From assembly GCA_964016885.1 (NCBI GenBank), contig OZ024740.1, positions 43,710,001 to 43,774,000 of the forward strand: a DNA stretch of 64,000 nt. Reading direction: 5' to 3'. This DNA comes from Eledone cirrhosa (Eukaryota). The notes below the pieces were generated by a model. That model was not told where the DNA came from. It saw nothing but the letters and a program-made list of their open reading frames with translations, and ran no database searches. Made by a program: the position numbers and the translations under genes. Of the stretch, positions 1 through 64,000 are shown piece after piece. How positions within the stretch are numbered: position 1 is the first letter of the stretch; each line of letters starts with the position of its first letter.

Positions 1-3000
1 CATTGCATCCCGTACTTCAGCGGTTGTTATCGGCTTTTCGCAACACTCCGCCTCAGTGGGCGAAAGCCGCGGCAGTCCGTCGAGATAGACACTAAAGTCC
101 ATCCCTCGATCCGGTCCGCCACTGCCCCCGAACAGTTGAGCGAAGTGTCGCTGAAAAGCTTCACACATTTGCCCGGGATCGAGTAGCATGCGCCCGTCGT
201 GGTCCACCAAAGACCGGATCGTGGCTTTGTTGCCACGACGCGCTTCCGCCACTCGGGCCCATTGAACGGCTTTCGTCCCCTCGTGTCTGAGAGCACGCAC
301 CCTAGCTCTGACAACGCAGCCTTCGTGCTTTGCATTGAAGAATTGGTCAAGGGCCAATTTCGCCGCAAGTACGTCGGTCGCGATGCCTTTGCTAAGCACC
401 TCATCTAATTTTCTAACTAATTCTCCCTCTGCTCTATTTTTCTCTATTGCTAAAGTCTTACTAAACCTAATGGACTCTATTCTAATTGCTCTTTTCAGAG
501 CAAACCACCACTTGTTGTTGACGATGGCCCCCGTCAACGCCCGCTTAACTAGTTCGCTAATCCGGTCTCTGTAGGCCTTGCGCGCTGGTAAGGACGCGTT
601 TAGCTTCCAGTAGCCGGGTCCTCGTCTATGAAGCCTATCTAAGTCAAGCACACAGATCACGAATTTGTGGTCCGTGTAGCTGGCTATCTTGAATTGTGGA
701 CAGCCTATGCTAGACCTATCTATTTCCCTACAAAATACTCTATCTAGATATGATCTGGATGACCATATGCGATTTGTCCAAGTCCACATTGGTACATTCG
801 GGAAATCCATTTGGTACCTGTCAGACAGTTCAAAACGTCTGAGCAGGTTGGTGAGACTCTTGCACCCTCCTTCCCTATCCACTAATCCCACACAATATCA
901 GCGTGCATCTAAGATCCCGTTCCAGTCGCCCACTAACACTAAAGAGCGGGACGTTCCAAGAAAGGTCTCCAGACGCCGGAAGAAATCAGGCCGCCCTGCT
1001 CCTGTCGGGGCATAGACGGCCACTAACCTGAAAGCTTGCCCGTCTCCGCTGGTCACGTCCAGCACCACCAACTTACCTTCTGGGTCCAGGAAGATGGCCC
1101 GTATGGCAAGATCCAAACCTCTCCGAAAAAGCACAGCAACTCCTCCCCCCGATCCCGGACGGCTGGGAGATGCGTACACATCGTAGCCGCCGAAGATCGG
1201 TGCGAAAGCCTGTGCTTCGGAGATTCTGGTCTCGCTGATGGCCACTACATCTATGTTTAGTGACCTGAGGTCGTTGAGCAGGTGGCCCTGCTTCCATGAC
1301 GACCCCAAGCCACGCGCATTTATGCTGCCTATTCTGAGTGAGGTCATGTTGAAAAGTAGTGGAAAAGATGGGAAAGACCACTTACCTTACTTCTCGTAGG
1401 GGAAGGACGGTTTTTCCATCCTTTTCACTGCTTGTGGCCTCCTCAGGAAGGATGTCCTTATAAATCCTCCTGGAGAGTGCTTGTCGGAAGTCTCCGATGT
1501 CTTAGGGGAATTTTTGTTTTAGTGTCATGTACGTTTTTTGTGTGATGCGAGTGATTTGTATGTGTGGAGGTGGTGTGAATTTTGGGGTTGTTGTGTAGTT
1601 TCTTTCTGTGATGCTGGTGTTGTGTTGGATGTAGTGTAATAATTGCTTGTTGTTCAAATTTAATGCTGTGTAGTGTGTATCGTTTTGGTTGTTTTGTTTT
1701 GTTTGCGTTTGTTGTGGGTTTGTTTCTGTTTCGCATTTTGGTGACTTTTGTGGTGTAGGTGATGGTGGTGTTGGAGTTAATGATGGTGATGGTGTTGGTG
1801 TTTGGGTTGATGGGGTTGGTGATGCTGGTGTGGATGGTGGCATATCTGTCCTAACTTTTTTGTTTCTTAGTTTATTTGTTTCCCTCTGTATTTTGTTTTT
1901 GGAGGGGGAAGGAAGAGAATTTTTTCTTTTTTGGTTTCTTTTTTTTTTCCGGATATCGTTTCCCAGTCCTCGTCGTCACAATCTGTCTCCAGTTGTGATA
2001 AGCCGGGGAGTGGAAAATCCTCCGCAGCCGTTAGTTTTGGTTGTGGTGTGGTGGATGGTGTAGGCGCTGGTGCTAGTTCTGAAGCGTTGGGTGGTGGTGG
2101 TGTTGGTTCTGCTACTGTTGCTGGGGTTGTTGCTGTTATAGTTGCTTCTGTTGTTGCTGCTACAGTTGTTGCTGCCATCTCTGCTACTGGTGGTGTTGAT
2201 GGTTGTGTCACTGGGGTGGGTAGGAGAGGTGGCCTCAACCTTTTAGCCTGAGGGCAGAAAGCCCTTAGGTGGGTTCCTTCACCACAAACGACACACCTAG
2301 GTCTTCTGCCCTCGACAATTACCGTGAGGTGGCTGCCGTCAGTGAGGTCTATTACCTCTGGGATCTCCTCAATGCTTTTTTGGTCCGCTTGGATTAGGAG
2401 CTCCATCCCAGATCCGGACCAGTTTTCCTGCTTTTCTTTTGCTATTGCTATTATTTTCGTGTTGGCTTCGATGCCGGCGAGGACAGCCGCTATTAGCCAG
2501 GGAATTTCGATGGCCGGTGGAACGTGGGTCACCCTGATCTTTACGAGTCTCTGGCCACAATAGCTTGGGACGAGTGTGAAGTCGTCACTTTTTAATGGGG
2601 CCATGGAGTGTTCTCTAGCCTCCTCTGGTGTTTCAAAGAACACATCCACGGTTCCATACTTTTGCCCACGTCTGATGTGGGTTTTTCTTGCCCACACATG
2701 TCCCAAAGCTTTTTGGATTTGGGACTCGGATGCCCGTTCCACTCGGCGCGATTTTACATTTATTGTTCTATACGACACGGTGCATAGGCGCCGATGCTCC
2801 ATTTTATTAGGTGGGGGGTGAGGCTGACCCTGTACCCATTTTTCTTTACCATTTGTTTGGCATTTTCTAAATCGTCTTGAGTTACCGTGAATGCTTCAAA
2901 TTGTTTTGCTACTATGGCGAAACTGAGGGTCGGTTTTATAATGTCAATGTTGTTGTTGTTGCTATCGTTATTTGTGTTAATATTAATTTTAGTTTCAGTT

Positions 3001-3555
3001 GTGGTTGTGGTGACATCAGTCGTCTTTGGTGCGGAAGAGTCCATTTTGCTTGATTTCATTTCGACATCACGAGTTAATTTATTTTTTTCTTCTTTTGTTT
3101 CTGTTGTCGCGGTGGTGGTGGGGTGGTGGTTGTCGCGGTGGTGGTGGTGGTGGAGGCTTTAAAACCTGCAGTCATTGGTAATGGCGGGAAATGAATGTCT
3201 GCCTGAGACAAATTAAAAATATTGCTACTGCTTATATTTTTTTTTGTGTTGGCAAACGTAGTAACATTTACAATGGTGGTGTCGGTGTGAGGTGTTATTT
3301 TGTGAGAAAGGCTTTCAGCTGCTTCGTGCAGAGGTGAAGTAGCCATTTTTTTTTCAAAGAAATTTTTTGATAATAATAAAAGTTAAAATTTTGGGCACAA
3401 GGCCCCAATCTTTTTGGGTGTCCTTTTCGGAAAACAATGTATGTGTGCTTATAAACAGTTAACAATAAAATTTTCCATAAATGGCAATTTTTAACAAACG
3501 GAAATAACAAACCTTTGCGGAGCTCACGATGATACGATTTACTACGTAGGTCGCC
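1..3555 (-). mobile_element. Tx1/L1-clade non-LTR retrotransposon, copy A1 (5' UTR, ORF1, start of ORF2; runs off the window start)
   Basis: ORF1 pieces 2760-3059, 1867-2802 and 1502-1843 with a CCHC knuckle (CVVCGEGTHLRAFC). APE endonuclease at 898-1347 (SINARGL, SETR, VYAP, GDWN), interrupted by stops. 5' end abuts (AAT)n at 3556. Confidence 0.9.
1867..2802 (-). pseudogene. Tx1 ORF1 (gag-like, CCHC zinc knuckle, Thr/Pro-rich tail), frameshifted
   Basis: CX2CX4HX4C motif. Homologous to 29686-30313 and 30327-31104. Confidence 0.8.

Positions 3556-3607
<52 letters not shown>
3556..3607. repeat. (AAT)n microsatellite linking two Tx1 copies
   Basis: Seen directly. Confidence 0.95.
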
Positions 3608-3608
<1 letters not shown>

Positions 3609-6600
3609 TTTCATTTATTAGCCACAAGGACCGACATGTAGGGGACAATACAAAGACAGGGACAGTGGGGGTTTACAATAAGGTCGAGTAAAAGTGCACA
3701 ATGGCAAGACTAATTTAACAATGAAAATATAAAAATATAAAATAAACTATGCAAAATATAACAAAATAAATTCCCCGATAGGGGGTGGACGACCCTGGGG
3801 TGATTCGGGAACCCCACCAATCCTGAACCACCCTGCGCTTCTAGGGCACCCAGGAGAGCACCCCTCTCCTCAAGTTAGCCAGCCTATAGGCGCATGGTCA
3901 GAGTAGGCCCATTCACACGAGCCATTCTCGCCACATTCACCCACCTTTTAGCAAATGTACTGGTGAAACTTGAAGAAGTTGATGAGGGATTGGCCGAAGA
4001 GAAAGTGTCTGTCTTTAGTCCTTTCAACCTGGTCCACCATATAATCTCTTTCGCAACTGCCACCAGACAGAGGAAAATGTCCTGCTCTTCCTGACCTAAG
4101 GAAGGTGGCGGCTCGATCTTCACCATGGACTCGGCCGATAACCGGATTCGTTCCACACGCGACAGTAGCTGTTCGACATAACTCCACAAGTCAGTAATGC
4201 ACGGACATTGCACAAGTGCGTGCAGAACGGTTTCGTCGTTCTGTGCGCATCTTGGGCAGGTCCGTCTGACAGCACTTCCGTGCCTGTAGAGTTTATCCCT
4301 AACCGGCAGTGCCCCCCGGTAGCACTGCCAAGCGAGGGATTTCTGGAAATTGTCCATCGTCCCCGGCTCAAAAGTCCTCCGGTACAGACTGGTCAGTTCG
4401 ACTTCGTCGAGGCCCAAAGCTTCTCCGAGTGCGTCATCGCACTTGCCCACCACTAATCCTCTATAGAACTCGAGAGTGGAAGTTCCACTGATCGCATTGC
4501 CCGCTTGGTAGAGGGCAGTGAGTGCCTGGCAACATTCCAGGTGCCAGTCACCCAGTCTCGGTCTCTTCTTGACCCAGGACTGCAGCTGAGTCAAAGAAAT
4601 GAGCTGCGGAAAGGCCCGTCTGATAAACGGCGACCACACCTGTTCACCATTGAGGCAGAATATCTGGAGATGTCGCAGCCTCAACGCATGTCTGCGCATC
4701 ATTAACCACGGCGTGCCCAGCCCTCCGCGTAGAGGGTGCTGGCAGCAGATGGACCGCCTCACCAACGGAACTTGTCCCCTCCACAAGAATTTGAAGAGGA
4801 GCCGTTCCAACTTGACGAGGCGCGGACGGGGGCAAGGCACGACGGTTAGGCGGTAATAGATGACGGACGCGATGTACGCATTCGCCACCTCCGCGCGACC
4901 TTTCAGTGATAGCTTCCTCCCAGCCCATTTTTGGGTGAGACTGGCTACTCTGCTCGTTACCTCGTCCCAATTCTTTTCCACCTGGAGGTCTGGTCCGAAC
5001 CAAACCCCAAGCAACTTTACTGGTCCGTCCGTCCAGCGCCCCACGACACTGTTGGACGGCATGGGCTTGCCTCTCCAGGTTCCGAGCTGCAAGCCCACCG
5101 ACTTTTCCGGGTTAAGTTTAGCTCCTGTCAACCTTTCATATTCCTTCAATAAGGTGCCGACCACCTCGATTTCTGAGGTGTTCGACACCATCACGGTTAT
5201 GTCGTCCGCATAAGACGACACCGCCTTTCCACGTCCCGGTTCGAGCGGGATGCCCTGCAACAGCTCCAGCTTCCGCAGTAAAGGCTCGAGTGTCAATACG
5301 TACAGAGGGGAAGAGAGAGGGCACCTTTGACGGACCGATCGGGAGAGCCGAAATGGTTCCGAGAGATGGCCATTAACCTTGACCACCGAGCGTGTGCCGC
5401 TGTGCATTGCAACGATCCAGCTTCTAAAGACAGGGCCGAAGCCAGCTGCTTTGAGGACAAACTCCAGATACCGATGGTCGACCCTATCGAATTCTTTCGA
5501 TTGATCTAAATTGATCAGTGCCTCACCGAAGCCAGGTTTACACCCTACCCTCTCTATGATGTATCGCATGAGGTGGAGATTGTCGTGTATGGACCTGGCT
5601 GGGATTGCGCAAGTTTGCGCCTCCCCAACCAAATCCTCGACGACAAGCGCCAATCTCTTTGCTAACACCTTGGCCAAAATCTTAAACTCTGTGTTGAGCA
5701 GAGTTATGGGCCTGAAGTTGTCTAATGTATCCCTCTTGTTCTCGTCTTTCCTTATCAGCGTCACCACTTCCCTGCTCACAGAACTGGGAATACTCCCATT
5801 CTGCTGCCAGTTACAGTAGAGTGCTTCGAGGTGTTCGGAGAACAAGTCTGGCATATTTACGTAAAGCTCGTAGGGCAGGCTATCCAAACCGGGTGACTTG
5901 CGCCTCATGCAGCCGACAAGGGCGTCCTGAATTTCGGCTGAAGTAATCGGCCTTTCGCAGCGCTCAGCGTCGACCGTCGAGATGCGCGGCAAGCCGTCAA
6001 GGTAGGGGCTGAAATCGGCTACTCTCTCTGACTCGCCACTCTCCCCGAACAACCGAGCAAAGTGCTGGCGAAAGGCCTCACACATCCGCTTGGAATCGCT
6101 TATCTCGTGTCCGTCTCGGTCCGCCAAAGACCGAATTGTGGTTTTATTACCACGCTGCGCCTCCGCCACGCGGGCCCATCGAACAGCTTTAGTTCCCTCG
6201 TTTCTCAGCGCACGCGCCTTAGCTCTGACAATGCAACCTTCGTGTTTGGCATTGAAGAAATGATCTAATGTCATTCTCACCGCTAGCACGTCAGTTGCGA
6301 TGCCACTACAAATAGCCTCGTCTAACTTATCTACCAGCTCCCCCTCCTTTCTATTTTTCTCTAACGCTAGTTCTTTGCTGAACTCTATCGAAGTTACTCT
6401 AATCTCTCTTTTGAGAGCCCCCCACCATCTGTTGTTGATGATCCCCCCTGTCAACTTTTGCTTAACTAACTTATTGACTCGGTCCCTGTAAGCCTTACGT
6501 GCCGGAAATGACATGTTCAGCTTCCAGTAACCCGGTCCTAACCTACGCGTTTTATTTAGGTCGACCGTACAGATCACAAATTTGTGATCTGAATAGGCGA

Positions 6601-7340
6601 CCGTTTTAAAAAGCGGACAGCCCACACTATTTCTATCTATTTTCCTAATGAAGATTCTGTCTATATACGATCTAGATGACCCCATTCGGTTGGTCCATGT
6701 CCATACTGGCACATTGGGGAAGTCTAGTCGATACCTGTCAGACAGTTGGAACTGGCTGAGTAGGTGCTTGAGGCTTTTGCACACCCCTCTCCTATCGGCT
6801 ACTCCCACACAATCCCAGCGTGCGTCTAAGATGCTATTCCAGTCCCCCGCTAACAGTAAAGGGCGAGAAGTACCCAGAAAGGTCTCCAGGCGCCTAAAGA
6901 AGTCAGGTCGTCCGGCCCTTGTAGGGGCGTAGACGGCCAGCAGTCTAAAGGCACCACCTTCGCTACTGCTCACATCCAAGACCACCAACTTACCGTCCGA
7001 GTCCCGGAAGATCGACCTTACCTCGAGATCCAGTCCTTTCCTAAACAGCACTGCCACCCCACCCTCCATTCCCGGCCTGCTAACAGATGCGAAGATCTGA
7101 TAGTCGTCTAAAATGGGGGCTAGTGCACGCGTGTCGGAAATTCTGGTCTCGCTTACGGCAATCACATCCATTTCCAGCGACCGGAGGTCGTTGAGCAGGC
7201 GACCCTGCTTCCAGGGTGACCCCAGGCCGCGAACATTTAAACTTCCTACTCTTAATATGGCCATATTGGTAAGCTAAGAGAGAGAGAGGGAAGGTTTACT
7301 TACCTCCCGGGTCTTGTGAAGGTCGGGTGGTTCGACCTCC
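3608..7340 (-). mobile_element. Tx1-clade LINE copy B, 5'-truncated just upstream of ORF2, flanked by (AAT)n on both sides
   Basis: Contains ORF2 at 3884-7264. The 3' UTR ends GTGGCTAATAAA followed by (ATT)n. Confidence 0.92.
3884..7264 (-). CDS. Tx1 ORF2: APE endonuclease, reverse transcriptase and C-terminal CCHC finger (1126 aa; probably inactive)
   Basis: GDWN and SDH (APE); KSPGLD, FRPITLLN, YADD (RT); CPRC..ETVLHALVQC. Substitutions at conserved sites (KEFDRV, RQRCPLS) and an apparent frameshifted segment near the C-terminus. Confidence 0.9.
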   Translation of the reverse strand: MAILRVGSLNVRGLGSPWKQGRLLNDLRSLEMDVIAVSETRISDTRALAPILDDYQIFASVSRPGMEGGVAVLFRKGLDLEVRSIFRDSDGKLVVLDVSSSEGGAFRLLAVYAPTRAGRPDFFRRLETFLGTSRPLLLAGDWNSILDARWDCVGVADRRGVCKSLKHLLSQFQLSDRYRLDFPNVPVWTWTNRMGSSRSYIDRIFIRKIDRNSVGCPLFKTVAYSDHKFVICTVDLNKTRRLGPGYWKLNMSFPARKAYRDRVNKLVKQKLTGGIINNRWWGALKREIRVTSIEFSKELALEKNRKEGELVDKLDEAICSGIATDVLAVRMTLDHFFNAKHEGCIVRAKARALRNEGTKAVRWARVAEAQRGNKTTIRSLADRDGHEISDSKRMCEAFRQHFARLFGESGESERVADFSPYLDGLPRISTVDAERCERPITSAEIQDALVGCMRRKSPGLDSLPYELYVNMPDLFSEHLEALYCNWQQNGSIPSSVSREVVTLIRKDENKRDTLDNFRPITLLNTEFKILAKVLAKRLALVVEDLVGEAQTCAIPARSIHDNLHLMRYIIERVGCKPGFGEALINLDQSKEFDRVDHRYLEFVLKAAGFGPVFRSWIVAMHSGTRSVVKVNGHLSEPFRLSRSVRQRCPLSSPLYVLTLEPLLRKLELLQGIPLEPGRGKAVSSYADDITVMVSNTSEIEVVGTLLKEYERLTGAKLNPEKSVGLQLGTWRGKPMPSNSVVGRWTDGPVKLLGVWFGPDLQVEKNWDEVTSRVASLTQKWAGRKLSLKGRAEVANAYIASVIYYRLTVVPCPRPRLVKLERLLFKFLWRGQVPLVRRSICCQHPLRGGLGTPWLMMRRHALRLRHLQIFCLNGEQVWSPFIRRAFPQLISLTQLQSWVKKRPRLGDWHLECCQALTALYQAGNAISGTSTLEFYRGLVVGKCDDALGEALGLDEVELTSLYRRTFEPGTMDNFQKSLAWQCYRGALPVRDKLYRHGSAVRRTCPRCAQNDETVLHALVQCPCITDLWSYVEQLLSRVERIRLSAESMVKIEPPPSLGQEEQDIFLCLVAVAKEIIWWTRLKGLKTDTFSSANPSSTSSSFTSTFAKRWVNVARMARVNGPTLTMRL

Positions 7341-7380
<40 letters not shown>

Positions 7381-8185
7381 TTCTTTGAGTCTTAGTCATT
7401 GATGTTAGTTATCTGGAAAGTTTGTTGAAATGAATATCAAGCCACTACCTGCAGCCTCAGATATTAAGGACGTATCGGAGGGTTCTTGCTGTTCCCAGCA
7501 AGCATGCCTTTTGAAGCGTTCCAAAAAGCGTGAAGGGGCCAATTTTCTTTAACCATCCCTGGAAACTTTTTGAGATAGTACCTAGTGCGCCTATGACAAT
7601 CGGGGCCACTTTGACTTCATGGCAGTTCCAAATCCTTTTTACCTCCCACTTTAAGTCCTGGTATCGGTTAATTTTCTCCCTCACCTTCTCTTGCACTCTC
7701 GTGTCGAATGGGCAGGCCACATCCACAATCAGGCACGATCTTTTTTCTTTGTCCAAAACCACCAGGTCAGGTCTATTGTGTTCCAGTTTCTTGTCCGTCT
7801 GTATCCTAAAATCCAACAGCACCTTCACCTGATCGTTTTCTATCACCCACTCTGGCTTATGCTCATACCACTTCTCAGAATGTGGTAAATTGTTTACTTT
7901 GCATAGGTGCCAGTGGATCCCCCTGCCCATCACATCATGTCTCCAGCCCTTATAGTGAGTCTGGGCTAGGTGTTTACACTCGGATACAATGTGAGCCACA
8001 GTCTCCTCTCTCTCTCCACAGATCCTGCACAGTGGGCTAGCCTCTCCTTGTAAATATGGTGTTTCAACCACTTCGTTTTGAGGGCCTGCTCTTGCGCAGC
8101 CATTAATATTCCTTCTGTAGCCTTTTTAAGGTCTCCTCTTTTCAACCAGTTCCATGTCTGTGGATCTCTGAATTCAGTTTTCTCA
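7381..8185 (-). mobile_element. R4/Dong-like RLE LINE 3' fragment (zinc knuckle + restriction-like endonuclease)
   Basis: ORF 7457-8071: CRICGEREETVAHIVSEC, RHD, RPDLVV..IVDVACP, K..RY..L. (AAT)n on both sides. Confidence 0.88.
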
Positions 8186-8214
8186 ATAATAATAAGAAAA
8201 TAATAATAATAATA

Positions 8215-8530
8215 ATGAAATTATTGTGTAGAGTGCTCAGGTGCACTACAACTCATCAAAGGTGCATGTATAGTACATAGAATAATCTACAAATGTCAGG
8301 GAAGTGAATAATGTATGAGTCATGATATACACGCAGATATATGTGTGCGTGTGTATGGACGGTGAATATTAGGTGTAGTGTTGGCGAATCTCAGGAAACA
8401 TGGATGTTTTAAAGGATGCAGTGTCTCGGCAGCTAACAACTGATGCAGGTAGTTTGTTCCATGCTTCAGCATCTCTGAGCGTGAAAAGATGTTTCCGAAA
8501 GTCATGGGAACTGTGCTGTTTTCTGACGTT
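8215..8530 (-). mobile_element. CR1/L2-like LINE 3' fragment
   Basis: Minus frame reads HDFRKHLFTLRDAEAWNKLPASVVSCRDTASFK, the typical CR1 ORF2 C-terminus. Followed by an (ATT)n tail. Confidence 0.75.
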
Positions 8531-8657
8531 TCTTAATGTTTCACGTTTACTAATATTTTATTGCAGTATTTCATGCTAGCTGAACTATTGCAGTTACGAT
8601 ACTTGCTGCTGAACAAAACATTGATTGTTGCTGTTACACATTATATTGATAATGATG

Positions 8658-8845
8658 GGCGGTGGATTGGCAGTATCAGTAGGGGTTGGGACACCATGCT
8701 TTGACGGATAGAGTTACGGCCCTTGTCATTCTGAGTTCAAATCCCGCCGAGGTTAACGTTGCTTTTCAACCTTACGGGGTCGATAAAATAAAGTGCCAGT
8801 AATGTACTGAGTAATTTGCCGGCCTTGTGCCAAAAGTAGAAACAA
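8658..8845 (+). mobile_element. tRNA-derived SINE, family 1, with ~18-bp TSD (ATTATATTGATAATGATG)
   Basis: B-box GAGTTCAAATCCC, central CCTTACGGGGTCGATAAAATAAAGT, tail GGCCTTGTGCCAAAAGTAGAAAC. More than 10 related copies in the window. Confidence 0.85.
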
Positions 8846-9618
8846 TTATATTGATAATGATGATGATGATGAAGATGGCCATGAACACGACCAACAACAC
8901 AGCTCAATCATCATCACCACCAAAACCAGCACGACCATTCCATCCGCCACCCTTATCATCATCATCATCATCAGCATCTAGATCATGATCATCACCTAAC
9001 ATTTTTGTTCCTTTCCTTTGAGTTCTGACTTCTTGTGTAGCCATCGTTAGTGTAGCACCGCCAACGGACCTTTTATTCCTTTGGTAGAATCCATTCAGTT
9101 GCAAGCATACAGGCGATGTGTGCAGTCTGAGTATAGCTTCATCCCTTTCTCACACTATTCTAGGTGGTCCACTATTCAAGGTGGTCCTGAAAAATAAATA
9201 AAAGAACATGGAAGTTACATTTCTCTAACCTCTTTGTCTAAGTGATCATGATCAGTAAAACAACCATTGATCTCCTATTCCTGGGTAAATGCTGTCTTAC
9301 CATGTACATAACAGCGAACATTATCTGCTGCCTAAGCTAACAAGAAAGTTTCCATATAATATATAAATTTCAGTAGTATACATAAGTAAATTATATACAT
9401 GCGGGTCATTTGAGAAGTGTGGGTTGTACTGTATTATATTGTTAGCAGAGAGCGACTTGGGGACATGGCTTCTTATTAAATGTATTCGAAGCAACCTTGT
9501 TTCCAAGGTAACCCCTATTCCTTACACGTAACACGACTCGCAACCGATCCCACAACAACTGGTAAATAGATATGCATAAAACACACACATAGACAGACAC
9601 ACGCAAACAAACACACAC

Positions 9619-9732
<114 letters not shown>

Positions 9733-9951
9733 GGAGAGAGAGAAGGACAGATAAATATAAAGAAAGGCAGATACACACACACTCACACATATAGAAAGAC
9801 ACACACATATAAACGCAGATAAACAAACACAGACATACAGAAACATGCCTAGAAATATATAGAACTGTGTCTATATCTTTCTGCATATATCTGTATGTGT
9901 GCATATGGGAGCTTTTGTGTGTGTGATAGTGAGAAAAAACAGAGGATAAGT

Positions 9952-9996
<45 letters not shown>

Positions 9997-9998
<2 letters not shown>

Positions 9999-10737
9999 AA
10001 GGCGGGTAAAATTCCCGAGATCCATGGACGAGTTCTCTCCAGCGGTCTCTGTCCCTCATTATCGCTGCCATATCCTGCATCTCCAACAGACCAGTGTCTG
10101 TCCTTAGGGCATCAACATATGTTAACCTTGGTCTTTCTCTTCTAGTGTGTCCATGTAGGGGCTCCCAAAGGAGCACTGAGTGCAATGTCAACTCTGGATG
10201 TCGGTGAGCATGTCCAGCCAACCTCAGTCTCCTCTGTGTCACTTTTGAGCGGACTTTTGGGATGCTCCCATACAGCTCTGAGTTTTTCATCCTCAGTGTA
10301 TACTGATTAATGTTCAGAGCCATCCTCAGCATTCTCGTGTAGCACCCATCCACCATCTGAGTGAGTCTCTTGGTCAGTGTCCAAGTCTCAGACCCATACA
10401 GCAGCACAGACTCCACTACAGCAATGAAGAGGCGGATTTTCAGGTCTCTACGAAGGTCCGACTTCCACACCGATCTCAAGCTGTGACACGCCGCCCAGGC
10501 CTTGCTCTTCCTCTCAACCACATCATCTTCTGTATTCCCAATCTTTGCTCCCAAATACAGGAAGTCCTCAACCAATTCCAGCGGCTTCCCGCCTACATTA
10601 GTGATCCCCTCTGGCTTCTCAACATTCTCTACCAGATATTTTGTTTTAGTCTCATTCATTCTCAGCCCCACACTCATCGACACAGTCTCAACCTCCCGCA
10701 TCAAATCCTCTGCCTCCTTCACTGTATTTGTCATCAA
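9997..10737 (-). mobile_element. RTE-clade LINE 3' fragment inserted in (TA)n
   Basis: Open 246-aa frame: [31 protein letters not shown]. (TA)n immediately on both sides. Confidence 0.88.
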
Positions 10738-11790
<1,053 letters not shown>

Positions 11791-11913
11791 GTAACAAAAA
11801 CAAAAGCAAACTCAGAAAAAGCTGCTGTATATCAACTAATGGTGGAATAAAGACATTATTGCTCTCATTTTATGAGACGTTTTCATTAACTGCTTAACAC
11901 GAAATAAGGAAAA

Positions 11914-13600
11914 CTACACCACCACCAGCACCACAACCAAGACGAACACCACCACCACCACCAAAATCACTACGACCAACGCCACCACCACCACCACAAT
12001 CATCACTATCAACTCCACCAGAAACACCAGCAATACCAACAGCAGCAGCAACACCAACAACAACACCAGCACCACTAACACCACCAGCACCAGTACCATC
12101 ACCACCTTCACCACTACCATCATTACCATCACCACCACCACCACCTTCACCACTACCATCACCACCAGCACCGCCATTACCACCACTACAAGCACCATAA
12201 CCACTACCACCATTATCACCACCAGCACCACTACCCCCAACATCACCACCACCACCACCACCACCCTCAACATCACCACCACCACCACCACCAACACAAA
12301 CACCATAACCACTACCACCATTATCACCACCACCACCACCACCATCACCATCACTACCACCAGCGTCACCATCACCACCACCACAAACACCATAACCCCT
12401 ACCCCCATTATCACCACCACCACCACTATCACCACCACCAGCGTCACCATCACCACCACCACCACAAACACCATAACTCCTACCCCCATTATCACCACCA
12501 CCACCACTATCACCACCACCAGGGTCACCATCACCACCACCACAAACACCATAACCCCTACCCCCATTATCACCACCACCACCACTATCACCACCACCAG
12601 GGTCACCATCACCACCACCACAAACACCATAACCCTACCCCCATTATCACCACCACCACCACTATCACCACCACCAGCGTCACCATCACCACCACCACCA
12701 CAAACACCATAACCCCTACCCCCATTATCGCCACCACCACCACTATCACCACCACCAGCGTCACCATCACCACCACCACAAACACCATAACCCTACCCCC
12801 ATTATCACCACCACCAGCGTCACTATCACCAGCACCAGCGTCACCATCACCACCACCACCACAAACACCATAACCCTACCCCCATTATCACCACCACCAG
12901 CGTCACTATCACCAGCACCAGCGTCACCATCACCACCACCACCACAAACACCATAACCCTACCCCCATTATCACCACCACCACCACCACTATCACCACCA
13001 CCAGCGTCACCATCACCACCACCACAAACACCATAACCCTACCCCCATTATCACCACCACCACCACAAACACCATAACCCCTACCCCCATTATCACCACC
13101 ACCACTATCACCACCACCAGCGTCACCATCACCACCACCACAAACACCATAACCCTACCCCCATTATCACCACCACCACCACTATCACCACCACCAGCGT
13201 CACCATCACCACCACCACCACAAACACCATAACCCCTACCCCCATTATCACCACCAATACCACCACTATCACCACCACCAGCGTCACCATCACCACCACC
13301 ACAAACACCATAACCACTACCACCATTATCACTAGCACCAGCACCATCATCAAAAGCATCAGCATCGCCAACAACAGCACAACCATAAAAAACTAGCATT
13401 AGGACCACCACCATCACTACCACCACCAACACCATCACCACCACCACCACCATCACACCACCACCACCAACACTTGCAACACCACCACCAACACCACCAC
13501 CACTACCATCCCCCCCACACAACCCCACCACACCCCCACCACCACCATAACCCCACCACGAAACACCACCACCACAACCACACCACCATCACCACCACCA
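11914..13600. repeat. (ACC)n-derived minisatellite, ~65-70 bp unit
   Basis: Recurrent unit ACCACAAACACCATAACCC(C)TACCCCCATTATCACC...AGCGTCACCATC. Confidence 0.9.
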
Positions 13601-13847
13601 ATACTTACAGCATCAAGAAAAGTAAAATAAACCGATTAAGTAGATAAATAAAAGCACCAACAACAACAAATAAAACAACAGATTAGAGATTTATGAGATA
13701 GACTTTATGGATAAAAACAATAATAAAATGAACACACGAAACAAAAACAATCAAATGTCAAATAGAAGATATTGTTATGCTGTTCTTGAAGACAGAAAAC
13801 AAAAAAAACTAATGGAACCCACGTGATACGGGGCATTATCTAATGCA

Positions 13848-13863
13848 TAGTAGTAGTAGTAGC

Positions 13864-13916
<53 letters not shown>

Positions 13917-13933
13917 GGTTGTCGGTGGTGGTG

Positions 13934-13985
<52 letters not shown>

Positions 13986-13986
13986 C

Positions 13987-14017
<31 letters not shown>

Positions 14018-14020
14018 ATT

Positions 14021-14053
<33 letters not shown>

Positions 14054-14066
14054 ATGGTGGTGGTGC

Positions 14067-14111
<45 letters not shown>

Positions 14112-14190
14112 CAGTAGTAGTAGTGGTGGTGGTATTAGTAGAAGTGGTAGTAGTAGTAGTAGTAGTAGTGGCAGTAGTAGTAGTAGTAGA
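13848..14190. repeat. (TAG)n/(TGG)n microsatellite
   Basis: Seen directly. Confidence 0.95.
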
Positions 14191-14354
14191 TCAGTGCAGT
14201 AGACTGATGAAATGAGACAGTTTTCTGTGATTCTATTAATGTCTTTTTTTAATTCTACATTGGGTAAGATATGGTCATGACAACAACTGAAAAATCTGAT
14301 GATATTGCTCATCGTATATATGTGTATATATATGTGTGTGTATATATATATATA

Positions 14355-14938
14355 AGCAATGAAATAAAAACAAAGAACAAGTTCTTTATATTAAATAATT
14401 CATCATTTTACGATCGTTTCTAGGATGTATATGTGTGTTGGTATGTATAACATAGATCTATGTAAAAATATTACAAATTATCAGAGGAAATATACATACC
14501 TTCACATATACATGCTGTCTTCAGAAATGATGAGATTTGTTTATTGAAAAAAAAACAACAAAGATTTAATATAAAAGGTCTGTTTGGGAACAGGTTTTGA
14601 ATTGACCAATATATATATATATATAAAAATTTATAAAAACAATGAATAAAAACAAAGAACAATTCCTTATATTAAAAAATTCATGATTTTACGATCGTTT
14701 CTAGGATATATATGTATGTTGGTATATATATCATATAGATCTATGTAAAAATATTACAAACTATCAGAGGAAATATACATAGATCTATATGATAAACATA
14801 CCAACATACATATATCTAAAATTACATAGATCTATATGATATACATACCAACACACATATATATCCTAGAAACGATCGTAAAATGGTGAATGTTTTAATA
14901 TAAGGAACTTGTTCTTTGTTTTTATTCATTGTTTTTAT
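14355..14938. repeat. Direct plus inverted repeat set (pseudo-LTR-like) carrying hammerhead halves
   Basis: 14360-14497 is repeated at 14642-14780 and inverted at 14822-14938. Confidence 0.85.
14400..14533 (-). ncRNA. Type-I hammerhead ribozyme with long stem II
   Basis: Minus strand: TCATCATTT-CTGAAGA-[long stem II]-GAAA-CGATCG-TA|AAATGATGA. 9-bp stem I, palindromic stem III, GUA cleavage triplet. Confidence 0.8.
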
Positions 14939-15078
14939 TAATTTATCTTGATTCTGTTTTCCTATGATTTACATCGAACATTTTTGAATGCATCTTCTCT
15001 TTTCATGATATTTGGATTACATTGAGTTCTTCATACGGATTGGACACTACCGTATATTTTGGTAGATTTATCTATCTA

Positions 15079-15124
<46 letters not shown>

Positions 15125-15191
15125 ATATATATATATATATATATATATGATATATATATATATATATATATGATATATATATATATATATA

Positions 15192-15242
<51 letters not shown>

Positions 15243-15435
15243 TAAATTTAGCGAGAATCGCATTTCGGCGGGTAGAAAAAGAGTTATGGTGGCAAGCGCT
15301 CCATAATTAAAAAATCAGAGCTAAACAATATGTTAAAACGCCATACAAACTGAAAAAGTGGTCAAGAAGGCATTAACCACCTAACCAATAAACAAATCAA
15401 GCTAAACAGGTCAAACAAAATAAATAATAAAATAA

Positions 15436-15507
<72 letters not shown>

Positions 15508-16314
15508 TATATATTATATACTTTATGTATGTATATATAACATATATATATGTATATATACATAATCGTAATTATCTATCCCGGATTCATATGTCGACGA
15601 TCTATGTTGCATTTTATTACTTGAGCATTAATATATCATGGTATCTTCTCGTATGAAAATTAGCTTTATGTTTATGCATCAAATGTATGTAACGATATTT
15701 CATTTCCATACTTCAACATCAATGTCTACAGCCGTAACGGACAAATGAGTATAAGTTGGTGGTTTGTATAATGATTTCACTATAAAGTTTAAGAGGCCAT
15801 GTAGACTCAAGCAGACAGAGACACCCTCCATTTATCTAGCGATACATCCAGGATGTGACACCTGGAAACAAAAGGGTTGCATTAGAACTGGGCTGGTAAT
15901 TTCTTTATTGCCCCCAAAAAGGATTAAAACAATGTGGACCTCGGCAGAAACTCTAGACTACAATTCCAGCGTGCTAACCGCCCTGCTAAATCAACCCTTC
16001 TTCATATTTCACACTGATTTTAAATTAAAGCTTTAACTCCGAATTTGATTTTCAATTTCCCTTCAGTTCGTTATTTGTTCTTTTAGTATGAGTCAACCTC
16101 ACCCATTTTTGTGCCCCATCTATTCAGGGTTCCCTCGTTGATGCTTTACACCCCACACCGACGCAAAATTTATATCCCCTTTTAACTCTTGATTGGCTCC
16201 AAGGGGCGTCATATTGGCATACAGTGTTTCTTGGGCATATTAAACCTGATAATTTCTATCATAGAAAGAATGAGAGTGATAGAGAGGAAGCGGGAAAGAG
16301 ATATAGTTGAAGAA

Positions 16315-16466
16315 TCGACACCAGTATTAGACTGGTACTTTATTTTCGACTTCGAAAGAATGAAAGTCCAAGTTACCTTGGCAGGATTTGAACTGAGAGA
16401 GCATGAGTCGGAACGAATTCTGCAAAATTCTATACGAAGTTCTAACGGCTTTGCCACTTTGCCGCC
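16315..16466 (-). mobile_element. Degenerate SINE, family 1
   Basis: Reverse complement of the B-box and central domain (ctggtactttattttcgac...gatttgaact). Confidence 0.6.
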
Positions 16467-17139
16467 TTTTTTGAAAATGAAGCCGTGCTGTATTAATTCT
16501 GATCGAAGTAAGTGTAGCGTTAATTATGTAAATGATTCAAGTGCACTAGATATGAGACAGTAGAATCTATTGACCAATTACTAACGTTGCGATATCGATT
16601 AACTCTAAATAAATTTACTACAATGTGATTAATATGGTACTTAATTTGAAATTGAAATGTTTCGTAAATTTCCTTCTCAGCTTCTAACCAGTGAAACCTG
16701 CGACTAAAACATTTGGATAATGTCCTGGTGTAAACGGTTAATTAAGGTAAATATTCTTAAATATAGACGTAATCATAAATGTTTCATTACAAGTATCGTG
16801 TGGAACTATATTATCTAATGTTTTCTTATTTAGGAGGAAAAGGTGTGATTTGCGGGATATTTGGCTGTTTTTTTCTAGCAGACTATCAAGCATTTGGAGC
16901 TTCTTTCTTGGATCTTGATGGACTAAGCACAATATACTCAGCTGGTAACAATCAACTATAGCTTCTGCAAAATTATGTTTTGAATCTCGTCAAAAGAAAT
17001 GCTTTGGCGTACGGATCGCCCGAGCATCGGGTCAAGTAGTAAGTTGTGGTATTCAGTTCCATACCTATACGCTCTGGGTTCAACTCTTGCTGTGCTAGAC
17101 ATATATTTTCATCCAATCAAAGTAGTACAAATGCAATAA

Positions 17140-17217
17140 GCGCCCAAATAATGTGTGCCACGCCGGCCGACGTCCTCGCGTTGGGCCCTGGAAACTGATT
17201 ATTGATCAAACGAACGG
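17140..17217 (+). ncRNA. Candidate HDV-like ribozyme
   Basis: P1 GCGCCCA/TGGGCCC (one mismatch), P3 ACG/CGT around L3 TCCTCG, P1.1 CC/GG, P4 TGATT/GATCA, J4/2 CGAA, short P2 CCG/CGG. Confidence 0.5.
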
Positions 17218-17842
17218 AAACAACCTGAGACCAACTCATACGCAGTAAGAAGATTAGGTTTATGTTAAAATACTTTAGTACTCTTATTTGTTTCGGTGGG
17301 TACAGTAGATCAAGTGTGATATCCCAGGAAGCCGAGTTTAAAATATGGTTTCACAACTTTATCGGGAATGGTATCAACACCCAAATGTCAGTTATAATGC
17401 TTTGCGGTAATCGCTTCGGGTCCCTGCGCTGTGAGTTCAAATCGCACCGAGTTTAACTTTGCCTTTCATTAATAAAGAACCAGTTCAGTAATGGGACCGA
17501 TTCCTCCTCTATTCTCTATCACACTTCTTCTATATCACTGTTACTCCTTTAGCTGTGTTTCGACCTGGAAAGGAGATGGGCTCTGCCAGGTCTAAAATGC
17601 CCCCAAAATACCCTATGACTCAATCAAAAGTTACGCATACATACACACATTAACACCTAACAACCGATATTACGCCACATAATGTTCACAAGTTTTATAC
17701 CTGATTAACATAAGTGAGATTAACTCTATGTTCACTCTATGTTCGCTGAATCACAACTCGCTTCATTCTAAATATATGTTTTCACATCCATTTCTAGATT
17801 ATTTGAAGTGTATTCAAGAAAATTACAGGACTGTTTCTCTCC

Positions 17843-18030
17843 GATGTGGATTGGCAATATGGGTAGAGGGTCGGACGCCATGCTCTGCAGCAAAGAGTTA
17901 CGGCTCTTTATGATCTGAGTTCAAATCCTGCGGAGGTTAACTTTGCCTTTCATCCTTACGGGGTCGATAAAATAAAGTACAAGTAATACACTGGGATAAT
18001 TGCTGGCCTTGTGCCAAAAGTAGAAACAAT
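17843..18030 (+). mobile_element. SINE, family 1 (a further fragment at ~17385-17490)
   Basis: Same head, central domain and tail as 8658-8845. Confidence 0.85.
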
Positions 18031-18807
18031 TATTAGTTTATATTCTTTCTGAGTTTCTCTTTCTTACGCATTGTTTAGATTGATCTCTTAGTTACACATT
18101 TCTGTTTTAAACAATTTTAAATATTTTGATTCCTTTCAGCTACCTTTAACATTCATTCTTTTCACATATCCCAAAGAAAAATGCTGCTAAGGTTTCCATT
18201 GGTTTAAGATGACAACACATTCCAACCGCTCACTAAAATACCCCAGTCTCTAGTCTACAATCCTTCCGTTTCCCAAGTAGAATTCCTTCCCTATACATGC
18301 TTATAATTTAGTCGTCATTTCCAACTGCCCAAGAGAAAGGTTAACGGGATTAATTTTACTGAAGATTATTCTGATAAAAGAAAAGGTGTCATATCTCAGG
18401 TAATTTTCACATGATAATTAAATCTCAACGGAGATATATCTCAGCGAACCTCTGATAAGTTTTAAGCACGTCTCACGTGTGACAGTTGTCTATAATTATT
18501 ATGTCTATCTCTACTATGAAGCATGTTATATATATATAACGACAGGAGACTAATTGCATTATTCAGAAAGTTTTGTCAGTTATATTTGAGAGTTTGAATC
18601 ATGTCAATTTAATTTATTATGTCTGTTATCAACAGGTTATGTGTAGTAGCGAAATACACCTCTTTACTTTAGGATTTCTCAGTGAAACTAGTAGACAAAT
18701 AGAACGTTCTCTGATGGTTGTGCTGATCTATATTTCGGCAGCTGGAAATATATTTTGACCATTCACTAAAATGTGTTGGACATCTTTAACATTAAGAGCT
18801 GAACAAC

Positions 18808-18938
18808 TCCAGAGGTTGTTATATTACAAGCTGAATATTCTTGTTACGTTACTGTCACTGTGTCCTTTGGACAAGCCTCAGGGTTGTTGTATTATAAGCT
18901 AAATAGTCTTGGTACGTTACTAACACTATGTCCTTTGT
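18808..18938. repeat. Imperfect ~65-70 bp tandem duplication
   Basis: GGTTGTT.TATTA.AAGCT.AATA.TCTTG.TACGTTACT..CACT.TGTCCTTTG occurs twice. Confidence 0.75.
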
Positions 18939-19289
18939 GTATTGATACACTTGAGCTTTCATTTCTCAGCAAAATGAATCGGTATATATATTATGTGAAG
19001 CTCATTTCAGTAATTAATAAATGACTAGTTGTTACGAATTAAAACATCTCGGTCGTACAGAATTTAACATTACATTCAAAATATGAATTAAATTACTTGG
19101 TTGATCATTGGTGGGTCAATATAAAAGATTTACAAAGCCGCTGTATAGTTTCATTTCAACATAATTAGAAAAACAAGATAGAATATATTATGATAAACAT
19201 TTACGGAGCTGAAAATTGACCAGATCTGGCATGATCTTTAATAACGTCGTACCAATGGAAAAAAGAAGTTTTGCAGTCAACACTTAATG

Positions 19290-19490
19290 ATTTCTAGTAT
19301 AGGCACAAGGTCAGTAATTTGGTGGGAGGGAAAAGTCGATTAAATCGACCCAAGTACGTTACTGGTGCTTATTTTATCGACTCCTTAAGGATGAAAAGCA
19401 AATTTAACCTCGGCGGCATTTGAACTCAAACCGTAATGGGCCGTAACTCTATGCTGCAAAGCTTGGTGTCCGACGCTGTACCGATAGTGC
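19290..19490 (-). mobile_element. SINE, family 1
   Basis: Reverse complement of the family consensus. Confidence 0.8.
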
Positions 19491-21096
19491 CCTGAGTCAA
19501 CACTTAATAATAAACAGGAAATGTTCAGACATTGTTCTGGGAAAGAAGAAATTAAGGGGCAGTAACTAATATGATCTGGGACCTACCTGTTCTCTGTTCG
19601 ACTTTGGCCGATTTATAATCATTGATATAATTTCATAGATCACGTTTCAAATAAAATTTAAGTATGTGTATCACTGCCCGATATATCTTACAAAAAGGAT
19701 TTTCCGATGTGATATACAACTGATATAGAAATGACAACAATATCTAAAGACGATGCTTCTGTAATCAGTTGTTTAAATAGTTAACCAGGTTTGCTTTCAT
19801 GGTGATGGCACTTAATCCTTTGAGTGGTTCTCCTTGACTACATCCAATACTCTGTTGTCACGTATTCAAGCATGTTTCTTCATTTGCTATTTGCATTGTA
19901 GCCATCTGTAACAAGATTGCAACTTATGTAATTCTTACTTAAGCATTTCCTGTAATGGTTTATTTTTATGTGTTGCAACGTTTCGTGTTGGCAAACGGTG
20001 AACTAAATAAATATTCATTTCAAATACAATGATTTGGATAGGAATAGTTTCTGTTTATAAACGACTTTCTTGAAATAGAACTAGAAATACTGCTATGATT
20101 TAGGGATTCAAATTATGTTGTTATTGTTTTGTTGTTTTTTTGTCAACACTGAATCTGTGAAGGACGTATATACATTTAAAATATAGTTCTAGTTTGCTTG
20201 CTATGCCTAAATATCGAAAACAAATAGCAAGTTCCTATGTAATCGATAATCTGCTAGAATTAGCAATCAAGTTCCTAACAGTTGTTTTTATAAAGAAAGA
20301 ATACATTGGATAGAATAATCCTAAATAGAAAAATATATATAACAAAAAAAAGAAAACAGAATCGTTGGGGTTGGATTCGGCGTCTGTTAAACCAGCATAG
20401 ATCTGCTGTTAAATAACAACGTAAAAAAAATATACAACAGACACAAAAGCCATGAATAAAATCTACATTCGCAAAAGCAAGAGCAACAACAATCGAAACA
20501 GCTGCGCAGTTGCTGGAAGTAGAAGCCTCATCTCCCTCCAATATTACCCCACTATCTCTAAAAACGGAGAACACTTTGAATATTGTGATTTAGAATCAAT
20601 GACCGGATAGGCACCCAGGAAAGTATATCTAGCATAATGAAAGAGGTACTGAAGGGGAGGGAGAGGAGGGTGATATTCAAGATATCGAATCGTCGTTATC
20701 ATCGAATCGTCAACATTTCTTGAGGTATATCAGTGCAATACGATTGTAGATGACTAGATCAGAATGCTTTCCTTCTTCAGAATGGAAAACACAGTGAAGT
20801 CACTGGATTTTCTCGGTGTACTGCCTACAGAAGCATCATGGTTGAGAAATGGGGGAAATGAGGATTTCGTATGGTTGGTAGAGATCAGTTTAGCAATAGC
20901 CAGAAGGATCGGCTGCAGCTTGACAGGTGGTATGAATTGAATGCAATGCGATCCAAAGAAGCATCAGTCGTTGTTCAGAGGGTGGTATTGTTAGAGTTGG
21001 TTTACTACGTAAACGCAGCCCAGTTTGGGGAGAGGGTAATTTTTGCCAGGCGTCGTAGGCCATATCTATAGACTGGAGTGTTGCAGCGTAGCTAGA

Positions 21097-21256
21097 AGTG
21101 AACCACTTGGTTTGACATTAAGTGAACCACTTAGTGGGGCATTAAGGGAACAACTTAGAGTAACATTGCTTGAATGACTTAGTGTGAACAACATACTGTG
21201 ACATTGAGTGAACAACATAGTATGGCAGAGAGTGAATAGCTTAGTGTGACATGGAC
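21097..21256. repeat. Degenerate 24-bp minisatellite
   Basis: About six copies of an AGTGAACCACTTAGTGTGACATTA-like unit. Confidence 0.75.
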
Positions 21257-22627
21257 AGATACGGAGTTTTGTTTTGTGTGAAATGTCATTGGTCATGTTA
21301 AGGAGGGTGATATCAGCCACACGCCTACCAGCGATAGTTAGTACGTTTATATTACAATGACTATCATAGTTGACTTAAATTTAGATCTTGGTATGTGTGT
21401 CTAGTACTTTACTCCGCTGTAACACCATGTATCAATTTTCCGATATTCTAGGATATCAGAAACTTGACATAATGCCAGTTCATGCTTCCCTAAACTTATT
21501 ATCAGTGTTAATGAGATAACATTATCTAGTAAGAATACATTGGGATCCTACGGCGTATTAATCGAAATAGCCTTTCGCACATGATTTGGAAATTCATTCA
21601 ACGCGCTGTCACATACAGCTACATCTTTATTTTCATTAGTTTGGTGTAGCAACTGTGTGTAACTCATCATTGTGTTACAAATATAAGAAAATATCTTATA
21701 AATTACCAGCGCACATAACATTAATTCGCGGTTAACTATGTTCGATATTCATATATATTGCTATCGTCAATTTCAGATACTATGGCAAGTTGGATAAAAT
21801 ACGTGAATATTGGTGTGTTTTAAATCTCTGTAATCATTTAAGCAAAACCTAACTATAAATGGGCAACTGATTAAATCCGATTTGTACACATGAGGAGAAT
21901 CGAACTGACATAATATTCCTACAAAACCAGTGAAAAGTCTATGCAAAACCAAACTGGGATAAGATCATTTCTGTATATTGATATATAATGATAAGTCTGT
22001 TTCCTGAGATCATAGATTAACAGGTGTGTATGTACAGTTTCGAAATCTGCCACTCTCAAACAATAAGGAAATAAAATAACTCTACTCTAACAAACACAAA
22101 GTCGAAATTATTAACTTTTAATTTAGAAGAAGAATTGGAGGATGATCAAAGTTGATTGAATTAACCCCACTGTTTGACTTGTACTTTCTTTTATCAACCA
22201 CGGAAGGATGATAGGCAAAATTGCCGTCGGCTGGATTTGAACACAGAACGTAATGAACTAGAATAGATACGTCAATAGTATTTTGTCTGATGCTTTACTA
22301 AGTCTGAAATCCACCATAGTAGATCACGTAAATAGTAATAGCTAGGAATATTGAGTGAGTTACATAGCATCATATTCTGGTGACACACACATTTCCTATT
22401 GCATTAGGAAGAAAAACACTAGAGACATGATTTTCAATCGAATATGACTTGATAGTATGTATCATGCCCCAACGACCCCCTCATGAATAAGTGGGAGAAG
22501 AAGAAGAATGTTATGATCGAGAGCCCTATTTCCATGAGCAAATAACATTGAAATCTCACAGCAAGCTGGGCTTCAATTGAATTTTTCTTGGTATTTTGAC
22601 AGGACGCCTATCAAAGAGTATCATTAA

Positions 22628-22798
22628 GGGCGGAGGATTGGACGCCATGCTTTACAGCATACAGTTACGGCCCTTTATGTTCTGAGTTCAAATCCCGCTG
22701 ACGTTAACTTTGCCTTTCATCCTTACGGGGTCGATAAAATAAAGTACCAGTAATACACTGGATAATTGCTGGCCTTGTGCCAAAAAAGAAACAATTAT
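22628..22798 (+). mobile_element. SINE, family 1 (degenerate minus copy at ~22150-22315)
   Basis: Matches the family consensus. Confidence 0.85.
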
Positions 22799-23309
22799 TT
22801 AAAACGGACAATTAGCAGCATACGTTAATTAGGATATAAATGTGATTTGTGTGCCGTTTAGTTTGTTGGTCCGCCATATAATATATGTTTAAGATTCGGG
22901 TTAACAGAGCAAATAATTCAAGTTAACGTGAGGATGAGGAATCAATAGTGAAGAAGATTACAATTTTCTTCAAAATGCAAAAAAGAAAGATTTGGCTAAT
23001 AGCACGGTGAGATAATTGCTATTCGCTGTAGCATATACAAAAGTAAACTTTGGCTTAACGTATTTTTTAATACATTACTGGGTAATAGAGAAACACCAGA
23101 GCGTTGAAAAACTTTGCATTACCTTGTGAATCTAAGTAATGGAACTTGTAAGATATATTGATCACAACAGTGGCTGAGAGGCGAATATCGCCGGGATATT
23201 GTGAATGTAACAACTGTATACATATATATATATACAGTTGTTCCATATATAAACACACACACACACACATATATATACATGTATAGGCAAAATAAAAGAA
23301 GAGTATTCC

Positions 23310-23538
23310 ACAAGCACGCGTACCCTTAAGGTAATTCTCAGGGAGATTCTGCGTGATACAGAATCTGAAAAAGATGTCCCTTCGAATTACAGGTGCAACT
23401 CTTTTTTGCCCGCTGAGTGAACTGTAGCAACGTCAAATAAAGTGTTTTGCTCAAGGACCGAACGCGCCGCCGGGATCTGAACTCACCACCTTACAATCAT
23501 GAGCAGAATTCCCTAATCACAAAGGCACGGGCTTTCAC
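23310..23538 (-). mobile_element. tRNA-derived SINE, family 2 (CORE/V-like central domain)
   Basis: Minus strand: tRNA-like head, then GTCCTTGAGCAAAACACTTTATTTGACGTTGC..CAGTTCACTCAGC. Relatives at 53553-53700 and 58030-58335. Confidence 0.75.
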
Positions 23539-23864
23539 TAAATAATATACAGAGATATCTAATATATAAGCATGTAAGTATGCCAGAAAATATGAATTTC
23601 CCTGGAAATTGGAAAAATAATGATTGATTTCAGATCTAATTGGCTCCTCATCAGAAGACGCTTCTATCTTACAATCAATAACTAGGAAGCATGTATTTGA
23701 CAGGTATACATACGCATTTGCTCTTAGTATTATTCTGAAATGGAAGTACTAATTTGTATATAATTGGCGCTCCTGTTGGTAATTAACTAAGATATAAAGT
23801 AAAAAGTGCGCAAACAGCCGAAGTTTATGATAAAGTTATATCTGTATTAATACTAACAGCGAAT

Positions 23865-23913
<49 letters not shown>

Positions 23914-24020
23914 AAAGTTTTTATTTAAAATTGTTGGGTTACAACAAGTAAATATTTTATAGCTGATATAAAGCACTCGACAAGTTTTTGGTACGCTCTC
24001 ATAAGATAAAATACAAAATT

Positions 24021-24070
<50 letters not shown>

Positions 24071-24110
24071 GATATTAAACAAATGGAAACTATATTTATA
24101 AAACCATATT

Positions 24111-24176
24111 TATTTCATTATACATATTTCAGGGATACCATATTAAAAATATGGCATGCCTTCGTCAGATAAAATA
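24111..24176 (-). ncRNA. Type-I hammerhead ribozyme (left palindrome arm)
   Basis: Inverted copy of 24310-24375. Confidence 0.75.
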
Positions 24177-24309
24177 CAAAATATAAACAGTTTTATAAGT
24201 AAGTTTGACGTACCATAATATAAGCGACCATTAAATTAGGAGCCTCCTAATTTAATGGTCGCTTATATTATGGTACGTCAAAATTATTTATAAAACTGTT
24301 TATATATTG

Positions 24310-24375
24310 TATTTTATCTGACGAAGGCATGCCATATTTTTAATATGGTATCCCTGAAATATGTATAATGAAATA
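24310..24375 (+). ncRNA. Type-I hammerhead ribozyme (right palindrome arm)
   Basis: TATTTTAT-CTGACGA-AGGCATGCCATATT/AATATGGTATCCCT-GAAA-TATGTA-TA|ATGAAATA. Confidence 0.75.
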
Positions 24376-24569
24376 AATATGGTTTTATAAATATAGTTTC
24401 CATTTATCATTGATATTATACTTCAGGAAACCTGTTGAGTGTTTCGAATGTGTTATAAATAAATTTGTTGAATTACCAACAAATTAAATATCTGTTTGCT
24501 TATATATATATATATATATATATACTTCACTGCTCGCAAGTGTTTTTTAAACTTCATATCATGTCTCCC

Positions 24570-24640
24570 TATTTTATCTGATGAGAACGCAAGTATCATC
24601 CCATGATGATATTTGTTTTTGAAATGCGCATAATAAAATA
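24570..24640 (+). ncRNA. Type-I hammerhead ribozyme in a ~150-bp (TA)n-flanked module
   Basis: TATTTTAT-CTGATGA-[16-bp stem II, loop CCAT]-GAAA-TGCGCA-TA|ATAAAATA. Confidence 0.85.
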
Positions 24641-24792
24641 CATGGAACTCTTTTAACCATCTTTTGATCTTATATATATATATATATATATATACCATTA
24701 CATCAATCGTCCCGCGAGCTGGTCGCCAGAGAAACGATTGTAATATTTATAATAAATTTTATTCGTCGCAACACTGATTCGCCGTTTCTTAT

Positions 24793-24834
<42 letters not shown>

Positions 24835-24842
<8 letters not shown>

Positions 24843-25655
24843 CTTACCACCGTTTCCTGGGGTCCGGGTATAATTTTCAATCTTATTTTATTATTTGTTT
24901 GACCCGAATAGCTTGGTCGTTTCTATGGCTTTGCGGATAATGGTTTAACCATCGTCTCAGTGTGTTTGGCCTTTTAACTTATGTTGTAGCTCTAGTTCAC
25001 TAGCTTCTATGGAGCGCTTGCCACACATCTCGGAAGTTGTTTTTCGCTAATTTCCAATATCCGAAATGCGATTCTCGCTAATTTATATTTGTATTAATCT
25101 CCAGATTCTAGCTATTAACTAGTTAATTTTTTTGATTTTTTTAGTTAATCTATTGACTAATTAATAGCTCTTGTTAATTTTTAAAACTATTCTGTTGAGA
25201 GCTTAATTCGTTTTGTGATATTTGGCAATTTTGCAATAACACACATACTGAATTCATCCGCCAAGACTAGGGGTTGTCTCCATTATCACACCCCACGTGG
25301 GTTTTGTAACGGTCAGTCCTTAGCTTTGCATAGAACTAAATTTCTGTTGAAAAAGTGACTTCCTTGTTCGATCATCATACCAAAATTTTAACATTATTTG
25401 TTTAAGCAGACGGTACCTGATTTAGGAGTTGCAGAAACCCCATATTGGATCTTACCACCGTTTCTAGGGGTCCGGGTATAATTTTCAATCGTATTTTATT
25501 ATTTGTTTTGCCCGAATAGCTTGGTCGTTTCTATGACTTTGCGGATAATGGTTTAACCATCGTCTCAGTGTGTTTGGCCTTTTAACTTACGTTGTTGCTC
25601 TAGTTCACTTGATTCTATGGAGCGCTTGCCACACATCTCAAGAGTTGTGTTTCGC
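24835..25655. repeat. ~205-bp direct repeats (24835-25040 and 25443-25648) of an unclassified interspersed element
   Basis: ATATTGGATCTTACCACCGTTTC...GGAGCGCTTGCCACACATCTC occurs twice. A related inverted sequence lies at ~15240-15350. Confidence 0.8.
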
Positions 25656-25874
25656 TGTGTTTGCATAGCTACGGCTTCCTAAAGCCGTGTTACTTTACAA
25701 ATACGAAATTTCTATACATATCCATCAAATACATATTTCCTTATAGTTGATTGGGTGATGTGTCATATTCCTTTCAAATCCAGACAGTGAAATACAGAAG
25801 AATCTCAGAAATTGGGGGCTTGTAACTGGGCATGTATCAGCAATTGTGATAATAATAATAATAATAATAATAAT

Positions 25875-28800
25875 AGTAATGCTTTCTTTATTAACCACAA
25901 GGGTTTACATAAAGTAGACATTAACGACAGTACAGGACAATACAGGACGGTAAAAATGGGCATTTCTGCGTGTAAACAACAAAAACAGAGGATGTAACAA
26001 AAAAATAACAATGAAAAATTCCCCAATATGGGGGAGATTTCCGAGGGACAGTCGTGGAGAAAGCCCATTAAAAAGCCACAGTGACCCTCACCAACAGGGC
26101 AAGTGCCCTCTCCCAGTTTTCCACCTTTAATTTACAGACACATACTCAAAGTAGGCCCATTTACTCGGGCCATTCATGCCTCTCTCACCTATCTTTCAAC
26201 AAAATGCTGGGAAGAGTGCACTTCCCACTCTACCGAGATTTTCCTTTTCAAATGAAATTGGAAAAAGTTAATCACGGCATCATCGAAGAGGTAAGTGCTC
26301 GTCGTCAGCCCTTTCAAACGTGTCCACCATACTATCTATTTCGCCATGGCCACCATACTGATAAAAACTGCCTGCCCTTCCCGGCTAAAGGAAAAAGGCG
26401 GGGCAATCCTCACGATGGACTCAGCTGATAGCTGGATCCGTCCTACACGCGACAGCAGGTGTTCGACATAAACCCACTAGTCAGCAATGCTCGGACACTG
26501 GACGAGTGCGTGCAGGGCGGTTTCGTCGCCCTGCGCGAATCTCGGACATGCCCGATTGACGGCACCTCAATTCCTGTAGAGTTTATCCCGAACTGGCAAA
26601 GCTCCTCGGTAGCACTGCCAGGCCATGGATTTCTGGAAGTTGTCCAAAGGCCCCGGCCCGAAAGTTCTTCCGAAGAGATTGGCTAGTTGATTTTCGTCGA
26701 CGCCTACATTTTCCCCAAGTACGTCGTCGCTCTTCCCCTCCACTAATCCTCTATAGAACGCCGAGGTGGAGTTTCCACCGATCACATTGCCCGATTGGTC
26801 GAGGGCTGTGAGCGCCTGAAGACATTCCAGTCTCCAGGCGCTCACTGTCGGTCTTCGCTTGACCCAGGACTGCGGCTTCGTCAAGGAAACGAGCTGGGGA
26901 AATACGTGTCTAGCAAACGGCGACCACACCTGATCACCGTTCAGGAAGAGGTGGAGATGTCGTAGCCTGAGCGCGTGCCTGCGCATCACCAGCCACGGCA
27001 TGCCCAGCCCTCCACGTAGCGGGTGTTGACAGCAGATGGACCGCCTGACTATCGGGGCGCGTCCCTTCCACAAAAAACGAAAGAGCAAACGCTCCAGTGC
27101 AGTCAGGCGGGGCTTAGGACAAGGTACGACGGTCAGGCGGTAATAGATGACGGACGCGACGTACGCTTTAGCCACCTCTGCTCGACCTTTCAGGGATAGC
27201 GTCCTCTCCACCCATTTCTGGGTGAGAGAAGCCACCCTGTTCGTCACCTCGTTCCAGTTTTTGTCCGTTTGGATGTCCGGACCGAACCAGACCCCTAGCA
27301 ATTTAACCGGTCCGTGCGTCCAGCGCCCGACGACGCTGTTGGACGGTATGGACCTGCCTCTCCAGGTGCCGAGCTGCAGGCCCACTAACTTTTCCTAGTT
27401 GATCATTGCTCCTGTCACCGCTTTGTATTCTCTTAGTGTAGTGTCTATCGCATCGATATGTCTAGCGTTCGACACCACTACGGTGACATCGACCGCATAT
27501 GCTGACACGAATCTTCCGCTTCCTAGTTCGCGCGGGATCACCCCAATGTCTCCAGTTTGTGGAGTAATGGTTCGAGAGTCAATACGTACAAGAGGGACGA
27601 GAGGGAACATCCTTGGCGGACCGAATGCATGATGTTGAACGTTTCCGAAAGGTGACCGTTCACTCTCACCACAGAGCAGATGTCGCGGTGCATGGCAGCG
27701 ATCCAGCCTCTGAAGACGGGCCCTCCGGACTGCCGATAGGTAACGATGGTTGACCCTATCGAAAGTTTTCGACTGATCTGAATTTATCAAGGACGCACCC
27801 GTGCCAGGTTCCCCAGCTACCCTCTCTACGATGTATCGCATGAGGTGGAGGTTGTCGTGGATGGATCTGTCGGGAATGGCAACACACCGCCCCAGTGGCC
27901 GAGAGACGCGGCAGTCCGTCGAGATAGACACTAAAGTCCATCCCTCGATCCGGCTCGCCGCTGCCCACGAACAGCTGAGCTAAGTGTCGCTGAAAAGCTT
28001 CACACATTTTCCCGGGATCGAGTAGCATGCGCCCGTCGTGGTCTACCAAAGACCGGATCGTGGCTTTGTTGCCACGACGCGCCTCCACCACTCAGGCCCA
28101 TTGAACGGCTTTCGTCCCCTCGTGTCTGCGAGCACGCACACTAGCTCTGAAAAACGCAGCCTACGTGCTTTGCATTGAAGAATTGGTCAAGGGCCAATTT
28201 CGCCGCAAGTACGTCAGCTCGATGCCTTTGCTAAGCGCCTCGTCTAATTTTCTAACTAGTTCTCTCTCTGCTCTAATATTCTCTATTGCTAAAGCCTTAC
28301 TAAACCTAATGGACTCTATTCTAATCGCTATTTTCAGAGCAAACCACCACTTGTTGTTGACGATGGCCCCCGTCAACGCCCGCTTAACTAGTTCGCTAAT
28401 CCGGTCTCTGTAGGCCTTGCGCGCTGGTAAGGACGCGTTTAGCTTCCAGTAGCCGGTACCTCGACTATGAAGCCTATCTAAGTCAAGCACACAGATCACG
28501 AATTTGTGGTCCGTGTAGCTGACTATCTTGAATTGTGGATAGCCTATGCTAGACCTATCTATTTCTCTACAAAATACTCTATCTAAATATGATCTGGATG
28601 ACCCTATACGATTTGTCCAAGTCCACATTGGCACATTTGGGAAATCCAATCGGTACCTGTCAGACAGTTCAAAACGCCTGAGCAGGTTGGTGAGGCTCTT
28701 GCACCCTCCTCCCCTATCCGCTAATCCCACACAGTCCCAGCGTGCATCTAATATCCCGATCCAGTCGCCCACTAACACTAACACTTTCCAAGAAAGGTCT

Positions 28801-30345
28801 CCAGACGCCGGAGCAAATCAGGCCGCCCTGCTCCTGTCGGGGCATAGACGGCCACTAGCCTGAAAGCTTGCCCGTCTCCGCTGGTCACGTCCAGCACCAC
28901 CAAATTACCTTCTGGGTCCAGGAAGATGGCCCGTATGGCGAGTTCCAAGCCTCTCCGAAAAAGCACAGCAAGTCCTCCCCCCAGTCGAAGACTGCTGGGA
29001 GTTTCGTACACATCGTAGCCACCGAAGATCGGTGCGAAGGCCCGTGCTTCGCAGATTCTAGTCTCGCTTATGGCCACTACATCTATGTTTAGTGACCTGA
29101 GGTTGTTGAGCAGGTGGCCTTGCTTCCATGACGACCCCATGCCACACGCATTTATGCTGCCTATTCTGAGTGAGGTCATGTTGAAATGGAGTGGAAAAGA
29201 TGGGAAGCACCACTTAACTTACTTCTCGTAGAGGAAGGATGGTTTCTCCATCCTTTTCAATGCTTTTCGGCCCGACCGGAAGGATGTCCTTATAAATCCT
29301 CCTGGAGAGTGCTTGTCGGAAGTCTCCGATGTCTTTGGGGAAATTTTGTTTTAGTGTCCTGTACGTTTTCTGTGTAATGCGAGTGATTTGTATGTGTGGA
29401 GGTGGTGTGAACTTTTGGGTTGTTGTGTAGTCTTTTTCTGTGATGCTGGTGTTGGGTTGGATATAGTGTGATAATTGGTTGTTCAAATTTAATGCTGTGT
29501 AGTGTGTATCGTTTTGGTTGTTTTGTTTTGTTTGCGTTTGTTGTGAGTTTGTTTCTGTTTCGCTTTTTGGTGACTTTTGTCGTGTTGGGGTTAATGATGG
29601 TGATGGTGTTGGTGTTTGTGGTGATGGGGTTGGTGATGCTGGTGTGGATGGTGGCATAGCTGTCCTAACTTTTTTGTTTGATAGTTTATTTGTTTCCCTC
29701 TGTATTGTGTTTTTGGAGGGGGATGGAAGAGGATTTTTTTCTTTTTTGGTTTCTTTTTCTTTTTTTCATTTTTCCTGATACCGTTTCCCACTCCTCGTCG
29801 TCACAATCTGTTTCCAGCTGCGGTAGGTCGGGGAGTGGAAAATCCTCCACAGGCGTTGGTTTTGGTTGTGGCGTGGTGGATGGTGTAGGCGCTGGTGCTA
29901 GTTCTGGCGCGTTGGGTGGTGGTGGTGTTGGTTTTGCTACTGTTGCTGGGGTTGTTGCTGTTACAGTTGCTTCTGTTGTTGCTGCTACAGTTGTTGCTGC
30001 CATTTCTGTTGCTGGTGGTGTTGAGTGTTGAGTCACTGGGGTGGGTAAGAGAGGTTGCCCAGAAAGCCCTTAGGTGGGTTCCTTTACCACAAACGACACA
30101 CCTAGGCCTTCTGCCCTCGACAATTACGTTGAGGTGGCTGACGTCAGTGAGGTCTATTACCACTGGGATTTCCTCAATACTTTTCTGGTCCGCTTGGATC
30201 AGGAGCTCCATCCCAGATGCGGACCAGTTCTCCTGCTTTTCTTTCGCTATTTCGATTATCTTGGTGTTGGCTTCGATGTGTGTCTTCGATGGTGTGTCCT
30301 TTTCAGAAAACAATATATGTGCACTTTTATACAGTTAACAATAAA
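25875..30345 (-). mobile_element. Tx1 LINE copy A2, degenerate with internal deletions
   Basis: Highly similar to 1-3470. ORF2 fragments 28778-29179, 28161-28784, 27395-27931, 26567-27385. 3' end AATAAA followed by (ATT)n at 25848-25875. Confidence 0.9.
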
Positions 30346-31749
30346 TATGGTCTTTCTATTGGTGTTGTTGTTGGTGGTTTTGCCGGTGCTGGTGTTGGTT
30401 GTGGTCCTCGCCCCGGCGTCGGCAGCAGTGGAGCCTTTCGACCCCTTGCCTCTTTCAGCAGTTGAGGACAGAATGCTCGCAGATGTGTTTTTTCCCCACA
30501 AACAAAACACTGCGGCCTTTTGCCTTCGGTCATAATGTGAATGACCGTCCCATTCTGAAGGCGGATGTGGTCCGGGATTGTTTTCACATTCTCTGGCCTG
30601 ATCTCGAGCAGGATCTCCAGGTCAACCCCGGACCAGTCCTCTCTAGCCGTTCTGGTCACTTCTATAGAGACGGTATCCGTCCCCTCCACAATCACACATC
30701 CCAGAAGCAACCACATGTCAAGTCCTGGTGGGAGTATGGGAATGCGGAGATGGGCCGTTCTTTTAACCATGTGGGAGGGGTACATTATGACCTTGCTGGT
30801 TATGCAAGGAGTCATAGCGTGTTTCATAGCTTCTGGTTTGAACCATACCGAAATGGTGCCGTACTGTCTTCCCCTCTCTATGTATTTGGTGTCTTCTCTG
30901 ATGCATCTCCGCGCGACTTCGACATCTTCTTGGTGGGATTAAAGCTGCCCTTTTGATTTGTGCTGAGATGCATCTATAATGCACCGTTCTGCGCTCCACT
31001 GCCTCAATAGCTTCTACCGGGACAGTTAAGTTGGCCCAGGTTTGCTCTTGCTTGATGAGCTTCCATGCCTGGGCCAACTTTTCATCTTTGTTTGAGAGGT
31101 CCATGTTGAAGCATGGTCTCTTTTTTGCTGCTGCCGCAGCGAAAGTGTTCTTCTGTTTTCGTTGGGGGTGTTGTTGTCGTTGTCGTTGTTCTTGTTGGTG
31201 TTGTTGTTAGCACTGTCGCTGTTATCATTGTTGTCTTTGTTGCCACCGTTGTTCTCGGTGCAGTTGGTATTGTTGCTGTTGGTGTTGTCGCTATTTGTTT
31301 TCATGTTAGTGGTGTTGATATTGTTGTTACATTTGTTATTTTTTTTTTGTTATCTGTATTTTCGTTGTCGCTGTTACTGTCATTTTTTTTCAAATTAGAG
31401 TTCTTATTGGTATCATTGGTGTCTTTGTTTACCTTGTTTGTGGTGGTGTTTGTGTTATCAATTCGTGTTAATTTCACTGTAGCGCTCCTCTCAACTTCTA
31501 CGTCGTTGTCGCACGACAGCAGACATATCGCTGGGGGGCGTGGCTCAGCCATGTTTTATTTTCTCCTTAAATTTTTTAACATGTAAAAAAGTTCAAATAT
31601 TTGGGCCAAAAGGCCCAAATATTATACTTTCCCCTTGTCAGGGCAAAGTATATATCCCTTACACAACAAGAAATATTTAACAACAAATAATTTTAACAGG
31701 CAAATAAAGCGACTTACTGGGAGCGAGTAAAAAGGACGTCCGAACAGAT
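30346..31749 (-). mobile_element. 5' UTR and ORF1 of a second Tx1 subfamily, fused upstream of copy A2
   Basis: ORF1 pieces 31301-31552, 30763-31104 and 30327-30827 with CFVCGEKTHLRAFC. 5' end abuts (AAT)n at 31750. Confidence 0.8.
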
Positions 31750-31770
31750 CAATAATAATAATAATAATAA

Positions 31771-33680
31771 TGGTTTCTTTATTGGCCAAAATGGCTAACA
31801 TGAAGAAAAACATTACACACGGCACAGAACGGTACAAGATGATACAAAGTAGGTTTGGGCCGTGTAAAAAAGGTTATAAGAAGAAGATAGAAATATCAAA
31901 AAAATTAAAACAAGAAAATTCCCCAATATGGGGGAAACCTCCAAGGGTCACTCGTGGCAAAAACCACACAAAAGACGACGGCCACCCTGACCACCAGGAC
32001 AAGCGTCCTCTCTCACTTTTCCACTCCTCAGTCTACAGGAGCATACTCAGAGCGGGATCGTTCACTCGGACCAGACTCGCCACTTTCACCCACCTTTCAA
32101 CAAACTTATTAAAAGACAGCACTTGTCTCTTCACCCTGATTTTCCTCTTCAAGTGAAATTTGAAAATTAGGGATTCGCCGAAGAGGAAAGTGTCCGTCTT
32201 CAATCCTTTTAACCTTGTCCACCATACAATCTCTTTCGCCATGGCCACCAGGCAGATGAAAACTGCCTGTCCTGCACCTCCCTCTTCCTTAAAGGGGGAC
32301 GGCGGGGCTATCTGCACAATGGACTCAGTCGATAACCGGATCCGTCCTACACGTGACAGCAAATGTTCGACATAGTTCCACAAGTCAGCAATGCTCGGAC
32401 ACTGAACGAGTGCGTGCACAACGGTTTCGTCGTTCTGTGCGCATCTCGGACAGGTCCGGCTGACGGCCCTTCCGTGCCTGTAGAGCTTATCTCAAACCGG
32501 CAACGCACCCCGGTAGCACTGCCTGGCCATGGATTTCTGGAAGTTGTCCATAGGCCCCGGGCTGAAAATTCCCTTCAAGAGAGCGAACAGCTGATCGTCT
32601 TCGACGCCCAGGGTCTCCCTGAGAACGTCGTCAGTCTTCCTCTCCACTAGTCAACTATAGAACGCCGAGGTGGATGTTCCACCGATACTAGTGCCCATCT
32701 GGTAGAAGACTGTGAGCGCTTGGAGACTTTCCAGCTTCCAATCGCTATCCCTCGGTCTTTTCCTGATCTAGGACTGCAGCTCCATTAATGAGACTAGCTG
32801 GGGAAAAACACGTCTGGCAAACGGTGACCACACCTGTTTACCGTGAAGGAAGCACCAGAGATGTCGCAGTCCCAGCGCGTGTTTGCGCATCATCAGCCAC
32901 GGCATGCCCAGCCCTGGAGATGGAGGTTGTCGTGGATGGATCTGTCCAGAATGGCACATGTCTGTGCCTCTCCTACCAGATTACCGACGACAAGCGCCAA
33001 TCTCGTTGATAACACCTTGGCCAAATCTTGAAGTCTGCGTTTAACAGAGTTATGGGACTGAAGTTGTCTATAACGTCCCCTTTGTTCGTTCTTTTCTCAA
33101 CAGCGCTACCGCTCCCCGGCTCACAAAACTTGGAATGCTCCCGTTCTGCTGCCAGTCTGCCAAGAGGTCGCCGAACAAGTCTGGCATGTACGCATAAAGC
33201 TCGTAGGGCAGACCATCCAAACCTGGAGATTTACCCCTCAGGCAGTCAGACATCGCTTCCCGTATTTCACCTGTTGTTATCGGCTTTTCGCAATACTGCA
33301 CTGCGGTCGTCGAGACCGCACTGAGGTTCATACTCTGATCTGGCCCGCCACCGCTCCCAAACAGTTGAGCAAAGAGCTGGTGAAAAGCCTCACACATCTG
33401 CTCGGGTTCGAGTAACATGTGCCGGTTTTGGTCAGGCAAGGATTGAATTGTGGCTTTGTTGCAACGTCGTGCCTCCACCACCCGGGCCCATTGGACAGCT
33501 TTAGTCCCCTCTTGTTTCAGAGCACGCGCTCTAGCTCTGACAACGCAGCCTTCGTGCTTTTCATTGAAGAATTGGTCGAGTGCCAATCTTGCCGCAAGCA
33601 CGTCGGTTGCGATGCCTGTTCTAAACGCCTCTTCTAGCTTTCTAACTAGCTCTCCTTCTACTCTATTTTCCTCTATTTTT
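31771..33680 (-). mobile_element. Tx1 LINE copy C, 5'-truncated with a large internal RT deletion
   Basis: ORF2 fragments 33068-33601 and 32033-32419. The junction at ~32912 joins IHDNLHL to GLGMPWL. Confidence 0.88.
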
Positions 33681-34586
33681 ACTCTTTTCTAAAATAATTA
33701 TACGAAGAAGAACAAGAAGAAGAAGAAGATAGTGAGTGGGAGCGACAGAGAAGAAAATGATATACACATATATTATATGTATATTGTTTACTGAATTCGG
33801 TCATGGGACTGCCCAAATGTGGGGCTAAATAGAAGGGAGGCCATTTTTTGATCATATCAACCACACTACAATTTTATCTTAAAGTTTGGTACGTATTTTA
33901 TTGATTTCTATTTGTGGAACATCTAAGCTACGAGCCATATAAGCAAACAGCAGCGTAAATTTTAAGAAAAGAATACCAAGTACTTAGTGAATAAATATTA
34001 CTTAGACTCTGAAAACGTGACATTCAAAAGAACTTTTATATTTCCTTTAAAAGAACATATTTTTTGCAATGTATACTCTTTTCTATTTCCAACCAATTTT
34101 TGTTTCTGTGAATCCGCATTTTCTCTGGCAATGCAAATGTACGTGTTGTAATTCTATTGTTATATTATTGCTATATAAATTTTTCATCAATGTACCCACT
34201 TAATCATAAACTACTATTTGTTAGAGGGAAGAAATAAACTCTGATATATGCAAATATAATCGTTGTATTTGTTGTCTTCTCTATGCAAATCCAAACTACA
34301 ATTTCTTTCAATTGGCATTATGGTTGAGTCTACATTATACATCTTAATTTCTTTCATTCTTATTTTCTTTGCAATATTTTGCATTGCGAATCTTAATGAC
34401 ACCTGGTAGCTAACTGCCGAAATTTCGAGAAGCCCCTAATTTTAAAAGCAAATATTTTGGAAAAAGCACAACCATAGTATTTCGTGTTGATGTCTCCATC
34501 AATATGGAATCAACAAACATTGGGAGGCTCATGCAACAGATGTTTGTCATCTACATCATCACTTTCAGCACTTTACTTTTGCTATA

Positions 34587-35485
34587 CGAGGTGGTATCAA
34601 AACGTTTCTGGACTAATTCTCTAGCGCACCAACAGATGGCAACACATGGTTGCGCGCGCAGTGAGAGGTAGCAGTCCTACATGGGCCAGTATGCCGAGTG
34701 TGATTGCTGTGTTCACAAGTTCTGAAATCTGTGTTTTGTGATCATGCGTATGCTGTACCCTGCGATTTTGTTATGAAGTTAGAAGTGCAAGTGTGAAATT
34801 GTGCGTTCAACTTAAGAGGTTTGCTACAGAGACATTGAGCATGCTTCAGCAAGGTTATGGTGGCGAGACAATATATCGTACGCAATGATTCGAGTGGCAC
34901 GGGCGCTTCAAAAGACGCGACAGAGCCGCAGCTCCCTCAAGAGCTTGCTCATCGTTTTTTTATCGACATACGCGGTATTGTGCATCGAGAATTCGTCCTG
35001 TAGGCCAAGACTTTCAATCGTGAGTTCTTCTGCAATGTTTTGAGGCGTATGATGGAGGACATTCGGCGAAAGCGACCGGATCTGTGGACCGCGAAGAATT
35101 AGATTCTTCGCGACGCCAATGCACCCGTTCACCGAGCTCTCCTGACTCGTGTGTTTCTCACCAAAAACAACATTGTATCACTTCTGCACACACCCTATTC
35201 GCCAGATTTAGCACCTGCGGACTTCCATCTTTTCTCCAAGCTGAAAATACAGCTCAACGGTCGCCGTTTTAACACCGTTGCCGAGATCCATAGCAAATCG
35301 CAGAAGGTCCCCGACTCGCTTCCGGAAAACGACTACCATGCCGGATTCCAGATGTGGCAGGAATGCTGAGACCACTATATTGCTGCGCAAGGTGACTATT
35401 TCGAAGGAGATGATGTTAAAACTTAGGTAAATGTATTAGTTTTTTGTAACCATAACTAGTCCGGGAATGTTTTGATACCACCTCG
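34587..35485 (+). mobile_element. Mariner (Tc1/mariner) DNA transposon, internally deleted
   Basis: TIRs CGAGGTGGTATCAAAAC...GTTTTGATACCACCTCG, TA target duplication on both sides, HTPYSPDLAPADFHLF motif. Confidence 0.92.
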
Positions 35486-35679
35486 TACTTAGAGAATATC
35501 ACAACACATTTGAAATATATAGAGAGATAAATACAGAATAAGCCATTAAAATTAAATGGGTAATTCTAGATAACTCACCACCTTTAATGAAGTGACTGAT
35601 ATTCTGTGACCTCTTTAGTTAGAAGTAGCATCGACTCTGATGCAACCATGAGGGATGGTTCACTGTGTTACAATTCTAT

Positions 35680-38090
35680 CCTTTTTTATGGATTGCATTG
35701 TATAGACTTTGAGCCACGACATCATGCCTCTTAGGTAGACAGCATCGGGATGACATATGTGGACTGCTGCTTATAATATGGGAGACATCTTCGATGTTAA
35801 TTCCGCAGAGTCTGCATCTGTTGTCGTATCTAGGTGTTTTGCCTTTATCCTTAACTCTTTTGTGAATCGGGTATTTTGTAGTAATTTCCTGTAATTGGTC
35901 TGCTAAAGCATATCCTTCAAAATGAGAACCAATATAACGATTGATTATGTATCTATATTACTCTCACTTTGAAGTATTCTTGCAACAAGCCATGCATACG
36001 TCTTCCTGATAAGCATGCAGGTTTTCATCAATGGATTTGCGGTACAATTTCCCTGGGTTTTAATTTTTAGTTATCCTGCAAGGAGTATTTCTCAAGGGGC
36101 TCCTTCGTAATTGGCATGATGTCATCTGCCTCATGTAGACAGACTTCTTCACTAGATGGGTTCCTACGCTTGGTGGTTCGTAGATGTTGTCAGAGGGATA
36201 TGATGCGACACTCATCTGCTCTCTGGACTGATGTTAAGTCTCTACCTCTCTGTTTACGTATAAGATAAAAGGCGGTCTATGTCACTGTCGATGTGGAAAT
36301 GCTGGTGGTGGTTAGGATATTTCGCGTTTTATCATCTAGCGCCCAATCAATTGTTCCAAATGTTGGTGCCAGGACAGGCACAACAAACACAATGCGGCCC
36401 ACTGATGTATTGTGAGCAGTGTTCAGAAGACCTTATTTTTTCTTAGTCGGGTTTTATATTCCCTGGTTACGCGTTCCTTGTTACAAATACCGGCATGGGA
36501 TATATTTTCATCTACCCTTAAATATCTGTAGCAATTCTCGTCAGATACCGGTGAAACACTCAGGCCATTGTTAGAATTGTTGCTTGATTGGTTGTAGTTT
36601 TCCTCGCTTTACAATCACATATGAACATTTAACCTGATCAACCTCCATTTCTATATCTTTCAAGAACATCGGAACCAGGTCAAGGTTTTTCTTCGCCTTA
36701 TTTCTTCGCTTTATAAAGTTTCAGGTCATCCACAAAAACGGTATGGGTTAGGTTTGTATTCCTGTCCTCCAGTGAACAAATTATGTATCCTTCATATTTC
36801 GACAGCAGAAAGGACAACAAGTTTAATGATAGTATAAATAGTTTCACAAAGAGACTGTCTCCTTTAAATATTCTATTTTATCAGTGAAAATAGAGTCTCC
36901 TTTGTTTTTAATTAACTTTAGTATAGCATCCCAAGAAAGGTTTTCTATAGCCTTGAAAACAGTATCTTGCACTTTAGCAAATTGAAGGGCCTCCACCATC
37001 CAAGAGTGGGGAACAGACCCGAATGCTTTTCTGTAGTCCAGCCAGACTGTAACTAAATTCTTGGGAACCAATATTGTTTCTGTAACTTTGTTCTTAGAGA
37101 CCAATATTGTTTCTGTAACTTTGTTCTTAGGGACCAATATTGTTTCTGCTAATGTCAACAACCCTGGTATATGTGCATCTATTTTGAGAGTTTGCTGGTA
37201 GAGTTTGATAAACTAAGTCCGATAGAATGACAGTTTTTTGTACCAGTAGCCGACAATAAAATCTCTTTCTGGTGTGTTCTTATCTTGGAGTTTTTCTATC
37301 ATAGTATCAAGGATATTGTCATTGATACTGTATGTTTTTGTTGTAATGCGGTGGCAATAGTTCGTTCGAATCTCTTTCAACTACACTGCGTCTTGGGTGA
37401 ATTTTTTCCTTACACCATATTTTTTTCCTTACACCATATTTTTCTCCAGATGGAATTTTATCTTTCTAGGATGGGGCCTCAGTGACATTTATTGCTTTGC
37501 CCCTCGAATCTCAATAGACTTGTGTTTGGTTTCGGATGAATCTTTTATTAATTATTTTTTCTTTCAGTCACCCTTTTCTGGGATCGAACTTTTTCACTGA
37601 CAGCTCACCAATTTTATTGAGCATAATCAACTTGTATTGAAGAGTTATTGTTGTACTGTCTCCAAACATCTTTTCTATTTTATTTGTTACTCTTTGTTGG
37701 TGAGTAGTGTAATATTTTGTTTTTGTTTGCATGAGAAGAACATTGTCACATATCCCATAGTTTTCCAAGGCCAGCAATCTTTTTTCTAGTTTTGTTATAC
37801 GAGGGCATGTTTGCGGTATTTTGTTTCTGTTAACATCTCTATTATCACCAACATAATGTTTCACTGTCATAGCTAGGGCATATAAGCAGGCGTTGATTTG
37901 CCAAAATGTAGGGGCTTTAATTTGTAGTAAATATTTACCTCCAATGTTGCCAATAACATTATTCATTAGCATTTCATTATTTGGTTTGCTGTTTAATATT
38001 GTTCTTTTAGGTCGTTCTGCGAAAGAAATATTTATACATGAATTAATTTCTCCTGAGATTTTCGTCGAGGGTATATTTTAACTGTTTTTT
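35680..38090 (-). mobile_element. R4/Dong-like RLE LINE, degenerate
   Basis: Fragments homologous to 38383-41640 (WLDYRKAFGSVPHSW, FVDDLKL, WQINACLY). Contains a 33-bp triplication at ~37060-37150. Confidence 0.8.
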
Positions 38091-38382
38091 ACTCTTCATT
38101 TTCCCAGGTAATGGCAGACGTATTATCATTTTGTATATATGTGTGTATGTATGTTCTTCTGGTTTTATAATTTCACAAATTTTTTCCCAATAGAGAGAGA
38201 GAGTCGGTTTCTAACATAGACACAAGACTCTCATTGGAATTTACACAACATCAACTAGGTAGATTATGTATGCATGCATGCATGTGTAGATATGGATGTT
38301 ATTGTATGTGTGGATGTGTATTTTTGATTTGTATGTGTGCATGTGTATATGCTTTGTATCTGTACATGTGTATATGCAGTTA

Positions 38383-41300
38383 TTAGATGCAACATTTTTG
38401 GAATGTTTTACATATTTTTATTGTTCCATTAATGGATTGTACTTGTAATTTCCTAACTAGTTGTGTTCTTTCTGTTCCTATGAAGCCTAGCTTCTCAACA
38501 TTTCTATTGAGGCAGTTACTAACATACCCCAGTGCCCCAATAATCACAGGCATAAATCTGAAGGTGTAATCAGGGTGGAGTATCTGCAGATTTCTCATCA
38601 GTTCTGCATAAATATTCTCCTTTTCGCTAATCTTTGATATTATATTGGCATCTGCTGGGCAGCTAATTTCCACTACTGTGCATGCTTTCTTAGCCCTGTC
38701 TCATATCATAATATCTCGTCTGTTATGCCCGCATTTTATTGGGGGTTTTACTGGAACATTCCACCAGTACTCTTTCATATTAGGTACATGGATGTCTTCC
38801 ACATTGCTGTAGCTTTTAATGTGTTTATTAACGGGGCTATCTTTTTTACGAACTGCATTGTCCAGTATTTTGGCCACTACATCATACCTCATAGTTAGAT
38901 AGTACCGCGATGACATCTTTGGACAGCTGCGGATGACATGAGTGATATCCTCGGTGTTAGTTCTTCAGAATCTGCACTTGTTATCACATCTAGGTGTTTT
39001 GCCTGCATCCCTATCTCTTTTGTGAATCAGGTATTTCGTGTTAATCTCCTGTTCTTGGATTGCAAAAGCGTATCTTTCAAAGTGGGAGCCAATATAGCGG
39101 TTGTTGGTCCAATATAGACTACTTTCCTTATCTATATTACTCTCAACATATTACTGGCAACATATCCATGCATGATTTTTTGCTGATAGGCATGCAGTTT
39201 TTCATCCATGGATTCACTGCGATACTGCTGAGCGACATCTCTGGGTGTGAGTTTTTGATTTTCACACAGGGAATATCTCTCGAGGAGTTCCTTCCCAACT
39301 CTCATGATCTTATCTGTTTCATGCAGATAGACTTGCTAGAGAGACGGGCTCCTACGCTTCGAAGTTCGTAGATGTTGTCGGAGAGATATGATGCGACATT
39401 CAAATGTCTGGACTGATGTTAGGCCTCTGCCTCCCTGCTTACCTTTCAAGTAAAGGTGGTCTATGTCACTGTTGATGTGGAGGTTTCCGGTATTGTTTAG
39501 TATTTTTCGAGTTCCAACATCAACTGCTCGGATTTTGTCTATCGTCCAATTGAGCATTCCAAACGTTGGTGTTAGGACAGGCACAGCAAACACATTGTGA
39601 GCCACTGTTTTGTTTAGCGCAGAGAGTTCCGATGACCAAATCTTTCTTAATCGGGTGTAGTATTCCCTGGTTACGCGTTCCTTATTACAGATACCATTAT
39701 AGGATATGTTGTCATATATCCCCAGGTATCTGTAGCAGTCCTCATCAGATATCGGTGAAACAGTTAGGCCATTGATGCCAATGTTGCTAGATTGGGTTGT
39801 TGTTTTTCCCCGCTTTACAGTCATGTATGAGCATTTATCTTGGCCAAACTCCATTCCTATATCCCTTGAGAACGTCGTAACCAGGTCAATATTTTTCTTC
39901 ATCCCATCCATGTTCTTGGCATAGAGTTTCAGATCGTCCACAAAGAAATTATGGGTTAGGTTCGTATTTCTGTCCTCCTGTGAGCCAATGATGTATCCTT
40001 CACATTTCTTGAGCAGAAAAGACAAGGGGTTTAATGACAAGATGAATAATATCACAGAGAGACTGTCCCCCTGCGATATTTTATTTTATCAGTGAAAATA
40101 GAGTCCCCCCTCTCTGTCTTTAACCTTAGGATAGTATCCCAAGAAGAAGCCAGCTTCTTTATGGCTCTGACAATAATCTGGGACTTTAGCAAGTTGGAGG
40201 GCCTCTATCAGCCAAGAGTGGGGAACAGAATCGAAAGCTTGCCTGTAGTCCAGCTAGACTGTAGCCATATTCCTCCTAAGTTGTCGACATCGCAGTTTTG
40301 TTGATTAGGAGTTGTTCAGCACACCCCAAACCCCTTTCTTTCCAGCTGCTTCTTCATCTGTGATGATGTTATTATTTTCACAGTGCGGTGGATTGGCAGT
40401 ATCGGTAGAGGGTCGGACGCCATGCTTTCCAGCATAGTTACGTCCCTTTACGATCTGAGTTCAAATCCCGCCGAGGTTGACTTTGCCTTTCATCCTTACG
40501 GGGTCGATAAAATAAAGTACCAGTTATGCACTGGGTATTTGCTGGCCTTGTGCCTAAAGTAGAAACAATTATTATTTTTACAGTGATCTTGGAGGAATAG
40601 GTTGAGGCAGGCTGTATACATCTTATACATCAGGTTCTGGCATTCAATGGGTCGGTAGTTTCTTTGCCAAGTGGGTGTCTTTGTTCTTGGGGACCAGTAA
40701 TATTTGTGCTAATGTCAACCATTCTAGTATAAGTGTATCTCCCTTAAGAACTTGTTGGTAGAGGCCAGTAAGATAACTCCGATAGAATATCAGTTTTTTG
40801 TACCAGTAGCCGACAATCATGTCTCTTCCTGGTCTTTTCTTATCTTGGAGTTTTCCTATCTCAGTCTCAAGGGTACCGTCACTTATTTCCTATGTTTTTG
40901 TTGTAGTGTAGGAGCAATAGTTCTTTCGGATTTCTCTTAGCCACACTGTATCTTGGTTGAAGTTCTTCTTTTCACCCCATATTTTGCTCCAAAAGGAATC
41001 TGTCTTTCTGGGATGGGGCCTCAGTGACACTTATTATTTTGTTCTTCATATCTCTATAGACTGGTGTTTGGTTTCGTCTGAATCTTTTATTAAGCACTTT
41101 TCTCTCATCTACCTTCTTCGGGTATCGGCGTTTTTCGCTAACAGCTCTCAATTCTTGTTTGAGGGTGATCAGCTTATATTGAAGAGTTCTGGTTCTACTG
41201 TTACCAAACATCGTCTCTATTTTATTTTTCACTCTTTGTTGGTGAGGAGTGAGGTTTTTTGTGTTTGTTTGCATGTAAGGAGCATTGTCACATATCCTAT

Positions 41301-42340
41301 GGTTTTTCGTAGGTCAGCAATCTTTTTTTTTCTATTTTAGTTATATATGATGGTATTTTTGGTGGTGTTCTGTTCTTATTAATATCTCTACCAAGATAAT
41401 GCTTCACTGTCGTTTCTAAGGTATATAAACAGGCGTTGATTTGCCAAATTGTTGGGGTTTTTATCCGTCGTAAATATTCATTCCCTATTTCGTCCATAAC
41501 ACGTAATATTTCATTATTTGTTTTTTTATTAAACATTGTCGTTTTAACACGTTCAGCAAGAGAGATATTTATACATCAATTAATTTCTCTCTGGAAGATT
41601 TCGTTGAGGGAAATGTTCACATGTTTATACTTTTGATTATTATCATTATCGATAGTATTTTCCACAACAGTCGAGGTAGACTCGGATGGTACACGTGGTG
41701 TCAAATTTCTTCGATTATTATTATTATCGATAGTGTTTTCCCCAGCATTCGAGGTAGACTTAGGTGGTACATGTGGTGTCAAGTTTCTTACAGCCATAGT
41801 TGTTTCAAGGCGCTGTTCGACCTGGCTGCTAGGAAGTCTAGAAGCATGGCGACCTGTATCACGTGTTGTTGATGTCATTTTTGTTGTGGGGGGACTTACA
41901 ATTAATACTATTTATCTCATTTTTACGTTCAACAAACGTCGCTTGTTGGCGTAATTGTGAAATAATTTAGCTCTGGGTGCATTTCGTCCCAGTGTAGCTT
42001 CATTCTGTTCATATAGCCAATGGGGGGATTGTATTTTGCCATTTTATAACAATTAAATAAATCATTAAGTTCGCAACTCCAAGAGAAATGCGATTTATAA
42101 TTTCGGTTTCTTCTGTAGCTACAACTGAATAAAGTTTGTTTACTTTTCTTGTTGTTTGTCTTCGATACTTCCTTAATTTTGTTGTTGATGTTGTGTTCAG
42201 CCATGCTGTTTGTAGCAAATCCTTGTAAAATGAATTATGTATATAATCGGATATCTCTACGAATTCAAATAAAAGGTGTCTTCAGAAGATGCAGTTAGAA
42301 GAATAACCAGTTATTCAAAATGACTGTAGTTGTGGCATTA
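38383..42340 (-). mobile_element. R4/Dong-like RLE LINE, near full length, frameshifted
   Basis: RT (FFVDDLKLYAK, YRYLGI, GGRGL), CCHC finger and RLE (HNRRDI, EISCP, PVIIGALG). Carries a SINE insertion. Confidence 0.88.
40384..40566 (+). mobile_element. SINE, family 1, inserted in the RLE LINE with a ~17-bp TSD (TTATTATTTTYACAGTG)
   Basis: Family consensus plus duplicated flank. Confidence 0.9.
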
Positions 42341-42473
42341 CTGTCGGAGATAGTATTCATCTTAAATTTAATAAATAGTCTCCCACCCCCAAATATGCGA
42401 CTGATCGCGTTGACTTATGTATGTATGTGTGTATGTATGTATGTATGTATGTATGTATGTATGTATATATGTA

Positions 42474-43088
42474 TGTCACCTCAGGTCACCAGTTGGTGCT
42501 ACTGGTAACATGTATCCCAGTACAACCTGTCTCATGGTCGGGTCGTTGGCGACTAAACTGGCAACCCCACCAAGGTTTCTTGGTGAGGAGGGTGACTTTG
42601 GACATCCTGCAGGACTAAAAACAAAACCTGTCAAAGGGCAAAGGAGCTCTTAAGAGTCAATGGCCATCCAAAATCACCGGGAGAGATGACCCCTTAGCCT
42701 TTGTCAAGGCAGAATTCTAGGAGAAGGAAAACTCTGATATAACACCTGCAACCCTGATGGTATCCAATGATGTTGACTTGTTCTTCTTTTTGGTAAATAT
42801 CATCTTGGTTAAGAGAGTGGGACTGGCTTTGTGCAGAGCCTTTGCTCACTATAAAAGCTTCACGGCACAGGCATTGCTTTATATCTGGAGATCTCTCTGC
42901 ACTTGTCGTCACATGTTACCATGGGCCCAGCACTATGTGTCAATAATTGTCACAAGTGTAGTGTTTGTACCAGAGTTTTCAAGTCGCTGGCTGGACTAAA
43001 AAGTCACACTCGTTCAGCATATCGGTAGGGGTTCTCCTACATGGATATAAAGTAGTGGCCATACTCGAAAACGAGTTGGCAGCCACCA
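42474..43088 (+). mobile_element. Bipartite non-autonomous RTE-derived element flanked by (TATG)n
   Basis: RTE-type 5' UTR motif TCTAGGAGAAGGAAAACTCTGA (recalled, not searched) joined to a C-terminal C2H2-like remnant CSVCTRVFKSLAGLKSHTRS. Near-identical copy at 56070-56663. Confidence 0.7.
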
Positions 43089-43199
43089 TATATGTATGTA
43101 TGTATGTATTATGTATTATGTATGTATGTATGTATTATGTATGTATTATGTATGTTTCTCTTTCTCTTAATTTTTTGAGAACATTTTTGAGCGGCCACC

Positions 43200-45625
43200 T
43201 TCCTGGTGGCAAGTTTGTAAAAGAAAATAAATTGTCATCCCTTGAATCGCAAGAATGTTTTGCATATTTTTAAGTTGCCAGCTATCGCATCCATTTGTAG
43301 CCTATGAATTAGGGAGCTGCGCTCTTTGTCCACAAATCCAAGTTCAGTTATACTTTGGTTCAAGCGGGTTAGTATATAACTTGTAGGTCCAATAATAATG
43401 GGTATGAAGCTGAAGTTGTATATTGGATACTTGATCAGCAAACTCCTCATCAATGCTCCGTAGATATCCTCCTTCTGTATTTTTCTTACAAATTTAACAT
43501 GAAGTGGGCAGCTGATCTCTACAACAGGGCACGTTTTCTATATGTGGTCCCAAACAACAATATCAGGCCGGTTGTGCTTTAATTTAGTGGCAGATTTTAT
43601 TTTCAGGTACCACCAGTATTTTTTAGTGCCATCAACATATTCCTCATTTGTTTTTAATTTTGTTTTCCTAAGTGCTCTCCAGATGGTTCTAGCTATCATA
43701 TCGAGTCTCATAGGGAGGTAGTAGCGAGACGACATTCTTTCGCAGTTGGCAACAATGTAGCAAACATCTATCTTTGTTTTACAAAGCCTACATTTATTGT
43801 CGACTGATGGCCCTCCTCTTTTGTGTAGCAGATATTTGGTAGGGATTTCTTGTTCCTGTATTGTATAGAGATATCGTTCAAGGTGGGATGTCAGAAACTT
43901 GTCGGAATGATTTATCCCCTCTATGGTCTGTGTTTTTCGTCTCAGACACAACTTTCTCTGTAAATTGGTCCATTTTTTATCTTGTTCGAACATTGAATAG
44001 GATCTTCCAATTTCCCCGTGAGAGATATTAATATGAGGCCTTATTCCATATCTCTCCTCCAGATCGGTGGCAATCCTTATGATATTATTTCCGTCATGCT
44101 CATAGACCTGGGCAAGATGTTTGCTGACCTTTTTCTTCTGCTGAAGATGTTGCTTCAGTGTTACTATTCAGGTCTCGTGTGATGTTAATATGGATTTTAG
44201 ACCCCGGCCACCTTCCTTGCGTGAGAAGTATAGCCTATCCACATCACCATTGATGTTAAAGTTTCCAGTAACACTGAGAAGCTTGTGAGTTCTTACATCC
44301 ATCTCACTTAGTTCTTGCAATGACCAGTTCAGCAGACCAAATGTTGGCGTCAGGATTGGCACAGCATAAGTATTGTAGGCAATGTATTTGTTGTACGCTG
44401 ATAGTTCAGATGACCACATTTTCTTTATTCTTCTGAGGTATTCAGTTCTGGTTCTCTCCTTATTTATGGCTCCATCATATTTTACTGTCAAATATGCTCA
44501 TTTGGACTCACCAAATTTCATTTTGATGTCTGCAGAAAATTGTGTAATGAGGTCCAATTGTTTTTTTAATATAGTTGATATTTGGCCCATACAACTTCAG
44601 GTCATCAACTAAGAAAAGGTGGGAGATACATCTGGACCCACTTTCATGACCACTTTGTTTTGTGAGCAGGTATGTTAGTGGGTCTAGTGAGAGGACGAAG
44701 AGCAGCACTGATAAGCTATCAACCTGAACAATGACTTTCTGATAGTGTATTGTATCATTCTTAATTTGCTCCTTCTCACCCCTAAGGATCAAATTGGTGT
44801 ACTAGTTCTTGGTCAGGCGTTCAACAGCAGCTACTAGTTGTTGTGGGACTTTGGATTACTGTAAAGCCTTAATAATCCACCTATGAGGTACACTATTAAA
44901 AGCCTTCTGATAGTCCAGCCACACCACAGTCATGTTCCTGCGATTCTTTGCTGTTTTTTTCCTGTATCATTTCATTTGTTAGTAGGTGATCTATGCAGCC
45001 CCGGACCTCCTTCTTTCCACCAGCTTGTTTAGGTGTTATAATGTTGTTGGTGGCACAATGATCCTGTAAGAACAGATTAAGGCCACCCACTGTATAATTT
45101 ATACATGATGTACTGGCAGGCTATTGGGCGGTAATTTTTATCAAGGGTGGTCTGGCTATTTTGTGGGATGAAGAGAGTAGTGGCAGCTGATAACCATTGG
45201 AGCAGTTCTTGTGTGACCTTGATGGTTTCTCTAAACAGCCGTTTGAGATCTTGCCGATAGAAGGTGAAATTCTTCAGTCAGTATCCTGTTATGAGGTCTG
45301 GGCCTGGTGATTTCCTATTCAACATTTTCTGCAGAGCTGTTTCTACTATTGTCTCATCTATGTCATATTCTTTTGTCTGGACATGCTGGCAGTATTCCTG
45401 TTCTAGTTCTTTTAGCCATTTAGTTTGTTTGCTAAATTCGTCATTCGTTTCCCATACAGACCTCCAGTAGCTATCAATCTGTTCTTTTGTAGGGGGTGTC
45501 ATTTACAGAGATTGAGTTTTTCCCATTGAAGCTGCGATAAACTGATTTAGTATCTCTGACAAATAATCTATTTAGCACTTGCCGTTTATGTGCTATTGAC
45601 TTATATTTTAGTATTTGAAGCTGTG
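43200..45625 (-). mobile_element. R4/Dong-like RLE LINE of a different subfamily, degenerate
   Basis: KSPGPDLITGY, LVDDLKLY, GGRGL, CRLC, HNRPDIVV, EISCP. Confidence 0.85.
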
Positions 45626-46242
45626 AGCTGTTGTATGTGTGTATGTATATTATATATATGTGCGTATGCATGTGTGTGTGTACGTATGTATTATATATGT
45701 ATGTATTGCCACTTATATACACACACAGACATAAGAATGCAATGAATATTAATGCACAATTCACAATGCGGAACAATGTGCTTGAGTTTTCGCTCAAGAA
45801 TCGCGACTCATTAGACTTTATATTCCATCCCGTTAATCACAATAATAGTTTCATTGATTCCTTCTTACATACATTTCATTATTGCATTCTATTTAGAATT
45901 GGTGGCGGATCTCTTTAAATTAATTTATTTTTCAATTACAATGCTCAAGATTTAACAACAGTGAATCATTTATATGTAGTCTGTTATTTTATAAAAGTAA
46001 AAGGGAAAAAAATAAAATGATTATTAGAAGGCTTGTACAAGGGAAGTAACTGAGGATTAAATTGTTCAAATAAGCTCCCTTATCCTCGTCCCCCCCACCC
46101 CTAAAAAGTAATAGGTTAACATACGATAAATTATCAATTTGCCAACTGACGTTTTTTAGAATATCCTACTAACGAGATTCCATTGGAAACTGCAATAACA
46201 TCTTAGCTATATACATTTAGAGATATGTATGCGTTATATGAG

Positions 46243-46385
46243 ATGGCAAGGTGGCACAAGTATTAGAATGCTGGGTAGAATGCTTTGTGGTATTCGCTCG
46301 GACTCTCTGCGCTCTGAGTTCAAATCCCACCGTGGTCAACTTTGCCTTTCATCCGATAAAAAAAAACACCGGACCAGTATTGAGT
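46243..46385 (+). mobile_element. SINE, family 1, fragment
   Basis: GAGTTCAAATCCC...CTTTGCCTTTCATCC. Confidence 0.7.
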
Positions 46386-47009
46386 CGTTTCTTATTTATA
46401 TCTCTTTTCTCATTTCTTTATTACTCTCTCATTCTTTATTTCTCTCTCCCTCCCTCTCTCTTTCTCACTCTCTGGAAGAAATCGGATGTATGCAGTCAGA
46501 CATGAAGAGGAGATGGTCTTGGTTATGTTATGAATATGCCCAAGAACTACTGTATGTCACTAGGGCATCCCTACGACTACAGCAAGAGTTAGGGGTCCAT
46601 ACAAATATACTTACAAATACATCGTTATATATTGATATATTTATCTCTTGAATATAATTTGACGACTTCAATTATTTGATAAATATCAAAAGTATCACTT
46701 TCTTTTCTATATTAAGATGAAATATCTCAAGATAGATTGCAAAAAATCTAAGTTTTAATTAGCTGATCGGGTAAATGGTGTGGACGATATTAAAACATTC
46801 CTGTTATCTCCAATGTAATAAAATGGATTCCTTAACAGTTTGGGGATTAAGGATAACGTTAAGTGGTTAGTTTATCAAGTGGTTAATGATTAATTGTCGT
46901 TTCTAATAGTCACTAATTAATTAGGTTTCAAATGCGATTAAGAATTATCCCCAGATAATTAGTTTCCAGGGTGTAGCGGAGGAAGAAGAGGAATCTATCT
47001 TTAACATTC

Positions 47010-47850
47010 TACTTTAGGCACAAGGCAAGCAATTACCCAGTGCATTACTGGTACTTTATTTTATCGACCCCGTAAGGATGAAAGGCAAAGTCAACCTCAG
47101 CGGGATTTGAACTCAGATCGTAAAGGGACGTAACTATGCTGAAAAGCATGGCGTCCGACCCTCTACCGATACTGCCAATCCACCGCCCGTATTAGTACAC
47201 AAATAATATGACAAATACAGTAGAAAAATATCGAAGATATAATGGTTTCTAGTTTAGTGCGGGACTGGTACTTTATTTTATCGACTCCGTAAGGATGAAA
47301 GGCAAAGTTAACCTCGGCGGGATTTGAACTCAGATCATAAAGGGCCGTAACTCTATGCTGCAAAGTATGTCGTCCGATCCTCTAACGATACTGGCAATCC
47401 ACCGCACTTTCTAGTTTAGACATAATGCCAGCAGCTTGGGGATTGGAGAACAGTGGATTACACACCTCAGTACATGACTGGTAGTTTATTTTAATGAAAG
47501 CATAACAAGTAAATTTAACTTCCGTGGGAGCTGAACCTAGAACTCTTTACGTCAAATCCCGACAAGGTTAGCTTTGCCTGTCCTCCTTACGGGGTCGATA
47601 AAATAAAGTACCAGAATCGCAGAGGGGTGTATTTATTTCCCCACCACCACAAGAAAAACTGTAGGCCTTGTGCCTAAATCAGAAACGGTTATTATCTAAT
47701 ATGTTAAGCTAGTTTGACAGAATCGTTAAAGCGCCAGTCGAATGCTTGTCACTATTTGTTCCAACTTTACGTCTTAAGTTCAAATCCCGTCGAGTTCAAC
47801 TTTGCATCCGAGGTCGATGAGATAATGTACATGGATCAGTATAATCGACT
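47010..47850. mobile_element. Cluster of about five family-1 SINEs (minus 47010-47187, 47244-47406, ~47410-47545; plus ~47545-47692, ~47710-47850)
   Basis: Repeated family consensus. Confidence 0.85.
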
Positions 47851-48229
47851 ATCCCACTACCCATCAAATTACTTAATATTATAGATTTCGTAGTACTTAA
47901 ACTAATTTGAAGGTATGTGTTATATGTAATTGTAATATACGGATATTCGTGTGAGCCTTTAGTTGTGTATATAAGGAAAATATGTTATTTAACCTCAATA
48001 GGGGAATGAAGGACAATAGACTGGAAGCATTGTTTTTTTTTTCTTTTTCTTTTTTAGCTCTTTCGCATCTAAACCGTTATTTGACACATTAACAGCAACG
48101 AGCCCTGTTATGTTCGCAAGTATTGGTACGAAAACCAAAAAATATCTTGTCGTTCGCGTATTCCAGATGTAAAGTTAATAGGTTTCCATACACATTGTAA
48201 CCCTCTAGCATGACTATCTTCCCATTCCA

Positions 48230-48545
48230 CGGTGGTAAACCTCTCGTCTAGGATGCTACTTGCAGCGACACTTTCTCCAGCCACAACCTGGTACAGTCTG
48301 CGACTAACCCAGGTTCTGCTGCACTTCGTTCGGGCTGAGTAGGGCAAACTCCCCAAGTACCGGTCGCTCTCCGACCGAATTGCGGTCGTGTCTTAGGCTA
48401 CCTCCCTATTCACCACCATAGGTGCTGAGCTGGCCAGTCGCAGGTGTGAGCCTCCGAGATGGAATGGCTCTTCAGCGCATCTCCCTTACCATCTTCCGGG
48501 GAAACACCTTCTCCATTCTGTCCGCCGGCGCTGTGGGGCGGCCAG
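48230..48545 (+). mobile_element. CRE-clade-like RLE LINE 3' fragment
   Basis: DATCSDTF..., TIGAELASRRCEP..EWLF.RISLTIFRGN across frames. Homologous to 55385-55515 and 62957-63208. Confidence 0.7.
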
Positions 48546-49929
48546 CACGTGGGATCTCGTTTACTCACAATACAGAGAGATAGTGAGAGAGATGGAGGCG
48601 ATGACAGTGAGAGTTCGGCTCTTCTGTGTGCGGAGACAATGCACCTGTCATGTGAATCATGTGATATTTTTGTTATCATCGCAATCATTATCACTAATAA
48701 CCACAACCCCACCACTACCACCACTAATTCCGTCATAATCATCATCATCACACCCACCCACCATTCTCACGAGCTCAAAAAGCCATCACCATCGCCATCA
48801 CCATCTTCAAAGAAGTGTTATTGTACATAAATGATATACACTAACTTTAAAAAATCAATGATGTTTCTATTCTATTTCTATTCTACACTAACTGAAATGT
48901 TAACTAAACGCCATAACAACTTAAACTATCTATTTATTTTTAATATGATAGATCCCTTTCCTATCATATTAAAGTGTATCCAAATCCAGACGCGAATCTC
49001 TTGTATAACATTTTCTGCTCTCTCTCTCTCTCCCTCTCTCAGTCACTCTCTCACCATTTCTCCCTCTCTCTCTCTTTCTCCATCTCCCCTTCCCTCATTA
49101 TATTCATGTGGGTACATGATATATATAAAATGTGTGTATATGTATATATGTAGCGAATCTAAACAGAGTGATTTGAACTTATGTTCCTGAGTTAGCTAAA
49201 CAATCCATTCCTGTCAGGCACGCTGATCTTTTGGCCTCATAGATATTTACATCCTTTGTTCTTGGACTAGTGTCACCAAATTGTCTGAAGGATTGCTTTT
49301 CTAGAAGCCATCTCCTTATTCTCATAATATACTGCTATCCTCATAAAATAGTCTGCCCTCGGCTGTCCAAGCCAGTTCGCTTGCGTTCACGAAAGACTAC
49401 AGGGCTATGTAGTTGTAAACAGATTAGTCCGATCCAAAGGGCCTCGGCCTTTAGGCCAGCGAGCTAAGACGATCATTATATCAATAAATGTTAATACTAC
49501 TACTGCTACTACAGATATCAACGCCAAACTATCACACTATTATTCAGAAAATTTCACTATGTTATGGTTTTTTCCTATATAATCACAATAAATTCGAAGC
49601 AAGGTATCAATTAATAGAAGTAGCGGTTCTTGTTTATCGTTAATGCAATACTAGCTATGAAAAACATATATTTCTCGTTACTGAGATATATATATATCTT
49701 CTTTAATTTCTCATTCTATTTTTTGATGAAGCACTAGCGTTCGAAACGTTAGGGCGCTTTGGCTACTATCAATCGTAATATATGTTTTCATAGTACTGTG
49801 GCGTTTACTTTGTTATTTCTGTTTGCCTTTTTCATATAAGTATATATATGTATACACACACACGCACACACAACACACACACACACGCACACACACACAC
49901 ACACGCACGCACGCACACACACACACACA

Positions 49930-50018
<89 letters not shown>

Positions 50019-50199
50019 CCCCAAAACTACACACTTGTAAAATGTATCCCTTGTGATTGTTTCATATGTTTATTTATATGTTAATCAATTTTTAGTTGTT
50101 ATATATATAATATATATATATATACATATATTATGCATACACCCCCACGTTATATATATATATATATATAAATATATTGTTGCATAAGTTTGGTAGAAA

Positions 50200-52220
<2,021 letters not shown>

Positions 52221-52717
52221 TAGAAGTGAAATTTTAGCTGTCATCATTAATGAGTATTATAGGAAGTCGGAGAGAACTACCCTAAGATAAGAAAAAACAT
52301 GTGTAAATAGATGTGCTTTACAGTATTTAGATACTTTCAGATTATTAGTGAAATTGCATTATATCAGAAATAATTATATGGTGCAGGGGAGATCACTTTT
52401 GTAAAGTTTCCTCCCTTACATTTCTTTTAGTCTGTATAATGTTTTTTTCCACTTTAGTGATAAGCAGACGATTCAGTATCTGGAAAACTGTTTATTATTC
52501 CACTTAGTTCAGACATTGTGCTAGTGGTGTCGGTAGTGAAATTTTAAAATGTAATCACGAATTTTATTCTGATGATTTCTTCCCTCGCCCATCTTGCCAG
52601 TGGGATTTCTTCTCTACTGTCATGCGTTTCTAACCACTACAAATTGTAAACATTCAAAAGCAACATCAATCGTCATATAGACATACACACGCATAATCCC
52701 ATCATTATATATAATAC

Positions 52718-52970
52718 CTAGTTTAAATTTCCAGTTATAATATAACTGAAAATTTAAACTAGAGTTTAGTTTATGCAGACACAAATTGAACTAGATTTGA
52801 AATTCCCTTAAAGCAAAAATTCCCGGAGGAAATCAAACCCATGCAATTTTCCTTGTGAATATAACTTATATTCACAAGGAAAATTGCATGGGTTTGATTT
52901 CCTCCGGGAATTTTTGCTTTAAGTGAATTTCAAATCTAGTTCAATTTGTGTCTGCATGAATTAAACTCTA
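52718..52970. repeat. Two adjacent palindromes (52718-52762; 52760-52970 with 105-bp arms), each with a 1-nt spacer
   Basis: Centres CAGTTATA-A-TATAACTG and GAATATAA-C-TTATATTC. Confidence 0.92.
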
Positions 52971-53552
52971 AAGCGTCTATAATGATATTTGTTCCCGTGC
53001 ACCCCCACCCCCTCTCACACACACACGCACACACACACACACATACACACACGCGCACACATACATACACACACAGAGACACAAACGCATACATGCACAC
53101 CCGTATGTGTATGAGCATTTTAAAACATTCTGAACACAGCCGATTACTGCCATAGAATTTTACAGAATATAGACGAAAAGAGAAAGATAAATAGAAGAAT
53201 CGATCACAATACTGGATTTACAATTTGCTTTTTATCAATACATATAGTAGTCGCTGCAGGTAACAATGGATATTGTTTAATGTCTATTCTTATAGAGAAA
53301 CTACGTAGTTTGATGGCTGCAGTTTGAAAAGATCTGTCTCACTCATATTCATATTTAGAGTAGCTTAGATAATGGCTGTGGTAGAGATTATGGGAGATGT
53401 CTTAGTTCTAATATAGACATTTAGTTCATTGATGGCTTTGTTTTCTTAGTGGATTATTTACGTATAGGGCACAATGATTGCTTTACGTTTGTTCTGGGTG
53501 AGCCTGTGTCCGGATTTGTGTGTTTGACGGGCGGGCCTACTTGTACACACTT

Positions 53553-53700
53553 GTGAAGGCGCATGGCTTAGTGGTTAGAGTATTGGGCTTGCAATCAAAA
53601 GGTTGTGAGTTCAATTCTCGGACCGAGTGATGTGCTGTTTCCTTTATTTCACGTTGGTCCAGTTTACTCAGTTGTAGAAATGAGATGATAGGACTGGGGT
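53553..53700 (+). mobile_element. SINE, family 2
   Basis: A-box TGGCTTAGTGG, B-box GAGTTCAATTCTC, then TTTCACGTTGGTCCAGTTTACTCAG. Confidence 0.75.
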
Positions 53701-53907
53701 CCCTATCATTAAATCCCCCAAGACACCACCAACGAGATATACCTTGGAGGAGGCCAGCTAAACCTGCATAGGTGTGAGTTGTAACACACACACTTGTACA
53801 CACACACACACGCACGCACGCGCGCGCATATATATTTATAAATATAGTGTATACATTTGTATATAGTATACACACACATACACCCGCGCATGCACACGTA
53901 CACGCAC

Positions 53908-54930
<1,023 letters not shown>

Positions 54931-55384
54931 GTCTTTCAAGGATTTCTATCTCTTTCCTGAGATGGTCACCCGACCTATTATAATACTTTGTTAAATCATA
55001 GTTATAATATTTTAAGGGAAATATCGAATATCTATTCCGAAACATAACCCTATACACTGAGTAAACCTGATTATATGTTTTTCATAGTATATACTTTTAA
55101 TCGATGTTTATGATCTAAATCTAAGGACCGCAAACTAAGCTTTTGTGGTAAATGGCAGAACAATTTTCGTGACTAATATTTTATTAACACGTGGTACTTT
55201 GTCCCTCGTCTTTTCCATACCCTTGCAATTTACCTATGAAATGCAATGAAATTAAATGAAAAAAAGGGAATTTACCTAAACTTGCATCTCAATGCTCATA
55301 AATCTCTTCATAATACATATGTATATTGGATGAGTGAGTATCTGACTGATAAAATGACAAATCAATCAATCATGTAGGTGATCT

Positions 55385-55515
55385 CCCCACAGCCCCGGCG
55401 GACAGAATGGAGAAGGCGTTTCCCCCGAGGACGGCAAGGGAGACGCGCTGGAAGAGCCATTCCAGCACGCGAGGCTCACACCTGCGGCTGGCCAGCTCAG
55501 CGCCTATGGTGGTGA
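55385..55515 (-). mobile_element. CRE-like RLE LINE 3' fragment
   Basis: Reverse-complement homolog of 48410-48535. Confidence 0.7.
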
Positions 55516-55559
55516 TAAAAGCGTAATAAAGGAAAATTTGAAACTAAAAGACATCCTAC

Positions 55560-55995
55560 ATTTTGTATTAATTCACATGTCCCACCTACTGTCATATACG
55601 ATTGAGCGAAACGATATGCCTTTCTTTTACGAAGAACCCTTGGATCTGCTTCGACGAATGAGCGGAAGCGTTGTCTTGGTGCAGCTGCCAGCTTGCGAGG
55701 CCTACAGTTCTAGTTTCTTGCATCGAACTACATTACAAAGACAGAGAAATTCCTGGCAGCACTCTTTTGTAACTGTTTGTCCTTCTCGTGATGCTTAACA
55801 ACACAGAAGCCGAAGAATTCAGGCAGCATCACCTTCATTTTGCTCCGAATATGGCGTGCATTTTGGGGCTTTGGTGACATTGGAAACGTCCACTTTGATG
55901 ACTGTATTTTGGTTTCCAGGTCGTACCCATATAACCGCATCCCATCTCCAGTTTCACGGTATTCAGGAACTCCGGATTCTTTTTGGCAGCCTCAA
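55560..55995 (-). mobile_element. Mariner transposase remnant
   Basis: YGYDLETKIQSSKW...SPKPQNARHIRSKMKVML, matching the mariner WVYGYDPETK..SS.W region. Confidence 0.8.
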
Positions 55996-56069
55996 GCGAA
56001 ATGAAAATACGACGGATAAAGCCGGATACTGTTTCGACTCCCCTCGTATGTATGTATGTATGTATGTAT

Positions 56070-57160
56070 GTACCATGTTTTTAGTCCTGCAGGATGTCCA
56101 AAGTCACCCTCCTCACCAAGAAACCTTGGTGGGGTTGCCAGTTTAGTCGCCAACGATCCGACCACGAGACAGGTTGTACCAACTGGTAACATGTATCCAA
56201 AACCTGTCAAAGGGCAAAGGAGCTCTTAAGAGTCAATGGCCATCCAAAATCACCGGGAGAGATGACCCCTTAGCCTTTGTCAAGGCAGAATTCTAGGAGA
56301 AGGAAAACTCTGATATAACACCTACAACCCTGATGGTATCCAATGATGTTGACTTGTTCTTCTTTTTGGTAAATATCATCTTGGTTAAGAGAGTGGGATT
56401 GGCTTTGTGCAGTGCCTTTGCTCACTATAAAAGCTTCACGGCACAGGCATTGCTTTGTATCTGGAGATCTCTCTGCACTTGTCGTCATATAGTACCATGG
56501 GCCCAGCACTATGTGTCAATAATTGTCACAAGTGTAGTGTTTGTACCAGAGTTTTCAAGTCGCTGGCTGGACTAAAAAGTCACACTTGTTTAGCGCATCG
56601 GTAGGGGTTCTCCTACATAGATATAAAGTAGTGGCCGCACTCGAAAACGAGTTGGCAGCCACCATGTATGTATGTATGTATGTATGTTTGTATGTATGCA
56701 AGGTTGCTCTCGAATGCTACTGGAAACATGCAACCCAGTACAACCTGTCATGGTCGGTCGTCGGTGACTAAACCGGCAACCCCATCAAGCTAGGTTGATA
56801 TTTGGACACCCTGCTGGATGAAATAAAGACTCGGCAAAGGGTGGAGGAACTCAGTAGAGTCTACGGCCATCCAAATAGTACTTTATTTTTCACCTGGGAG
56901 TGAAAGACCCCAGTTGTTATCACAACACCTTTCTAGGAGAGGGAAACACTGAAAGAAAAAAAATGCCATGACTTTGGAAGCATCCGTTAATGTTGACCAG
57001 TTCTCCTTTTCGGGTAGTGTTTTGGATGCTCAGAGAGCGGGATTGATCGTGTGCAAGGCATTTCCCCACTTAAAAACTTTCAAAGCGCAGGCATTGCTTG
57101 TTCAGGATCTGTTACAAGAGATTGCAATATTCGTAGCAGAGTTTGCAGTCATCATCATGT
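56070..57160 (+). mobile_element. Two bipartite RTE-derived elements in (TATG)n (56070-56663 with inverted 5' part; diverged relative 56700-57160)
   Basis: Homologous to 42474-43088. Confidence 0.75.
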
Positions 57161-57649
57161 AGGCATGTACGTACGTATGTATGTATGTATGTATGTATGT
57201 ATGTATGTATGTATGTATGTATGTATGTATGTATGTATGTATGTATGTATGTATGTATGTATGTATGTAGGTACGTACGTATGTATGTATGTATCTATGT
57301 GTTTATGTGTGTATATGGACTGTACATGTGTCAGGCTGCATTTTTCTGTAAATTACATTAAGGCTACATGTATCTGTAGAATATCAACCTATTTGCGCTT
57401 TAAATTTACAAGTAGGGTAAAACATATTTAGTTGGGTTTACGTTTGGATTTTATTCAATTTATTTTTCATGGAAACGCCATATTTAACAATTCCGCCAAC
57501 CTATCTAAACTGAATACTTTGTTTATCGACCCCGAACGGATGAGAGGCAATGTTGACCATAAAAGGATTTAAGAGTAAACGTCAGAGAACCGGAAAAAAA
57601 TAACACAAAACATTTAATCCAACACTTTAACAACTTCATAGAGTGCGTA

Positions 57650-57930
57650 GTTAGGAGATCAGGTAGAATCGGTACTTCTCCGAAATGAGGGATCACAACT
57701 CTGATACCATGTGTATGTGGCTAGAATGTCTGAGGAAAGAATCGTTGGACAGAAATTACGAGCAAAACTAAACGGCAGGAGACACAGAGTTACACCTCGA
57801 GCAAGATCCATGAGCTCGGCTGGTCTCGCTTGGGCATATAGCAGGATAAATTGGAAGCGGTTGCTTCAGACAGGGTCCACTGGAAGGTGTGCTTGAGGAC
57901 TCTGTCCCCAGGACCCTCCCAGGAATAATA
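57650..57930 (+). mobile_element. RTE-like LINE 3' fragment
   Basis: VARMSEERIV...GRRHRVTPR...A.DRVHW across frames. Confidence 0.55.
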
Positions 57931-58029
57931 GATAGAAGAAGGAGAAGAAGGAGGAGGAGGCTTGAGACAGACTTTCGACGTTTTAGATATTCTGTTGTTT
58001 TTTCATATTAATTATTTCTAGATAATCCT

Positions 58030-58335
58030 GTGTAATGAACTTTCCCCGTTTGCAACGAGAAGGGTTCCAATCTATTCGCTCAATGGAACAGCCTGTTCAG
58101 ACAAATGGCTGAACATTCTCTAGACAGTTTTCGGGGAGAATCAACAAGACATAGGATGTAACATATCTGACCTTTTGGATTATAGCTTAAATTGCCTTTT
58201 TTCCAAGCAAAGAGGATGAAAACAACAAGATATAACGTATCTTACTAATGCGAACAATGCGCCGTTGGGAATCGAACTCACAATCTTACAATCGCGAGAC
58301 AAACGCTCTAATAACTAAGCTACGCGCCTTCACAA
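58030..58335 (-). mobile_element. SINE, family 2, degenerate
   Basis: Reverse complement of a tRNA-like head (gggaatcgaactcac...taagctacgcgccttcac). Confidence 0.65.
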
Positions 58336-58699
58336 AGACGATCGTAAAACGTATCACATGGATGCTGTTTCTATTTACACATTAACACCCACGGTAAAAC
58401 GTGAATGATCGGGTAAAATTATGAAACATCTCAACTAGCTGAAATATTTATTGATTTAAGGTGTTTTTAAACCTCTAATATAGACATTTGACAAGCTCCA
58501 GAGTATAGAACCTCTATCTTTGATGGTGTTTTTGTTTTACAACTATTTTATTTATTTTTATTTTTGTTAGATCTAATTAGGTTTATTTACAATAGTTTAT
58601 AACTTTTCCTTTATTTACAATAGTTTATTACCTTTCCTGAGCTGAAAGGTAAATTTATTTATTAATGTATTTATTTATTTATTTATTTATATAATTTGT

Positions 58700-61600
58700 T
58701 TAAGCGTCCGTGCAAAACTGGTAAGCCATAAAAGATTGAGCTGGTGCATATTACCCGTTGTATATAAGAAAAACCTAATGGGCCGAGTGAGAGAAGAAAA
58801 CTAAAATGAAAAAAAGAAAAATGGGTGAAAGGAAAGACGAAGAATAGTTAAATGTTTCTTTTGTTAAGGATGATTAGGGTCGCTACGGACACCTATAAGT
58901 CCTTAAAGGAAAACTTTGCTGAGGACGTTGGGAATATGTGTGTTAAAACAACGAACCGCGTCCTCTTGAAACGTTTCCCCACCCCAACCCCCAGACACCC
59001 ACACCCTACCAGACAGCCCCTCCCCACCAAACATCTCCGTCCCCACCCCACCAGGAACCATCACCCTACCAAACAACCCCTCCAACACCCCCATGGACAT
59101 TGTGCAGCCTGGTCCCCAGGAGACGAAGAGGTGAGTAACTTCTTTTGCTCTTCTTTTAACTTTTCAGCACCAACATGGCCAATATAAGAGTTGGATGTGT
59201 GAATATACGCAGCCTGGAGTTGCCCTGGAAACAGAGCAAACTCTTAAACGACTCCAGGTCGCACAATATGGATGTAGTAGCCATTTGCGAGTTCAGGATA
59301 CACAGCGAGCGACAGCTGGCCTCCATCTTCGACGACTTTGAGATCTACGCATCTCTCTGTCAGCCGGGGGTGGGGGAGGGGTTGCCGTTTTGCTGCGGAA
59401 ACACCTGGACCTCGTAACACAGACGATACATCTGGACCCGGAGGGTCGACTGGTGGTCCAAGACGTTGACGGCAGTGAAGGTGGAGCCTTCAGGCTGGTG
59501 GCCGCATATGCCCCATCCGGGACACTGTGGCCAGACTTCTTCGAACGTCTAGAGACTTTTCTGGGAACGTCCCGCTCCTTGCTTTTAGTGGGGGACTGGA
59601 ATGGAATCCTAGATGCACGTTGGGCCTATGTGGGAGCATGTCCCGATAAAGGGGAGTGTAACAGCCTCAAACAGTAAAATCGGCCGATTTGACCTGGCCG
59701 ATAGATATCGACTAGATTTTCCGACTGTGCCACTGTGGACGTGGACTAATCGCAGCGGAACATCTAGATCGTACCTAGATAGGGTTCTAGTTAGAAATAA
59801 AGATAGGGACATGTTAAGCTGTCCACAAATGTTCATGGTTGCCTATTCAGATCACAAACTAGAGATCTGCATGGTCAACCTTGATAGAACCCATAGACAA
59901 CGATCCGGCTACTGGAAGCTGAACTTGTCGTTATCGACATGCAAAGACTACAGTAGACGGATTAGCACTTTAGTTAAACAGCACTTGACAGGGGCTATTG
60001 TCAACAACAGATGGTGGTACTCTCTCAAGAGGGCAGTTAGATTAGACTTGTTAGTTTTTAGTAAAGAATTAGCGTTAAATAGAAATAGGAGTGAGAAGGA
60101 ACTGATAGATAAAGTAGAAGAGGCAATTAGAAGTGGCAACCTAGCCAGCGTGCTAGCAAGGAGAACGGCCTTGGACCAGTTCTTCGACGCAAAGCACGAG
60201 GGCTGCGTTGTCAGAAGCAAAATACGTGCTCTGGGTAACGAGGGAGCCAAAGCTGTTAGCTGCTCCTGGGTGATGGAGGCGAAAAGTAGCAACAAGTCCA
60301 CGTTTCGCTCTTTGAAGGACCAAGACGGACGCGTGATACGTGAGCCGAAGCAGATGTGCGCGGCCTTTCAGCGGCACTTTGCTCAGCTGTTCGGGCAGGG
60401 CGGCGCGCCGGAAGGGGCTATGGATTCCGGTCAATACCTTGACGGCCTACCGCGACTCTCGGACAGCGAGGCGAAGTTCTGAGAAAAGCCGCTTTCAGCC
60501 GCTGAGATAGTGGACGCTCTGAGCCAATACGGCAAACGCAAATCTCCAGGTCTCAACGGTCTACCCTACGAATTTTACGTAGCAATGCCGGATTTGATCT
60601 CCGGTGTCCTGGAAGCGGTCTACTGCAACTGGCAGCAGAACGGGAGAATTCCCAGTTCTGTGACCAGGGGTGTAGTCACACTAGTCAGGAAGGACGAGAA
60701 TAAGGTGGATGACATAGGCAACTTCCGGCCCATAACTCTGCTAAACACAGAGTTACAGATTTTGTACAAGATGTTGGCAAAGAGGCTGGCGCTTACCGTC
60801 GAAAACCTGGTGGGAGAAGGGCAGACATGCGCAATCCCGACCAGGTCCATATACGACAACCTCCACCTCATGCGATGCATCATAGAGAGGGTAGGGTGTA
60901 AACCCGGCTTCGGTGGGGCCCTGATCAACTTGGACCAGTCTAAGGCTTTCGATAGGGTTGACCATCGTTACCTGGATGCGGTGCTCGAGGCGGCAGGCTT
61001 CGGACTCGTGTTCAGGGGCTGGATTGCTGCAATGCACAACAGCAACACATGCTCAAGGGACAAGGTGAATGGGTACTTCCCAGAGCCGTTTGCAATCACG
61101 CGATCCATTCGACAGGGATGCCCTCTCTCCTCGCTTCTATACGTACTGACTCTCGAGCCACTACTGCCGAAGTTGGAGCTATTGCAGGGAATCCCTCTGG
61201 AACCGGGACTGACGAGCACCTCGCAAATCGAGGAAGTCGGCACCTTACTGAAGGAATACGAAAGGTTCACAGGAGCGAAGCTGAACCGGGACAAGTCCAT
61301 CGGTTTGCAACTCGGATCGTGGAGAGGCAGACCGATGTCTTCCGATGTCGTCGTCGGACGCTGGACGGAAGGACCGGTAAAGCTGCTCGGGGTCTGGTTT
61401 GGTCCGAACCTCCAGGTGGAGAAGAACTGGAAAGAGGTGACGGCCAAGGTGTTTGCACTCACTCAGAAGTGGGCCGAGCGCAAACTATCTTTGAAAGGTT
61501 GAGCGGAGGTGGCGAACACTTTTATAGCGTCCGTCATCTACTACTGCTTGACCGTCGTGCCTTGTCCAGCCAAAACGCTCACCAAAATGGAGCGCGCGCT

Positions 61601-62797
61601 CTTCCAATTACTTTGGAGGAAGCGGGCTCCTTTGGTGAGAAGATCCATCTGCTGCTAACAACCTTCAAACGGAGGGCTGGGGGTGCAGTGGCTGACGATG
61701 CGCAAATACTTACTCAGGCTGCGGCACCTCTACGTATTCCTCACCGGACAACCGGTGTGGGCCCCGTTCATGAGGCGAGCATTCCCACGACTCGTCTCAC
61801 TGACCGAGCTGCAGTCCTGGGTCAAGCAAAGACCGAGGAAAATGGGTGACTGGCACATCGAATGTACTCAGGCGCTCACAGCCCTCTGGCAGGCGGACCC
61901 GGCGATCAGTGGAGACTCCACTTCATCATTCTATAGAGGGTTGGTGGGCAGCAAGTGCGACGACGATCTCGGAGAAACTCTGGGCGTTGAGGAAGAGGAA
62001 CTGGCCAGTCTGTTCGTTATATCCTTCCGCCCGGGATCTATGCACAACTTTCAAAGGTCCCTGGCCTGGCAGTGCTACTGAGTAGCTTTACCAGTTCGAG
62101 ACAAGCTCTACAGACACGGGCGCCCAGGCAGGGACCCTTCGAAAAAGATCTGTCCGAGATGCGTGCGCGACGAGGAAACCGTCGCACACGCATTTGTACA
62201 CTGCCCGGGCGTTACCAACCTGTGGGGCTATGTAGAACGGCTATTGTCGTGGGTGGAACCGATCCAGTTGACGACCGAGTCCATTGTCATAATCAAACTG
62301 CCACCCTCCTTCAAAACGAAGGAGAGGCGATTTTCCTTTGTGCGATAGCTATGGCGAAAGAGGTTGTATGGTGGACAAGGTTAAAAGGGCTGAGGTCAGG
62401 CACCTTTCTCTCCGGCCATCAACTGATTCTTTTTTTCAAATACCACTTTGGAAGAAGAATCAGGATGGAGAGAGAGGTGCTGTACCCCAGCAAGTTTTAT
62501 GAAAGGTGGGTGAAAGTAGCGATAATGGCCCGAGTGAATGGGCCTTCTCTCAATATCAGCCTGTAGGTTGAGGAAAATGAGGAAGAGAGAAAAGGGGTAC
62601 AAACTCTTCGTACTTCTGGAGATGAGGGTTGCACATTTTTGGGGAGGTATGTGTTACCCATATGAAATGTCTCCCCCTATTGGGGAAAATCGATTAACAT
62701 TTACATTTGTGATAATATTTTACCCGTTTTTATTGTATGTAAACTTCACCTTTTGTATTTGTCCCCTTCTTTTGTGCCCCTGTGGCTAATAAAGAAA
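58700..62797 (+). mobile_element. Tx1 LINE copy D (ORF1 largely deleted; ORF2 59175-62566 frameshifted, YADD region deleted)
   Basis: APE, RT and CCHC fragments homologous to 3884-7264. Ends GTGGCTAATAAA followed by (TATC/TATT)n. Confidence 0.9.
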
Positions 62798-62904
62798 CAT
62801 ATCTATCTATTTATCTGTTTATCTATCTGACTATGGTATCGAATACAATGTATTATGATATAATGTAATATAATATAATATAATATAATAGTTCAAATTT
62901 TCTA

Positions 62905-63738
62905 TCTATATATATAAAACTGATGATGTGTGTGTGTATGTCCGTACCCACATAACTTCTCCATCCTATCCGCCTTCTCCATCCCCGGCGGACAGGATGG
63001 AGAAGGCGTTTCCCCGGAGGATGGTAAGGGTGATGCGCTGGAAGAGCCATTCCAACTCGCGAGGCTCACACATGCGGCTGGTCAGCTCAGCGCCTATGGT
63101 TGTGAATAGGGTGGTAGCCCTAGGGCCAAGGACACCAGAATTCCTCACTGCCAAGGGCACGACCGCGAATCTGTCGGAGAGCGACCGGCAAGAAATCGTT
63201 CTCTCGCTCCACATAACGGCGTAATTATCCTCGCTTTTTCCCCATTCATTGCCAGGGAACGTCTTCACGAACCAAAGTATCGTCTTCCTGTTTTCCTTCG
63301 GTTGTAACGTTTTTCGAAATATTTACTTTTGCGTCCACCGATTGATTGTTTTTTAGTTTCAGAAGATCCCATTAAGAGTGAAAGCAGCGATTCTTTGCTT
63401 AAACTTTAATCCGTTCTTATAATATATATATTCTAAATCATATGCTTTCAGTTCCTTAGAGGAGTAACATCACACTCTTGATGTGAGCATATAAGTTCTG
63501 GAGTTCGCAACCGATTTTATCCAAACTTAGCACATGGGCTACGTATATTCTACCGATGAATTTGAACACTCAGAATTGGCACATATTGAGTAGGGGACCC
63601 CTGGAGACAGGAACACGTTTTTGGAAAAAGCTGATGATTTTGTACAATTATAGTTTTCGAAGAAGCACTGAAGTATTGACATAAATGCTATACATGACTG
63701 CTATTTAATACCTGAGCAACGCCTGGTACCTCTGCTTG
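62905..63738 (+). mobile_element. Probable non-autonomous Helitron with a nested CRE-like insertion
   Basis: A|TCTATATATATAAAA..(TG)n 5' end; 3' GAGCAACGCCTGGTACCTCTGCTTG|T, a variant of the CTAG end; motif similarity recalled, not searched. Confidence 0.6.
62957..63208 (-). mobile_element. CRE-like RLE LINE 3' fragment with a 9-bp TSD (CCACATAAC)
   Basis: FAVVPLAV..GVLGPRA...WLFQRITLTILRGNAFSIL. TSD at 62948-62956 and 63209-63217. Confidence 0.75.
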
Positions 63739-64000
63739 TAATATATATATTTCTAGCTATTATGCTTGGTGGGTTCTAGAAAATAACGGCACCCCCAGCC
63801 CTACCAGCCCTTTAAAAGCCTATTTTAGAATGCTCTCTCTTTCAGACGGGTCATTTTTGTATTAAATCTAATGATGCCATTCAATGTTTGTATAGTCTCG
63901 AGAAGAATGTAATGGTGATTCCAAACGACCTGTTCGTGATATGAGATAATTTAAAGGAATACGGACTGTTTGAAGCCAACAAACTCTCTTTGTTTGTTAA

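Follow-up and report, generated by a model that had tools for sequence, protein, structure and literature searches.

What is a 146-bp insert, set between two TA tracts of an octopod genome and carrying a complete hammerhead motif, and how did it get there? The insert (the module) lies in a 64,000-nt stretch of Eledone cirrhosa DNA (assembly GCA_964016885.1, contig OZ024740.1, positions 43,710,001 to 43,774,000), here called the window, which is repeat-rich animal sequence. The module is probably what is left, after 5' truncation, of the 3' end of a Hydra-type lineage of Penelope-like elements (PLEs), pasted into a (TA)n microsatellite. Descent from PLEs accounts for the flanking TA, for a ribozyme placed near the 3' end and for the inverted copy in a sister insert, a link missing from an earlier note made from the letters of this DNA. 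Coordinates count from the first base of the window, and published systems are cited from the available parts of the papers.

Table. Features of the module, its neighbours and the Hydra-type remnant in the window
Feature	Position	Strand	Remarks
TA-bounded module (146 bp)	24525-24670	+	member of an abundant hammerhead-bearing repeat family
(TA)12, left flank of module	24501-24524	.	likely part of split target
(TA)12, right flank of module	24671-24694	.	begins 38 nt past predicted cut
Type I hammerhead of module	24570-24640	+	predicted cut after A24632
Stem I of module hammerhead	24570-24577/24633-24640	+	8/8 Watson-Crick pairs
CTGATGA core of module hammerhead	24578-24584	+	
Stem II of module hammerhead	24585-24620	+	16 positions: 15 pairs, one C.U mismatch, 4-nt loop
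GAAA of module hammerhead	24621-24624	+	
Palindromic stem III of module hammerhead, ATGCGCAT	24624-24631	+	
Stem I extension, 4 bp	24560-24563 with 24641-24644 (span 24560-24644)	+	beyond 6-nt bulge 24564-24569
Sister insert, TA-bounded (431 bp)	24070-24500	.	two outward-facing hammerheads
325-bp palindrome of sister insert	24081-24405		97.8%
Sister hammerheads	24310-24375 (+) and 24111-24176 (-)		
Decayed relative, TA-bounded (115 bp)	23911-24025	-	nhmmer E 0.0023
Decayed Hydra-type Penelope-like element	50171-51690	-	lies between (TA)n tracts; RT and GIY-YIG frames are broken
3' hammerhead of Hydra-type remnant	50234-50283	-	palindrome ACTTAAGT, A at cut, 68 nt before TA tract

The earlier note had named an 8-bp stem I, CUGAUGA, GAAA, a palindromic stem III and an AUA cleavage site, and every part is where the note placed it; A24632 is the base before the predicted cut. 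Its (TA)n-flanked module of ~150 bp measures 146 bp between two (TA)12 tracts, and its description of the module as mostly a hammerhead was too generous, the ribozyme taking up 71 of 146 nt, about half (85 nt counting the bulged 4-bp extension of stem I, whose bulge positions vary among family copies). The 16 positions given to stem II are present, but they hold 15 pairs, three of them G.U, and a C.U mismatch. The motif has the CUGANGA, GAAA and U16.1-H17 core elements and three helices, open at helix I; stem III is 2 bp as a monomer and 8 bp as a dimer, and pair 10.1-11.1 is G.U or A-U where G-C is usual.

A strict hammerhead scan of the 64-kb window returned three motifs, at 24318+, 24578+ and 24168-, and a hammerhead motif with stem I of at least 8 occurred in none of 60 block dinucleotide shuffles (at most one under looser settings); the hammerhead motif of the module is genuine, beyond chance. 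The minimal-hammerhead scan (stems I and II of at least 4) found nothing in the window. By eye, a decayed CTGATGA...GAAA arrangement resembling a minimal hammerhead, with weak stems, lies at 23600-23652 (-); it failed the scan. Rfam hammerhead models gave no match to the module at gathering score and none among the 27 matches at E <= 10; a stem II of this length may lie outside the range of the models. Rfam microRNA-model matches at 24186-24301 were rejected as a mere reflection of the DNA palindrome. A pattern scan of viral contigs gave no match, and 11 metagenome loci from the pattern scan, none of which has the fold of a hammerhead, were put down to chance (stem I 0-5, no full palindrome, best nhmmer E 0.28).

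Five TA tracts alternate with four inserts (115, 431, 146 and 101 bp) over 23867-24837, which looks like a microsatellite struck repeatedly by TA-targeting elements. The sister insert shows the inverted 5' duplication typical of PLEs, its inverted and forward arms ending 49 nt and 133 nt past their cut sites, respectively; the module itself has no partial tandem (pLTR), inverted 5' copy or tail. The module had been said to share stem I with the ribozyme at 24310 and to differ from it completely in stems II and III. The 5' strands of stem I are indeed identical, but the 3' strands agree at 7 of 8 positions; stem II differs in sequence but is built alike, with 3 bp, a pyrimidine mismatch and a long hairpin, and stem III is identical at 5 of 8 positions. 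Compensating changes keep both versions of stem III self-complementary. The view that structure is kept without sequence is supported. The 115-bp relative retains both stem I strands and a core with one change, has lost GAAA and stem III, and ends 50 nt after the start of the stem I 3' strand. On the other side of the module, the TA-bounded 101-bp insert (24695-24795) is an abundant repeat, related copies of which end in (TA)n, and carries neither a hammerhead core nor a folding signal (z 0.2 and -0.3).

The minimum-energy monomer fold of the 147-nt piece is not the hammerhead and is no better than that of shuffles (z -1.0); the 85-nt hammerhead core does better than shuffles on the plus strand (z -2.19) but not on the minus strand (-0.67). 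Two module copies co-fold as a swapped double hammerhead, in which stem III has 8 bp, at -41.1 kcal/mol, compared with 2 x -15.1 kcal/mol for the monomer folds, a comparison based on the free co-fold value only. The core layout and the co-fold support the prediction of a cut after 24632 and the predicted dimer logic, which has been described in PLE and newt ribozymes (PMC4209133; PMC6765202). A cis heterodimer of the ribozymes at 24318 and 24578 was disfavoured (-71.4 vs -87.4 kcal/mol; hetero stem III -1.6).

A word search of sequencing runs gave nine holders from six organisms, three with at least half of the words, and none of the listed holder runs is on record as RNA. Four of the 12 listed runs, X1 and X10 (organism A), X4 (organism B) and X6 (organism C), were aligned on 24410-24795 at 80% likeness, while X2, X3, X5, X7-X9, X11 and X12 were left out; the alignment skipped 24410-24532 and 24662-24703, and both TA junctions of the module were masked. 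Aligned contigs numbered 2398 in X1 (588 at 99% or above, 793 at 95-99, 783 at 90-95 and 234 lower), 12 in X4 and 40 in X6, and 4340 RAD reads of X10 aligned on the tested stretch; the X1, X6 and X10 counts take in the neighbouring repeat at 24704-24795, and X1 may come from the source sample. We infer thousands of module-family copies, a figure distinct from the contig and read counts and from summed contig depth, none of which equals the copy number of the family.

Other copies of the module, as the earlier note supposed, are thus found in runs of three organisms. Its further suggestion of a minimal module with the same boundaries throughout fared less evenly: family copies cover 24533-24661 in all four runs, and contigs reach 24537 in the three organisms, but the 3' half is deeper than the 5' half (2.7x, 2.8x, 5.8x and 2.0x in the four runs), some copies start within stem II (at 24598, 24602 or 24613), and the junctions are masked. 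Sister subfamilies that differ in stem II, and a single pile of 1141 RAD fragments whose ends lie at 24623, contribute part of the 3' excess. All four runs keep a high depth at 24540-24552, the masked 5' edge, a pattern equally compatible with a fixed 5' end. Loose ends at 24602, 24612 and 24624 belong to sister subfamilies that keep the core end and have a long stem II hairpin of other sequence; in one contig from organism C the core is missing and stem III follows directly on stem I, and a fold-back joint, 24544/24613, occurs in five reads.

The variant analysis covers 40 of 58 variants, those listed, with 27 inside the module and 12 at paired positions. Pairing is kept by 11 of these 12, four of them at G.U pairs, where any transition keeps pairing. 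At Watson-Crick positions seven of the eight listed variants keep pairing (binomial p 0.035, the variants not being independent events), and all seven would leave A.C mismatches on the minus strand. The only pairing break among those listed, 24626 G>T, disrupts the palindrome, is confined to X10 and coincides with the pile of 1141 fragments ending at 24623. Twelve core positions have no variant among those listed, and N7 varies. Because the variants that keep pairing do so on the plus strand, the source copies of the family were kept folded as plus-strand RNA; the variant pattern shows selection for pairing in that form.

Under the favoured origin from a Hydra-type PLE lineage, a parent RNA, autonomous or not, would have borne the ribozyme near its 3' end. 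In the Poseidon PLE of Anolis AT-rich DNA is nicked and reverse transcription starts internally on uncut RNA (Frangieh et al. 2024, PMC11167929), and the same course would have a GIY-YIG/RT enzyme nick AT-rich DNA and begin copying downstream of the ribozyme on uncut RNA, for the module 38 nt past the cut site. Such a start would explain why the insert spans the cut site; since it does, the template must have been uncut or re-ligated RNA and not a linear cleavage product. Copying would have come to an early stop 53 nt before the core, with TA left on either side. When the ATGCGCAT palindromes of two copies pair, stem III is predicted to reach 8 bp in place of the 2 bp available to a monomer, so that cutting would occur in tandem or paired transcripts only and a lone copy would be silent. 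The selection for pairing on plus-strand RNA, shown by the variants, acted on the source copies of the family.

Several traits of the module point to the Hydra clade. Published Hydra-clade PLEs carry a hammerhead near the 3' end, and 26 of 27 listed families, one of them from octopus, target (TA)n (Craig et al. 2021, PMC8557442); the module has (TA)12 on both sides, at one locus only, and a hammerhead with helix III near its 3' end, 38 nt from cut to TA. PLEs generally show 5' truncation, inverted 5' copies and tails (PMC8557442). Cut-to-end distances here are 38 nt (module), 49 and 133 nt (sister arms) and 50 nt (23911-24025), and published Hydra distances range from 30 to 355 (median 79), with 30-50 nt in 10 of 24 families and a second group at 114-153 nt, within which the long sister arm falls (PMC8557442). 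The match to the 30-50 nt families is suggestive only, because in 14 of the 24 published families the cut lies over 50 nt from the end. The clade is defined by RWK, DKT and CxCX5C motifs with GIY-YIG (PMC8557442), and these ORF traits (RT with RWK and DKT, C-terminal GIY-YIG, CxCX5C linker) are absent in or next to the module. Having no ORF, the module may count as a Hydra fragment or derivative but not as a full member. The parent element was not found, there being no ORF in or next to the module within the window, and the available part of the Craig supplement holds no exact match to six 12-13-nt motifs of the module and sister ribozymes; the 3' end of Hydra-1_oBim differs by eye.

A decayed Hydra-type element lies ~26 kb from the module; its ribozyme sequence is unrelated, so it is context and not the parent. 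A full HMMER search with the read-through frame gave 3295 relatives at E <= 0.001 (0 of 159 candidates in a word-based protein search), and full-length relatives align back over 51609-50575 (tblastn E 2e-44). Among its long relatives DKT/S is found in 15 of 18, RWK/R in 8 of 18, CxCX5C in 8 of 18 and YRDD in 18 of 18, with weak Pfam support (GIY-YIG at E 0.0009 and 0.02, two of eight). Pfam run on 28, then 137, of 221 window frames gave no GIY-YIG, and the remnant, missed in this way, was later found by motif scan. Its hammerhead has one extra base in the core, a 6-bp stem II and a perfect 8-nt palindrome, and the pattern it follows has four matches in the window versus one in 100 shuffles. 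The ribozymes of module and remnant have the same loopless 8-nt palindrome design with A at the cut, in different sequences.

At 53964-54790, (TA)29 is followed by an inverted copy, a forward copy, a 496-bp unit and a second forward copy (179/180 identical) with a 32-bp 3' extension absent from the inverted copy, a PLE layout without an ORF; here GAAA, a 4-bp hairpin and then CTGATGA form permuted half cores, and stem II was not found. A 604-bp unit with a 215-bp partial repeat (93%), a partial-tandem layout, adjoins (TA)21 at 24838-25656; a TA-bounded relative (68%) lies at 15239-15439, and no hammerhead core was seen. Further DNA palindromes, TA-linked or free, lie at 14300-14944 (83%) and 52760-52970 (97%); they come with partial repeats, and scans found no hammerhead in them. 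An open LINE frame of 1128 residues at 3884-7270 (-) has endonuclease, RT and zf-RVT domains, and its nearest named relative, a protein of the octopod Argonauta hians (69% across the part searched), makes an octopod host probable; several degraded relatives of this LINE lie in the window.

The shared cover of 24533-24661 in all four runs, with contigs to 24537 in three organisms, would also suit a discrete non-autonomous mini-element of ~146 nt with fixed ends, derived from the 3' end of a PLE and inserted at (TA)n by a Hydra-type enzyme that copies it in trans. This SINE-like unit, without a Pol III promoter, is somewhat unlikely. It is consistent with the variant pattern as selection across the family and with a share of about zero for contigs running into unlike sequence, a zero that is uninformative with both junctions masked; the 3'-biased depth and internal starts, however, fit truncation, the three relatives in the window begin 20, 53 and 75 nt before the core, and the T6 run at 24543-24548 would stop Pol III. 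Stated more boldly, the module would be a discrete, fixed-end, ribozyme-centred retroposon with thousands of dispersed solo copies in several octopod species, hijacking a Hydra-clade enzyme and cutting only when transcripts of two loci pair via ATGCGCAT, which we hold to be unlikely. If this bolder reading were true, the family would not be a tandem retrozyme but an RNA that cleaves in trans across the genome, in dependence on its concentration; fixed ends, if they prove real, would make it a SINE-like parasite of Hydra-clade elements.

A type I hammerhead with a dimer-type stem III is also what the solo monomer of a non-LTR retrozyme would carry, with head-to-tail arrays elsewhere, dimeric-hammerhead cutting, circularisation and rolling-circle reverse transcription, and monomers are common in the pLTR-related retrozyme families (bioRxiv 2026.07.22.740005). 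Such an origin is improbable: the window holds no tandem copy, there is no terminal repeat, no head-to-tail joint is found among the joints listed (two joints at masked repeats were dropped), and the module folded as a circle is weakly paired at -16.4 kcal/mol, whereas published circles are highly self-paired. Octopus Naiads target (TA)n (PMC8557442) and APE-RT LINEs are abundant in the window, so that a Naiad-clade PLE, an APE-type LINE or DNA-level copying of microsatellite flanks might have moved the module with the ribozyme as passenger. Published Naiads, however, are without canonical hammerheads (PMC8557442) while the module has a full one, neither poly(A) nor a LINE-like tail occurs in the module, and the strand-specific conservation of pairing speaks against passive DNA copying; movement by these means is very improbable.

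Truncation of a Hydra-type PLE lineage, the preferred origin, fits known biology and would hold little surprise for a specialist. The role of the hammerhead in Penelope-like elements is open, its cleavage being dispensable for PLE insertion in vitro (PMC11167929), and the module family offers many natural variants under strand-specific selection for pairing. With its strong GC-containing palindrome and unusually long stem II, the family is also a clean system for dimer-only cleavage.

Compared with the available rows for the Hydra clade (PMC8557442), the module is alike in its (TA)n target, in a type I hammerhead near the 3' end (36 nt from cut to end in Hydra-1_oBim, 38 nt in the module), in a stem III of 4-bp self-complementary arms, and in the inverted 5'-truncated copies known from Penelope-13_HM and seen here in the 24070-24500 insert. 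In contrast, it has no ORF, and its ribozyme sequence is unrelated to the listed Hydra rows; its stem II has 15 pairs plus a mismatch versus 3-7 bp (longer than in 24 of 24 rows), its 8-bp stem I is longer than in 23 of 24, and its stem III lacks a loop nucleotide (8 nt versus 9-10).

Most published PLE ribozymes are single dispersed motifs of truncated copies, some with a palindromic helix III, and even their dimers are only weakly active (Cervera and de la Pena 2014, PMC4209133). The module resembles them in CUGANGA, in a 5' side rich in U, in a long helix II, in a palindromic helix III that implies dimers and in high sequence variability among mostly single, dispersed, truncated copies; some of the published motifs also form opposite-strand pairs 100-700 bp apart. 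It differs in lacking the bulged base after A9 and the G10.1-C11.1 pair, and in having a helix I of 8 bp versus 4-5 and a helix II about twice as long (PMC4209133). The available part of that supplement holds no cephalopod row.

Non-LTR retrozymes form tandem units whose transcripts are circles (Cervera and de la Pena 2020, PMC7229834), and a survey that sampled no mollusc in the part available gives pLTRs as their likely origin (Li, Clavereau, Pollet 2026, bioRxiv 2026.07.22.740005). Retrozymes are, like the module, non-coding, low in GC and high in copy number, with a type I hammerhead and probable PLE mobilisation, and solo monomers occur; unlike them, the module has no tandem array in the window and no sign of loop 1-loop 2 contact geometry. 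The word 'microsatellite' does not occur in PMC7229834, where TA microsatellite targeting goes unmentioned. Poseidon (PMC11167929) supplies the likely mechanism for the module and has two end points (tail), but it belongs to another clade, has a minimal ribozyme and ends about 85-92 nt past the cut.

Penelope expansions have been noted in octopus (PMC8967140), and in the open literature on octopods we found no report of such a hammerhead family, only Hydra-1_oBim and Naiads appearing in the available part of PMC8557442. The module would work like a PLE terminal ribozyme. The kind is known, a PLE-type hammerhead, and what is likely new is the module family as its member.
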